Source: Scenedesmus sp. PABB004 (Eukaryota). From it: a stretch of 64,000 bases of DNA. The stretch lies in contig JABVCE010000039.1 of the NCBI GenBank assembly GCA_014905635.1, positions 62,001 to 126,000 on the forward strand, read 5' to 3'. Made by a program: the position numbers and the translations under genes. Below the pieces are notes generated by a model. That model was given only the letters and a program-made list of their open reading frames with translations, was not told where the DNA came from and ran no database searches. The stretch's first letter is position 1. Every line of letters starts with the position of its first letter. Below are positions 1-64,000 of the stretch, in pieces.

Positions 1-36
1 CGCTGGCGCCTGGGCCCGGGCGCCCCGCGCCCCGGC

Positions 37-2369
37 TCACTCGCAGAGGTTGCCGCACTGGCGGCTCGTCGCGTTGCACGCCTGCCCGAGCGGGCAGTCG
101 TCGGGGTCCGCGCAGCAGTCGTCGTCGTTGATGCACCGCGTGCCGCAGCGCTTCTTGCCGGCCTTGCAGCCGTCGTCGGGTGGCGTCGCGCCGGGCTCAC
201 CCCGGTACGCCGCCATGCGCTCAGCCGACTCGGCAAAACGGCGGGCGCAGTGCGCCGTTGCCGCGTCGCCTGCGGGCTCGCCGCGGTAGGTGACGTCGGG
301 GGACGAGTAGAGGTTGGCCAGCGTCGGCGGCTGCTCAACGTCGCAGTTGCCGTAGCTGCGCGCACGCCGCGGGCAGGGGCGAGCGCGGGCGGGGGCGGGC
401 GGGGCGGGCGGGGGCGGGCGGGGGCGGCAGGCGGCCGGTTTGGGCGCGCCGTGTCTGCGCCCCGCGGCCCCGCCGGCCCAGCGCGGGGCGGCCCCTCCCT
501 CCCCCGGGGCCCTCGCGCGCCGCCGCACCTCATGATCGTGTAAAACGGCGCCTCCGGGTCGCACCTGCGGCGCGGCGCGGCGCGGCACGCGGGGGGCGCG
601 AGCGCGCGCTCAGCACGCGCCGCTCCGGCATGCAGCAGCGCGGCGCGCGTGTGCGCCCCTGCTCGCTCACCACTTGTAGCCAAACGCGTACTCATCCATG
701 TAGGTGCGGCGGGACTCCCAGTCGATGTCGTGGTCGTGGTTGCACCCCGCCACGTGGCCGGCCTCGTGCGCGAGCGTGGCGCCATAGAAGCACCCGCGCA
801 TGACTGCGAAATAGCCCCAGTAGTCCTCGGGCGCCGCGTAGTTGCCGGGCGCGTTGGCTATGCCGCACACCGTGTTGTCGCCGTTCAGCAGGGCCACCAG
901 GTCGGCGCCGAGCTGCGGGGCGCGCGGCGCGTCGGGCGCGACGGCGGCGCGCGCGCCGGGCGCGGCGGCGGCGCGCGCGCCGCGGCGGCGGCGGCGGCGC
1001 GCGCGTGGCTGCGCGCACTGTGCCGGCCGCACCTCGTCGCGCCACTCAAACACGCCCGGGATCTTGCCGCTCTCGAGGTCCTCCGACACCTGGTTCGCGC
1101 TGGACAGGGACCCCGCCGTGACGTTGGGCTCGGTGTAGAAGACCTTGCGGAAGCCCACCGTGCGCACGGCCACGTTGACGCCCGAGTCGGCCAGCGCTTT
1201 GTTCATCAGCCCCACCGCCGCGTCCGACTGGCGCGCGAGCTCCTCCTCGCCGTTGGCCGCGTCCGCGGCGGCCTCGGTGAAGACCAGCAGCAGCGTGATC
1301 TCGGTCGGGCCGTCGTCCAACAGCCGCCGCGCGCCCGACGACCCGCGCGCGGGCGCCGCGACGCGCAGGGGCTTGACCGCCGGCGCGGCGGCGGCGCGCG
1401 GCGCCGCGCCGGGCGCCCTGATCGCGGTGCGGCCGGTCGGCGCGGGGCCTGCGTGCGCCTGCCCGCGGCGCGTGGGGCGCACGGCGGTGGCGGCCTTCGG
1501 GGGCGCGCGCTTGGAGGGCTTGACGTGCGCGGCCACGGCGGCCTGGAGCGGCGGGGGAGAGGCGTGGGGGCGGTCGGGCGTGCCGAGGTGCTCCACCACC
1601 ATCGTCGCGGCGCGCCCGCCGGCCGCCGCGGCGGCGGACGCCTCGCCGCCGCCGGCGCGCCACTTGGCGGGCGCGATCTGCGCGGCGCGGGGCGGCGCGG
1701 CGCGTAACGGCGGGGGCGGCAGCGCGTGAGCGGGGCGCGTGAGCGGCGCATGGGTCGCGGAGCGGCGCGGGCGCGGCCCGCGCCGCGCGGAGACCCGCCC
1801 CGCACCAGGAAGTGGCGCCACGCGGCGGGCGTCGCGCCGTGGTCGACAAACTGCACGGAGCCGTGCACGGTTGGGCTGTCGGCGTCAAACATGAGCGCCA
1901 CAAAGCTCTCGGGCGGCGCCAAGCCCTTCAGCTCGCCCAGCCACATGTGGGCGGGCGCCGGGACGTCGGAGCGGCGGACCGCCTCGACGGGGCCCTCCAC
2001 GTTGGGCAGCAGCAGCGTTACGGACGCGGGCAGGCCCGACAGCGCGTCGACGTCCACACGCACCAACTTGACGGGCCACGGCGAGCCTGCGTCGCGCGTT
2101 TGCAGGGCGTCACCGGCTGCGCTGCTGCGCAGCCCGGCGCCGCTCGCAGCGCGTCGCGCGTGCCGCTCGGTCGCACCGCTCGAGGAGGCGGTAGCCGCGC
2201 CACCCGCGCGGCGCGGGGGCTCCAGGTCGGGCGGGAGGATGAGCGCGGAGGCCACGCCGGCGGACGCGGCGGCGGCACCGGGCTTGATCTCCGTGAAGAC
2301 CGACACGGCGCCGGCACAGGCCGACGCGGACAGGCCGATCATCACGCTTAGGGCGATCGCGAAGGCCAT
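37..2369 (-). CDS. Secreted zinc metalloprotease (metzincin; peptidyl-Asp metalloendopeptidase M72/reprolysin-like) with Cys-rich C-terminal tail; spliced
   Basis: Signal peptide MAFAIALSVMIGLSASACAG; long prodomain ending GARRLL; ADLVALL; zinc motif HEAGHVAGCNHD; YAFGY; Met-turn FYTIMSY assembled through a short exon at ~531-563; YSSPDVTYRGEPAG; Cys-rich end CKAGKKRCGTRCINDDDCC..CGNLCE; stop at 37-39. Confidence 0.85.
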
Positions 2370-2675
2370 GGCGGCTCCTGCGGGCGGTGGCGGGCGGCAA
2401 GGTCGCCCCGGCCCGGCACCGCCCGGCGTCTCCCCAGGGCCCCGCCTGCGCCCGAGCGGCAGCGCAGCGAACACGGGGTGCCGGCAGGCACGCTCTCGCG
2501 GCGCAGCGTCGCACCCTGCGCAGCGTCGCGCCAGCGCAGCACTCCGCACCGAGGCTCCCGGACAGCAGCCCCAGGACGGGGAGGATGCGGGTGCGGCTGG
2601 CCTGATGAGGGCCTCCCAACGTGCGCGAGTGCGGGTGGGCGGGCGGGGCAAGGCGGAGCGGGAAAAATCGTCAGA

Positions 2676-2833
2676 CTTTATACAGGCCATTTCGCCAGCG
2701 CTGGCGCACACACGAACAGCAAGCTCGAGGCCCGCGCGCGGGGCGACAAAGCACCTTCCCACGCCCCGCAGTTGCCTCACAAGGCGACCGTCGCTACCGA
2801 CGCCCGCGCGGCCGAGGACGGCTTCTTTATATC
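2676..2833 (-). promoter_or_regulatory. Two TATA-like boxes upstream of the metalloprotease gene
   Basis: Minus strand reads GTATAAAG (~2676-2683) and GATATAAAAG (~2824-2833); these are rare AT-rich islands 300-460 bp upstream of ATG 2369. Confidence 0.4.
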
Positions 2834-3190
2834 TCTGGCCTCGCTGCCGGCGGCTGTGCCGCGCAGATGCCGCCCACGCGTCGCCGCTGCGGACAGACGC
2901 GTGCCCGGCAGCCCCTGCCGCAGCGGCGGCCGCCGGGCTGGCTGCTGCGCGCCGCCCGTGGTCAGCGCGGGCGGCGGGCTGCTCAGCTGACCTCAGCGCC
3001 TCTGCGCAGGCGACGGTGGCGCCACCAGGAGGCTGCCCCAGAGCTGTCGGGGCGCGCCGCCGCAGCTCGCGGGCGGGCGTGCGTTGCAGCAAGCGAGCTC
3101 CGCAGCGCCCTGAGCTGCAGGCCAACACCAGCAGGAGAGCGCGGGATGCAGCAGCGGCGACGCAAGCCGCGACGAGGCAGGCAGCCTCGC

Positions 3191-4237
3191 TCACCGCAGC
3201 CCCAGCCGCAGCGCCGGCCGGCCGCCCCGCCGCCGCGCGGCCGCACCCGCAGCTGCCCTCGCTGCGGCCGCCGCGCAGTGCACGCGCGGCAGGCCTGCCG
3301 GCCCTCGGGCGGGCCGCCTGCTGCTGCGGCTGCCGCCGCCAGCGGCGCCACAGCCTGGCGGCCGCCCTGCAGCGGTCGCCGGTGCCGCCGCCGGGGGCGG
3401 CGGGGCGCCGCCTCGGGTGGCAGCACGTGCGCCGCCAGCCTGCCCGAGTGCCAGCACCGCCTCGGCCGTGCCGCCGCTGGTGGCGCCGCGAACAAAACCA
3501 GCGGCGCCAAAGAAGCGCCACGCCTGCGCGTTGCCCACCGACACGTCCGTGACCACGCGGCACACGCTCCTGCGCACGGGACAGGCGGCGAGCGCGCTGA
3601 GCGTGCGCGCCCCAGGCGGGGGACCCCACGCGCCGTCCAGAGTTGGGATCCAGCACCAGCACCAGCGGCGCCGCTCACCCCGCTTCGCGCACCAGGGCGT
3701 CCAGCAGCGCTCGCCCCACGCCGCGCTGCCGCGCGTCGGCCCGCACCACGAGCGTCAGCAGCACCAGCTCGCGCTCGCCGCCCGCGCCGCCCGCGAGCTG
3801 CCCCGTCGCGGCGCCCACGACCTCGGGCGCCTCCCCCGGCTCCTCGGCGTCGTCCGCGAGTGCCGCGACGCCAAACGCGCTGCGGGCGCCGGGGGCGGCG
3901 GTGGGCAGGCTCGGCGGCGGCGGGCGGCGAGGCGCGGGCGCGGGCGCGGGGCGGCGCCGCACGCACTCGTCTCGGCCGGCCGCCGCCGCCTCGAGCACCG
4001 CCGCCGCGTCGCCGCCGTACTGCGCAAACACGGGGCGCCCGTCGCTGGTGGCGAACTTGTGCAGCCGCTGGAGTCGCGCCGGCGGCAGCGGGGGCGGCAG
4101 CGGCGGCGCGGCGGCTCGGCGAGCGGCGAGCGCGGCGTCTGCGCTGAGCTAGCAGCGCTAGCTCAGGCCGCCCAGCTCGAGCGCACCAGCACGTCGGGGA
4201 GATCGTGAGGCGCCAGGCGGCGCACATGCACAGCCAT
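3191..4237 (-). CDS. GNAT-family N-acetyltransferase; spliced
   Basis: Exons MAVHVRRLAPHDLPDVL / RLHKFATSDGRPVFAQY / ELVLLTLVVRADARQRGVGRALL (motif A, R/QxxGxG) / VTDVSVGNAQAWRFFGAAGF (motif B). Confidence 0.75.
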
Positions 4238-4470
4238 GCGGCGCAGCAGCGGCGGCACCGGCAGCAGCGGCGGCGGCAACAACGGCCGCGCAGCGGGGTA
4301 GCGAGCTGGCGTGGCGGGGCGAAGAGAGTGACGGGCACGGGAGGCTGCACGGGCGGACGAGGCAGGGCGCAGCTGGCGCGGTTCACGGCTGCGCGAGCCC
4401 TGGCGCGCGGGTGTGCCGTGCGGCGTGCAGTCGAGGTTGCCGCCCGCCGGGCAGTTGGCAAGCGTCGATC

Positions 4471-7202
4471 TCACGCCCCGCCCGCCTCCGACGGCGGCTC
4501 GCTGTCGACGTCGGAGTCCCACTCAAAGCCCTTGGCGCGCAGCTCGTGCGTGTCCACAAAGCGCGCGAGCTGCCCCGCGCCGCGCTCGCCCACCAGCAGC
4601 GCGGCGAGGTCGGCGTCGCCCGCGTCCCACGCCGTGCTGTGCGCCGGCAGCACGGGCGGCGCGTCGCCGGGCTGGTACGGCGCGTACCTGCGGGGCGAGG
4701 GGGGGGGAGGGGGGGGGGCAGCCGCGGCGGTTTGGCCGCCACGCCGCGCCCGCCGCGCCGCGCCGCGCCGCGCCGCGCCGCGCCGCGCCGCGCCGCGCCG
4801 GGTCGCGCCCGCCGCGCTCCCCGCCGCTGCTCGCGCACCCCTGGTCCACTTGGGTGAAGCGCGGTCGCGGCGCGGGCCCGCCCGCGGGCAGCAGCAGGCG
4901 CGCGACCTGCGCGCGCTGCGCCGCGCTGGCGCGCAGGCGGCTGCCGTCGGCGTCGGCGAGGAGGCCCAGCAGCGTCTCGACGTCCTGGTCGGGCACGGCG
5001 GCCATGTCGATCTGCGCGGGGCAGCGGGGCCACGCAGGCCACGCGTGTGAGAGAGAGAGGGAGAAGGGTGGAGGGGGGACACGTAGGCGGCAGCGCGGCG
5101 CGGGGTCCGGGCCGCCGGCGGCGGCCGCCCCCGTGCGCGGCGGCGCCGCACCTGGCCGCACACGTCGCCCCAGTCCACGAGCGCGCGCAGCGCGAGGTTG
5201 CGCATGCGTGCCGCGAGCCCGGGGTTGGCGCCGGTCAGGCGCTCCAGCAGGGCGCTCAGGCGGGGCGGGAGGCGCATGAGCTCCGCAAACGGCCGCGGCA
5301 GCGCGCCCGCGGCGGCCAGCGCGGCGGCGGCCGCCGCCTCGGCGTCCGGGCTCGGCTCGGGGCTGGGCTCGTCGGAGCTGCCGCCCGCCTTGCGCTCCCG
5401 GGTGTCGCTGTCGCTGCCGCTGTCGCTGCCGGAATCGCTGTCGGAGTCGCTGTCGCTGCTGGGCGCGGCCGTCGCCGCCTTCTTCTTGGCGCCCTGCTTG
5501 CCCGCCGGCTGCCGCGCGGCGGCCGCCTCCTGGGCCGCCTTGACGTCCGCCCGCACGGGCAGGCTGTTGAGGAACTGCGGGGCGGCGCGGGGCGGGGCGG
5601 GGCGGGCCTGGGTGGGCCGGCGGCCGCGCGGCGGCGGGGCGCGCGCTGCGCGCCGCCCCGCGCTGCGCGCCGGCGGCGGCGCCGCCGCGGCGCGCACCGC
5701 CTCGACGTCCAGGTCCTGCCCGCCGCCGAGCGCCTCCACGCCGCCACCCTCAGCGGCGGTGTACCAGCGCGCGTCCCAGTCGACGCGGGCCGCGCCCGGC
5801 GCGGCGCCGGCCTTGCTGGCAAACACGACCTCATCAAACTCCTCCTCGCTCTCGCCGCCGCTGCTCGCGTCGCCGCCGGCGCCCGCGCCGCCGTCGTCGG
5901 CATCGCTGCCGCTCGCGCTGCCGCCGGCGCGCGCGCGCTTGCGCCGCGCCGCCGCGGCCGCGCCGCCGCCCGGGCGCTTGCCGCCGAGCACCTCCCAGCC
6001 CGCGACGCGCGTGCGGTGCTGCCGCGGCGGCGTGACGCCGTCCCAGCCGTCCTGCGCGCCCCACGCGGGCACGCCCTGCTCGACCGCCTGCGCCAGGCGC
6101 GCGGCGTTGAGCGTGACGCAGTCCTCGCCCACGCCCACGAGCCGCGCCACGCGCAGCAGGCGCAGCGCGCCGCCGCGGGCGGGCGCCGCGACGCGCAGGC
6201 GCCGCGCCACAGCGGCGTCCTCCGACAGCAGCTCGCGGTACGGCGCCGCGCTGCCGCCTGCGGGCCGCGGTGGCGGGCAGGGCGGGGGCGTGGGCGGGGG
6301 CGCCGCGCGGCGGGCCGCGACCGCCGCGCGCGGCCGCCAGCGGCGCGCTGCGCGCCGCTCACGCTCGCTGGCCGCGAGCGCCAGGTGGCCCAGCGGCGTG
6401 GCGGCCGCGTGCTGCGCGCCCTCAGCCGCCGGGTCGGCCGCGGGCGGCTCGCAGGGCATGTGCAGCGTGGTGCCGTGCAGCGCGTCCAGCCGCACCTGCG
6501 CGCGGGCGGGCGGGCGCTCGGCACGCGCCGTCCCAGCGCGCCGCCGCCCTGCCGCCGCCGCGGCCGCCGCCCCGGCGCCCGCGCCGGCACTCACCCCGGG
6601 CGGCAGGCGCAGCACCCACACCTCCTCGTCCCCCGCCGCCGCAGCGCCGACGTCGAGCGCCGCCTCGAGCGCGAGCGGCGCCAGCCCGCCCCCGGCCAGG
6701 AACTCCGGCAGCGGCGGCACCTCCAGCGCCGCCTGGCCCGGTGCCGCCGCGGCCGCGGCGCGCGCGAGCGCGGCGGCGGCGGCGGCCGCCGCGGCCGGGT
6801 TCTTGGCCGCGGCCGGGCTCTTGGCCGCGGCCGGGCTCTTGGCCGCCGCCGGGCTCTGCGGCGCCGGCTGGCGCTCCTTGTCCTTCTTGTGCTCCTTGTG
6901 CTTCTTCTTCTGCTTCTTCTCGCCGCCCTGGCCGCCCTCCTCCCGCTCGCCCTTCTCCTTGCGCTTCTTCTGCCTGCAGCGGCGCGGGCAGGCGTGCGCG
7001 CTCAGCGGCGGCGGCTGCCGGCTGCGCTGGCGGCCTGCGGCTGCGCTTCCCCCGACGTGTTTCTGGCGTGGCGTGGCATCGCGGCGCGCGCCCGTGCGGC
7101 CCGCTGGGGCCTGTGCAGCGCGCGGCGGCCGCGGCCGCCGCCCGGGCGGCGCTGCTGCTGCCGCCGCCTGCCAGCGCGCGCGCACTTGTCCTCCTTGCCC
7201 AT
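4471..7202 (-). CDS. Uncharacterised Lys-rich protein, probably nuclear; weak resemblance to the RNA polymerase I RPA34-type N-terminal motif; spliced
   Basis: MGKEDK / KKRKEKGER..KKQKKKHKEHKKDKER (NLS-like); EVWVLRLPPG / VRLDALHG; acidic SDSDSD tract; about 6 GT-AG introns; last exon ends GFEWDSDVDSEPPSEAGGA*. Confidence 0.6.
6790..6857 (-). repeat. Coding 18-bp tandem repeat (AAAKSP x3)
   Basis: The unit gccgcggccgggctcttg recurs; it encodes SPAAAKSPAAAKSPAAAKNP. Confidence 0.8.
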
Positions 7203-7589
7203 GGCGGCCGGCTTCACGCGCGCAAGGGGTGGATGTCACGGGCGCCGCTGCAGCAGAGGCGTCGGAAGCGCGGACGAGCGCGGTGGTGCGATGGATGCGC
7301 GCCGCAAGCGGCCGTCCGTGCGGCAGGAGCGAGTGCACGGCGCGCGGGCGGTCGCGTCGGGGAGGACGGCCGGGTGGCTCCCCGTTGGGCAAGCTCGGCG
7401 CTGGCCAGGGCTTAGGGGGTGACCACCGCTGCGCGAGCGGCAGGGCAAGCGGCAGCGCGGGTGATTACCCGCGGCGCGGTCAGGCGCCACACGCAGCACA
7501 CAGCGCACACCCTCTCTCTCGCGCGCCGCCCCGCCTCGCGGCGGGTCGCGGCGCGGTCACAGCCTCGCGCGGCACGGCGCCGCGTCGGT

Positions 7590-9039
7590 TCAGGCGGCGA
7601 CCAGCTCGGGCTTGGCCTCGGCGGGCGCGGGCGTGCCGTTGGCGGCGGGGCTGGCCGCGCCGGCCTCCTCCACCTCGCCCTCGGCCTCCAGGTAGCGCTC
7701 CGCCTCGAGCGCGGCCATGCAGCCTGCGCGCAGCGTGCGGCGTCGGCGGCGGCGCGGGCGCGCGGCCGGGCGCGCGGCCGGGCGCGCTGCGGCCGAGCAG
7801 CCGGGGCGCGCGCGCGCGCACCGCTGCCGGCGGCGGTGATGGCCTGGCGCCACTTGGCGTCCTGCACGTCGCCCGCCGCAAACACGCCCGGCACGCTCGT
7901 CGCGGTGGAGTCGGGCGCGGTGACCACGTAGCCCGCGGCGTCGAGCGCGAGCTGCCCGCCCAGGAACTTGGTCGCGGGCTCGTGCCCGATCGCGAAGAAC
8001 AGCCCCGCGACCGGCAGGTCGGTGACGGCGCCCGTCTTGACGTTGGAGACCTTCACGCCGCCCAGCAGCTTGCCCGTCTCGTTGCCGTACGCCTCGGTCA
8101 CCACGCTGTCCCACACCATCTGCGCGCGGCGCGGCGCGCACGGCGCGGCGCGCGGTGGGCGCGCGTGCGCGCGTGCGCGCGCGCGCGCCCGCACACCGCC
8201 GCCGCGCGCATCCCCCGCCCTGCCGCGCCGCCACGTCCCCCCCCCCCCCCCCCCCGCCGGGGCGGGTGCTCGCCGTGATCTTGGGGTGCTCCATCGCGCG
8301 CTTGGCCATGATCTTGCTCGCGCGCAGCTCGTTGCGCCTGTGGATGAGGAAGACCGTGCTGCCGTACTTGGTGAGGAACATCGCCTCCTCGCACGCGCTG
8401 TCGCCGCCGCCGATGACGGCGATGGGCTTGCCGCGGAAGATCGGCGCCGCGCCGTCGCACACGGCGCACGCGCTGATGCCGCGGTTCCAGTACCCGCCCT
8501 CGCCCTCGTCGCTGCCCTTGAACGGCAGGCGCTTCGCGACCGCGCCCGTCGCGACGATGACCGTCTGCGCGGTCACCTCCTTCTCGTCCGTCCACAGCTT
8601 GAACGGGCGGCGCGAGAGGTCGACGCGGTCGACCGTCTCGGTGAAGATGCGCGTCCCGAAGCGCGCGCTCTGCTCGCGGAACTTGTTGCAGAGCTCGGGG
8701 CCCATGATGCCGTCGGGGAAGCCGGGAAAGTTCTCGACCTGCCCGCCCGCAGCGCGCGGCGGGGCGGCGGCGCGCGGGGGCGAGCGGGGCGGCGGTGGCG
8801 CGGGGCGGCGGCCCGTGAGGCGGCGGCCGTGCGCCGCCGGCCGGCGCGGCGCGGCGCGGCGCGCGGGCGCGCACGTCGGTCGTCGTCGTGAGCTGGCCGC
8901 CCGCCGCGATGCCGTTGGCGAGCCAGCCCTCAAACACGACGGGCGCGAGCTCCGCGCGCGCGCAGTAGATGGCCGCCGTGTGCGCGGCGGGGCCGGAGCC
9001 GATGATGGCGACGCGCGTGGAGAGCTTTTCGAGGGCCAT
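7590..9039 (-). CDS. NTR: NADPH-dependent thioredoxin reductase (low-molecular-weight type); 3 introns
   Basis: [39 protein letters not shown] active site; [34 protein letters not shown]. Confidence 0.96.
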
Positions 9040-9798
9040 CGCTGCTGCGGCGCTCGCGGCGGACGACCACGCGGCGACCGACGCCCGAATCTTGGCTGGA
9101 CGGCGGCACTCGCGCGAGGGGGTGCGGCGGCGGCGCCTGCGCGGCCGCGGGCACGGGCGGCGCCGCGGCGCCGTGAGGCCGCGAGCGCCAGGCAGGCAGC
9201 GGCGGCCGCCAACCGCGGCGGTGGTTGCCGCGCCGCGTCGCGTCGCTCGGCCCCCGGATCGCTCGCGCGGCCCTCCGCGAGCTCGGGGGCGGCGGCCGGC
9301 CGCGGCGCGCGGCCCCGGCGGGCTGGGAGGGCGCGCGCGCTGCTGTGATGGCCCCTCCCGCCGCGCCGGGCGCGCCTGCCGCGGCGGCGCCGCTGCGTTC
9401 GGTGCGAGAAGCGGAGCGGGGCCACGCACCCGCGAGCTGCGCGAGCCTGGAGGCCTGGAGGAGCAGCAGCAGCAGCAAGCCCTCTCGAATCGACCCGCCT
9501 CCTGCGAGCGGCTGCCGGGGGCGTGGCTGGCTGCGCGCGGTGGCGTCGTGGGTGCGTGTGCTGCCACCGTGCCGCTAGGCCGGCCCACATGCGCGGTCCA
9601 GGGCCTCCAGGGCCGCGCTGCTGCACCGCGAGGGCTCGAGCGACCCGCGCGGCCTGGCCCGCGCGGCGGGCACGCCGCCCACGCCCCGCCGCGCCAGAGT
9701 TCTCGTGCCCACACGTCCCCTCGTTGCCCCAGAGCGCCCCGGCCTGCGAGCGCACGCCAACAGCTCACTCCGCCATCCCCCGCACGCCCCGGCGCGCC

Positions 9799-10521
9799 AT
9801 GCTGGCCCGCGCGGCGGCTACCGGCCTCGCGGCGCTGGCCCAGGCCGTCCCGACGGGCGCCCTGGGCGCCGCGGCGCTCGCCCTGGGCGGGCGGGGCTAC
9901 CACAAGAACGTGGTCGACCACTACGAGCGCCCCCGCAACGTGGGGAGCTTCGACAAGAACGACCCCAACGGTGCGCTCGCAGGGCGGGCCGGGCCGCGGC
10001 GGCGGCGGCGGCGCGGCGCGGCGCGGGCGGCGCCGGCAGCAGCGAACGCCGCCGCTGCTGCCGCTGCTGCCGCCGGCGCCGCACGCCCGCCGCGCCGCGC
10101 CGCGCGATGCTGCGCGCCGCGAGCGGCAGCCCCGGCCGACGCGCGCCGCTGCCGCCGCCGCCGCCTGCTCCCCTCGCCCTCCCCTGCGCGCGCAGTCGGC
10201 ACGGGCCTGGTCGGCGCGCCGGCGTGCGGCGACGTGATGAAGCTGCAGATCCGCGTGGACGAGGAGGGCAACATCGTGGACTCTTGCTTCAAGACCTTTG
10301 GCTGCGGCTCCGCGATTGCGTCGAGCAGCGTCGCGACGGAGTGGGTCAAGGGCAAGAGCCTGGACGACGTCGGGAGCATCAAGAACAGCGACATCGCGAA
10401 GCACCTCAGCCTCCCGCCCGTGAAGCTGCACTGCTCCATGCTCGCCGAGGACGCGATCAAGGCGGCCGTCAAGGACATCAAGGCCAAGCGCAGCGCCGTC
10501 GCGGGCGGCGCGGCCGCGTGA
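9799..10521 (+). CDS. ISCU: Mitochondrial Fe-S cluster scaffold IscU/ISU; 1 intron
   Basis: Transit peptide, then [59 protein letters not shown]. Confidence 0.97.
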
Positions 10522-11152
10522 GCGCGCCGGCGACGGCGCGCGCGCGCGCGCGCGCGCGCGGCCTGCAGCAGCAGGCGCTGCGCGCCGCCGCCGTCGCGCG
10601 CGTGGGCGCGGAGCTTGTGTTTGTGTGCCCCCTTGGCGTGAGGAGAACCCAATCTTGGCGGCGCGCGCGCACGCCAGCGTGCGCGCTCGGCGTTGTCGGC
10701 GCGCAGCCCGAGCGCGCATGCGCGCGGTGCGAGTTGACGAGGGCGGTGGTGGTCGGCGGTGAGCGGCTTGCGTGATCGCAGCAGGAGTTTGAGCGAGCGA
10801 GGGCAACGTGCGTTGCGTCACGGTCGGCGCGTCGGAACCGCCGCGCCGCAGCGACGCTGCTGCGCACGCTGCCCGCTTCCGACATCACCCGCTCAGGAGA
10901 CCGCACAGCCGCGGTCCTGGCGCGCCCGGGCGCCAAGCCGCCCTCCAGCGCACCACCGAGCCAGCCGCGTCAGGCGGCCTGCCGTGCCCCCCGCCCCAAA
11001 GCGGACGCGTGCCCGTCGCGCCCCCGGCCGCCTGGGACGCCCGGGCGGGGCGGCTCGGGCCGCGCGGGAGCAGGGCGGGCGAGGTCTGCCCCGCGGTCGC
11101 AGCCGCCGAATCTGGGCCGTGCCGCCCGCCCGGAGGCTGCCAGCGTGGGGGA

Positions 11153-12482
11153 ATGGCCCGCCCGCGGCGGCGGAGCCCAGCAGGAGCCCCAGCAGGGCTG
11201 CTGCTCGCGGCGGCGTGGGCGCTGCTGCTCGCCGGCGCTCAGGCCTACACCGGCTTCGACTGCGCCCAAGGTGCGCGAGCGAGCCAACTGTGGGCGCCGG
11301 CAGCGCCGCCGGCCGTCCGTCGCGCCGCCGCCACCGCGACGCCCGCCGCGCGCCGACTCGACCGCGCGCGCAGGCGACGCGCTGCTAGTGCTCGCGGGCG
11401 CGTCGCCCGACTGCGCTGCCGCGTCGGTCGTGGTGGACCTGGGGTGCATGGCGTCGCTCGGCATGCGCGTGCGGCGCTGCCACGTGAAGGCGTGGCCGCG
11501 CAGCGGCGCCCGCCGCGCGGGGCGCCGCTGCGGCGGGCTCGCGCTCAGCGCGACTGTGAGCGACGTCAACCGGGCCACCAACGGCACCCTCGTGCTGCCC
11601 GCGCTCCCGAGCGGCGCGCTGCGCGCGCTGCGCGCGACGCTCGAGTTTGTGCGCGCCGACGAGCAGGCGGTGCTGTCGCTCGAGGGCGGCTGCGAGCTGC
11701 GCTTCGCGGCGCAGACCGCGACCGACGCGACCCTGGGCCCCCTGCCCGGCGACGAGGGCGCCGCGGCGTCGACGCTGCCCTGGCTGCTCCTGCCGGCGCT
11801 CGCCGCGCCGGTCGCCGCGGCGGGCGTGATCGTCGCGCTCGGCCGCGCGGCGGCGCGCCGCGACGGCGAGGGCGGCGCCGACTACGCGGCGCTGGCGCCC
11901 GGCCCGCCCGCGGACGATGGCGGCGGCGGGAGCGGCGGCGACGGCGGCGGCCTCATCAGCCGCACGTTCAACCTGCGGGCGATGACGCGGCGGGCCAAGG
12001 CGCGCCGCCTGCGGCGCGCGGCGCGCCCGCAGTACGTCGGCGCGCCCGAGGGCTGGCCCGCGCAGCAGCAGCTCTACTCCGAGGGCCGCCTGGAGCCGGC
12101 GGGGCACCTCAACCTCGTGGCGCCCTGCTTCCGGTGCGCGGCGCGCGCGGGGCCGGGGGGCGCAGGCCAGCGCGGCGCCGCCGGGGCCGCGCCGCACAGC
12201 GCAGCCGTCGGCGCAGAACGCAGTTGCACACACGTGAGCTGCGAGCTCACACGCGCGCGCCCGGGCTGCGCGCGCAGGTTCCCGCCCGTCGCCGCGCCGC
12301 CCGGGCTGCCAGATATCCCCGAGTGCGGGCTGTCGGGCGCGAACACGCCGTGTGGAGGCAGCAGCGCGCTGCCCTCGCGCGCCGGCAGCACGACGGGCGA
12401 GCTGGCGGCCCTGGAGGCGCCGGGCTCGCCGGTCGGCGGCGACAGCGACGGCGCCGGCGCCTGGCTCGCGAGCGCCCGATAG
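11153..12482 (+). CDS. Uncharacterised type I membrane protein; 2 introns
   Basis: Signal peptide ..GLLLAAAWALLLAGAQA; Cys-containing ectodomain; hydrophobic segment LPWLLLPALAAPVAAAGVIVALG; basic cytoplasmic tail; TGTAA downstream at 12630. Confidence 0.6.
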
Positions 12483-12629
12483 CGTCAGGGGGGGGGGGGC
12501 ATGGCGTGTTGGGACAGGCGCACCGGCCGCCCTGCGCTCGCATGTACCAGAAGAGCAGCCGTGCATCGCGTGCGGCTGCTGCATTCCGCGGCCGCGGCAG
12601 GCTGAGCTGTTTTGTATTACTACAGCCGC

Positions 12630-12634
12630 TGTAA
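12630..12634 (+). promoter_or_regulatory. TGTAA polyadenylation signal
   Basis: Chlorophyte-type UGUAA signal ~150 bp after the stop at 12482. Confidence 0.6.
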
Positions 12635-12732
12635 CATCAGAGTCCGCCCCCACACACCACACCCACACCCCAGCCACCGCTCTCGCTCCCCTCTCTCCCG
12701 CCAGCGCTCGCCCCCGCTCAGCGTCGTCGGCC

Positions 12733-13829
12733 TCATAGGCTGAGCGGCTCCTTGGACACCAGGATGCCGTCGCCGTCGGCGTAGACCCAGTCGCCGGGGC
12801 AGACCGTCACGCCGCCGACGGTGACCGGCACGTCGGCGAGCCCCGCGTCGCGCTTGCTGCTCTTGAGCGGGTGCGTGCCCAGCGCCTTGACACCCAGCGC
12901 CATGCGCCCGATGTCGGCGCTGTCGCGGATGCAGCCGTTGATGATGGCCCCCTGCGCCCCCATGCGCGCGCGGCGGGGCGGGGCGGGCTGGGGGGCGCGC
13001 GCGGCGCGGGCGGCGCGCACGCGCGCAGCACGGCCCGGGCCCGTGGCGGCGTCGGCAGCGCGGCGCGGCGCCTCACGCTCCAGCCGTTCTGCACCGCCAT
13101 GGCCGCGATGTTGTCCCCCAGCAGCGCGCAGCGCCGGCTGCCGCCGCCGTCCACGACCAGCACGCGCCCGTTGCCCGGCTGCTCAAACGCCTGGCCGTGC
13201 GCGCGCGCGCCCGGCGCGGCGTGGGCGCGTCGGCGCGTCGGCGCGTCGGCGCGCCGCGCGCCGCGGCCGCGCCGCGCGCCGCGGCCGCCCGGGCGCGTGC
13301 GCACCGCCGCGCCGCACCTTGCGCACGAGCGGGTTGTTCTCAAAGCACTGCGGCGCCGCGGCCCACGGGCAGCTCTGGTCAGTGCCGCGTCGCCGGCAGC
13401 GCGGCGCGGCGAGCAGCCGCGCCCGGCGTCTGGCGCGCGCGCGCGCACCTTGACCGTCGAGACCTGCCCGCTGAAGCGCAGCTTGCCGCCCAGGTCCCTG
13501 CGCCGCGCGCACGCGCGCGCGCGCACGTCGGCGCGCCGCAGCTGCACGCGCCGCGCGGCAACGCTCGCCGCGCGCGCTCACTTGAACACGCCCGGCTCCA
13601 TTATCTGCACCTTTCGCTGCGACACCTCGTCCACGGGCTCGGGGCAGAATACGTCGGCCAGGTCGGCCGTCGCGCCGCGCGCCGTGTCGGGCGGCGGCGT
13701 GGCCGTGGTCGGGCCGTCGGACGCAGCAGCCGCGCTCGAGCGCAGCAGCCGCGCGGCGGCCGCGCCGGCGCCGGGCGCGGCGCCGCCGCCACGCAGGGCC
13801 GCTGCCGTCACCAGGCTGAGGCGCAGCAT
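12733..13829 (-). CDS. RraA-like protein / 4-hydroxy-4-methyl-2-oxoglutarate aldolase with transit peptide; 4 introns
   Basis: [67 protein letters not shown]. Confidence 0.92.
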
Positions 13830-14347
13830 GGCTGGCAGCTGGCGAGGCGGCGGCGTGCGCACGGGCAGCGGCGTTCGCCGCGGCTGCCTCTGCAGCGAGA
13901 CAACCCTGGCGCCGCGCCTCGGGCGTTCGCGGCGCGCGTGCAGGCCGGAGGCACACTGCGGCGAACACAGAGCGGCTGCGCCGGGGGCGGCGCCGCGACG
14001 CGGCACGACGGCGCGGGCCCTGCACCGCCGCTCCCCGCCGCCGCGTGCGCGCCGAGGCCTCCTGCCGTCGGCGCGCCCGGCCACAGCGCGCCCGCCCTTC
14101 CCTTTCGCTCCCCGCTCTGCCGCAGCAGCGCCCCGCGCGCAGCAGCGCCGCCGCGCCGCAGCCGCGCCGCAGCAGCGCCGCCAGAGCAGCGCTGGCGTCC
14201 GCCGCGCCGCCCACGGGCCGCGCCCAGCGGCGCGCGGCGCAGGACGAGCAGGTGCGCGCGCGCAGGCCGCGAAATGCGCGAGGGGGCGACGCCGCGGCAA
14301 CCGCCGACCGCCACCTGCCGCAGCGCGCGCGCAAGGCGGCGGCCGCG

Positions 14348-15363
14348 ATGCGCGCGGGGGCGGCCGTCGCGGAGCTGGTGCTGGTGCGGCACGGCGAGAC
14401 CGACTGGAACGTCGAGCGCCGCCTGCAGGGCCAGCAGGCGCCCGGGCCGCCGCTGAACGCGCTCGGGCGGGGCCAGGCCGGCGTGGTCGCCGCGGAGCTC
14501 GCGCGGCGCTTCGCCGGCGGCGTCGACGCGGTGTGGAGCTCCGACCTGCGCCGCGCGGTGGAGACGGCGGAGCCGATCGCGGCCGCGCTCGGCGTGGCGG
14601 TGCAGACGCACGCGGGGCTGCGCGAGCGGCACCTCGGCGACCTGCAGGGCCTCACGTACGCAGAGGCGCCGAGCGCGCAGCCAGCGGCGTGGGAGGCGTT
14701 GCAGGCGCCCGGCGGCGCGGCGCGCATCCTGGGCGGCGGCGAGAGCCTGGACGACCTGCGGGCGCGCCTCCGCGCCACGCTGCTGCACATCGCGGCGGCG
14801 CACCCAGGTGCGCCGGGCGGGCGGGGGGGCCCCGGGGGGCGCTGCTGGAGTGCGCCGCGGCGACCGCGCCGCCGCGCTCACCTGCGGCTGCGCGCGCTCC
14901 TCGCGCGTGCACAGGCGGGCGCGTCGTGGTGGTCAGCCACGGCGGCGCGCTGCACGCGGCGCACGCCGTCGCACGCGGCGCCGCAGCCAAGGGCAAGGTG
15001 GTGAACGCCAGCATCAGCGTGCTGCTCGCCGCGGCGGGGCCGCCGCCGGCGGTGCTGTGCCGGCGGTGCCGCGCGCTGGAGCAGGCGCAGCGGCGACCCG
15101 AGCGGCAGCCGCCGGGGACCGGCGGCGATGGCTGCAGCTGCGCCGACGTCCGCACCGACGGCGCAGGCCGCGGCGGCGGCGGCAGCATCAGCATCGCTGC
15201 CGACTGCACAGCGGCGAGCGCCGGCGGGGCGGCCGTGCCAGGAGAGCACGGGCGGCCTGCGCGGGACTTTGCGCTGCTGTGCTGGAACGACGCAAAACAC
15301 CTGGCCAACGCGGGCGCGCTGGGCGCGGGCGACGCGTTTGGCGGCAGCGCGTGCGAGGCGTGA
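14348..15363 (+). CDS. Histidine phosphatase (phosphoglycerate mutase-like) family protein; 1 intron
   Basis: LVLVRHGETDWN; SSDLRRAVETA; LRERHLGDLQG; GGESL; VVVSHGG; WNDAKHL. Confidence 0.9.
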
Positions 15364-15742
15364 CGTGGCGTGGGCGAGCACAGGCCGGCGTGGCGCTGCT
15401 GCGAGACGCAGCGCGGGGACCGGTGACACCTGAATTCGGCCGGCCATGTGTGCTGGGGAGCGGCGACGCACCGCGTCTGGGGGCAGGCCGCACCAGGGGC
15501 TTAAACAGCAGCAGCCCGCACCAGCCCGCACACCAGGATACCCTCGCGCTCACTGGTCAGTCGGTCTCACCGGTCAGTCGGTCGTGTTTATTGCCGCGCG
15601 GCTCGTCTCGCGGCGCGGTGGGAGGTGAGGGTTGAGTTGGGAGTGCAGCGGGCCCCCGGGGCGCGACGCGCCCCTGACGTAATGGTACATGCACAGGTCG
15701 CCGCGCAGCGCGCGGCGTGGTGGTGGTACTGCCACGAGCGCG

Positions 15743-17282
15743 TCAGAAGACGACCCCCAGCGCGGCGGCGCGCGCCACGGCCGCGTCGGCGGCGGCCGCC
15801 GCCTCCTCTGCCGCGCGCGCGAGCTGCTTCTTCCTCAGGCGCACGAGCGCCTGCAGGCCCTCCTCCGCGTGCAGGTTGAGCGCCGGCGCGTCGCGGCAGA
15901 GCTGCGCGAGCTGGCGCACCGTCGAGGCGCCCTCGTTGCGCAGCGAGTGCGAGAACGAGGCAAAGAGACCAAGCTGGCGCAGGCCCGTGAGGCTGGCCAG
16001 CGCCGGCAGCCCCTTGAGCCGGTTCAGGCTGACGTCCAGCAGCGTGAGCGCCTGCCGGGCGGCGACGCGGGCGGCGGCGGCGGCGTGAGCGGGCCGGCCG
16101 CGCGCGCGAAGGGCGCCGCGGGGCGCCGCGGCGTGCACGCTGCGCGTCGCCGCCGCGCCGCGCCTGCAGCTGGGAGAGGCTGTCCGGCAGCTCCAGGAGC
16201 GTGTTGTTGGACGCGCGCAGTGTGTGCAGCCCCGTGAGGCCGCCCAGCCCCTCCGGCAGGTGGCTGAGCTGGTTCTCGGACACTGCGGCGCGGCGCGGCG
16301 CGGGGGGCGCTGAGCAGCGGCGGGGCCCAGCGCGCGCGAGGGAGCGCCGCGCGGCACGCCGGCCGCACCGTCGAGCTTCCGCAGCGTCTTGCCGAGGCTG
16401 CCGATGCTGGCGGGCAGCTCCGTCAGCATGTTGTTGGAAAGAATCAGGGTCTCCAGCGCCTGCGCGGCGGCGAGGCCCAGGGGCCAGCTGAGCTGCAGGA
16501 CCAGCTGCAAGCTGCGTACGGCGGACCGACGCGTGCGCCCCATGCGCGCCTCGCAGCGGTGCAGGCCGGCGCCGGCGAGGGTTTTGATGCGGTTGGCCGT
16601 CATCACCAGCACCTTGAGGTGCGGCAGCCCGCCCAGATCCGGCGGCGCCGCGCTGAGCATGGAGTTGCTGCGTGCGGCACGGCGGGCGGGGCGGCGGGTC
16701 GGGGGGCGCCGCGCCGCGGGCGCGCGCCAGCGGGTGCGACGGCGCCGCGCGCCGCGCACCTCAGCTCCAGCACGCACAGCCCGGCGCAGGGCTGCGCCAG
16801 CAGGCGCACCGCCGCGAGGGCCGCGGCGTTGCTCGTGTGGCTGACCACGAGGTGCTGCAGGTGCGGGAAGCCGCGCGACGCGGCGGGCAGGATGGTGCTG
16901 TGCACCGACACTGTGTGCACGGTCGCGTTGAACGCGTCCCGCCACGCCCGGCACACGGCCCGCATGACGGCGGCCTCATTCTTGTCAGAGAAGCGGGAGA
17001 TGATCGACTGCGGGGGGCCGCGGCGGGCGCGTGAGTCGTGGCTGCTCCGCAGCGCGCGTGCCGCGCCGCCGCCGCCGCCGTTGCCGCCGCCGCCGCGCGT
17101 CCCGCCGCTCGCTGGCCGCAGCCCCGGCTGCAGCTCACCACGAGGCAGTCGACCGGCAGGCCGGCCCAGCCCTCGGCCTCCTGCTGCCTCGGCGAGAGGC
17201 TCAGGCGGAGCGCGCCCAAGCTCAGCCGGGCGCTGCTGCCGCTGAGGCTCAGGCACTCGCTGAGCGCCCGCGGGACGCGCAT
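15743..17282 (-). CDS. F-box / leucine-rich repeat protein; about 6 introns
   Basis: F-box-like WAGLPVDCLV/SIISRF..MRAVCRAWRDA, followed by LRRs: LETLILSNNMLTELPASIG, VSENQLSHLPEGLG, LRASNNTLLELP, LDVSLNRLKGLP. Confidence 0.8.
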
Positions 17283-17347
17283 GGCGCGCCGCGGCGTTCG
17301 CCAGGGCGATCGGGGCGCGCGTCGGAGCGTGGCGAGGCCACCCACTC

Positions 17348-18769
17348 CTACGCGCTTTTGGCCAGCCTGGCGCGCGTGCCGACGCGCAGGCTGTCGGGTG
17401 CAGCCCTGGCGGAGCGGGGGCGCGGCGGGGCGGCTGCCGGCGCTGCTTGCGCGCGAAGAACCCCGCAGCTGACGCCGCCGCTGCGCGGCGCTCGCGCGGC
17501 AACTGTTGCTGCCGGCGTCCGCCTGCGCCCTCTCACTCCCCCTCTCCCCGCCAGCGCTCTCGCTGCTGCACCGCCGCCCCCGCCGCCGCGCCCGCGCCCG
17601 CGGGGGCCGAGCGCCGGCGCGGGCCCGCCGCCGGGCGCGGCGGCCGCCGCGGCGTCGCCGTGCCGCTGCCCGCGCTGCTCCTGCAGCGCGGCCGCCGCCG
17701 CCGCGTCGTCCGCGTGGCGCAGCTGCGCGGGCGCGCGCGCAGCGCCGCCGCCGCCGCCGGCGGGGCCGAACGCGGGCGGTCCGTAGAGCTCCGCGCAGCG
17801 CCCCTCAAACGCGCCCATCATGCGCTGCACGACCTCGGTGAAGAACAGGCCCGCCAGGTGGGCATAGAGGGGGTTGGCAAAGGCAAAGTCGACGGAGAAG
17901 GTCAGCCAGGTGCAGCCGGGGCGCGGCCCGGGCGCGAGGCGCCACGTCGACTCGAGGTGGTGGAACAGCCCGCTGTCGGCGACGCTGCTGCTCACGAGGT
18001 GCGGCGGGCGCAGCTTGACGCGGCTCGTGTAGCTGCGCGGCGGGCGGCGGGCGGCGGTGGGGGCGGGCGGCGGCGTCGCGGCGGCGGCGTCTCGGCGCTT
18101 CGCGGCGCGGCGCGGCGCGGCGCTGCGCCGCGCTGCGGCGCCGCGCCGCCGGGGCGGGGCGCTGCCGCGGCTCACCTCTCCTGGATCATCTGGAACCCGA
18201 TGTGCAGCTCCGCCTCGAGGTAGGAGCCGTCCGGGTCGGAGCGCAGCACGCTGCTGCGCACGCACCACGGCACAAACGCGGCGTAGTGCTGCACGTCCGA
18301 CACGACCGCGTACAGCTGCGCCGGCGAGTAGCTGCGCCGCGCCGCGCGGGAGGGAAGGGAGGGGGGGGCAGGGGGCACGTGGGCGAGCAGGCCGCTAGCC
18401 ACCGGCGGCGCCTGCGCGCCCCGGCGCCGGCGCGGAGCCCCGGCTCCGCGCTCCGGCTGGCGCCCCGCGCGCGCACCCGATGAGGCGCCGCTCCTTGTAG
18501 ACCTTGGTGGCGGGCTCCGAGATCTGGCTGAAGAAGCCCCGCCGCGGTGGAGTCGCCCACGCTGCTGCTGCTGCTGCTGCTGCGCCGCTGCCGCCGCGCA
18601 GCGCCGCCGCGCGGCACGGCCCCGGCTGCGGCACCGGCCAGGCCCTGGGGTCGGCGGCCCAGCCCCACGCGCTGCCGGCGGCCACCAGGGCGCGCCCGCC
18701 GGCCTGCTGCAGGCGGGCGCCCGCAGCAGCGTGCTGCCGCGCGAGCGCCAGCAGCAGCGGGGCGGCCAT
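17348..18769 (-). CDS. COQ10: Coenzyme Q-binding START-domain protein with a low-complexity C-terminal extension; 2 introns
   Basis: YKERRLIG/YSPAQLYAVVSDVQHYAAFVPWC; AELHIGF; ER/YTSRV; LFHHLESTW; VDFAF; MMGAFEGRCAELYG. Confidence 0.9.
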
Positions 18770-18946
18770 GATGGCCTCCGCAGTCCGGAGCTCCAACAAT
18801 CCCGGCCGCCGAGACCTGCTGAGCGCGCGGTGCTGGTCGAGCGCCCGGTGATTCCGGCGAGCGGGCGCCTGCGCCGCGGCGCCAGCGGGCTCTGCGTGCG
18901 CGGCGGGAGGCTAGGCAAGGCTGGCGTGGACGAGCGGCGGCGGCGC

Positions 18947-18951
18947 TTACA
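18947..18951 (-). promoter_or_regulatory. TGTAA polyadenylation signal of the aminotransferase-like gene
   Basis: TTACA on the + strand ~135 bp past the stop at 19084. Confidence 0.6.
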
Positions 18952-19083
18952 CGCGCGGCGCCGACTCGCCAGGGCTCGCCGCGGCTGCGCCGCCGATGCG
19001 CCCTGCGCGCCCGCCGCGCCCGCGGGCCTAGTGTACACGTGCCCCCCGCCGCCCCAGGCAGTACTGGGCGCGGTGGCGCGGGT

Positions 19084-21493
19084 TCAGGTGAGCTGGGAGG
19101 GCATGCCGGTCATGTAGCCGTACGGCACGGCCGTGTGCTCCGCGCTGCCTGGGCGGGGCTGGCGCGCGACGACCAGCATCTCGTGCAGCGCCAGCGACAC
19201 CGGCCCGGAGCGGCCCTCAAACTCGTGCGCGCCGGCGCCGATGGGCCGGCCGTCCAGGCTGGCCAGGCCCACGACGCCGAGCTCGCTGCTGATGGCAAAG
19301 CCCTCCGCCGCGCCCGCGAGCTCCTCCAGGCTGAACGTGCGCCGCTCCACGGCCGAGACCGTCAGGTCCTCGTCGGCGTGCTGCGCGCGGGTAGGGGGAG
19401 GGGGAGGGGGGGGGGTGTAGTGTGGTGGGCGGGGCGGCGACAGGTGCCGAGTGAGCGACGCATGGGCGGCGCGCGCAGCGCCACGCGGCGCGGCCAGCGC
19501 GGGGGAGGTCAGCGTTGGATTGGTCGTCTGTAATCACGGGTGATTCAGGTGAAAGATGGTGATTGAAACGTTTGCTCGTCACCCCTCCCCAGGGGCGCCA
19601 CGCAGGGCACGCCCACGCGCAGGCACGCGCGGTCAACGCACGCGGCAGGCGCACTCAGGCGTGGCGGTGATCAGCGTTGGATTGTGGAGTAATCACGGTT
19701 GAAGTCAGGTGAAAGATGGTGATTCAAGCGTTTGTGTTTCATCACTCCACCGCCACGCCCCGCGCGCGCACACGCGGCAGACGCAGCAGACGCGGCACAC
19801 GCAGCAGACGCAGCACACACGGCACGCGCAGCAGACGCAGCACGCGCGCGCAGCCGCCCGGCCCTGCACCCGCGCGCGCTCACCTGGGGCGCCAGCGCGG
19901 CCACGTTGCGCGCAGCCATGCCCGCCAGCCCGCTCTCGTCCGGCGGCACCACCAGCGTGCCGTCGCGCGTGAGCATCGCGATGGTGCAGTCGGGGCCGCG
20001 CAGCACCGTGCCGTCGGCGTCCACAAAGATGCCCTGCGCCACAGCGGCGGCGCGGCGGCTCGGGCGGCGGTCCGGCGGCGCTGCGAAGCGCGCAGCGCGC
20101 CCGCCGCCACGCCCCGCCGCGCCCGCCGCCCCGCGCGGCGCGCCGGCGGCGCACCAGGTCTGCGCCGCGGCTCATCGCCTCGAGCTGCGCGAGCGCGGCG
20201 GGCATGTCGCTGGTGCTGCGCATGGCTGTGAAGTAGGGCGACGGCGGGTCGACGGGGCTGGCCACCGCGGCCCAGCCCTCGTCGCGGTCGAGCTCCGCCT
20301 CGCCGACGTAGCACATCTCGGTGCTCAGCACCGCGTACAGGCCCGGCCGCTCCGCGTCGGCCAGCCCAAACGTGCCGCGCCCGCGCGAGACCCACACCCG
20401 GAGCATGCCTGCGCGCGGAGGGCGCGAAGGGCGGCGCGGGGCAGCGCGGGGCAGCGCGGGGCAGCGCGGGGCAGTGCTGGGCAGCAGGGCGGCGTCGGCG
20501 CGCGCGGCGAGCCGGCCGCCCCCCTGCCGCCCGCGGCGCGGCGCGGCGCGGCGCGCGGCGTGGGGCTGACCGTTGAGCTTCATGCTCGCCGCTGCGGTGT
20601 CCAGCAGCACGCGTCGCAGCCGCGCCGCGCTCATGGGCAGCGGCAGGCCCGCGAGCTCCGCGCTCGCGGCCAGGCGGGCGAGGTGGGCGTCGAGCTGATA
20701 GAGGTAGCCCCCCACCAGCAGCACGCCCTCCGACACCGCGTCGCCGCGGTGGACCATGTGGTCGTCGACGGGCAGCACCATGAACCCCGGCTGCGTCACG
20801 ATGCCGCCGAGCTCGCTCGAGTAGAACGCGGCGTGGTGCTTCAGCGCCGCCAGGCCCGCCGTCTCGGCGAGCCGCTGCATCACCTGCGCGCGCGCGGGCG
20901 CGGGCGCGCACAGCAGGGGCCCAGGGGCGGGGGGTGGGATGCAGGGGGGCCTCGCCGCCAGCGCTGCCGCGGCCAGCCGCCGCCCCCGCTGCCGCTGCTC
21001 GCTGTTGGGCGCGCCGCGGCGCCCCTGCCGGGCCAGCCGGCGCGGCGCCGGGCTATCCCGCTCAGGCGGGTCCGGTTGCGGCTGGGGGCGCAGCAGGGTA
21101 GCCTGGCGCGCGCTGGCGGGCGCGTGGGGCCGGCCGCCGGCATCGGATCGTGCGCGCGGCCCCCCCGGCTCGCCCTCGCCGTGCCGGATGCCCCGCAGCC
21201 GCCAGGGCGCGAAGGGCGGCGCGGGGCCGCTGACACCGCCCACCGCGCACCCGCTCCGGCGTCAGGCGCGGCGTGGCGGTCGTCCGCGCGCCCGGCACCA
21301 CGCCCTCGGCCTGGCCCATGCGGTCCAGGGGCAGCGGGTTGGTGGCGTGCATCTGCGGCATGCTGCTGGCGCAGATCGCGCGCCGCAGGGAGGCCGGCGG
21401 CGCCGCATGGCGGCCGCTCGTGGACGGGCCGCCGTCGGCGCTGCGTGCGGCGGCCCGCGCGGCGTGCCAGCTGGCGGCTGCTAGGCGCGCCAT
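19084..21493 (-). CDS. Class IV aminotransferase-like protein (plant D-amino-acid transaminase/ADC lyase homologue), catalytically degenerate; snoRNA host gene; 5 introns
   Basis: FYSSELGGIVTQPGFMVLPVDDHMVHRGD; YLYQLDAHLARL; LRVWVSRGRGTFGL; SLDGRPIG; HTAVPY. The catalytic segment reads YFTAMRSTSDMP instead of F.TVKSVNYLP. Confidence 0.85.
19507..19584 (-). ncRNA. Intronic box C/D snoRNA, copy 1 (double guide, LSU rRNA)
   Basis: Minus strand: GGGGAGG stem - C box GTGACGA - guide TCACCATCTTTC - D' CTGA - C' GTGATTA - guide CAATCCAACG - D CTGA - CCTCCCC stem. Confidence 0.88.
19669..19747 (-). ncRNA. Intronic box C/D snoRNA, copy 2 (double guide, LSU rRNA)
   Basis: Minus strand: C box GTGATGA - guide TCACCATCTTTC - D' CTGA - C' GTGATTA - guide ACAATCCAACG - D CTGA; flanked by a perfect 12-bp inverted repeat GGCGTGGCGGTG/CACCGCCACGCC (19658-19669 and 19748-19759). 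Confidence 0.92.
19770..19845. repeat. Degenerate 9-bp intronic tandem repeat
   Basis: gcagacgca / gcacacgca units repeated about 8 times. Confidence 0.7.
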
Positions 21494-22032
21494 GGCGGCG
21501 GCGGTCTGCTGCGGCGGGCCGCGGCGGGCGGCGCCGCACCGACCGAGGCGCCGGCAGCCGGCCGGCCGGGCGCCGCGCCCGCACGCCTTCCGGCCAGCGC
21601 AACGGCGGTGGCGTGTGTGTGACGGGGGGTCGCACGCCTGTGTGTCGCACGGCTGCTTGCGACGCGACGCGGCGGCCGCGCGCAGCGGCCGCCGCTCGTA
21701 GTGCGGTGACGCCGCCGCCACGCGCAGCACGGCGCGCCGGCGCCCGCTGGGCTGGCCACGGTGTGGTCCTGCCGCTCCGACACAGCGTGTGCGCCGCTGC
21801 GGGCCGCCCGTACACCACTCCGGGCCGCCCGGCACCCCGGGAAGACTGGAGAGCTTCCTTGTTAACTTCCGCGGCCTCCGCCGCCCTTTTTTCCCCTCTG
21901 CCGACCCGGAAAGCTCCACCAGACCTGCCACCGCGCTTGAGACCACCTCCCGCCCTGAGCGCCCCCTGGCAGGACGGCCCAGGCCCGATCGCCTCGCTCC
22001 CCGCGCGCCGTGTGCCGAGCGGAATAGCAGCC

Positions 22033-25000
22033 ATGGCCCGCGCGGCGCCCTGGGGCGGCCTTGCCGTCGCCCTGAGCCTGCTGGCGGCGGCCGCGAGCGC
22101 GGCGGCGGCCACGGTGCACGAGGCGCCCGTGGGCGGCCGCCTGGCGGCCGGCGGCGCCGGCCCCGCCACGGGCGGCGCGGCGCCGGCCGCCGCGACCATC
22201 CGGGCGTACCTGGGCCGCGTTGAGCCCGACGTGGCGGGCGCGTCGCTGAAGGTCGTCCGCGTCACGCCGAGCCTGTCCGGCGTCACCCACGTCGTGCAGG
22301 AGCAGCTCGGCCCCGACGGCGCGCGCATCGTCGGCGCCTACGCCAAGGCCGCGCTGCGGGACAACGGCGACCTGCTGCGCGTCGCGCACACGCTCGCGCC
22401 GACGGCGGAGGTCGCGGCCGCCGCGGCCGCGGCGCCCGCGGCGGCCGCGGCCGGCGGCGCCGGCGGCGAGGCGTCCGCGGTCGCCGCGGCGCTCGCCTAC
22501 CTGGGCCTGGCCGCCGACACGCCCTGGTGGAAGCCGCCCGTCGCGGAGCGCGTGTGGCTGCGCGTCGGGGCCAACGGCGCCGCCAGCGACGAGGGCGAGC
22601 TCGCCCCCGGGTTTGAGGTGCGCACGTGGACGGCGGCGACCAACCAGCTGCACTACACCTACGTCGCGCACGGCGCCGTCGTGGGCGACCGCTGCGCCAC
22701 GAGCGGCGACTCATACCGCGTGTACCGGTACAGCCCCATCCGCGGCGGCGCGCGCGTGGTCAAGGGCCCCGCCAAGACCGGCAACGGCCCCTCGCCCGAC
22801 GGCTGGCTCTCGCCCGGCAAGATGACCACCCAGGACATCAGCGGTGCGCCGCACGCGGCCCGCCCCGCCGGCGGCGCAGGGGCCGCCGCGTGCGGCTGGG
22901 ACGGCCGGCGGGGCGCAGCCGTGTGGTCGCTGGCGGCGTGCGTTCGCGGCGCGCGCCTCCTGAGCACGCCCGCCCCCGCCCCGGGCCCGGCCGCGCCACG
23001 CAGGCAACAACGTGCACGCCTATCTTGACACCAACGACGACGACGAGCCTGACACCGACCCGGCGCTCAACGCGACGGCCGTGGCCAACGGCGTGTTCAA
23101 CGCCGTCGCCACGCCCTCGAGCGGCAACCCCAACACCACCAACAACCGCAACGCCGCGGTGCAAAACCTCTTCTACCAGTGAGCCGCGGCGCGGCCGGGC
23201 AGTTGTGGGGGCAGCGGAGGCAGGGACGGCACGGGTCGGCGCCGGCGCGCCCGCCGCTATGCCCCGCCGCCCCGCGCCTCACGTCGCGCCGCTGCCAGGG
23301 TCAACCTCGCGCACGATGCCGCGTACCGCGCTGGCTTTGTGGAGGCGGCCGGCAACTTCCAGGATGACAACTACGGCCGCTTCGGCGCCGCCGGTGCGCG
23401 CGCAGCGGTGGCGCCGGCGCGCGCCGCACGCGTCGCGCTTGCGCAACTCGCTGGCCGGGCCGTGCGCAGGCGACGCTGTGGACGCCCAGGCCCAGGACGG
23501 CGGCGGCGTCAACAACGCCAACATGGCCACGCCCGGTGCGGCGCGGCGCGGCGCCGCTCCCGCTGCACGTTCTCCGTGCGGCCCCCCGAGCGGCCAGCGT
23601 GCCGGCTGCGTGACCGACACCGCCCCCCCCCCCCTGCCCTGCTCGCCGCCGTGCCGCAGACCAGGACGGCGAGGCGCCGCGCATGCAGATGTATCTGTTT
23701 AACATGGATCAAGGCGCCTATGCCGAGGCCGAGAACAAGACGTACTCCGGCTTTGGCGCCATGTTTGGCCCGCCGCTCACGGTCGCGGGGGTCACCGCAC
23801 GCGCCCGCCCGATCGTGTCGCTGCCCGTCAAGGGCGTTGACGGCAGCCCGGGCGAGGGCTGCACCGCCGCGGCGCCGCGCAGCCTGGTGGGCGTCATCGC
23901 GGTCGTCGCCCGCGGCAACTGCACGTTTGTCACCAAGGTGCGCCTGCGACGCTGCGAGGCGGCCTGCGGGGCGGGCCGGGAGGCGGGCGGGGCCGGGACG
24001 CGGCGAGCGCACTTACGCGTTTGCCCCCGCTCGGGCCGCAGGTGCTCAACGCGCAGGCGGCCGGCGCGGTGGGCGTGCTGGTCGTCAACTACGCCACCGG
24101 GGTGCGCGGCCGCTGCCACCGCGCACGGCAGCTGCCACCGCGCACGCGCGCCCGAGCACGCGCCCGCCGCGCTCACGTGCAGCGCCCGCCGCCGCGCGCT
24201 CGCGGCGAGGTCAGCCGCCAAGCAACGGGATGGCCGGTGCCACCAACGAGACCATCTCCATCCCCTCCCTGATTGTGGAATTTGAGTCTGGGGAGGCGCT
24301 GCGCGCCGCCGCCGCGCGCGACGCGCCGGTCAAGCTCGCAGTCACGCGGCCGCAGACGGGCCAGATTGACGGCTCCTTTGACAGCGACATCGTGCTGCAC
24401 GAATACGTGAGCCCCCCCCCCTCCACGCGGGCGGCCGGGCGCCGCGTAGCCGCGCGCGGGTGCTGGCCCTGCCACCGCGTGGCGGCGCGCACGCCAACCA
24501 CACATCGCGCACGCGTGCAGGCGCACGGCATCACCGCCCGCATGGTCGGCTACACGATTCGCCCGCCCACGGCCGGCTCGTTCAACGAGGGCGCGTCGGG
24601 TGCGCACGCGCGCGCGCGCGCGACCCCGCGCCACGACACGCCGCCGCTGCCCATCTCGTCGTCCGCGCTGCCGCGCATCACCCGCGCCGCCCACACCCCA
24701 CCGCGCCACGCCCGGTCACCGCGCCGCGCCGCAGACGTGTTTGCCTTCCTGCTCAACGGCGACGACCGCATGGCGCGCTATGCCAATGCAGCGCTGATCA
24801 TCGGCAGCGCCGTCAACGACGGTGACACACCGCCGCGACGCGCGCCGCGCCCCGTGCTGCCGCGTGCTGCTGTGCCGCCCGCCGACCCTGCCCCTGCCGC
24901 CCGTGCGGCTCTGCGCCCGCCAGGCATTCGGCGCTACCGTTACCGCGGCTACCCGCTCACGTACCGCAACCTCACCGGCATCAACACTGAGTGAGCGCGC

Positions 25001-25713
25001 TGCGCCCGCTGCGCCCGCGCCACGCCCACGCCCGCCGGCCGCGGCCCCGCACGACTGTGACCCCGCCGCGGCCCCTGCGCGCCAGGGTGCACAACGGCGG
25101 TGAGATCTATGCCGCCGCGATGTGGCGGCTCAAGGAGCTCTATGATGACGCCGGCCTCAGCACGACCGGCCCCAGCACAAACAACGTGCTGCTGCAGGAC
25201 TGGATCCAGGCGCGCACAGCGCGCGGGGACCGCGCAGCGCACGCCGCCTGCCAGTCCCTGCGCCGCGCGCTGCTGTTGGTTGTGCGTGCGGCTGCGCTGA
25301 CGCCCGGCCCCGCCCCGCCTCCTGCATGTCGACCTCCACCACCACCACCACCCCCACAGGGCCTGGCCTACATCGTGCGCGACCCTACGCTTGAGGACGC
25401 GCGCAACGGGCTGCTCGCGCACCTCAAGTATTACCACCCCGAGCGCGTCTGCCTCGCGTGGGCCGCGTTTGCCCAGTTTGGCATCGGCGTCGGCGCCAAG
25501 GCGGTCGACACGGCCGACGTGCGCTTTGATCCCAACAGAGACGACGCCAAGGACCTTATCTGGGTCATTGTGATTGGCGAGTCGTTCGCCCTGCCCGACG
25601 AGTGCGCGGGCGCGCGCGGCGCTGCGGCGCGCGCGGCGCCGGGGCCGCCGCCGGAGCCCAACGCCGTCACCTGGCCCGTGCTCGCTGCACGCGGCGTGGC
25701 CGAGACCGCGTGA
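22033..25713 (+). CDS. Secreted M36 (fungalysin-family) metalloprotease with FTP-like propeptide and PA domain, copy 1; about 11 introns
   Basis: Signal peptide; SPDGWL; SGNNVHAY; QNLFY; GFVEAAGNFQDDNYGR; AQDGGGVNNANMATP; PRMQMYL; PA domain (IAVVARGNCTFVTK/VLNAQAAGA); DGSFDSDIVLHEY/AHG; NEGAS/D; GIRRYRY; E/VHNGGEIYA; DARNGLL; WAAFAQFGIG. Confidence 0.92.
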
Positions 25714-26636
25714 GCCGCACTGCCTGCGCCCGCGTGGCTGTGCCTACGCGATGCGGGGCGGCCTGATTGGTTCAGTCGTTGGTCTCTCCCCGCACTGCGC
25801 AGTGCGAGCGCGCGAGCTTTCGCTGCGCAAGCACCGGCTGGCTTTTGTCATGGGTTTGGCGGCCCGGCGTAGCGATGCGGCTGGCATCGGGGGTCATCAT
25901 CATCATAGTTTTTTCCTTGCTTAATTCCTTTTCGACATTGATTCGTGTGTCGCTCCGAGTGCGCACTTGGAGCGGCGACTCGAAAGACTCGCCCCGTGGT
26001 GACGCGCAGGCGAGCGAGCTTGCGAGGCTCTCTGAGCTGAGTCTCTTGGCTGAGTCGGTTCGGCTGCTAGGGGCTGCGTTGGCCCACCGGCTCGCAACGG
26101 ATCCGTTGCTCCGGAGCTCGGTGCGTGCGGCGGGACGGGCGCGTGGTCGGTCGCGGCCGCTGCCGCTGGGGCCGTGTGGGGGTGTGTGTCAACGTAATGT
26201 GCACCTGGGCACCTGGATGCGCGCTTGCTGGACCGGGCCCGGCGGGCCGGCACGTCCAGCGGGTCTGGCAGTGTGCGCGCAGCGCGGCCGCCGCGGGTGC
26301 TGCAGCGCGCGCGCCGGTGACGCCGCCGCCAAGCGGCGCAGGGCGGCCGGCGCCCGCTGGGCCGGCCGCAGTGTGCTCCTGCCGCACCGACACAGCGTGT
26401 GCGCCGCTGCGAGCCGCGCGAAACGGCAGGCGGGCGGCGAACGGAGCTCGTTCGTCTGCCCTTCCGCATCAGTCTCGGCTGCTCCCTGCTGCTCCCTGCA
26501 CCTTGAAACTTGCTCCGGTGGTTCGCCGGCCCGAAACACTCCTCTCGACTCGGCGCAGCCCTCAAAGACCACCGCCCGCATCCGCCGGTAGAGGAACGCG
26601 GGCGCCCCGCGCGCCGTGTGCCGAGCCGAGCCAGAC

Positions 26637-29600
26637 ATGGCCCGCGCGGCGCCCTGGGGCGGCCTGGCCGTCGCCCTGAGCCTGCTGGCGGCGGCCGCGA
26701 GCGCGGCGGCGGCCACGGTGCACGAGGCGCCCGTGGGCGGCCGCCTGGCGGCCGGCGGCGCCGGCCCCGCCACGGGCGGCGCGGCGCCGGCCGCCGCGAC
26801 CATCCGGGCGTACCTGGGCCGCGTTGAGCCCGACGTGGCGGGCGCGTCGCTGAAGGTCGTCCGCGTCACGCCGAGCCTGTCCGGCGTCACCCACGTCGTG
26901 CAGGAGCAGCTCGGCCCCGACGGCGCGCGCATCGTCGGCGCCTACGCCAAGGCCGCGCTGCGGGACAACGGCGACCTGCTGCGCGTCGCGCACACGCTCG
27001 CGCCGACGGCGGAGGTCGCGGCCGCCGCGGCCGCGGCGCCCGCGGCGGCCGCGGCCGGCGGCGCCGGCGGCGAGGCGTCCGCGGTCGCCGCGGCGCTCGC
27101 CTACCTGGGCCTGGCCGCCGACACGCCCTGGTGGAAGCCGCCCGTCGCGGAGCGCGTGTGGCTGCGCGTCGGGGCCAACGGCGCCGCCAGCGACGAGGGC
27201 GAGCTCGCCCCCGGGTTTGAGGTGCGCACGTGGACGGCGGCGACCAACCAGCTGCACTACACCTACGTCGCGCACGGCGCCGTCGTGGGCGACCGCTGCG
27301 CCACGAGCGGCGACTCATACCGCGTGTACCGGTACAGCCCCATCCGCGGCGGCGCGCGCGTGGTCAAGGGCCCCGCCAAGACCGGCAACGGCCCCTCGCC
27401 CGACGGCTGGCTCTCGCCCGGCAAGATGACCACCCAGGACATCAGCGGTGCGCCGCACGCGGCCCGCCCCGCCGGGGGCGCAGGGGCCGCCGCGTGCGGC
27501 TGGGACGGCCGGCGGGGCGCAGCCGTGTGGTCGCTGGCGGCGTGCGTTCGCGGCGCGCGCCTCCTGAGCACGCCCGCCCCCGCCCCGGGCCCGGCCGCGC
27601 CACGCAGGCAACAACGTGCACGCCTATCTTGACACCAACGACGACGACGAGCCTGACACCGACCCGGCGCTCAACGCGACGGCCGTGGCCAACGGCGTGT
27701 TCAACGCCGTCGCCACGCCCTCGAGCGGCAACCCCAACACCACCAACAACCGCAACGCCGCGGTGCAAAACCTCTTCTACCAGTGAGCCGCGGCGCGGCC
27801 GGGCAGTTGTGGGGGCAGCGGAGGCAGGGACGGCACGGGTCGGCGCCGGCGCGCCCGCCGCTATGCCCCGCCGCCCCGCGCCTCACGTCGCGCCGCTGCC
27901 AGGGTCAACCTCGCGCACGATGCCGCGTACCGCGCTGGCTTTGTGGAGGCGGCCGGCAACTTCCAGGATGACAACTACGGCCGCTTCGGCGCCGCCGGTG
28001 CGCGCGCAGCGGTGGCGCCGGCGCGCGCCGCACGCGTCGCGCTTGCGCAACTCGCTGGCCGGGCCGTGCGCAGGCGACGCTGTGGACGCCCAGGCCCAGG
28101 ACGGCGGCGGCGTCAACAACGCCAACATGGCCACGCCCGGTGCGGCGCGGCGCGGCGCCGCTCCCGCTGCACGTTCTCCGTGCGGGCCCCAGCGGCCAGC
28201 GTGCCGGCTGCGCGGCCGACACCGCTGTCCGCCCGCCGTGCTCGCCGCCGTGCCGCAGACCAGGACGGCGAGGCGCCGCGCATGCAGATGTACCTGTGGA
28301 ACTTGGATCAGGGCCCCTATGCCGAGGCCGAGGGCAAGCAGTACTTTGGTGCCACTGCGCAGTTTGGCCCGCGGCTCACGGTTGCGGGGGTCACCGCACG
28401 CGCCCGCCCGATCGTGGCGCTGCCCGTCAAGGGCGTTGACGGCAGCCCGGGCGAGGGCTGCACCGCCGCGGCGCCGCGCAGCCTGGTGGGCGTCATCGCG
28501 GTCGTCGCCCGCGGCAACTGCACGTTTGTCACCAAGGTGCGCCTGCGACGCTGCGAGGCGGCCTGCGGGGCGGGAGGCGGGCGGGGCCTGGGCGCGGCGA
28601 GCGCACTGACGCGTGTGCTGCCGCGCGGGCCGCAGGTGCTCAACGCGCAGGCGGCCGGCGCGGTGGGCATGCTGGTCACCAACTACGCCGACACGGTGCG
28701 CCGCAGAGGCCGCTGACGCCAAGCGCCGCCCGCCGCGCGTGCCGCGCCCGCCGCGCCCGCCGCGCCCGCTGTGCTCACGCGCAGCGCCGCCGCCCCGCGC
28801 TCTCGGCGAGGTCAGACGACCGGGAGCATGACCGGTGCCACCAACGAGACGGTCTCCATCCCCTCCCTGATTGTGCCGTTTGAGTCTGGGGAAGCGCTGC
28901 GCGCCGCCGCCGCGCGCGACGCGCCGGTCAAGCTCGCAGCCACGCGGCCGCCGACGGGCCAAATTGACGGCTCCTTTGACAGCGACATTGTGTTGCACGA
29001 ATACGTGAGCCCCTCGCGCGGGCCGCCCGGCGCTGTGTGACTGCGCGGGTGCTGGCCCTGCCACCGCGCGCCGCGCGCTGCCGCCGACCGCCGACCGCCG
29101 GCCGCCGCGTGCAGGCGCATGGCATCACGTACCGCATGGTCGGTTTCACGCTCAGCCCGCCCACGGCCGGCTCCTTCGGCGAGGGCGCGTCGGGTGCGTG
29201 CGCCCGCACGGCCGCCGCCTCTGCCCGGCTCGCCGCCCACGCCCGCCGCGCCGCCGCCCACGCCTCCCTGCTGCGTCACACTCCACCGCAGATACCTTTG
29301 CCTTCCTGCTCAACGGCGACGACCGCATGGCGCGCTATGCCAAAACCGCGCTGGTCATCGGCAGCGCCGTCAACAACGGTGACACACCGCCGCGCGCCGC
29401 GCCGCGCCGCGCCCCGTGCTGTCGCGTGCTGCTGTGCCGCCCGCCGACCCTGCCCCCTGCCGCCCGTGCGGCTCTGCGCCCGCCAGGTATTCGGCGCTAC
29501 CGTTACCGCGGCTACCCGCTCACGTACCGCAACCTCACCGGCATCAACACCGAGTGAGCGCGCTGCGCCCGCTGCGCCCGCTGCGCCCGCGCCACGCCCA

Positions 29601-30297
29601 CGCCCGCCGGCCGCGGCCCCGCCTCGCCCACGCCCGCTCAATCGAGACCCCGCCGCGGCCCCGCGCCAGGGTGCACAACGGCGGTGAGATCTATGCCGCC
29701 GCGATGTGGCGGCTCAAGGAGCTCTATGATGACGCCGGCCTCAGCACGACCGGCCCCAGCACAAACAACGTGCTGCTGCAGGACTGGATCCAGGCGCGCA
29801 CAGCGCGCGGGGACCGCGCAGCGCACGCCGCCTGCCAGTCCCTGCGCCGCGCGCTGCTGTTAGTTGTGCGTGCGGCTGCGCTGACGCCCGGCCCCGCCCC
29901 GCCTCTTGCATGCCGACCTCCACCACCACCACCGCACCCGCAGGGCCTGGCCTACATCGTGCGCGACCCTACGCTTGAGGACGCGCGTGACGGGCTGCTC
30001 GCGCACCTCAAGTTTTCCCACCCCGAGCGCACCTGCCTCGCATGGGCCGCGTTTGCCCAGTTTGGCATCGGCGTCGGCGCCAAGGCGGTCGACGCGCTCG
30101 ACGCGCGCTATGACCCCAACAGCGCCGACCTTGCGAACCCTATCTGGGTCACCACGGTCGCCGAGTCGTTCGCCCTCCCTGACGAGTGCACGGGCGCGCG
30201 CGGCGCCGCGGCGCGCGCGGCGCCGGGGCCGCCGCCGGAGCCCAACGCCGTCACCTTGGACACGCTTGCCACGCGCGGCGCGACCGGGACCGCGTGA
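26637..30297 (+). CDS. Secreted M36 (fungalysin-family) metalloprotease, copy 2
   Basis: Same exon structure and motifs as copy 1 (HEY/AHG, GEGAS/D, VHNGGE); offset about 4.6 kb. Confidence 0.92.
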
Positions 30298-31084
30298 GCC
30301 CGCACCGCCGCCGCGCCCGCGTTGCTGCGCCCACGCTGCGCGGGGCGGCCTGATTGGTTCTGCCATTGGTCTCTCCCCGCACTGCGAGCGCGCCAGCTTT
30401 CGCTGCGCAAGCACCGGCTTCTGGGCGGCGCGCTGCTGGACCTCACACCACGCACTTGCTGTGCGACCTGATGGCGCATCGCCTTGCCGGTCAATCGATC
30501 TGCGCGATGACTGGCTCCACGCCCACCCAGCCCCAAGCGTGCACCGCTGGTTCTCCCTTCACTACGCGCGCTATTGCGATGCACCGTCTGGCTTTCGAAC
30601 CACCGGCTGGGGGCTCATCATAGTTTTTGCTACTGCGACATTGATTCATGTGTCGCTGGCACTAGAAGCGACGGCGGCTGCGGCGCGTGCGGCAGGACGG
30701 GCGAGTGGTGGTGGGCGCGCCGCCGCTGCCGCCGTCTCGACGGGCTTGTGTGGGTGGGTGTATCTCGATGAACCGTGCACCTCGGAGCGGCTGCCACGCC
30801 GTGCCCGGCGGCTGCGGCGGAGTCAGCGGTGAGACGATCGGCGCTTCGCAGCCCGGCCGCGAAAGCGCTCGCCGTGCCGCGATCGCGCGTGATCATCGCA
30901 CTGGGGACCCGGGGCCATCGCGCCCGCCGCCCGCCCGGCGCGGGCTGAGCGGGAGGGCTTGCAGGACGCAGAGCCCTCTCCGCAGGTGCGCCAGCGGCCC
31001 TGTGCGGGCGCCGCGCGCCGCCCCGCACTCTCCCCCCACTCCCCCGGCACTCCACCCGCCCTCCGCTCCCCGCCAGAGGTCAAG

Positions 31085-32142
31085 ATGCGGCCCGCCGTGC
31101 TCGCCGTGCTCATGCTGGCCTCCGCGGCCGTGGCCCGCGCGCAGATGGGCGGCAACGTCGCCACGTGAGTGACATGAACTCGGGGGCATGATCGCGGTGG
31201 CGGCCGGGCCCCGGCGTGGCTTTGTTCGGCGCGTGTCGGGGCGATGCCCGCCGCATCCCGCCGCGCTGGCGCCGGCGCGCGGCGGCCCGGCGACCCCGTG
31301 CCACTGGCGCATTGACCGCCGTCAGTGCCCGGGAACCCCCTTCCGCGCGATCAGACCGCGCGGGTGGCCAGGGGGCGTGATCGGTGCTGCTCTCCTTTGC
31401 TGCGGCGCGAGCGTGCCCCCGCCGATGCTGCGTCCGCCGATCGTCGGGGTCTGACGCCGCCGCCGCGCCGCAACCACCAGGATCACCATCGAGTTTGACA
31501 ACCGCGGCAGCAAGGTCATGGACAAGAACACCAACGCCAAGGTCATCAAGGCCCTCGCCGACAACGTCTTCCTCACCGCCACCCCGACCCAGGTCGAGAT
31601 GGCCGGTGCGTGCCGCGCGGCGCGGCGCGGCGCGGCGCGGCGCGGCGCGGCACGGTCGGGCCACCGCGCGGCGCGCCACCGCGTGGCGCGGCGCGGCCGG
31701 GCCGCCGCACGATGCGGCGCGCCGGCACGACCCCCGCCGCCGCCGCGCGGCCGCAGGCGGCATCGGCCAGAGCAGCCTGCTGAACCACCGCTCGACGGTC
31801 GTCTACACCGCTGTGGGCGCGACGCGCAACGGCAAGAGCGTGCTCGCCAACTGCCAGGCCGCGGTCAAGTCGGGCTGGTTCAGCGGCTCCACGGTCGAGA
31901 AGGCCCTCAAGAAGGCCACGGGTGCGTGCAGCGGGGGCGCCGCGGGGCGCAGGGCGCTGGCAGCGTGGCGCCTGCCGGCCCGCGGCGCCGGCTCGCTCGC
32001 CGCGGGCGCCGCCTGGCTCCGTCTCACCGTCTGAGCGCCGCGCGCGCGCCGCGCAGACACGTGGATGCCCGGGGACAGCGTGAAGGTGAAGAAGGCTGTC
32101 TGCCAGGCGCCCGTGGCCGGCCGCAAGCTCCTGGCGGCGTGA
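31085..32142 (+). CDS. Small uncharacterised secreted protein (about 150 aa); 3 introns
   Basis: MRPAVLAVLMLASAAVARAQ signal peptide; exons ITIEFDNRGSKV.., GGIGQSSLLNHRSTVVY.., TWMPGDSVKVKKAVCQAPVAGRKLLAA*; strong GC3 codon bias. Confidence 0.8.
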
Positions 32143-32698
32143 GCGCGCGCGGCGGCGCGACACGCGCCCTGCTGCGCGCACGGGGCGCCCAGCCTTGAGC
32201 ACTGAGCCCTGCGCAACCTACTGCTGCACCACAAGCTGCATCATTTCATGTATTTACCCGCGCGGCCGCGCATTCCTCGGGAACGGCGGGCGGCGCGGCG
32301 GACCTGTGGTGGGGGCGTGCGCGCGGCGCGGCGCGCGGCACGAGCGAGGCGTGACGACGACGTGCGCTCTCAGTAACACCGGGAGAGCCCAGTCTTCCGC
32401 TGATGCCACGGGGGCCGCGCCGGGTGCACAGGCGCACGCAGGCGCCCCGGGCGCCGCGCGGGCGCCGCGCCCGCGTCGGCCGCCTTGAACCCCGCGGCGC
32501 TCGATGCAGACCGCGGCGCAGGACGGAGCAGCGGGCCGACCGCGCCACACCAACAGCCGGACCCTCTGGGGGCCGCCTGGCCACACGCGCGGCGCACGTC
32601 GCTCGTTTTTGCTGCTGCTGCTGCTGCGGCCGGCGCGCTGCGATCGCCGCCGCGAGTGAGCGGCAGCGCCCCGTGATCTCGAGGCAGCAGCGGACGAG

Positions 32699-33850
32699 AT
32701 GCACGGCCGGCCGCGCGAGTTCAAGCACAAGCTCAAGGAGCCCGCAGCGGCGGCGGCGTACGCCAAAAAGGTGCGAGCGCTGCCGCTGAGAGCGTTCCCG
32801 GGCCCGCTGCTGTGCAGCCGGGCCCGCGCACGGGCGAAGGGGCCGCAGCGGGAGCCGCGCGGGGCCCCGCCGACCCGCCGGCGCTGCTCGCGCGTCGCCG
32901 CCGCGCTGCGCCAGGTCGCGGCCATCAAGCAGGGCACCGCGCTGGTCCTGGAGTGCCGCCGGGCGCGCCGCTACGACGAGGCGGCGCTGAAGGCGTCGGA
33001 GAAGCTGCTGCGCGTCGTGCCGGAGGTGCGGCGCGCGCGGCGGCAGCAGCATGCGTCCCGCGGGCGCTCACATCCCCGCCCGCGCCGCCGGCCCGACTCG
33101 CGCCCGCCCCCCGCGCGCGCCCGCCGCCTGTGCCGCCGGCGGGGGTGCTAGATCTACACGGTGTGGAACTACCGTCGCGAGGCGCTGGCGCCCGCGTTTG
33201 CCGCCGGCGGCGACGGCGCGCGGCGCGCGAGCGACGGCGAGCTGTCGCTCACGGCGGCGTGCCTCGCTGAGAACCCCAAGTCCTACGCGACGTGGCACCA
33301 CCGCAAGTGGGTCGTCGGCCAGGGCCACGCCGACCTGCAGCGCGAGCTCGCGCTCGTCGGCAGGTGGGCGCGCAGCGCGCGGCGGCCCGCCGCGGGCGGG
33401 CGCCGCGGGCGGGCGCCGGGGGCGCGGTGCCGCCTGCACGCACGCGCCCACGCGCGTCGCCGCGCCGCGCCCGCCACGCCCCCGCCACAGCGCGCTGGCC
33501 GTGGACGGCCGCAACTTCCACGCCTGGGCATACCGCCAGTTTGTGGCCGCCGCGCTGCGCCTGCCGGCCGAGGAGGAGCTGGGGTACGCCGGCTCCCTCA
33601 TCGCCGCCGACTTTTCAAACTACTCCGCCTGGCACTACCGCACGCTGCTGCTGCCGCGCCTGCACAACGACGAGCTGCGCACGGGTGCGGCCGCGGCGCG
33701 GCCGCGGCGCGGGCGCGGTGCGGGCGCGGCGCGCCGACCGCTGCCCGGTCGCCGCCGCGGCCGCTGCGGCGGCGCCCGTGCAGTGACGTTTGAGGAGCTG
33801 ATGGCGAGCAGCAGCGAGCAGCCGCGGCAGCCGCCGCCGCCGCCGCCGCC

Positions 33851-33882
<32 letters not shown>

Positions 33883-34733
33883 TGCCGCAGCCGGCGGGGC
33901 CGGGCGGCTTTGCGGGCAGCGCCAGCCAGGTCGCGCCCATCCCGCTGCACGCGCTGGACCAGGAGTACGACCTGGTGCACCAGGTGGGCCGCCGCGGAGC
34001 CCAGCTGCAGCCGAAACCAAAGCCCTGGGGCGCACGCGCCGCCAGCCCGCCCTGCCCTGAGAGCCCCGGGGCACGCGCACGGCGCGCCGGTGCCAGCGGC
34101 GCCACGCGCGCCGCCGCCGGCTCGCCGCGGCGCAGGCGTTTGCGACCGACTCTGCGGACCAGAGCCCCTGGATCTACTACCGCTGGCTGCTCGGCAACAG
34201 CCTGGCGCACGCCGAGCGCGCGCAGGCGGATGCCGACGCGGCGGCCGCGCGCGAGCGGGCGCGCGCGGGCGCGGGCGACGGCGCGAGCGACGGCGATGGC
34301 GGCGGTGGCCTGCCGCTGGCGCAGGCGCAGCAGCGCCTGGAGGAGGCGCGCGCGGTGCTCGGGGAGGTGCGGCGGGCGCGCGCGCGTGCGCGCGACCGCG
34401 TGAGGCGGGGCGCGGGGCTGCGGCGGCCCCGCCGGGCCGGCGTCCCACGCGGCCGCGCCGCAGGTGCTGGCGCGCGAGGTCTCGCGCTTCGCGGAGCACC
34501 TCGCGCTGGAGCCGGGCGCCAAGTGGCCGCTACTCATGACGGCGCGCCTCAAGGAGGCGCAGGCGCGCCTCAGGCTCGGCGAGGCCGCCGGCGCGGCGCG
34601 CGACGCGCTCGCGGCCGAGGCGCGCGCGCTCTACGCGCGGCTCGCGGATCTGGACCCGCTGCGCGCCGGCTACTACGCCGACGCGGCGGCGGGCAAGGCG
34701 TTTGTCGTCGTGGCGGCGCTCGGCAGCGCGTGA
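32699..34733 (+). CDS. RABGGTA: Rab geranylgeranyltransferase (type II) alpha subunit; about 6 introns
   Basis: MHGRPR start; YTVWNYRRE; NPKSYATWHHRKW; DGRNFHAWAYR; FSNYSAWHYR; DQSPWIYYRWL; DPLRAGYY. Confidence 0.93.
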
Positions 34734-35057
34734 CGCGCGTCGGCGCCCAAGCCCCGCGCGTGTGACGCCCCGGCCTGACCCGCGACCAGTGCACCGACGC
34801 AACCACACATCAGCCCGTCCTGCGTGCTGCTCTCGACGCGCAACGAACGACAGCCCACCGCCGCACGCACACGCCAGCCGCCGCTGCTGCTGCCGCGAGC
34901 GCTCGCGCCCGCCAGCTGCTGCGCCCGTGGCAGCGCGTGTGCCCCCCTCACGCCGACCAACCGGAGCTTGGCGCAGCCCTGCGCGCGGCCAGGCGGCCGA
35001 GCGGCGGCCGCACCGGCGCGGCTGCAGCAGCAGCAGCGCGCACTCGGCCGCCCGACC

Positions 35058-36768
35058 ATGGTGCAGGCCGAGCGCCGCCTGCAGGCGCTCAGCGTGGCGG
35101 CGTATGGCTTCAGCTTTTTAGTGTTCGGCGTGCAAGTCAACTTGCTGGGCCCCACCGCGAGCGCGCTCGCCGCGCGCGTCGGCGTCGTCGAGGTCAGCTT
35201 GCCGGCGCGACCGCGCGCCGCTGCCGGCGGCACGCTGCCGGCGCCGCCGCCTCGAGCCGCCGCGCGCCGCGCGCGCACCCGAGCGCGCGCGCGCCCAGCT
35301 CCGCGCCGCGCGACGCGCGTCAGGCCGACCTGGGCGTGATCTTCACGGTCAACGGCGCCGCGAGCATCGTGGGCGCGCTGCCGAGCGGGTGGCTCGTCGA
35401 CCGGCTGCCGGGGCACGCGGTGCTCGGCGCCGCGCTCGCGATGGAGGCCGCCGGCTTTGCGCTCGTCCCCGCGGCGCGCGGCTTTGGCGCGCTCGCGGCC
35501 TGCTTCGCGGCGGTGTCGCTGTCGTGGAACGTCGTCAACACTGCTGGCAACACCTTTGTTCTGTGGATCGGCAATGCCTCGGAGCACCCGCGCGTGCAGG
35601 CGCTCCTGATCAACAGCGTCAACGCGCTCTTCGGCGTCGGCGCCCTCATCGCGCCGCTGCTCGCCGAGCTGTGCGCCGAGCGCGGCGCGCCGCTTGCGGC
35701 GTACTGGCTGGCCGCCGGCCTCACCGCGGCCGCGGCGGCGGCGGTGCTGGCGCTGCCCAGCCCGACGCCGCCGGGCGGCGGCGGCGGCGGCGGCAGCGGG
35801 AGCGGGAGCGGGAGCGGGAGCGGAGCAGCCGCAGCCGCAGCGGCAGCAGCTGCAGAGGCGGAGGCGCTGCTGCGGGACGGCGCCGGAGCGGGCACGGCAG
35901 ACGCAGGCGCGGCGGACGCGGGCGCGGGCGAGGGCGCGGCGTGGTACGGCGGCGGCGCGCTGAGCGTGCTGCTGCTGGTCATCTCTGCCTTCAACTTTCT
36001 AAACGTGGGCACCGAGGTCGCCTTTGGTGAGCGCGGCGCCGCCCCGCCGCCGCGCGGGCGGGCTCGCCGCGCGGCCGCCGCCTGCCGGCGGGCTCGCCGC
36101 CCGCCGCCCGCCGCCGAGCGCCGCCCGCCCGCGAGCGCGCGCGCGCGCGGCTCTCCGCCGCGTCGTCGTCGCGTCGCCGCGCAGGCGGGTGGATCTACAC
36201 CTACGCGGTGGAGCACGTGCGCAGCAGCTCCTCCACCGGGCACTGGGTCAACGCCGTGTACTGGGCGTCCTTCACCGGGGGCCGCGTCGCCGCGAGCTTT
36301 GCCGCGGCGCGGCTCTCTCCCGCGGCGCTGCTGCTGACGTCGCTGCCGATCGCGGTGGCGGGCGCCGGCGCGGCGCTGTTGGCCGGCGCGGGCATGGGGC
36401 CGGGGCTGCTCGCGGCCGTCGCGGCGCTCGTGGGGCTCGGCGTGGCGCCGGGCTTTGCCAACAGCCTGGCGCTGCTGGACGCGGTGCAGCCCTGCACCGG
36501 CGCCATCACGGGCCTGCTCGGCGGCGTCGCGGGCGGCGGCTGTATGCTGGTGCCGCTGCTGGTCGCGCAGCTGGCCAAGCACTCGCCGCTGGGGTACCAG
36601 GCGCTCATGGCCGTCTGCACCGTGAGCTTCGCGGCGCAGCTCGCGCTCGCGGTGACGGCCATTGCGTGCGCGAGACGCTGCCGCGACCTTGACGCCTGCG
36701 CGCGCGACGCGCCGAGCGTGACGCGCGAGGTGCTCGCGCAGCCGCTGCTGCTGGACGGCGAGGCCTGA
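35058..36768 (+). CDS. Major facilitator superfamily transporter (MFSD4/fucose permease-like); 2 introns
   Basis: About 12 hydrophobic segments; LLGPT; GWLVDRL (motif A); FGVGALIAPL; VGTEVAFG/GWIYTYA; YWASFTGGR. Confidence 0.85.
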
Positions 36769-36933
36769 CCCCGGCGGCGGGCGGGGCGTTTGCGCGCGGG
36801 CGAGCGCGCGCGGGGGGCCGTGCGCGGCGCAGCGTGGCGTGGCGTCACCGGCAACAACCGGGCCCGTCACCCGCGCGCGCGGCCGCCGCCGCCCCGCGGT
36901 CCGCGTCACTGCGCGTGCGCGCTCCCGGTCTCG

Positions 36934-39743
36934 TCAGAACGTGACTGTCAGCACGCGGCCGCCGCCCATCTCGTAGACCATGTCCACCGCCTCTGTCAGT
37001 GCGACCTGGCCGAAGCGCGTGATGTAGTTGGCGTTGAGCCGCAGCTCGCGCACCGCGCACTCGGGGTTGGCCTTCAGCGCCTGGCGCGGCGGCGCGACAG
37101 CGGGGCGGGGCGGGGCGTCGGCGGCATGCCCGCGCGCCTCCCTGCGGCGCGCCGCACACACCACCTCCCTCCTTCGCGCCTCCCCTCCGCCTGCCCGCCC
37201 CCCTCCCCAAGCCTCCGCCCCGCGCCCGCCCACCTGCGCGAGCGCGCACGCCCCGTCGTCCTTGACCTCGTTGTACCCCAGGTCCAGCTCGCCCAGCGCC
37301 CGGCTCTCAGCGCTGCGCAGCCCCCGGCTCAGCAGGATCGCGCCGTCGTTGCCCAGCCCGTTGCCGCGCAGGTCGAGCTGGCGCGGCGCCACAGCGGCGC
37401 GCGGCGCGGCGGGGCTCGGCGGCGCGCGGCGGCGGCGCGGCGGCCCCCGCGCGTGTGCGGGCGCGCGCGACGGCGCCGGCGCGGTGCGCGTGCGGCGGCG
37501 CGGCCCACCTGGGTGAGGGTGGTGTTGAACATGAGCAGGTCTGCCAGCGCGCGCGCGCCCTCGCCGCCGCCGACCTTGCACCAGCCCAGCTTGAGCGTCT
37601 CGAGCTTGGTGTCGTGCTTGAAAGCACCTGTGCCGCGGTGATGCGCGGGGCCACGCGCCGGCGCGGGGCCACGCGTCGGCGCGGGGCCACGCGTCGGCGC
37701 GGCAGGGAGGACGGCCGCGCCGCGAGCACGCGCCGCGCGGCCACGTGGACGCCGCACCCGCGATGGTCGCCGCGCCGCCGGGGCCGAGCGGGTTGTACCC
37801 CAGCTCCAGCAGCGTGAGGCTGGGGTGGCTCACCAGCGCGCCCGCGAGCGCGGCCGCGCCCTCGGGCCCCGCGTCGTTGCCGCCGAGGTCGAGGTGGGAC
37901 AGCCGCCTTGGCGCGGCAGCAGGGCGCGCACGCGTGGGCGGCGGGGCGGGGCGGCGGCGTGAGCGCCGCGCCGCCCCGGCCCCCCTCGGCGTGCGCGGGG
38001 CGGCCCGCAGCGGCGCGCGCACTTGCAGTCCTTGAGCGCGGGCGCGAGCGCGGCGAGGCCGGCGTCGCCGAGCTCGTTCATGTAGGCGTTCAGCTCCACC
38101 AGGCTGCCCGCCGCGCTGTGCAGCAGGCGCGCCAGCGGGGCCGCGCTCGCGGCGCTGAGGCTGTTGTTGCCCACGTCGAGCAGCTTCAGCGGCGCGCCGC
38201 GCGCCTGCAGCGCCGTCGCGAGCGCGTCGAGGCCCTCGTCGCCGAGCTCGTTGCCCCGCAGGCCGAGCTCGGCCAGGCTGGTGTTGGCCGTCAGCGCCTC
38301 GGCCAGGACCTTGGCGCCTGCCGCGCGCGGGGGCGGGGCGGGCGCGCAGGCGGCGCGGCGGCAGGGTCGCGGCGCGCGCGCCGCCGAGGCGCCGGCCGCG
38401 GCGTGCCGTGACTGCCGCCACACGCCCTCTCCCCCGTCCCTCCCCCCTGCCCCCCCCTCCCCTGCCCCGGCGGGGGCGCACCCTCCACGCCGAGGTAGTT
38501 GTCACTCAGGGTGAGGCTGGTCAGCGTGGTGTTGGCCGCCAGCGCCTCGGCCAGCGCGCGCGCGCCAGACACGTCGATCGCGTTGCCACTGGCAGGAGCA
38601 GCGGCAGCGGCAGCGGCGGACCGCGGCGGCGGCGGCGGGTCGGCCGACCGCGGCGGCGCGGTCGCGGCCGGTCGCGGCGCGCGCCGCGACACGCCGCGGG
38701 CCGCGCTGCAGCTGCCGGCGGCTGCGGCGGCGCGGGTGTCGTGGCGCGCCTGAGGTCGAGGCGCGTGAGCGTGGTGTTGAGCTTCAGGCCCTCCGCCAGC
38801 GCCGCCGCGCCGGCGTCGCCGATGCCGTTGGCGCCGAGGTCCAGCGCCAGCAGCAGGCCGTTGCCGCTCAGCTTCGCCGCCAGCAGCGCCGCGCCCTCGT
38901 CGCCTGCGGCAGCGGCCCCGGCGCGGGGCGCGGGGTCGGGGCCGGCGCGCGTGCGGGGGCGGCGCGGGCCCTTCCCGCCCAAGCGCGGCCGCGCCGCCGC
39001 GCCGCCGCACCGATGGCGTTGGTGTGCAGCTTGAGCTGCTGCAGCGCGCACGTCGGCAGCACCTCGGCGAGCTGCGCCGCGCCGAGGGGGCCGAGGCCGT
39101 TGTTGCTGAAGTCGGCGCTCGCGCAGGAGGTGTTGAATGCGAGGCTCTCAATCACGTACGCGCCGCCCTCGTCGCCCAGGTTCTTGCCCGACAGGTCGGC
39201 GGCCGCGCTGTTCTGGAGCAGGCTGGAGAGCTCGTTCAGCCGCGCCGCGGCCTGCCGCTGCAGGCGCTTGGCCGCAAAGCCCGCCGACACCGCGTCGAGG
39301 CCCGCGCCCGCGACGGAGCGCAGCGCGCCGCCGATGAGGGAGCGATACGCGCCCAGCACGAGCGCCGCCGCGACGCCCGCGGCGGCGAGGTACACGGGCG
39401 CCTGCCCGCGCGCGCCGCGCGGCGGCGCGACCTGCGCGTGCTGCACCGACACGCCGCGCGCGGCCTTCTGCTGCTGCTGCTGCTGCTGCTGGAACTGCTG
39501 GCGGGCGCCGCCGGCCTGCTGCGCCGCCTCGGCGGTGCTCCACAGCGGTTGCTGCTGCCGCGCCGCGCCGCCCCCCGCCGGCTGCGCCTGCTGCTGATCG
39601 GCGGCCTGCCCGCTGGCAGCAGCCGGGGCGCACCGCCACGCCCGGTCCCGGCGGGGCAGGCGGCCGCTGCCAGTGCGGCAGGCAGGTGCTGCTGCTGCCG
39701 CGCCCGGGCGCCGCGCGGGCGCGGCGCAGGCGTGGCGCAGCAT
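36934..39743 (-). CDS. Plastid-targeted RNI-like leucine-rich repeat protein (resembles Arabidopsis EMB2004 type); about 7 introns
   Basis: Transit peptide; one TM segment (VYLAAAGVAAALVLGAY); repeated LxLxxNxIGDEGAxxLA units; C-terminus NYITRFGQVALTEAVDMVYEM. Confidence 0.85.
37645..37698. repeat. Intronic 18-bp tandem repeat x3
   Basis: gcggggccacgcg(c/t)cggc three times. Confidence 0.85.
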
Positions 39744-39942
39744 GTCGGGCGTGTCTAGAACGTGCGTGCGAGGTCCGGGGCCGGGCGCGCGTGGCGGGCG
39801 GGGGCGCGTGGAGAGCAGGCGGGTCGATCGATCGATACGATGCCACGCTCCCGCGTGCACGCGCGCGCCGATCTTCCCCGAGAGCGTGTGACGTGCGCAG
39901 CGACCGGCGGGAGTGCCTTTGCGTCCGCTGCCGAGGAACAAG

Positions 39943-39947
39943 TTACA
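39943..39947 (-). promoter_or_regulatory. TGTAA polyadenylation signal of EGY2
   Basis: TTACA on the + strand ~85 bp past the stop at 40032. Confidence 0.6.
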
Positions 39948-40031
39948 CCGGCGGCGGCGGCGGTGCACCGGCGGCGGTGCCCGGCGGCGGTCCACGCGGC
40001 GCGCTGCCAGCGACCCCCGCGCGGCGCCGTG

Positions 40032-42285
40032 TCAGAACGGCGTGGGGTCGGGCAGCTGCTGCACGGCCATCAGCAGCTCAATCGGGTAGGGCAGCAGGAC
40101 CAGCAGCGGCAGCCCAAGGAGCGCAAACGCGGTGTTGCGCGCGCCCGCGTCGGTCGGCACGCTGAGCTCCTCCTGGCAGGGCAGCTGCGGGCCGCGCTGC
40201 AGCGCGAGCACGAGGGCGACCCAGTAGAAGAGCAGCGGGTTTGAGAAGGACCAGATGGCCATGCCGATGATGGTCAGCACGCCCACAGCCGTCGCGGCCC
40301 TGCGACCGGTGACCAGCGCGCAGTGCGCGGTCGGCGGCGCCGCGGCGCGGTGCGCGATCGGCCTCGCCCGGCGCGCGCGGCGAGGCTGCACGGGCACAGG
40401 GCCCCCAAGGGCATGAGGGACCGCCGCGCGCCTGGCCCTCACCGCCGGCCGAAGAGCGCGAGCGCGATGCGCCCGCCGTCGAGCTCGCCCGTGGGGAGCA
40501 GGTTGAGCGCGTTGACCGCCAGCCCCGCCCAGCCCGCCACAAACAGGCTGCTCACCTGGACCTGCGCGTGACGTTCGCCGCGGCGGCGCGCGGCGGTGCG
40601 CGGCGGTCGGCGCCGCGGCGGCGGCGGCGCGCGCGCGCGCGCCGCCGGGCCCTCCCCAGTCCAAGCGGCGCGCCGCGCCGTGCCTCGGGCTGCGCGAGCG
40701 CGTCGCCCAGCACCGCCTGGCCGAGCGCGCCGACGAGCAGGCTGTCCGCGAGCGCGGGGGAGTCGATGGTCAGGTCGCCCAGCCCCGCGCCGGTGAGGCC
40801 CAACCCCGCCAGCAGCAGCGCGGCGCTCGCGGCCGCGCCCGCGGCGGGGCCCGCGAGCGCCACGTCCAGCAGCGCCGCGCGGCTGGGGACAAAGCCCCTG
40901 AACCGTGTGATGCCGCCGAACGACCCCAGGAAGCCAAAGCCCGCGGGGACGATCAGCGGCAGGTACAGCGCGACGTCGCCCCGCCGCGCCGCCGCGGCGC
41001 GGTGCCCCGCCTCGTGCGCGAGCAGCGTCGCCCAGAACGCGCCCGCGAGCGGCAGCGCGTCCAGCACGTCCTGCGCGAGCGCCGCCGGCGCCGGCGGCGG
41101 CGGCGGTCGCCGCGCGTCGCCGCCGGCAGCGGCGCGCCGCGCGCTGGGCGCCGCGCCCCTGCCGCCGCGCGCTGGGCGCCGCCCCTGCCGCCGCGCCTGC
41201 TGTGAGAGGTGTGTGTAGAAGGGGTTGATGAGGAACTGGAAGAGGGGGATGCCCGCGGCCTGCAGGCTGCTCACGACGGAGCCGAGCCCAAACGCGACGC
41301 AGAGCCACACCTCGGTCACGCGGCTCAGCGCGCCCTCGCGCGCGCTCGCCGGCAGCAGCACCGCCGTCGGCTGCTCCTCCTTGTCCTCCAGCAGGAAGAG
41401 CTGCCACTTGTCGCCCATCACCTCCTGACCCGGGGCGGCGGCGGGCATGTCGCAGGGCAGCTCAACAGGGCGCGCTCGGGCGCCGATCTTGCGGCGGCCC
41501 CGCACCGCCGCGCCCCCCCCCACCCGGCGCGCCCGGCGCGCCGCGCCGCGTGCGGCACCTGCAGGCGGGCGCGCATCTTGGCGTACGCAGTCGCCGCGTC
41601 CTTGGCGCGCACGTTGCCCTTGAACACCACGCCGGCCTCCTGGTAGTTCTCAACGCTCGTCACCCACCTGCGCCCGCGGCGGCCGCGGGCGGCCCGCCGT
41701 GTGAGCGCGCGCGTGCCGGGGCCGCCCCCGCGCCGGGCGCGCCCCGCCCCTCGGCGGCAGCTCAGCGGGCACTCCACGCACATCGTGTCGTAGCCAAACA
41801 CGGCTGACCGCAGCGCCTCGACCTCGGCGCGCGAGACGCGCAGCTCCGCCGCGTCGGCGCCCTCGATCGCGGGGTTGGCCGCGCCCGGCGCGTCGGCAGC
41901 AGCAGCGGCCAGCGGCGCCGGCGGCGTGGGCGGCGCCTCGGGCGCGGCCTCGGCCGGCGCGGCGGGCGCGGCGGGCTCGACGTCGGTGCCGGTGAGCCGC
42001 GCGAGCGCGTCGATCGCCGACTCTGCGCTGCCGCCGCCGCCGCCGCCGCTGGCACCGTCCTGCTGCTCGTCGCCGCCCGCCCTGCAGACGCGCCGCCGGC
42101 GCAGCGGCCCGGGCGCCGCGCCGCGCGCCGGCCTGCGGGCAGCGGCGCAGCGGCAGCGCGTGAGCGGGCCAGCGGCGTCCCAGCGCGCTGCGCCCTGCTC
42201 CAGCGCAGCGCATTGGCACACACGCGACGCGAGACGACGCGCCGCGGGCCCGCCAGGCGTGGGGCTGGGCGCGGCGCAGCAGCAT
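40032..42285 (-). CDS. EGY2: Chloroplast M50 (site-2) intramembrane metalloprotease, EGY2-like; 5' end uncertain
   Basis: VFGYDTM/WVTSVENYQEAGVVFKGNVR; AHEAGH; LGSFGGIT; DVALAGPAAG; NALNLLPTGELDGGRI; LQRGPQLPCQEELS. The start ATG is not securely placed. Confidence 0.85.
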
Positions 42286-42746
42286 CGCGGCGCCGCTACT
42301 GCTCCAACAGGACGTCTTGGCCTGCGTGGGAGCGTCACGCGTGGGCGTCACGGCGCGGTGTACGCGACGGCCGAACGTGCGCCGCGTGCGGGGCGGCCGA
42401 TCGTTGCGTGTTGTCCGTCAAAAACGAGCGGCGGCGTCGAGCGCTTTTGCGCGCACGCCGTCGTCCGCAGCCGTCGCGCGCACCGTCTTGGTTGCTGGCG
42501 GACGCACGCAGTCTCCCGACAAGGCCCGCACCAACGCACCGCGACCGCTCGCTGCTGCGCCCGCTGCTGCTGCGGCGGCCGCGCGAAGCGCCGCAGCAGC
42601 CTGCCGGCAGCGCCCCGCACCCCGCCAGCAGGCTCCCGGGCCGGCGTCCGGCGGCGCGGGCGGCCGGCGCCGCGCCGGCGCGCCGGCGGCGCGGCGCGGC
42701 GCGGTGCCCGTGCAACCGCCGCTGCTCGCGCGTCGCCCGCGCCGGC

Positions 42747-43745
42747 ATGGGCGCGGTCGCGCTGTTCGGCCACGCGCTGCTGGGGCTGGGCCCGGGGCTG
42801 GCATTCTTCGTGGTCGTGCTGTCGCCCAAGAGCTTCGTCGTGCTCCTCTCCCTCTTCAGCGCGTTTGCGTGGCTTGTCGTGCTGCTCGCGACGAGCGCGC
42901 TCTTCCGCGGCTTCGTGCCGCTGCACAGCACGCAGCCGGCGTACGCGGGCGCGCTGCTCGCGGCGGTCGCGGTCGAGGAGGCGGCGCGGCTCGGCGTCGT
43001 CGCCGCGCACCGCCGCGTGTGCGGCCGCCTCGCGGCGATGAGCCGGCGCAGCGGGCACTCGTTTGGGCCGGCCGAGGCCCTGCTGCTCGCGCTCGGCTGG
43101 GGCTACGGCCACGCGGCGGTGCACGGGCTCATCTTCTTCGGCTCCCTCCTCCCGCTCACGCTTGGCGACGGCACCGCCTACGCGCCGGCCTGCCCCGCGC
43201 TGAGCGTGTTCCTCGTCGCCGCGCTCAACGCGCTCGGCATGGGCGCCACGCTCGTCGCGACGAGCGTCATCGCCCTGCACGCGTGGCGCCCCGGCGGCGG
43301 CGCGCTCGGCCGCGCGTACGCGCCGCTCGCGCACGCCGGCGGCGCGCTGCTGGTGCGGCGCGGCGCGGCGACGGGCGGGCGCGCGGGCGCGCGGGCCGCG
43401 GCAGTGCGGCGCCGCTCACCCCCGCCGCCTCGCCCCCGCCGCGCCGCGCCGCAGACTCTGGGCAGCTTCCGGCCGGGCGGCTGCACCGCCGCGGTGGCGG
43501 CGCAGCTGGCGCTGGGCCTCGTCAACGTGTGGTTCGCCGCCGCCCTGGCCTGGCGCGCAGGGGGCGGCGCACGGCGCGGCAGCGCCCCGGGCGGCGGCGG
43601 CGGCGGCGGCGCGGGGCCGCGCCCCGCGGCGGTGGCGGCGTCGGCGGCCGGCGCCGGCGTCGGCGGCTGGGCGGGCGACGCGGTGGCGGCGCAGCCCAGC
43701 CCGCGCGCGCTGCCGTCCCGCCTGTTGCGCAGCCGCGGCAGCTGA
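42747..43745 (+). CDS. APH1: Gamma-secretase subunit APH-1; 1 intron
   Basis: MGAVALFGHALLGLGPGLAFF; SAFAWLV; VEEAARL; LALGWGYGH (GxxxG); LGDGTAYAPACP; AHAGGALL/TL. Confidence 0.88.
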   Translation: MGAVALFGHALLGLGPGLAFFVVVLSPKSFVVLLSLFSAFAWLVVLLATSALFRGFVPLHSTQPAYAGALLAAVAVEEAARLGVVAAHRRVCGRLAAMSRRSGHSFGPAEALLLALGWGYGHAAVHGLIFFGSLLPLTLGDGTAYAPACPALSVFLVAALNALGMGATLVATSVIALHAWRPGGGALGRAYAPLAHAGGALLVRRGAATGGRAGARAAAVRRRSPPPPRPRRAAPQTLGSFRPGGCTAAVAAQLALGLVNVWFAAALAWRAGGGARRGSAPGGGGGGGAGPRPAAVAASAAGAGVGGWAGDAVAAQPSPRALPSRLLRSRGS

Positions 43746-43787
43746 CCGGGCGGCGGCCGTCGCGCGGCTCGGGCGGCGCGGCGTTGT

Positions 43788-43861
43788 GCAGCAGCGGCGG
43801 TGCGTTGTGCTCTGCCTCACCGACGCTGGCGAGGCAGAGCACAACGCACCGCCGCTGCTGC
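43788..43861. repeat. Perfect 31-bp inverted repeat with a 12-nt loop (hairpin) in the APH-1 3' UTR
   Basis: gcagcagcggcggtgcgttgtgctctgcctc (43788-43818) is the exact reverse complement of 43831-43861. Confidence 0.95.
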
Positions 43862-43937
43862 GTGCTGCGCGCCGCGGGCGGTGACGTCGCGCTGGCGCGT
43901 GCGGAGCCGCTGCTCGCCGAGCTGGCGGCGCAGGTGT

Positions 43938-43942
43938 TGTAA
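43938..43942 (+). promoter_or_regulatory. TGTAA polyadenylation signal of APH-1
   Basis: TGTAA ~190 bp after the stop and downstream of the hairpin. Confidence 0.6.
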
Positions 43943-44234
43943 AAGCTGGTGCTCGCGCCGGTCAGCGCAGGGCCACACGTGCGCACGGAGGCGCGGAGCG
44001 ACCGACGCAAAGCCCTGAGAACGTGGCGGCTGGCTGCCGCCGCCCCCCCCCCCCCCACACACACACACACCGGCGCCAGTGTCTGGTGGACGCCCCCGTT
44101 CCAGCGGCAGCGACAGCAGCGCGGCGGCAGCGCCGGCGGCGGCAGCAGCGGCGCCAGCGGCGGCGGCGGCAGCAGCGGCGCAGTGGTGCGCCGCCGGCTC
44201 CTGGCGTCGCGGGGTGGCGTGGGGTGGCGCTGAG

Positions 44235-45566
44235 ATGGCGGACAGCCCGGCGTTCATGGGCGCCGCGCTCGCCGTGTACGCCGGCGAGGTGCGGCGCGCG
44301 ATTGCGGCGGAGGAGGAGCGCCTGGCGAGCCTCTGCACGGCGCAGGACGCGGCGGCCTCCACGCTGGAGGTGCTGGCGGCGCTGCCGGGCAAGCTGCGGC
44401 ACGGGTGCATGGTGCCGCTGGGGCGGCACGCCTTCGTGCCAGGCCACCTCGCCCGCACCAACGAGCTGCTGGTGCACCTGGGCGACGCCTACTACGCCGA
44501 GGTGTCCGCCACCGCGGCGCGTGGCATCCTGCAGCGGCGGCTGGAGGTGCTCGGCGGCGGCGTCGCCAAGGCGGAGCAGCAGCTCGCCGCGCTGCGCGGC
44601 CGCCTCGCGCTCAGCGCCCGCGGCGGCCTGGCCCCCGAGCCCGAGGGCGAGGCGCGCGAGATCCGGAGCACGCTGGAGGAGAGCGACGCGCTGCTGGCGA
44701 GCGCGAAGCGCGCGGGTCGCGGCGCGCACGCGGCGGGGGCCGCTGTTGGGGGCGGCCCGCGCGTGCGCTCGGCGGGCGGCTACAGCTACACGCGGCCCGG
44801 CGGCCCGCCCGCCGCAGCGCCGGGGGAGGCCGACGCTGCGCTGGCGGCGCGGCTGGAGGAGCTGATCGCCCTGGAGGCGGCCGGCGAGGCGGCGGCCGGC
44901 GGCGGGGGCGGGCTGGGCAGCATCGCTGAGGGCGACGAGGAGGCGGCCGACGGCAGCGGCGACGCGCGGCCGGCGGCGGCCGCCGCGCCGCTGCTGAGCG
45001 CGGTGCAGCAGCTGCAGGCGCTCGAGGCGGCGCCAGACAGCGACGACGAGGACGAGGGCGCCGCCCAGCCGCCCGCGTCCCGGCGGCAGCGCCCCGCCGC
45101 GGCAGGCGCAGCGCTGGCGCGCCCGCCGAACCCGCCGCAGCAGCGGCCGCAGCAGCAGCAGCGAGGCGTGAGCTGGGGCTCCGCCGCTGCCGCCGCCGCC
45201 GGCGCCGCCCCGGCAGCCGGGCGCGTGCCGCCCAAGCCGGCGCTGAAGCGGGGCTTCCTGACGCCCCCCGCAAAGGGCGGCAGCAGCAGCGCCGCCGGTG
45301 GCGGCGGCGGCGGCGGCGGCCCGGCGGCAGCGCCGGACAGCGGCAGAGGCGGCAGCGGCGGCGGCGGCACCGGTGGCGGCGGCGGCAGCGCCCAGCCGGC
45401 GCAGGCGCCCGAGCCGGCGTTCACCGGCGACGTGATCGAGCGTGGCGGCGGCGATGTGGCGGAGCACGCGCTGCCGCCACCGCCGCCGCCTGCGGCGCCC
45501 GGCGGCGCGCGGATCAGCAGGTTCAAGGCGCAGCGGCTCGGGCTCGCGCCGCCGCCTGACGAGTGA
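44235..45566 (+). CDS. URI1: Unconventional prefoldin RPB5 interactor (URI/Bud27); intronless
   Basis: Prefoldin-alpha motif MVPLGRHAFVPGHLARTNELLVHLGDAYYAEVS; FTGDVIER; C-terminal URI box ISRFKAQR. Confidence 0.88.
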   Translation: MADSPAFMGAALAVYAGEVRRAIAAEEERLASLCTAQDAAASTLEVLAALPGKLRHGCMVPLGRHAFVPGHLARTNELLVHLGDAYYAEVSATAARGILQRRLEVLGGGVAKAEQQLAALRGRLALSARGGLAPEPEGEAREIRSTLEESDALLASAKRAGRGAHAAGAAVGGGPRVRSAGGYSYTRPGGPPAAAPGEADAALAARLEELIALEAAGEAAAGGGGGLGSIAEGDEEAADGSGDARPAAAAAPLLSAVQQLQALEAAPDSDDEDEGAAQPPASRRQRPAAAGAALARPPNPPQQRPQQQQRGVSWGSAAAAAAGAAPAAGRVPPKPALKRGFLTPPAKGGSSSAAGGGGGGGGPAAAPDSGRGGSGGGGTGGGGGSAQPAQAPEPAFTGDVIERGGGDVAEHALPPPPPPAAPGGARISRFKAQRLGLAPPPDE

Positions 45567-45897
45567 CGCTCAAAGACTTTTTGCCGCTCTCCTCCCTTTG
45601 GCGGCGATCCCTGCGAGTCCATTCACCAGCCGCGGGCTGGGAGCAGCCGCCGCCAACCGCCCCAACCGCGCTGCCGCGACAGCAGAACGCGCGCGCGCGC
45701 CACCGCCGCTGCCAGCAGCAGCAGCGAGCGGGGCTGGCGATCGCGGTCGCTCGCTGCGAAAGCTCCTGCATCAGCAGCCGGCGGGCCCTCGCCCTCGCCC
45801 CCGCAGCGCGGAGGCGGGCCTGCGCGAGCAGCGCATGATGGCGCGGCGCCGTGCGGCGCGCTAGCAGGCCCCCGCGCCCCAGGCGCTGGCCCTGGCG

Positions 45898-47595
45898 ATG
45901 GCGTCGACCTTTGACGTCCACCCCGAGCACGTGGCGCTGTCGTTCCTGGTGTCGGCGCTCGTCGCGCCGCCGCCGGCCGAGCTCGGCTGGGGCGCCGGCT
46001 TCGACGGCCCCTCCGCGCAGCGCGACCTCGCGCTGTTCTTGCTGGAGGAGCTGCACGACACGTCACGCCCCGCCCTGACCCCGCTGCCAGCGCTCGTGGC
46101 GCGCCTGCCGGCTGTGCTGGGCCCGGCTGGCGGCGTGCTCGCGCGCGCACTCGTCGGCTCGCTCGCGGGGCTCGCCTCGCCCGACGACCTGGTGAGCGTG
46201 TTTGCGGGCTTCACCGCGCTGCTCGCGCCGCCGGGCACCACGCCGGCGGTGGCGGTCGAGCCGACGGCGATCCCCTACGTCGCCAGCACCAGCCCGCTCG
46301 GCCTCCTCCTGCGCCGCGTGCGCCTCGGCCTCGCCGGCCTCAGCGTCGCGGGCCTGGCGCGCCTCGCCGCCGGCATCGCGGCGCAGCTGGACGAGCTCGC
46401 GGCCGGCCAGCGCGCCGGCGGCGGCGCGACCCGCGGCGGCGGCGGCGGCGGCGCCGCGCTGCGCGACGGCGCGGCGCTGGAGGCGCACCTGAACCGCCTG
46501 CTCGCCGGCGTGGAGAGCGCCGGCCCCGCGCTGCCGGCTGCGGCGGTGGAGGCCGTGGCGGCGCGGCTGGGCGGCGCGGCGGCGGGCGTGGTGCCCAAGC
46601 TGGAGTACCTCCGCGCCGCGGCGGCGCTCGCGGCGCGGGACATGCCCGCGGGGCTGGAAGCGTTGCACCGATACTTTGACAGCACCGGCGGGCCGCCGGG
46701 CGGGCAGGCGGCCGATGGCGGCGCGCTGCCAGGCGCGCCCGTCAGCGGCGGCGGGGGCAGCCGCGGCAAGGCGCGGCACGCGTCGGCCCTGCACTCGCTC
46801 GCGGCGGCGCACGCGGGCCTGGGCCACCCGGCCGAGGCGCGCGCGGCGCTGGCGGAGCTGCTGCGCCAGGCGCAGCAGCAGGGCGACGAGTGGGGCCTCC
46901 TGCACGGCCTGGCGGGGCTGTGCCGCGTAATGGGCCTGGCGGAGGGCCTCGCCGCGCCGCCGGGGCAGGGCGGCGGCGGCGCGGGCTGGGGCCCGCTCGA
47001 CGTGCGGCGCACCGAGCAGCAGCTGCAGCTGCAGGCGCTGCTGCGGCGCTGCCTCAGCACCGCGCGCGACATGCGTGCGCCCCACGTCGCGGCATTTGCG
47101 GCGGTCGCGCTGCTGCGCTTCGCGGCGCAGCACGCCACGGCGAGCGGCGATGGCAGCGAGGCGCCGCCGGGCGGCGACGCCGGCGCCAGCGACGCGGGCG
47201 CCGGCAGCGCGGTGCTGGCGCAGCGCGTGCTGCTGGACGTGGCGACGCTGGAGCACCAGGCCGCCGTCGCCGCCGCCGCGCCCGGCGTGCCGGCGGTCGC
47301 GGCGGCCGCGGCGGCGCCGGGCCAGCAGCCCGGCGGCGCCGCGCTGGCGGGGCGCCGCAGCGAGCTGTACAACCCGGCCGAGGTGTTTGGCACCGGCACC
47401 AGCACTAGCACGCCCGGCAGCGCCGCCGGCGGCGGCCCCAGCAAGCAGCCGCCCGGCATGGGCTGGCGCGCCGCGGCGGCGGCGGTGAGCCAGGCGCTCG
47501 CGACCGCGCACGTGGTCGCGGCGGGCTCGTTCCAGCTCGCGGGCGCGCCCAGCCTGGCGGCGGCGCGGCTGGTCATGCTGCTGACCATGCCGGGC

Positions 47596-47651
<56 letters not shown>

Positions 47652-48696
47652 TGCGGCAGACCGCGCCGCTGCCGGCCCGGCGGCAGCGGAGGGCGGCGAC
47701 GCGCCGCTGGTGCTGGCCGCGCCGGCCGTGGGCGCGACCGGGTGCGGCGTGCGGCACGAGGACCTGGCGGCTGCGTGGGGCCTGCTGGTCGGGCAGGCCG
47801 CGGAGCTGGCGGGCCTGCCCGCGGCACGGCGCGTGCTGGCAATGGCGGCGGCCCACTTCCCCGGGCCGCCGCCGCAGCACCTCGCCGCTGCGGAGCAGCT
47901 GCTCGCGCTGCGGGGCGCGCTCGCGACCGGCGACCTCCCCGCCGCGACGCTGGTGTGCCAGGAGCTGCACAGCCTCGCGCCGCTGGAGCCGGGTCTGGGG
48001 CTGGAGCTGCAGCTGGCGGCTGCCGAGGCCGACGCGCGCGTCGCGGCGGCAGGCGGCTGCGCGCAGGCGGCGCACGACGCCGCCGCTGCTCTCTTTGCCA
48101 CCGCCGCGGCCGTGGGCATGCAGCCCCAGGCCGTCGACGCGCTGCTGCTGATGGGCCGCGCGCGGCTCGACGCCGGCGACGCGGCGGGCGTGCTGCCTTC
48201 CGCGTTGAGCGCTGCGCTGCACTGCGGCCAGCTGGGCCTGGACGCGAAGCTGCCTGCCGCGATGCTGCTGGTCGCGCGCGCGTGGCAGGCGCTCGCGCCG
48301 GGCGGCGCGGGCTTTGCGGCGGCGCTGCTCGGCCAGGTGCTGCCGCTGGGCTGTGCGTGCGGCGGGCTGGAGCTGCGCGGGCAGCTGGAGGAGGCGGCGG
48401 CAGTGGCGGCACTGCAGGCGGCGCAGGAGGGCGAGCGACAGGACGGCGGTGGCGGCGCCGGCACCGCCGCTGCGCGGGCAGCGGACGGCGCGCCCCGGTC
48501 GGTGCTGCTGCGCGCCGCGGCACGGCTGGAGGCGGCTGCGGGGCTGTTTGAGGCTGCAGGCGCGTGGCAGCGAGCGGCCGGCGCGTGCATGCTTCTTTCG
48601 CACGTGTGCAACGCCGCGGGCGACGAGGTGCGGCGCAACGAGGCGGCGGCGCGGTGGCAGGCAGCTCGGGAGCGGCTGGCGGTGGACGACGTGTAA
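45898..48696 (+). CDS. APC5: Anaphase-promoting complex subunit 5-like; intronless, 932 aa
   Basis: SPLGLLLRRVRL; LEYLRA..GLEALHRYFD; ALHSLAAAHAGLGH..ALAELLRQAQQQGD; TPR-like helices; TGTAA overlaps the stop codon. Confidence 0.8.
47595..47650 (+). repeat. (GCG)n poly-alanine tract within APC5
   Basis: Long GCG run encoding about 20 Ala. Confidence 0.9.
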
Positions 48697-49397
48697 AGGC
48701 CACGCGGCGTGCGTTGACAGGTGCGAGACGCATCCGAGGATGCAGTGCCAAAGCAGGACTCTGCACACCCCACCCCTCCAGCGCCAGCGCCAGCACCGCA
48801 CTGTCCAAGTGCTGCCCCACCCCGCCCCGTCCCGCCTCCAAAGGAAGGCCTCTGAGTAGATCATGACCACCTGCCGGCACACACGGCTGCGTGCGGGTGC
48901 GCAGACCAAGTTGACAGAGACAGCGGTTGACACGGCAGACGCCGCCACATCACGAGGAGGGCGCGGGGCCAACAGCCCCAGCGCAGTTGCAACGCGGGCA
49001 TGCACGCACGTGCCGGACCGCAGGGGATGCCAGCGCCACGACCAGCCAGATTCACAGTGGGCCTCTGTTCGTTTTTTTTTGCAACGCTTGGCCAGCATCC
49101 AACCTGCAGGTTCAGCAGGTCCAACCGACGGTGTTGCCGTGCACGCCGCGAGCATCACCGGCCAGCGCTGGCCGGAGAGCTTGCCGCAGGCAGGGCTAAG
49201 AGATCAGGAATGAGAGATCAGAGAAAAGAGAGATAAGGGTTGCAGTGCAGCCGCGGCGCACCGCCGAGGCCGCGGCTGGCGCGCCGCGTGGCATGCGGCC
49301 GAGCTCTTCAATGGTGGTCAAACGAAAGCCTCAACGCTACGGCCCCCAGAGCTCCCCCCTCCCCCGCCAAAGAAAAGCTTTTCCCCCAATCGTCCCG

Positions 49398-50675
49398 TCA
49401 CGCGTCGCGCGCCTGCTCCCCGCAGCTGCCAGCGACGCCCGCGGCCAGCGCAGCGGCCGCGCCCGGCAGGCTGCCCGACCCTGCAGGCGCCAGGGCGGCG
49501 GCGTTGTTGGCCGTCCCGCTCGAGGAGCGGAGCCACTCCGGGGCGTCACCCGGTGTCAGGGCAGCATCCCATGCAGCCGCCTGCTGCGCCGCAAAGGGGT
49601 GCGCCAGGGCGGCAGCGGCCTCCGCGTCAGCCGCCCCCGCGAGCGCTGCCGCCGCCACCGCGGCGTTGCTGCTGACGCGCGCCGCCAGCAGGTCGCCGTG
49701 TGTGCCGCCCAGCTCCGCGGCGGGACGCTTTGCGGGGCGCGGCTCAGCTCCCTCCTGGTCCGGCGCCACCCCGCACACGTCCGGCGGCGCCGGGCTGAGC
49801 TGCGCTGGCTGGCCGCTCACCGCCCCGACGGCTGCCCCAATGGCCGCCATCGCCGCCGCCAGTGCAGACGGCTCGGGCGAGAGCCGCTTGCGCCCAGCCA
49901 GTACCTGCAGCGTGGCGGCGCCCAGCACGTCGGCGGCGCTCACCGAGCCGCCGCCCGTGAGCTGCGCCGACACAGTCGACGGTCCCGCATCAGCGTGCGG
50001 CTGCTCCTGCTGCTGCAGCTGCGCCTCAAGCTGCGCCTGGAGCTGCTGCAGGCAGCACAGCTTGTGGCGCTGCACGCTGCGCAGAGCCTCTGCTGCGGGG
50101 GGCGCGCGGGACCCCGCCTGCAGCAGCTGCTCGTGCTGGCTGTGCCACTCCTGAAGCTGCGCCAGCGTCTGCCCCTGAACCAGGAATGCAGCCACCGCGC
50201 CGGCATCGCCGTCCGCCGCCGCGCCGCTCGCCACTGGCGGCGGCACGCCTTCGACGCCGCTGGGCTGCCGCTGGCCCACGACCGAGGCGTCCGAGCTGCT
50301 CCGCCCCAGCCGCCGCGAAGTGGCCGCCGCCACGGCGGCGAGGAGCTGCTGCTGCTGCACAAATGGCGGCGCCACGGGCTGCGCCGACGGCGGCTCCCAC
50401 TGCGCACGGTCGCCGTCGCCGTCGCTGCGCTGCCGCAGCTTTTCCAGCACCGCCAGGACGTCTGTGAGAAGGCGCCCGTCGCCGGCCGACGTGGTGCTGC
50501 TGCTCGCCGCAGCAAAGCATTGCGCGAGGCGGCCAAGCATGCTGGCCGTGCTGCTGGCCTCGACGGCGTGCGCCCCCTGCGCCAGGTGCTGCGGCTGGGC
50601 ATTGGGCGCGCCGGCGGCCTCGCTCGCCGCCCATAGGCTTGCGCTGCTGAAGGGCGATGCCTCGGCCAGCTGCCA

Positions 50676-50714
<39 letters not shown>

Positions 50715-52576
50715 CTGCTGGTGCTGCTGCAGCTGCAGCAGCTGGCGCTGGCGATGGTGCCATTGCTGCACCTGCGCCAGCTGCTGCTCCAGCCCGCCGT
50801 CCTGCCCCTCCGGCTCCTCTGGCTGCAGCAGCTGCGGCCAGCCCGGCGCTGCGCTGAGCGTGGAGCCGTGGCGGCTGGGCGCGCGGTGCCTCCCCTGCAA
50901 CCGCTCGTCCGCCGACGTGACCGTGCGCAGCGGCCGCGCCAGCTGCTCGCCCGAGGGCAGCGCCTGCAGGCCGCTGCCCAGCGTCAGCGCCGGCGGCGGG
51001 CCTGCCGGCGCCGAGTGGATGCGGCGGCCCGGCATCTGCGGCGACGGCTGCTGGCTGGCCTTTTTGAAGAACTCGTGCCGCACCGTGAGCTTGCGGGAGC
51101 TGGAGAGGTCCGCGTCGCGCGCCCACATGGTGGGCGCCGGCGCCGGCGCCTGCGCCTGCGGCTGGCGCGGCGCGCGCAGGCCCTCGCCGCCCGACCCCAG
51201 GCGCGGGAGTGCGCCCGCCGGCAGCGCAGAGCACGGCTGGCGCTGCCGGTTCAACGGCGGCTGCATGGCAGGCCCCGACCAGGTGCGCGGCGTGCCGCCG
51301 TCGCCGGCGCTGCCGCCGTGGCTGCCCGCGTCCGGGCTGAGCACGGCCGCCGCGGCCCCATCGCCGGACAACGCGCGGCGCTGGCCCGGCGCGAGCAGCG
51401 CCTTGATGCTGGGCGGCATGACGGCGCCGCTGGCGGCCGCCGCGGCGAGGCCAAAGTTGGTCACGGCGCGTCCGCCAAAAAGCAGGAGCGCCGCTGCGTC
51501 AAAGTGCTGCGCCGCGATCACCTCGTCGGTGAACCTGCGCGGCGCGGTGCGCGTCGGCGGGCGCGCGGCGCGTCGGCGGGCACCTCCCTGCACGCCTCAC
51601 GCCCGCGCGCGCCGCTCGCGCGCGCCGCCCGGCGCCCCGCTCGCGCGCACGCGCGCGCGCCTGCCGATGTGGTGCTGCTTGCCCTGGTAGTGGATGCGCA
51701 CGCGCCAGCGCCCGTCCTTGCGGTCCCAGGTGAGCCCCCGGTACGCCGAGCGCCGGCCGGCGGCGCCGCCCGCGTCGGCACCGCCCCCGTCGGCGCCCGC
51801 ATCAGCGCCGTCGCCCTCGCCCTCGCCCTCGCCCGGCGCGCCCGACGACAGGGTGCCCTCGCCGTCCGAGGGCTGCTGCGCGGGCAGCTCGGCGGGCCCC
51901 GCCGCCGCCGGCGACGACGCGCCCTGCTGCAGCGCCTGCAGCCGCTCCCACATGGCCTGCAGCGTGCGCACCTGCCCGTCCGGCTCGGCCGCGTCCAGCT
52001 GCTGGCCGCCCGCCAGCGGCTGCCGCGCCTGGACCCCGAGGGGCGGGCCGCCGGCCGCCAGGCGCGCCGCGACGCGCAGCTGCAGCTCCTGCAGCAGCTG
52101 GGCCGAGGCGCGCGGGCTGTCCGCCGCGGCGCCGAGCGCCCGGGCCAGCGCGGCCAGGCGGCTCGCCGTGCGGCCCGCCGCCTCCTCGGCGGCGGGCGCG
52201 GCGTTGCCGGCAGCTGCGTCCAGGCCGGGCGGCGGCAGCTCGCCGGCGGCAGCGCCGGTGGCAGCGGCGGTGGCCCTGGGGTCGCCCCTCGGGCCCGTGC
52301 CTGCCGCTGCAGCTGCCTCCGCGGCTGCCGCTGGCGGCGGCCGTGCCGCGGCCCCGCGCCGCACGCGTCCGCGGCGCGCGCGTTGCGCGGCTCCGCGGCC
52401 GGGGTGGCCGCTGCGGGCCCCATCTCTCCGCTCATGCGGCCGACCAGGGCTTTGCACGCCCCGCCGCGCCCGGCCGGCAGCGGGCGCAGCAGCCGCGCGC
52501 GCCGCGCGCGCCGCTCGCCGGGGGCCTGCGCGCGGCGGCGCGTGAGCGCGTGAGGCAGGCGCGTGGCTCACTTCAT
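49398..52576 (-). CDS. AP2/ERF-domain transcription factor with polyQ tract; 5' end uncertain
   Basis: SAYRGLTWDRKDGRWRVRIHYQGKQHHIG/RFTDEVIAAQHFDAAALLLFGGRAVTNF, split by an intron at ~51534-51660; long low-complexity C-terminal exon. Confidence 0.82.
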
Positions 52577-53511
52577 GTCGCGTGCACGCGGCGGCCGGGC
52601 GCGCGGTGCTGGCACACTGGCTGGGCGCTTGCCGATGGACACTGTCCCACCTGCGAGCCGCGGGCAGCGCCGCTCTTGACGGGCGCCGAGGTGTGCAGGG
52701 CAGCGGTGGCGCTCTCGGCGGCTCCGCGGCCGGCGATGTAATGGCGGCCTGGCGTCTCGCGCGGCTCGGCGGTGGGGATCTCTCTGCGGCTGCCCAGGCG
52801 CGGTGCAGCCAGGGGAGCTGCTCGCTCGCGCCGCCGACGACTCTAAAGCTTGAATGGTTTCCGTGGGAGGCGGCGCGGGGGCGGGGCGAGCGGGAGCTGC
52901 GGGTCGGGACCCTGGGCTCCTTTCTCGCAGTGCGAACTTAGTGGAACACGCGCTGACCGCGGCCCGTCCCGGCGCTACCCCGGGTCGCGGGATGTGGGCG
53001 CCGGCGGTTTTCTTGATCGTGCGCGTTCGCCTCGCTACAGCCCGGCCCCGCCCGGCGGCATGCAGGCGCGAGCGTGCAGGCGCGAGGCATGCCGGCCTCG
53101 CCGCCCTCGGCAGCCCCAGCGCCCCCGCCCAGGTGTAAATGCAGCCCCACGCCGTCGCTGACTCGGCGCTGGCGCGCAGTGCCGGCGTCGAGCACGCCCG
53201 CGGCGCCGAGCTGGGGGAGGCCGCGGCCGCCGCGGCGGTCGTCGCTGCGGACGCCACCGCCGCAGCGGCCGCCGCGACGCCGCCGGCCGCGCCGCCGCCG
53301 GCGGTTTTCTTGAGCGGCACAACCTGCGCAGAGGCGCGGTGTGCGCATCGCGGGCGGCGCACGGCAGCAGCGGCGGCCGCGGTGACGCCCGGTGACACTG
53401 GCCAACGCGTGCCCCCGACCCCAGCACGGTGCGCGGTGTGCGGAGGTTTGTGCAGGGAAAGCACCGGCGTCGGCACGCAGGCACGCGCCGCTGCGGCGCG
53501 CGCCCCCGAGG

Positions 53512-53543
<32 letters not shown>

Positions 53544-53936
53544 ATGCGCCCGGCGGCGCATCCGGCGCCGCGCTCCGCGACGCTCGCGCTCGGACGCTGC
53601 AGGTCCCGCACTGCAGGCCGTTTCCTCGCGAGGCTTCGATGCGTGGCGGCGCCGCTGTTACCCGAAAAACCGCCACCGCCGCCGGCGCCGCGCTGCAGGA
53701 CCAACGGGCCCGCTTTTCACGCCGCGCCGACTCAGCGCGCGTCCACACGCCTGCGAACGACGCCCGCGCGCACGGCAGCGCCCCGCGGAAACGAAGAGTG
53801 AACGCGTGCTGTTGCCGGCGGCCGAGCATCGTGGTGCGGCCTCGCGGAGCCGCCAGGCGCCGCCCACAGCTGGTTCGTTGCTTGAGCAACTCGCAGCGCC
53901 GCCTGGATCGGCCGGCGGGGCAGCGGCCGCGCCAGG

Positions 53937-54433
53937 ATGCGGCCGCGCGGCCTTCTGCTGCTGGGGCTGGTGTGCGCGGCGGGCGCGGCCCGGCTCGCGG
54001 CCGCGGGAAAGGACGCTGATGCGTGGAAGAGCCAGGTCATCTACTTCCTGCTCACCGATCGCTACGCCCAGGCGCCCGGGTCGACGCCGGGCGGGCCCTG
54101 CAAGCTCACGGGCTGGAACAACGGTGCGCCTGTGTTAGTTCAGAGGCCCAGGACCCCGGCCAGCGCGTGGCGGTGGCGCCGGCGCGGCGGCGCGGCGGCA
54201 CCCTTGCGCCGCCGCTGCCGCGCGCGCCGCGGCGCCAGCAACGCCGCGCAGCGCGCCGGGCGCGCGTGCCGCGGCGCCCCAAGCGCCCTGCGTCGCGGCT
54301 GGGTCGCTGCGGCCCACGGGGTTTCGGCCGCTGACGCCGCGGGGCGCGGCGGTGCGCGCAGGCACGTGGTCGGGCATCACGCACAACCTCGATGCCATCA
54401 AGGACATGGGCATGACCGCGGTGCGTGCGTGTG

Positions 54434-54496
<63 letters not shown>

Positions 54497-54512
54497 CGTG
54501 CGTGCGTGCGTG

Positions 54513-54544
<32 letters not shown>

Positions 54545-56901
54545 TGTGTGCGTGTGTGTGTGTGTGTGTGTTTGTGGGAGAGTGGGTGGCTGGGAGGGGA
54601 GCTGCTGAGCGGCGCAGCAGCGCGCAGCCCCGCGGCAGCCTGCGCGCAGGCTGCCCGCGCCCGCGCTGACGCGTCCGGGGGCGCCTCGCACCGCCGCCGC
54701 CCGCTGGCCGCCAGGTGTGGATCACGCCCATTCCCAAGCAGGTCGAGGGGGAGTACTTTGGAGAGACGGGCTACCACGGTGCGACGCGCGGCGCGCGGCG
54801 CAGAGGGCCACGCGCGACGCGTCGGCGCGACGCGTCTGGCGCGGCCGCCCGAGCCCCCCGCCGCGCGCGCGCGCCGCCGCCGCCGCCGCCGCCGCAGGCT
54901 ACTGGGCGGCCGAGTGGGACAAGCTGGAGCCGCACTACGGGTCGGAGGCGGACCTGCTGGAGCTGCTCAAGACGGCAAAGGCCAAGGGTGCGCACGCGCG
55001 GGCGCGCTCGCTGCGGCGGCCCCGGCTCTCGCCCTGACCCGGGCAGGGGGGCTCCGAGCAGCGCCGACGGCGGCGCGCCCCGCCCCGCATCTGCACCCCC
55101 TGGTCACCGCCCCCCCCCCCCAGGCGTGATGACGATGCTGGACGTCGTGGCCAACCACGTGGGGCCGGTCGGGTACAACTACAGCTCGATCCGGCCCTTC
55201 AACCGCCCCGAGCACTACCACAACTGCACGCCGGGTTGCGACCAGTGGTGCAGCATCCCGCAATCGGCGTACGAGAGCAAGCCCCAGAACTACGACCTCA
55301 TCACGCGCTGCCGCCTGCAGAGCCTGCCAGACCTCAACCAGAGCGTGCCGTACGTGCACGACGCGCTCATCGACTGGCTGCGGACCACCGTCAAAAAGTA
55401 TGACTTTGACGGCCTCCGCATCGACACGGTCAAGCACGTGGAGCCGGTGCGGCACGGGGCCCCGCCCCCGCCGCCGCCGCGCGCAGCCGCCCTCCTCCCT
55501 GCGCGCGCGCGCCGCGTGCGCGCGCCGCCGTCGCCGAGCGCCGCCGCGCCGCCCCCGCCGCCGGGCGCAGTCGTTCTGGCGCGACTTCACCGCCGCGGCG
55601 GGGCGCTTCACGCTGGGCGAGGTGCTCAACCCGGACGTGGAGACGCTCGTGCCGTTTGTGTCGGGCCCGCGCCCCGCGTCCGACAGCGTGCTCAACTTTC
55701 CCCTCTTCTATGCCCTCACCGACGCGTTCGCCAAGGGCGGCGACATGACCAAGTGAGTCCGCGCGGGGCGGGCGCGGGCGCGGGCGCGGGCTCGGGGAGG
55801 GGTGACCAGGGTGCGCCCCGGGCCGGCGGCCCCGCGCGCCGCCGCTCTCTGGTGCGACGCCCGACGCCGCGGCGCCCGCCCGCGCGCGCCGCAGGCTGGC
55901 GTGGGAGCGCGGGCGTCAGTACGGCGTGCTCGGGCGGGAGGTGGTGAGCACGATGGGCAACTTTGTGGACAACCACGACTTCCCCCGCTTCCTCACCGTC
56001 CAGCCCGACAAGCGCCGCCTCGCCAACGCGCTGACCTGGGTGCGCCGCGCTGCACTTGCGCGGACGCACGCACGCACACGCACGTGACGCACGTGACGCA
56101 CACACGCACACACGTGACACACGCGACACACGCGCACGCGGCAGGTGCTCATGGCGGAGGGCCTGCCCGTCATCTACTACGGCACCGCCTCGGGCGCGAC
56201 CGGCGTCGTCGCGGGCGGCGCCAACCGGCGCTGCCTGTGGGAGATGCCCTACAACACCTCCTCGCCCCTCTACACGACCATCGAGCGCCTCGCAAAGTGC
56301 GCGCACCGCCCGCGCCCGCGCCCGCACACCGCGGCGCCCGCGCCCGCGCTCTGGCCGACCGCACCGCGCCCGCGCTATGGCCGACCCCGCGCGTCACGTC
56401 GCGCGCCGCGGCAGGTTCCGCACCGCCAACAAGGTCTGGCGCGAGCCGGAGACGACCCTGACGGCGACAAAGGACTGCCACGTGTTCTCGCGCGGCCCCG
56501 GCGTGCTCGTCGCGACGACCAACGTCGGCGCCGGCAAGGACGTGACGTGCAGCGTGCAGCTGCCCGCCAACTCGACGCTGCTCACGGGCGGCGTGGCGGG
56601 CGTGCAGGACGTGCTGCCCACGCCGGCGGGCCACTCCAACGGCCTCGTCTGGTTCCCCGACACCCGCCGCCTCACGATCCGCCTGACCGACGGCGCGCCG
56701 CGCGTGCTGACCAACCGCGCCGCGGTGCTGCCGCGCCGGCTCGAGGGCACGGCGCCCGCTGCGCTGGCAAACGCGTGCCCGGGCGACGGCAACCAGTGCG
56801 CCACGGCGGCGCCGGCGCCGCCGACCAACGAGGCCATCCTGGCCAAGCTGCCGGCCTGCTTTGTCGCGCTCGCTGTGTTTGTCGCGGCGCTGCTGCTGTG
56901 A
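53937..56901 (+). CDS. Secreted alpha-amylase (GH13, Taka/fungal-like type) with hydrophobic C-terminal anchor; 8 introns
   Basis: Signal peptide; [67 protein letters not shown]; tail [17 protein letters not shown]. Confidence 0.93.
54421..54570. repeat. Compound (GT)n/(GCGT)n microsatellite in an amylase intron
   Basis: About 150 bp of tg and gcgt repeats starting at the intron donor. Confidence 0.95.
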
Positions 56902-57711
56902 GCGCGCGCCCCGGCGGCGCCGGCGCCGGCGCCTGCAGCGGCGCCGGCGACCGCGGCATTTGATGCAGGAGGCGCGCACGTGGCGCCGCGACCGGACGGC
57001 GGGCGGCGCGCGGCGGCTGCCTGCGCCGCCGCCCGCGGCGCGCCACGCCCGCGCCCTTCCTATCATTGCAGCTGCTTGGCTGCGTGTGCTGCAGCAGGGC
57101 CGGGGGCGCGGTGCACAGCCCAGCTTCAGTTTGGGCGCACTGCCGAACAGCAACCCAATCTCCGCAGGCGTCAATGGGGGGCGCGCTGTGCGCCCTGGGA
57201 CGTGCGGCGGGCAGGAGTGGCGCCCGGGCGCTCGAGGCGCAGCGTGACTCGCTCCAGTTGGTAGGGGTGTGGGGGCGCCAGCTAGCTAGATCATCGCATG
57301 GGGCTGGGTGCACTGGCCCCCGGGCGCGGCGGCGGCGCACGCCCCCGCGGCGCCGGCCGGCCGCCCAGGCCGAGAACGGCCGCGCCCGCGTGTCGCTGAC
57401 CGCGGCGGCGCTGGCAGGTCGGGGCGCGCCCGTCCGCGGCCGCGGGCGGCGTGGGGCGGGGATGGGGTCGACGGGCGGGCGGGCAGGTCTGTGCTCAGTG
57501 CACGAGAGGACTGTGGTGTGCATCGCTTGTCGCCGCCGCAGCGCGCACCGGCCGTCGGTTGCTGGCGGCTGCGGCGCGGATTGATTGATTGGGGCAGTTG
57601 CAACCACCACGTCCGCCGCCGCCGCGGCGCGCGCCACGCCGCCGGCCGCTCCCCGCCCCGCCCAGCCCGCATCCTGCGCACCGCCACCCACCCTCCTCCC
57701 GCTCCCTCCCG

Positions 57712-60700
57712 CTACTTCCTGCTCTGCTTGGCCAGCCGCATGCCGCCGCCGCCGCCAGCCCCGCCGCCGCCGCGGCCGCCGCCGCCCCTGGGGCGCGCCT
57801 TGAAGCCAAAGCCGCCCGAGGCGCGCGCAGCGCGCTGGCGCCGCCGCTCCTCGGCCTTGCGCTGCCGCGCGGCGCCCTTGGCGCGGCCCTTTTTGAGCTT
57901 CAGCCGCGCCTCGGCCTCGGGGTCGAGCAGCGCGCGCCGCGCGGCGACCGCCTTGCGCGCCGCGCGCGCGCGCCGCACCGCCTCGCGCGCCGCCGCGTAC
58001 GCGGCGAGCGTCGCCTCCGGCCCAAACACGCGCCGCAGGTGCGACAGCACCTGCTCGCCCAGCGCGCGCACCGCCTCGGCGCCGCCGTTGGCCGCCGCCG
58101 CGGCGGCGCCGGCGGCCGCGCCCGCGCGCGCCGCGGCCGCCGCGTCGCTGGTGGCCTCCGCCAGGCGGTACAGCGGGCGCAGCAGCAGCGGCAGGTGCGC
58201 CGCCAGCGGCGCCGCGCCCAGCGCCGCCGACGCGGCCGCGATCCAGCGCAGCGCCGCGGCGCGCTGCAGCTGGCGCGCAAAGCGGGCGTCCTCCGCCGCG
58301 CGCACCATGCGCACGACCAGGCCCGCCAGGTCGATGGCGGGCGCGCCGCCCGCGCGCCGCGCGGCACGCCGCCCCCGCCGCGGCGCCGTGCCCTCCTCCT
58401 GCCCGTCTGCCTCGCCCTCGTCCGAGTCGCCCTCGCTGCCGCCCTCGTCGCTGCCGCCCTCGTCGGAGCCGCCCTCGTCGGAGCCGCCCGCGTCCGCATC
58501 CTCGTCGCTGCCGCTGCCGGGCGCCGCCGCGCCCTCCGCCGCCTCTGCCGCGCCGGCGCCGGCCTGCGCCGCCTCCTCCTGCGCGAGGCGCTTTGCCAGG
58601 GCGACGAGGCACTTGACCGCCTGCGTGCAGAGGCCCTCGTCCACCAGCGGCGCCTCGAGCTGGCGGTACACCAGCAGCGCCAGCGCGCCCGACGCCACGC
58701 CGCCGCTGCCGGCCTCGGCACCGTCGGCGGCGCCGTTGGCGGCGCCCGCGCCGTTAGCGGCGGCGCCCGCGCCGTCGCCCTCGCCGCCCGCGGCCGCCGG
58801 CGCCAGCAGGCCGTCGGCGATCGCGGGCGTGGCGAGCGCGAGGCCCAGCAGCCGGCCGGCGGCCTTGCGCACCCACAGGTGCGGGTGCAGCAGCAGGCGG
58901 GCCGCGAGCACGCGCCACAGCGCGCGCGCGCCGGCGCCGCCCGCCTCCCAGCCGAGCGCGTCGAGGCCGGGCGGCGCGGCCGCCGCCTTTTCGAGCAGCA
59001 GCAGCACGTGGTAGGCCTCCTGCCAGCGCGGCAGGCCGCCCGCGAGCGCGCCCGTCGCGTCGCCGCCCTCGCCCAGCTGGCCGTCGCCGGCGTCGTCGTC
59101 CGCCGCCGCCGCGGCCGCCGCCTCGACCGCGCCCTCTGCCTCGCCCGCCGCGTCGGCGAGCAGCGCCGCGAGCTGGGCCAGCAGACCGGGCGTGAGGCGG
59201 CGCTGCCCGAAGCGGCCGCCCTCCGCCTCGGCGAGCAGCCCCAGCGCGTGCGCCGCGGCGGCGCGCAGCTGCTGCGTCTGCCCGCCCTCGCCGCCCCGCG
59301 CCAGCCAGGCGGCGCCGTAGCCCGCGAGCGAATCGTTGGCCTCGGGCGGCAGCTGGCGGTGCAGCAGCCTGACCGTGGCCGCCGCCGCGGCGCGCGCCTT
59401 GGCGCTCGGCTCGTTGGCCAGCCGCGCCACGAGGGGCAGGTACGCCGTGGCGCCGAGGTTGGCCACCACCGCGGGCGGGAACTTGAGCAGCACCTGTGGC
59501 GCGCGGCGCGGCGCGGCGCGGCGCGGTGAGCGGCAGGCGGCCGGCCGCGCAGCGCAGCGCAGCGGGGCCGCCGCGGCGTGCGCCCGCGCGCGCGCCCGCC
59601 GCCGCGGCGCGCACCTGCTGCAGCATCTCCAGCGCCGCGAGGCGCCCCGCCTCGTGCTCATAGGCGGTGTTGGTGAGCAGGAAGGTGATGTGCCCGGTGA
59701 GGCGTGCCGGCGCGAGCGGGTAGTCCAGCAGGAAGGCAAGCAGGCAGCTCCCCGCGGACGACCGCACTGCGGGCGAGTGGCTCCTGCGCGGGCGGGGCGC
59801 CGGCGCGCGGCGGCGCGGCGGGCGCGTGTGGGCGGCGGCGCGTCGAGCGCGCGCGCGGCCACGGCGGCGCCCCCGTCCCTACAGGCCTCCTCACGTGATG
59901 AGCTGGCCCTGCACGATGTCCATGACGTCATACACCTCCGGCACGAGCAGCACGCGCCCCAGCACTGCGCGCAGCAGACCGTAGCCGCTCAGGCGCTCGC
60001 CCGGCGCCGCGCTCGCGCCGCCGCCGGTGCCGCCGACGCGCGCGGCCGCGGCGCTTGCGGAGCCGCCGCCGCTCTGCAGGTCGGCGGCGATCCACTTGAG
60101 CAGGAAGCGCAGCTGCGGTGTGGGCGGGCGGTAGGTGGGGCAGTCGCGCAGCATCGCTGCGGGGGAATGGCGGCGCGCGCAGCCGGCGGCGGCGGCGGGC
60201 GGCGGGGCGGGGCGGCGAGTGAGTCGGCTGCGGCAGCAGCAGACCGCGGCGGCAGCCGCAGCAGCGGCGGACGCGGCGGCGGCGGGCGCAGCTGAGGCGG
60301 GCGCGGCGCACCTCCCAAGAGCCTGAAGCAGTCCTGCGCAAGTGGGTGGCCCGCGTCGGGCACCTTGCGCAGCAGGCTGGTGAGCCCCCGCCCCGCGCCC
60401 GACGCGGCGGCCGGCAGGCCCGGCAGGCCCTGCACGCCCACCAGGAGCGTGAGCGCCTTGAGCGCGGCCTGCGCGGCGGCGGCGGCGGCGGCGGCGCGGC
60501 GCGCGGCGCGGTGAGCGGCGCGCCTGGCGGAAGGCGGCGGGCCCGGCACACGCCGCGGCCCGCGCGCCGCGCACCTGCACGCTGCCCAGGTGCCGGCTGT
60601 GCAGGCAGCGCACGAGCAGCGGCAGCAGCGGGTCGATCAGGCGGAGCGTGTCGGGGCCGCGCCCCGACAGCGCCCCGCGCTTGAGCGCCGCGGTGACCAC

Positions 60701-61894
60701 GGTCAGCGCGCAGTGGGCGATCAGGTACAGGTGCGCATCGCCGTCGCCGCCACTGCCGCCGTCCCCGTCGCCGCCGTTTTCGCCGCCGTCGCCGCCAGCC
60801 CCGCTCGCCGGCGGCGGCGCGGCCTTGGCCGGCGCGACCGCGACCGCGGCGCCGACCGCGGCCTTGGCCTTGGCGCGCGCCGCCTCCTCCACCTCCAGGC
60901 AGGCCTGCAGCGTGCGGCCCGCCCAGGCGGCGAGCCCCTCGGGCGTGACGCTCGGGTTGGCGGCCACGCCGCGCGCCGCCGCGGCGAGCAGCTGCTCCAG
61001 CTTGGCGCGCGTCGGCGGGTGCCCCGCCGCGCCGAGCCGGCCGCGCACGAGGGCGAGCAGCGGGTCGATGTGGCTGTCAAAGCTCACGCTCGCGGCGAGG
61101 TGCTGGTACGCCTCGTACGCCCTGCCAGGCGCGGGCGGGCGCGGTCGCGGCGGCGGGGCGGGCGGGTGGGGGCGGGGGGGGCGTGAGGGGCGTGCGACGG
61201 AGCCTCGGGGTGAGCTTGCGCTCGTGCGCGCGCGCGCGCTCTCCGGCGGGCGCGGCGCCGCCGCCGCACCTGCAGCGCTTGGCCTCCTTGTACTTGCCGG
61301 CAAAGGCGGCCACCTCCTTGGCCTCCGACACCTGCGCACAACGGCGGCCGCGGCGCCCGTCGGCGCCCGTCGGCACGCGCGGCGGCGCGCTGGGCGCGCG
61401 CACCCCGCCCCGCCCCGCCGCGGCCGGCGCCGCACCTGGCCGAACAGGTCGCCCTCAAGCGTGGGCAGCAGGAGCTCGAGCGCCGCGTCGAGCTGCCCCG
61501 GCTCCACGCCCGCCGCGACGTGCGCCTCGAGCAGCGCCGCCGCGGTGAAGCCGAGGACGTGGGCGGTGAAGCCCTTGTCCGGCAGCACCGCGCGCAGCAC
61601 GCTGCGCGCGCGCAGGCGGGCGCGCGCGCGGGCGGGGAGGCGGGCGGTCAGCGGTCCGCGCGGCGCAGCGCAGGCGCAGCAGCAGCCCTTGGCCCCGTGC
61701 CCCGCGCCGGCGCGCGAGGGGTGCGCCTCACTGTATGAGTGTGGGCAAGTACTCTGGGCCGAGCTCGAGCGAGAGGTCGCACAGCACGCGCCGCGACGCG
61801 TCGCGCGCGCTGTGCAGCCGCGTGCGCAGCAGGCCGGCGATCGCCGCGAGCGCGCGCGGCAGCGCAACGCGCTCGACCTCGGGCGGCAGCAGCT

Positions 61895-61930
<36 letters not shown>

Positions 61931-62947
61931 GGCCGGCGCGCGCCTGGCCGCACGCCGCGCCCCTCCCAGCGCAGCGCGCCAGCGCTCCCCGCCCTCCGCC
62001 CCTGCCCCCCCCCCACACACACACACTTGCACCTTGATGAGCTTGACCAGCGCCAGCGCGACCGGCGCGCGCGCGACGTCCTGCCCCTCCACCACGAGCT
62101 GCCCCTGCAGCGCGGGGAGGACCTTGGCCATGAGCAGCGACCGCGCAGACGCCGCGACGTCGGCCGCCGCCGCCGCGGCCTCCGCGGCCTCCGCCGCCTC
62201 CGCCGCCGCGGCGTCGGCGCCCGCCTCGTCGTCGTCGGTGCCGTCGCCCTCCTCCTCCTCGGCCTCGGCAGCCTCCGCCGCCGCGTCGCCGTCCGCCGCC
62301 GGCGGCTGCTCGCCCGTCGCGCCCGCGAGGGCGGCGGCGGCCTCGGCCGCGGCAGCCGCGGCGACCGCCGCCGCGCGCGCGCGCGCCGCCGCCTGCGCGA
62401 CGGGCGCCTGCCCGCCGCCGCCGCCGGCGGGCACTCCTGGGGCCGGCTCCAGGGGGAAGTGGAATGCGTCCAGCACGGCGCAGGTGGCGCGGATGACCTG
62501 CTTGCGCGGGTGTGACGCCATGAGGCGCAACCAGCGCTGCAGCAGGCCCGCGTACTGCTCCCAGCCCAGGCGGCCTGCGAGCGCGCGCAGCGCGTCGATC
62601 GCCGCGTCCGCGACCGCGCCCTCGCGGTCCGCGTCGCCCGCCTTGCGCCCGTGGCCGCCGCGCTGCGCCTCGGCCGCGGCCGCGCCCGCCGCGCTGCCGG
62701 CGGCGGCGCCCTCAAACACAAACTGCTGCAGCAGCGGCGCGGCAATGTCGAGCAGCACGCGCACGCTCACGGCGTGGCCCGCCGGCGCAGCGTCGCCGCC
62801 GGGCGCGCCCGGCTCCCCCGGCAGCGCGTCGCCGCGCGGCCGCTTGGCGCCGGCCGCGAGCTCGCCGTCCGCCGGTTCGCCGCCCGCCGCCTCGCCGCCC
62901 GGCTGCTGCTGCGCGCCGTCGGCCAGCCTGCGCCGCTTGGGCGCGCC

Positions 62948-62997
<50 letters not shown>

Positions 62998-64000
62998 GCG
63001 CCGCGGGCGGGCCGCCGTCGTCGCCCGGCTGCGCGGCCACGAGGCGCGCGAGCAGCGTGAGCGCGCGGCCGCGGCGGTGGATCTGGAGGTGCGTGACGTT
63101 CAGGAAGAAGTCTTGCTCCGCGTCGCCGCTCGTGAGGGGGACCAGGTCCGGGAAGCGCCCGGGCAGGCGGCGCACGAGCTCGCGCAGCAGCGCCGCGTGC
63201 TCCTGCCGCACCGCGAGCGCCGCGGCGCGCAGCCCGGCCTTGGCTTGCGGATAGAGCACGCGCGGCAGCAGGCGCAGCGGGTCGTCCGGGCCCAGCGCCG
63301 CGAGGTAGCCGCCGTGCGCCGCGCCGGGCGGCGCGCCCGCGCCGGCGGCCTGCGCCGCGGCGTCGAGGCGCGCCATGGCCTCCGCGCAGCGCGCGAGCGC
63401 GCCCGCGGCCGCCTGGCGCAGCGCGAGGTCGCCGTCGTTGCGCAGGTCGGAGAAGGCCTGCAGCAGCAGCGGCAGCGCGCCGCGCCGGCTCAGCGCCGCC
63501 CAGGCGTCGGCGCTGAGCGCCGCGTAGGCGCCCAGGCGTGCGTCGTAATCAGGCTCGTCCAGCGCGCCCGCCGCCCAGGCGTTCAGACACGCAAGCAGCC
63601 CCGCGACGCGGCCGTAGCGCCCCGCCGCGCCGCCGCCGCCGCCGCCGCCGCCGTCAACGGCGCCGTCGATGAGGGCGGCGAGCGCGCGCAGCGCGGCGCC
63701 CGCGCCGCTGCGGGCGTCGCGGCCGGAGAGGCGGCCAAACAGCAGCGCCACGGTCTCCCAGTGCTGCAGCAGGCGCTCGGCCTCGCCCGCGCCGCGCGCG
63801 TCGGGCGCCTGCGCCGCGAGCGCGGACCACAGCGCCGACAGCGCGCCCAGCGCGCGCGCGACGCCGCGCTCGTCCAGCGCGGCGCGCTTGTTGCCGGAGC
63901 CGCCGCCGCCGCCGCCGCCCCTGTTGGGCGGCGCGAGCAGCGCGACGAGCGCGGCCGCGAGGTCCGACGCGGTCTCCGCGTCGGCGCAGTGCGCGCCGAG
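57712..64000 (-). CDS. UTP20: Small-subunit processome component UTP20 (DRIM); 3' part only, truncated at the window edge; spliced
   Basis: DEPDYDARL; DFFLNVTHLQIHRRGRAL; LDAFHF; HVLGFT; SEAKEVAAFAGKYKEAK; FLLDYPL; YEHEAGRLAALEML; LLHPHLWVR; LLRPLYR; basic C-terminus. Confidence 0.92.

Follow-up and report, generated by a model that had tools for sequence, protein, structure and literature searches.

Two paralogous U51/CrCD09-family box C/D snoRNA genes in an aminotransferase-like gene intron of Scenedesmus sp. PABB004, each predicted to guide two LSU rRNA sites

Our results indicate that, in the very GC-rich green alga Scenedesmus sp. PABB004, a class IV aminotransferase-like gene very probably harbors a pair of paralogous box C/D snoRNA genes in its last intron. 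They belong to the U51/CrCD09 family, would be transcribed with the host intron and are each predicted from their sequence to guide modification at two sites in LSU rRNA. The two genes, copies A and B, lie on the minus strand of the 64,000-nt stretch of DNA analyzed here (the window). A preliminary description had proposed a tandem pair of double-guide box C/D snoRNAs in this intron, in the sense of the host gene, and we found the elements at that place and in that orientation. They are members of a family already catalogued in Chlamydomonas rather than a new kind of snoRNA, and the find is therefore real but fairly ordinary.

Box C/D snoRNAs are stable RNAs of about 70–100 nt with attached core proteins. 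Box C (RUGAUGA) is close to the 5′ end, box D (CUGA) is close to the 3′ end, and a terminal stem joins the two. They also contain internal D′ and C′ boxes and antisense elements of 10–21 nt that end beside D′ and D. Both copies have boxes C and D, a terminal stem, internal D′ and C′ boxes and antisense elements beside D′ and D (Table 1). The preliminary description had reported the four boxes and two unrelated stems; the stems measure 14 and 7 bp. In both copies, 27–30 nt separate C from D′, 7–8 nt separate D′ from C′ and 15–18 nt separate C′ from D, and the antisense elements measure 12 nt (D′) and 10–11 nt (D).

Table 1. Coordinates of the host intron and of the parts of the two snoRNA copies, in positions of the window
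Feature	Position	Strand	Basis or remark
Last intron, class IV aminotransferase-like host gene	19381..19883	-	GT 19883-19882, AG 19382-19381
snoRNA copy A (upstream one in transcript), including terminal helix	19657..19760	-	boxes, scan, stem statistics
Copy A terminal helix, 14 bp (12 Watson-Crick + 2 G.U)	19760-19747 with 19670-19657	-	
Copy A box C, GUGAUGA	19739..19745	-	UGA.GA invariant in six-copy alignment
Copy A D′ guide, UCACCAUCUUUCAC	19709..19722	-	fifth position = U19713
Copy A box D′, CUGA	19705..19708	-	direct reading
Copy A box C′, GUGAUUA	19690..19696	-	invariant in 6/6 aligned copies
Copy A D guide, ACAAUCCAACG	19675..19685	-	fifth position = C19679
Copy A box D, CUGA	19671..19674	-	direct reading
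GC-rich spacer between copies A and B	19591..19656	-	no special fold, z-score -0.5
snoRNA copy B	19502..19590	-	boxes, scan, stem statistics
Copy B stem GGGGAGG/CCUCCCC, 7 bp	19590-19584 with 19508-19502	-	
Copy B box C, GUGACGA	19582-19576	-	one deviation from RUGAUGA
Copy B D′ guide	19562-19549	-	
Copy B box D′, CUGA	19548-19545	-	
Copy B box C′, GUGAUUA	19537-19531	-	
Copy B D guide, CAAUCCAACG	19522-19513	-	
Copy B box D, CUGA	19512-19509	-	

The intron is 503 nt long as read from the sequence, with a pyrimidine tract ahead of its 3′ splice site. The exons that flank it match residues 269–317 and 326–412 of a 413-residue PF01063 protein of Chlamydomonas eustigma, and the Pfam PF01063 model scores 44.2 bits (cut-off, 28.5) on the exons upstream of the intron. 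In a homologue search dominated by low-complexity words, one of 8000 scored candidates passed. Because the downstream exon corresponds to residues 326–412 of 413 and ends in a stop codon, the designation as the last intron holds. Both copies are in the sense of the host gene, and the plus strand at both elements reads as rRNA-sense words.

It is hardly conceivable that short boxes and rRNA-complementary words merely coincide in a part of the intron that happens to be AT-richer. The boxes are indeed short and CUGA is common, and the elements are AT-richer, as had been stated at the outset (GC content of 44–50%, compared with 78.4% for the window). Nonetheless, TCACCATCTTTC occurs twice against an expectation of 0.01, a count reached in none of 100 shuffles, and CAATCCAACGCTGA has two exact occurrences against 0.09 expected, plus one unrelated match with two mismatches at 24784. 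A simple scan of the whole window, on either strand, for box C, box D and a stem gave two matches, which are copies A and B. Of 20,000 random placements in the window, a fraction of 0.0007 produced a stem of 14 bp or longer and 0.027 one of 7 bp or longer. Copy A and copy B fold with z-scores of -3.3 and -2.6. The shuffles, the scan and the stem statistics thus refute chance co-occurrence, as does the same arrangement in the homologous intron of another organism, described below.

Comparison of the two copies supports the proposal that boxes and guides had been kept while spacers diverged. The D′ guide with box D′ (20 nt), the 7-nt C′ box together with the next nucleotide, a C, and the D guide with box D (14 nt) are identical in A and B, and box C matches at 6 of 7 positions; the spacers differ by substitutions and indels. 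These observations bear on whether the copies could be decaying or silent pseudogenes from which no stable RNA is processed, a reading we consider very unlikely. It would account for the non-consensus C box and the shorter stem of copy B, but the UGACGA form is the norm of the family, A and B agree at all 42 positions of the guides and of the boxes other than C while spacers and stems have diverged, and each copy has rebuilt a stem of its own. A near-identical metagenome contig of 250 nt, which covers 19528–19769, also argues against decay: its 7 differences fall in the spacer (6) and in the outer stem (1), and the remainder of copy A is unchanged, as is the portion of copy B that the contig spans. 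The stem variant, at 19660, breaks a pair of the 14-bp helix of copy A without compensation. This one contig, at a depth of 2.5, provides all of the variation data for the two copies.

Further evidence comes from a second organism. A metagenome contig, L001, carries four tandem snoRNAs of the same family at the same intron position of a homologous gene. The host exons of L001 and of the window match with E-values of 4e-13 and 6e-7 and are about 30% identical; those of L001 also align with residues 319–388 of the C. eustigma protein. In an alignment of six copies, two from the window and four from L001, the C box core, the D′ guide, xUGA, GUGAUUA and CUGA are invariant, and the D guides vary, falling into three types. 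The C at the fifth position of the C box of copy B is also present in 4/4 copies from L001 and in 3/4 published CrCD09 copies. A covariance model built from the six copies found no further members in the window and L001 (67,046 bases); the next best match scored 14.7 bits (E = 0.67).

The preliminary description had called for a comparison with Chlamydomonas snoRNA catalogues, and this comparison led to CrCD09 of C. reinhardtii (Chen et al. 2008, as compiled in the PMC5122169 supplement), which is named "U51 / CrCD09" in a compiled table of that supplement. CrCD09-1, -3 and -4 have the form xUGACGA ... UUCACCAUCUUUCACCUGA ... (G/U)UGAUUA ... (C/G)UCCAACUCUGA, and CrCD09-1, -2 and -3 share a stretch of about 800 bp (PMC5122169). 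Comparison of the printed sequences by eye, and of the four L001 copies by alignment, points to common descent with copies A and B. CrCD09 shares with them an identical D′ guide, the CAC linker to CUGA, the GUGAUUA C′ box, a C-to-D length of about 70–75 nt and a clustered arrangement. Its UGACGA C box is the variant found in copy B, whereas copy A has the canonical GUGAUGA. The D element of CrCD09 has a UCCAAC core at positions 2–7 from box D, in the same register as in copies A and B, but the complete D guides differ: CAAUCCAACG in the window, GAAACUCCAACU in CrCD09-1 and -3, GGAGUCCAACU in CrCD09-4 and an unrelated element in CrCD09-2. A full-text literature search for "CrCD09" returned no match. 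In the Rfam search that had been suggested for the pair, no match in the window reached gathering score; the best sub-threshold candidates were SNORD96 (RF00055; 22.0 bits for copy A and 16.4 bits for copy B; gathering, 43) and SNORD51 (RF00280; 17.6 bits for copy A; gathering, 50). No SNORD69 or SNORD19 match to either copy appeared in Rfam at E-values up to 10.

Counted from D′, positions 3–14 of the D′ guide of copy A form the complement of LSU GAAAGAUGGUGA. By register, the D′ guide is predicted to select the LSU nucleotide that corresponds to Arabidopsis A816 (yeast A807), which is the last A of the GAA directly ahead of AGAUGGUGA. We compared the register with those of snoR39BY (G814), U51 (A816), Ot-CDsno46 (G692) and Ot-CDsno21 (A694). 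In Arabidopsis, G814 is the assigned site of snoR39BY (..CACCAUCUUUCGGGA followed by CUGA) and A816 that of U51; here the CACCAUCUUUC core is nearer to D′ by 2 nt than in snoR39BY, which indicates the A816 equivalent. The predicted A is opposite the fifth nucleotide before D′, the placement that defines the U51/CrCD09/snR39/SNORD51 group by target. The O. tauri 25S A694 site is catalogued with yeast snR39. The yeast 25S Am807 site put forward in the preliminary description thus agrees in register with published guides backed by RiboMeth-seq. Arabidopsis A816 has a MethScore of 0.98, which drops to 0.43 in hid2, a mutant of the U51 cluster.

The D guide of copy A is complementary over 11 nt to LSU CGUUGGAUUGU, and the duplex with the LSU word comprises only 11 bp in copy A and 10 bp in copy B. 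It is predicted to select the first G of GGAUUGUUC, the equivalent of Arabidopsis G2918 and human G4464, which lies five nucleotides before the A-loop G. In Arabidopsis, snoR34 (GAACAAUCCAACU followed by CUGA) is the assigned guide of G2918, which precedes A-loop G2923 by 5 nt and has a MethScore of 0.98. The register of CAAUCCAACG ahead of CUGA is identical to that of GAACAAUCCAACU in snoR34, so the SNORD69-type site near the A-loop that had been named for this guide is supported by register. Yeast rRNA is unmethylated at this LSU site. In human 28S rRNA, PMC6984369 gives SNORD69 as the annotated guide for G4464, 5 nt before Gm4469.

The LSU context of the D target was drawn from a scan of genome contigs for the A-loop word, which hit at least 97 loci, mostly chance 15-mers in bacteria. 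Rfam runs on 12 short loci of the 80 listed confirmed four eukaryotic LSU fragments, covering the 3′ part only, in which the target word reads AAGCGTTGGATTGTTCACCC; since these fragments were chosen by the target word itself, only their context is informative. Words from the LSU 5′ domain and from 18S rRNA occurred at one and nine viral-contig loci, respectively, and Rfam at gathering score recognized rRNA in 0/10, including none of the nine 18S loci. One further contig holds an LSU-like chimeric piece of about 90 nt, for which Rfam in E-value mode gave only a spurious opposite-strand snoRNA match. Rfam found no rRNA in the window, and the target words had no match in the supplements of PMC8053127 or in the accessible part of file 7 of PMC5122169.

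A different possibility is that these are real U51-type snoRNAs whose D element does not act, or does not act only, on the LSU site, serving instead the 18S GUUGGAU site (equivalent to human 18S G683) or being weak or an orphan, so that the D′ guide alone would be essential. We regard this as unlikely, although there is precedent for it. According to PMC6984369, in SNORD19 and some SNORD69 orthologues one antisense element serves both 28S G4464 and 18S G683, and a test in a yeast system showed that single-nucleotide changes switch the 28S/18S specificity. The D guide is moreover the variable part of the family, with its three types among the six aligned copies, and the published CrCD09 D elements have only the UCCAAC core in common, with U at position 1. 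This U would presumably pair with an A in AGUUGGAUUU, which we take to be the green-algal 18S sequence, and would favor the 18S site. In both window copies, however, the 10 nt CAAUCCAACG are the same and position 1 is G, which fits LSU CGUUGGAUUG(U) with 10–11 contiguous pairs; the 18S look-alike word would, we assume, pair at only 8 positions with the window D guide. We favor the reading in which both guides are directed to LSU rRNA.

The relationship to known guides differs between the two elements. The nucleotide predicted for the D′ guide is the same as for Arabidopsis U51, yeast snR39/snR59, human SNORD51 and Ot-CDsno21, and the Rfam SNORD51 consensus has UCACCAUCUUUC before D′. Arabidopsis U51 is catalogued for A816 only, a former G3283 prediction having been rejected for poor pairing, and it belongs to a polycistronic cluster with U31 and U33 rather than to an aminotransferase intron. 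Ot-CDsno21 is listed with one target, the A site, compared with two predicted for copies A and B. The predicted D-guided nucleotide is likewise shared with Arabidopsis SnoR34 (also SnoR6.3) and human SNORD69-SNORD19, and the SnoR34 element has the same register as here (..AAUCCAAC, one nucleotide, CUGA). The backbone, however, is unrelated: in SnoR34 the element stands before D′, its partner is a guide for 18S (listed U1273) and the remaining sequence does not resemble copies A and B. SNORD19/69 are located in GNL3 introns, unlike copies A and B (PMC6984369).

The genomic arrangement is familiar from green algae, where intronic clusters hold several host-sense snoRNAs per intron, as here; what distinguishes the present case is the species and the gene that hosts the cluster. 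Intronic snoRNA gene clusters are reported to be extensive in C. reinhardtii (Chen et al. 2008, as cited in PMC5122169), and intronic and clustered snoRNA genes have also been reported in O. tauri. In the model we propose, the intron would be spliced or cleaved and each snoRNA unit then shielded by core proteins. These would recognize the kink-turn into which boxes C and D fold, the terminal stem holding the two boxes together, and exonucleases would trim the flanks of each unit. Each RNA would then direct fibrillarin to two LSU rRNA sites, one through the D′ guide and one through the D guide. We saw no processing hairpin in the spacer and intron flanks, which fold no better than shuffles (z = -0.5, +1.8 and -0.8). 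Among the runs listed for the sequence there was none of RNA; the only one was freshwater-metagenome DNA, with 0.17 of the words.

The preliminary description had further suggested that one RNA here joins two guides carried by separate snoRNAs in other eukaryotes. This is true relative to Arabidopsis and human, but the novelty it implied does not stand, because CrCD09 has the same backbone, D′ guide and D core and L001 has the same family in the same intron. Since the guides are separate in Arabidopsis and human, only the A site is listed for O. tauri, and CrCD09 and L001 are similar, the combination is probably a trait of this algal snoRNA family rather than a peculiarity of the window locus, and it probably predates Scenedesmus sp. 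PABB004.

In summary, our analysis adds two snoRNA genes to algal annotation, together with two predicted rRNA methylation sites that are constitutive in Arabidopsis. Two distant green algae have kept a U51-type cluster at one and the same intron of a host gene that is not ribosomal, which suggests that this intron is a useful snoRNA marker for algal genomes of high GC content, in which Rfam models fail. With its constant backbone and variable D guide, the family offers a small, clear example of antisense-element turnover, a process already described in vertebrates. More speculatively, and with some doubt on our part, the aminotransferase-intron locus of deeply diverged chlorophytes may combine a fixed U51 D′ guide with a D guide that turns over in at least three forms, the window form being SNORD19/69-like for LSU and the Chlamydomonas UCCAAC elements perhaps tuned to 18S. 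If this is true, the locus would offer a natural series of guide retargeting between 18S and 25S rRNA by one or two substitutions, outside vertebrates.

This intron holds two genuine box C/D snoRNA genes, well formed and conserved, whose family and type of arrangement are both already known. On the minus strand, from 19900 to 19381, an exon ending in CCCCAG is followed by an intron with two AT-richer islands (44–50% GC, against 78.4% for the window), and this reading confirms the coordinates first proposed for the pair. The rRNA-sense words lie on the plus strand, so the snoRNAs are on the minus strand, sense to the host gene as the preliminary description had it. In copy A, a 14-bp terminal helix of 12 Watson-Crick and 2 G·U pairs encloses boxes C (GUGAUGA) and D (CUGA), with the internal boxes D' (CUGA) and C' (GUGAUUA) between them. 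The 30 nt from C to D' end in UCACCAUCUUUCAC, D' and C' are 8 nt apart, and the 15 nt from C' to D end in ACAAUCCAACG. Copy B has GUGACGA as box C and a 7-bp stem, GGGGAGG/CCUCCCC. Upstream of copy A, at 19770–19850 (minus strand), the host intron carries imperfect short repeats of the GCUGCGUCU/GCUGCGUGU type; this tract varies in length, with 3 or 6 extra letters at 19794 in near-identical metagenome contigs.

Features of the host intron, the snoRNA units and their D guides
Feature	Position	Strand	Details
Host intron	GTGAGC start at 19883, GCGCAG end at 19381	minus	direct sequence reading
Copy A	19760–19657	minus	all four boxes and terminal helix
Copy B	19590–19502	minus	element order as in copy A
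L001 units, four in tandem	705–794; 940–1030; 1260–1349; 1470–1553		
D guide form 1			CAAUCCAACG; window, 2 copies
D guide form 2			ACAACUCCAACU; L001, 1 copy
D guide form 3			AUAAUCUAUCCC; L001, 3 copies; like CrCD09-2

With 44.2 bits (cut-off 28.5), the exons upstream of the intron match the class IV aminotransferase family Pfam PF01063, and the sole database relative to pass, one of 8,000 scored candidates, is a Chlamydomonas eustigma protein of 413 aa (E = 2.2e-34). Residues 269–317 of this protein align with the exon preceding the intron and residues 326–412 with the exon after it, which then runs into a stop; the intron is therefore the last of the coding region, as originally described. 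The window, at 78.4% GC overall, has stretches above 90%, and stop-free frames hundreds of codons long are found on either strand, so that genes here cannot be recognised by the length of an ORF. Elsewhere on the plus strand, two blocks 4.6 kb apart (25726–25960 and 30313–30670) are 88–95% alike over 74- and 42-nt stretches and then share an AT-rich piece (CATCATAGTTTTT ... GACATTGATTC.TGTGTCGCT), a word found at these two places only in the window. An Rfam search of the blocks gave no match, and they look like a duplicated region lying upstream of two paralogous genes in tandem.

Several measures set the snoRNA units apart from their surroundings. A scan of both strands of the 64 kb, which required xUGA(U/C)GA ... 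CUGA, low GC and 5 bp or more of flanking stem, returned two matches, copies A and B. Stems as long as theirs arose in 0.0007 and 0.027 of 20,000 random placements, and both units fold better than shuffles (z = -3.3 and -2.6). The D' guide 12-mer occurs twice (0.01 expected). The 14 nt formed by the D guide and its box D also have two exact occurrences, where 0.09 would be expected with up to two mismatches allowed. The copies are identical in D' guide plus D' (20 nt), the C' box, and D guide plus D (14 nt), and box C agrees at 6 of 7 positions, whereas substitutions and indels occur between box C and the guide, between D' and C', and in the 5' portion of the second spacer, so the proposed conservation of boxes and guides over diverged spacers stands. 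The stems, described at the outset as separate and unrelated, have nothing in common. Such a pattern is what selection on boxes, guides and pairing, rather than on sequence as such, leaves behind.

Near-identical sequence was present in one DNA run of a freshwater metagenome, where a 250-nt contig spans 19528–19769 with seven differences from the window. Six (19598–19653) lie in the 66-nt inter-unit spacer and one, at 19660, is uncompensated in the outer part of the copy A helix; this one contig, at depth 2.5, matches the window throughout the 63 nt of copy B that it covers and the remainder of copy A, a hint that variation spares the snoRNA bodies. Two units in one intron would call either for cleavage between them or for independent protection of each; the spacer has no fold better than shuffles.

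An Rfam search of the window gave no match at gathering score. The two families matched below threshold, SNORD96 (22.0 and 16.4 bits; gathering 43) and SNORD51 (17.6 bits; gathering 50), owe their scores to the CACCAUCUUUC guide. The closer relatives are the Chlamydomonas reinhardtii CrCD09 sequences in the supplementary files of PMC5122169, whose name table equates CrCD09 with "U51" of the Chlamydomonas paper. As given there, CrCD09-1 and -3 read GUGACGA ... UUCACCAUCUUUCACCUGA ... GUGAUUA GAAACUCCAACU CUGA, CrCD09-4 is similar but with GGAGUCCAACU, CrCD09-2 has GUGAUGA and another D guide, and CrCD09-1 to -3 lie within ~800 bp. Compared by eye, the window units agree with CrCD09 in length, in the complete D' guide and the CAC linker attached to it, in the C' box (GUGAUUA) and in a UCCAAC core at positions 2–7 before box D; copy B also shares the unusual UGACGA box.

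All of this fits a standard box C/D snoRNP, in which methylation would fall on the nucleotide that pairs five positions ahead of D' or D. We anchored the target registers on published guide assignments. Arabidopsis snoR39BY (ending CACCAUCUUUCGGGA before CUGA) is assigned to 25S G814 and U51 to A816; in Ostreococcus tauri, Ot-CDsno46 (CACCAUCUUUCGGAU before CUGA; listed with yeast snR39b) is assigned to G692 and Ot-CDsno21 (listed with snR39) to A694. The window's D' core lies 2 nt nearer D' than in snoR39BY and Ot-CDsno46, so that the fifth position meets the A 2 nt downstream of the G. The predicted target of the D' guide is thus the U51/snR39 site A, as first suggested. For the D guide, Arabidopsis snoR34, ending GAACAAUCCAACU before CUGA, is assigned to 25S G2918, five nucleotides before A-loop G2923; the window's CAAUCCAACG before CUGA keeps this register with an extra pair at position 1, which sustains the proposed SNORD69-type G. 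Copy A can form 11 contiguous pairs with CGUUGGAUUG(U), and copy B 10. In four LSU fragments that Rfam RF02543 annotates as eukaryotic, the target word appears as AAGCGTTGGATTGTTCACCC; the fragments were chosen by the word itself, so only their context is new information. Arabidopsis A816 and G2918 are near-fully methylated (MethScore ~0.98), A816 falling to 0.43 in the U51-cluster mutant hid2. The human counterpart of the D-guide site is 28S G4464, given with guide SNORD69 in PMC6984369, five before Gm4469 (Table 2 of PMC8053127). Four short contigs filed under bacterial genome assemblies (L011, L015, L076 and L078) are eukaryotic LSU rRNA fragments by RF02543 (401–702 bits), L015 also with a group I intron (116.5 bits), and are likely contamination; a viral contig end (L099, 380–499) has ~90 nt like eukaryotic LSU rRNA (..GGACCCGAAAGATGGTGAACTATGCCTG) fused to unrelated AT-rich sequence and is probably a chimeric assembly.

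The preliminary description also took the joining of two guides as novel. In human, the two sites are split between SNORD51-type and SNORD69/19 RNAs, and in Arabidopsis A816 and G2918 fall to U51 and SnoR34/SnoR6.3, respectively. The A-site guide in the O. tauri table of 131 RNAs is single-target, and no row names SNORD69, SNORD19 or snoR34. The separation elsewhere therefore holds, but the novelty does not, since in Chlamydomonas the U51 backbone already bears a D element that shares both core and register; the simplest view is that the combination is a trait of this algal family. The window D guide fits the A-loop-adjacent LSU site better than its catalogued Chlamydomonas relatives, with 10–11 pairs to the LSU word against only 6 contiguous for CrCD09-1 by our count. 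A fair rival reading is that Chlamydomonas-type D elements may act on 18S rRNA, or that the window units may have a dual role, through a candidate 18S word. This reading draws on Deryusheva et al. (PMC6984369), who show for vertebrates one antisense element of SNORD19 and SNORD69 serving both 28S G4464 and 18S G683, specificity switched by single substitutions, and antisense elements shuffled between families.

The family reading extends to a second organism. A search pattern built from the conserved words retrieved one metagenome contig, L001, with its units flanked by an exon ending LELIPG before GT and one starting EIERSPDDV. These match the window's flanking exons (E = 6e-7 upstream, 4e-13 downstream; ~30% identity), so the intron holds the same position in a homologous gene, and the downstream exon also matches residues 319–388 of the C. 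eustigma protein. At 225–560 of L001, the upstream exon end and 5' splice site (..GTCACGCTGGCGCGC.TGCTGGAGCT.ATCCCAGGGGTAAGGGCAGGGATGGGATGAGGTTGC) recur as 3–4 tandem repeats at the intron start, possible decoy splice donors. Searched with a covariance model of the six copies, the window and L001 yielded no additional one (next best match, 14.7 bits). Across the six, the box C core, UCACCAUCUUUCAC, D' (C/A)UGA, GUGAUUA and CUGA are invariant, and UGACGA in all four L001 copies makes the box C of copy B the family norm. The D guide takes three forms. Interest is otherwise modest, and the value for follow-up lies in a host intron that is conserved while the D guide it carries changes.
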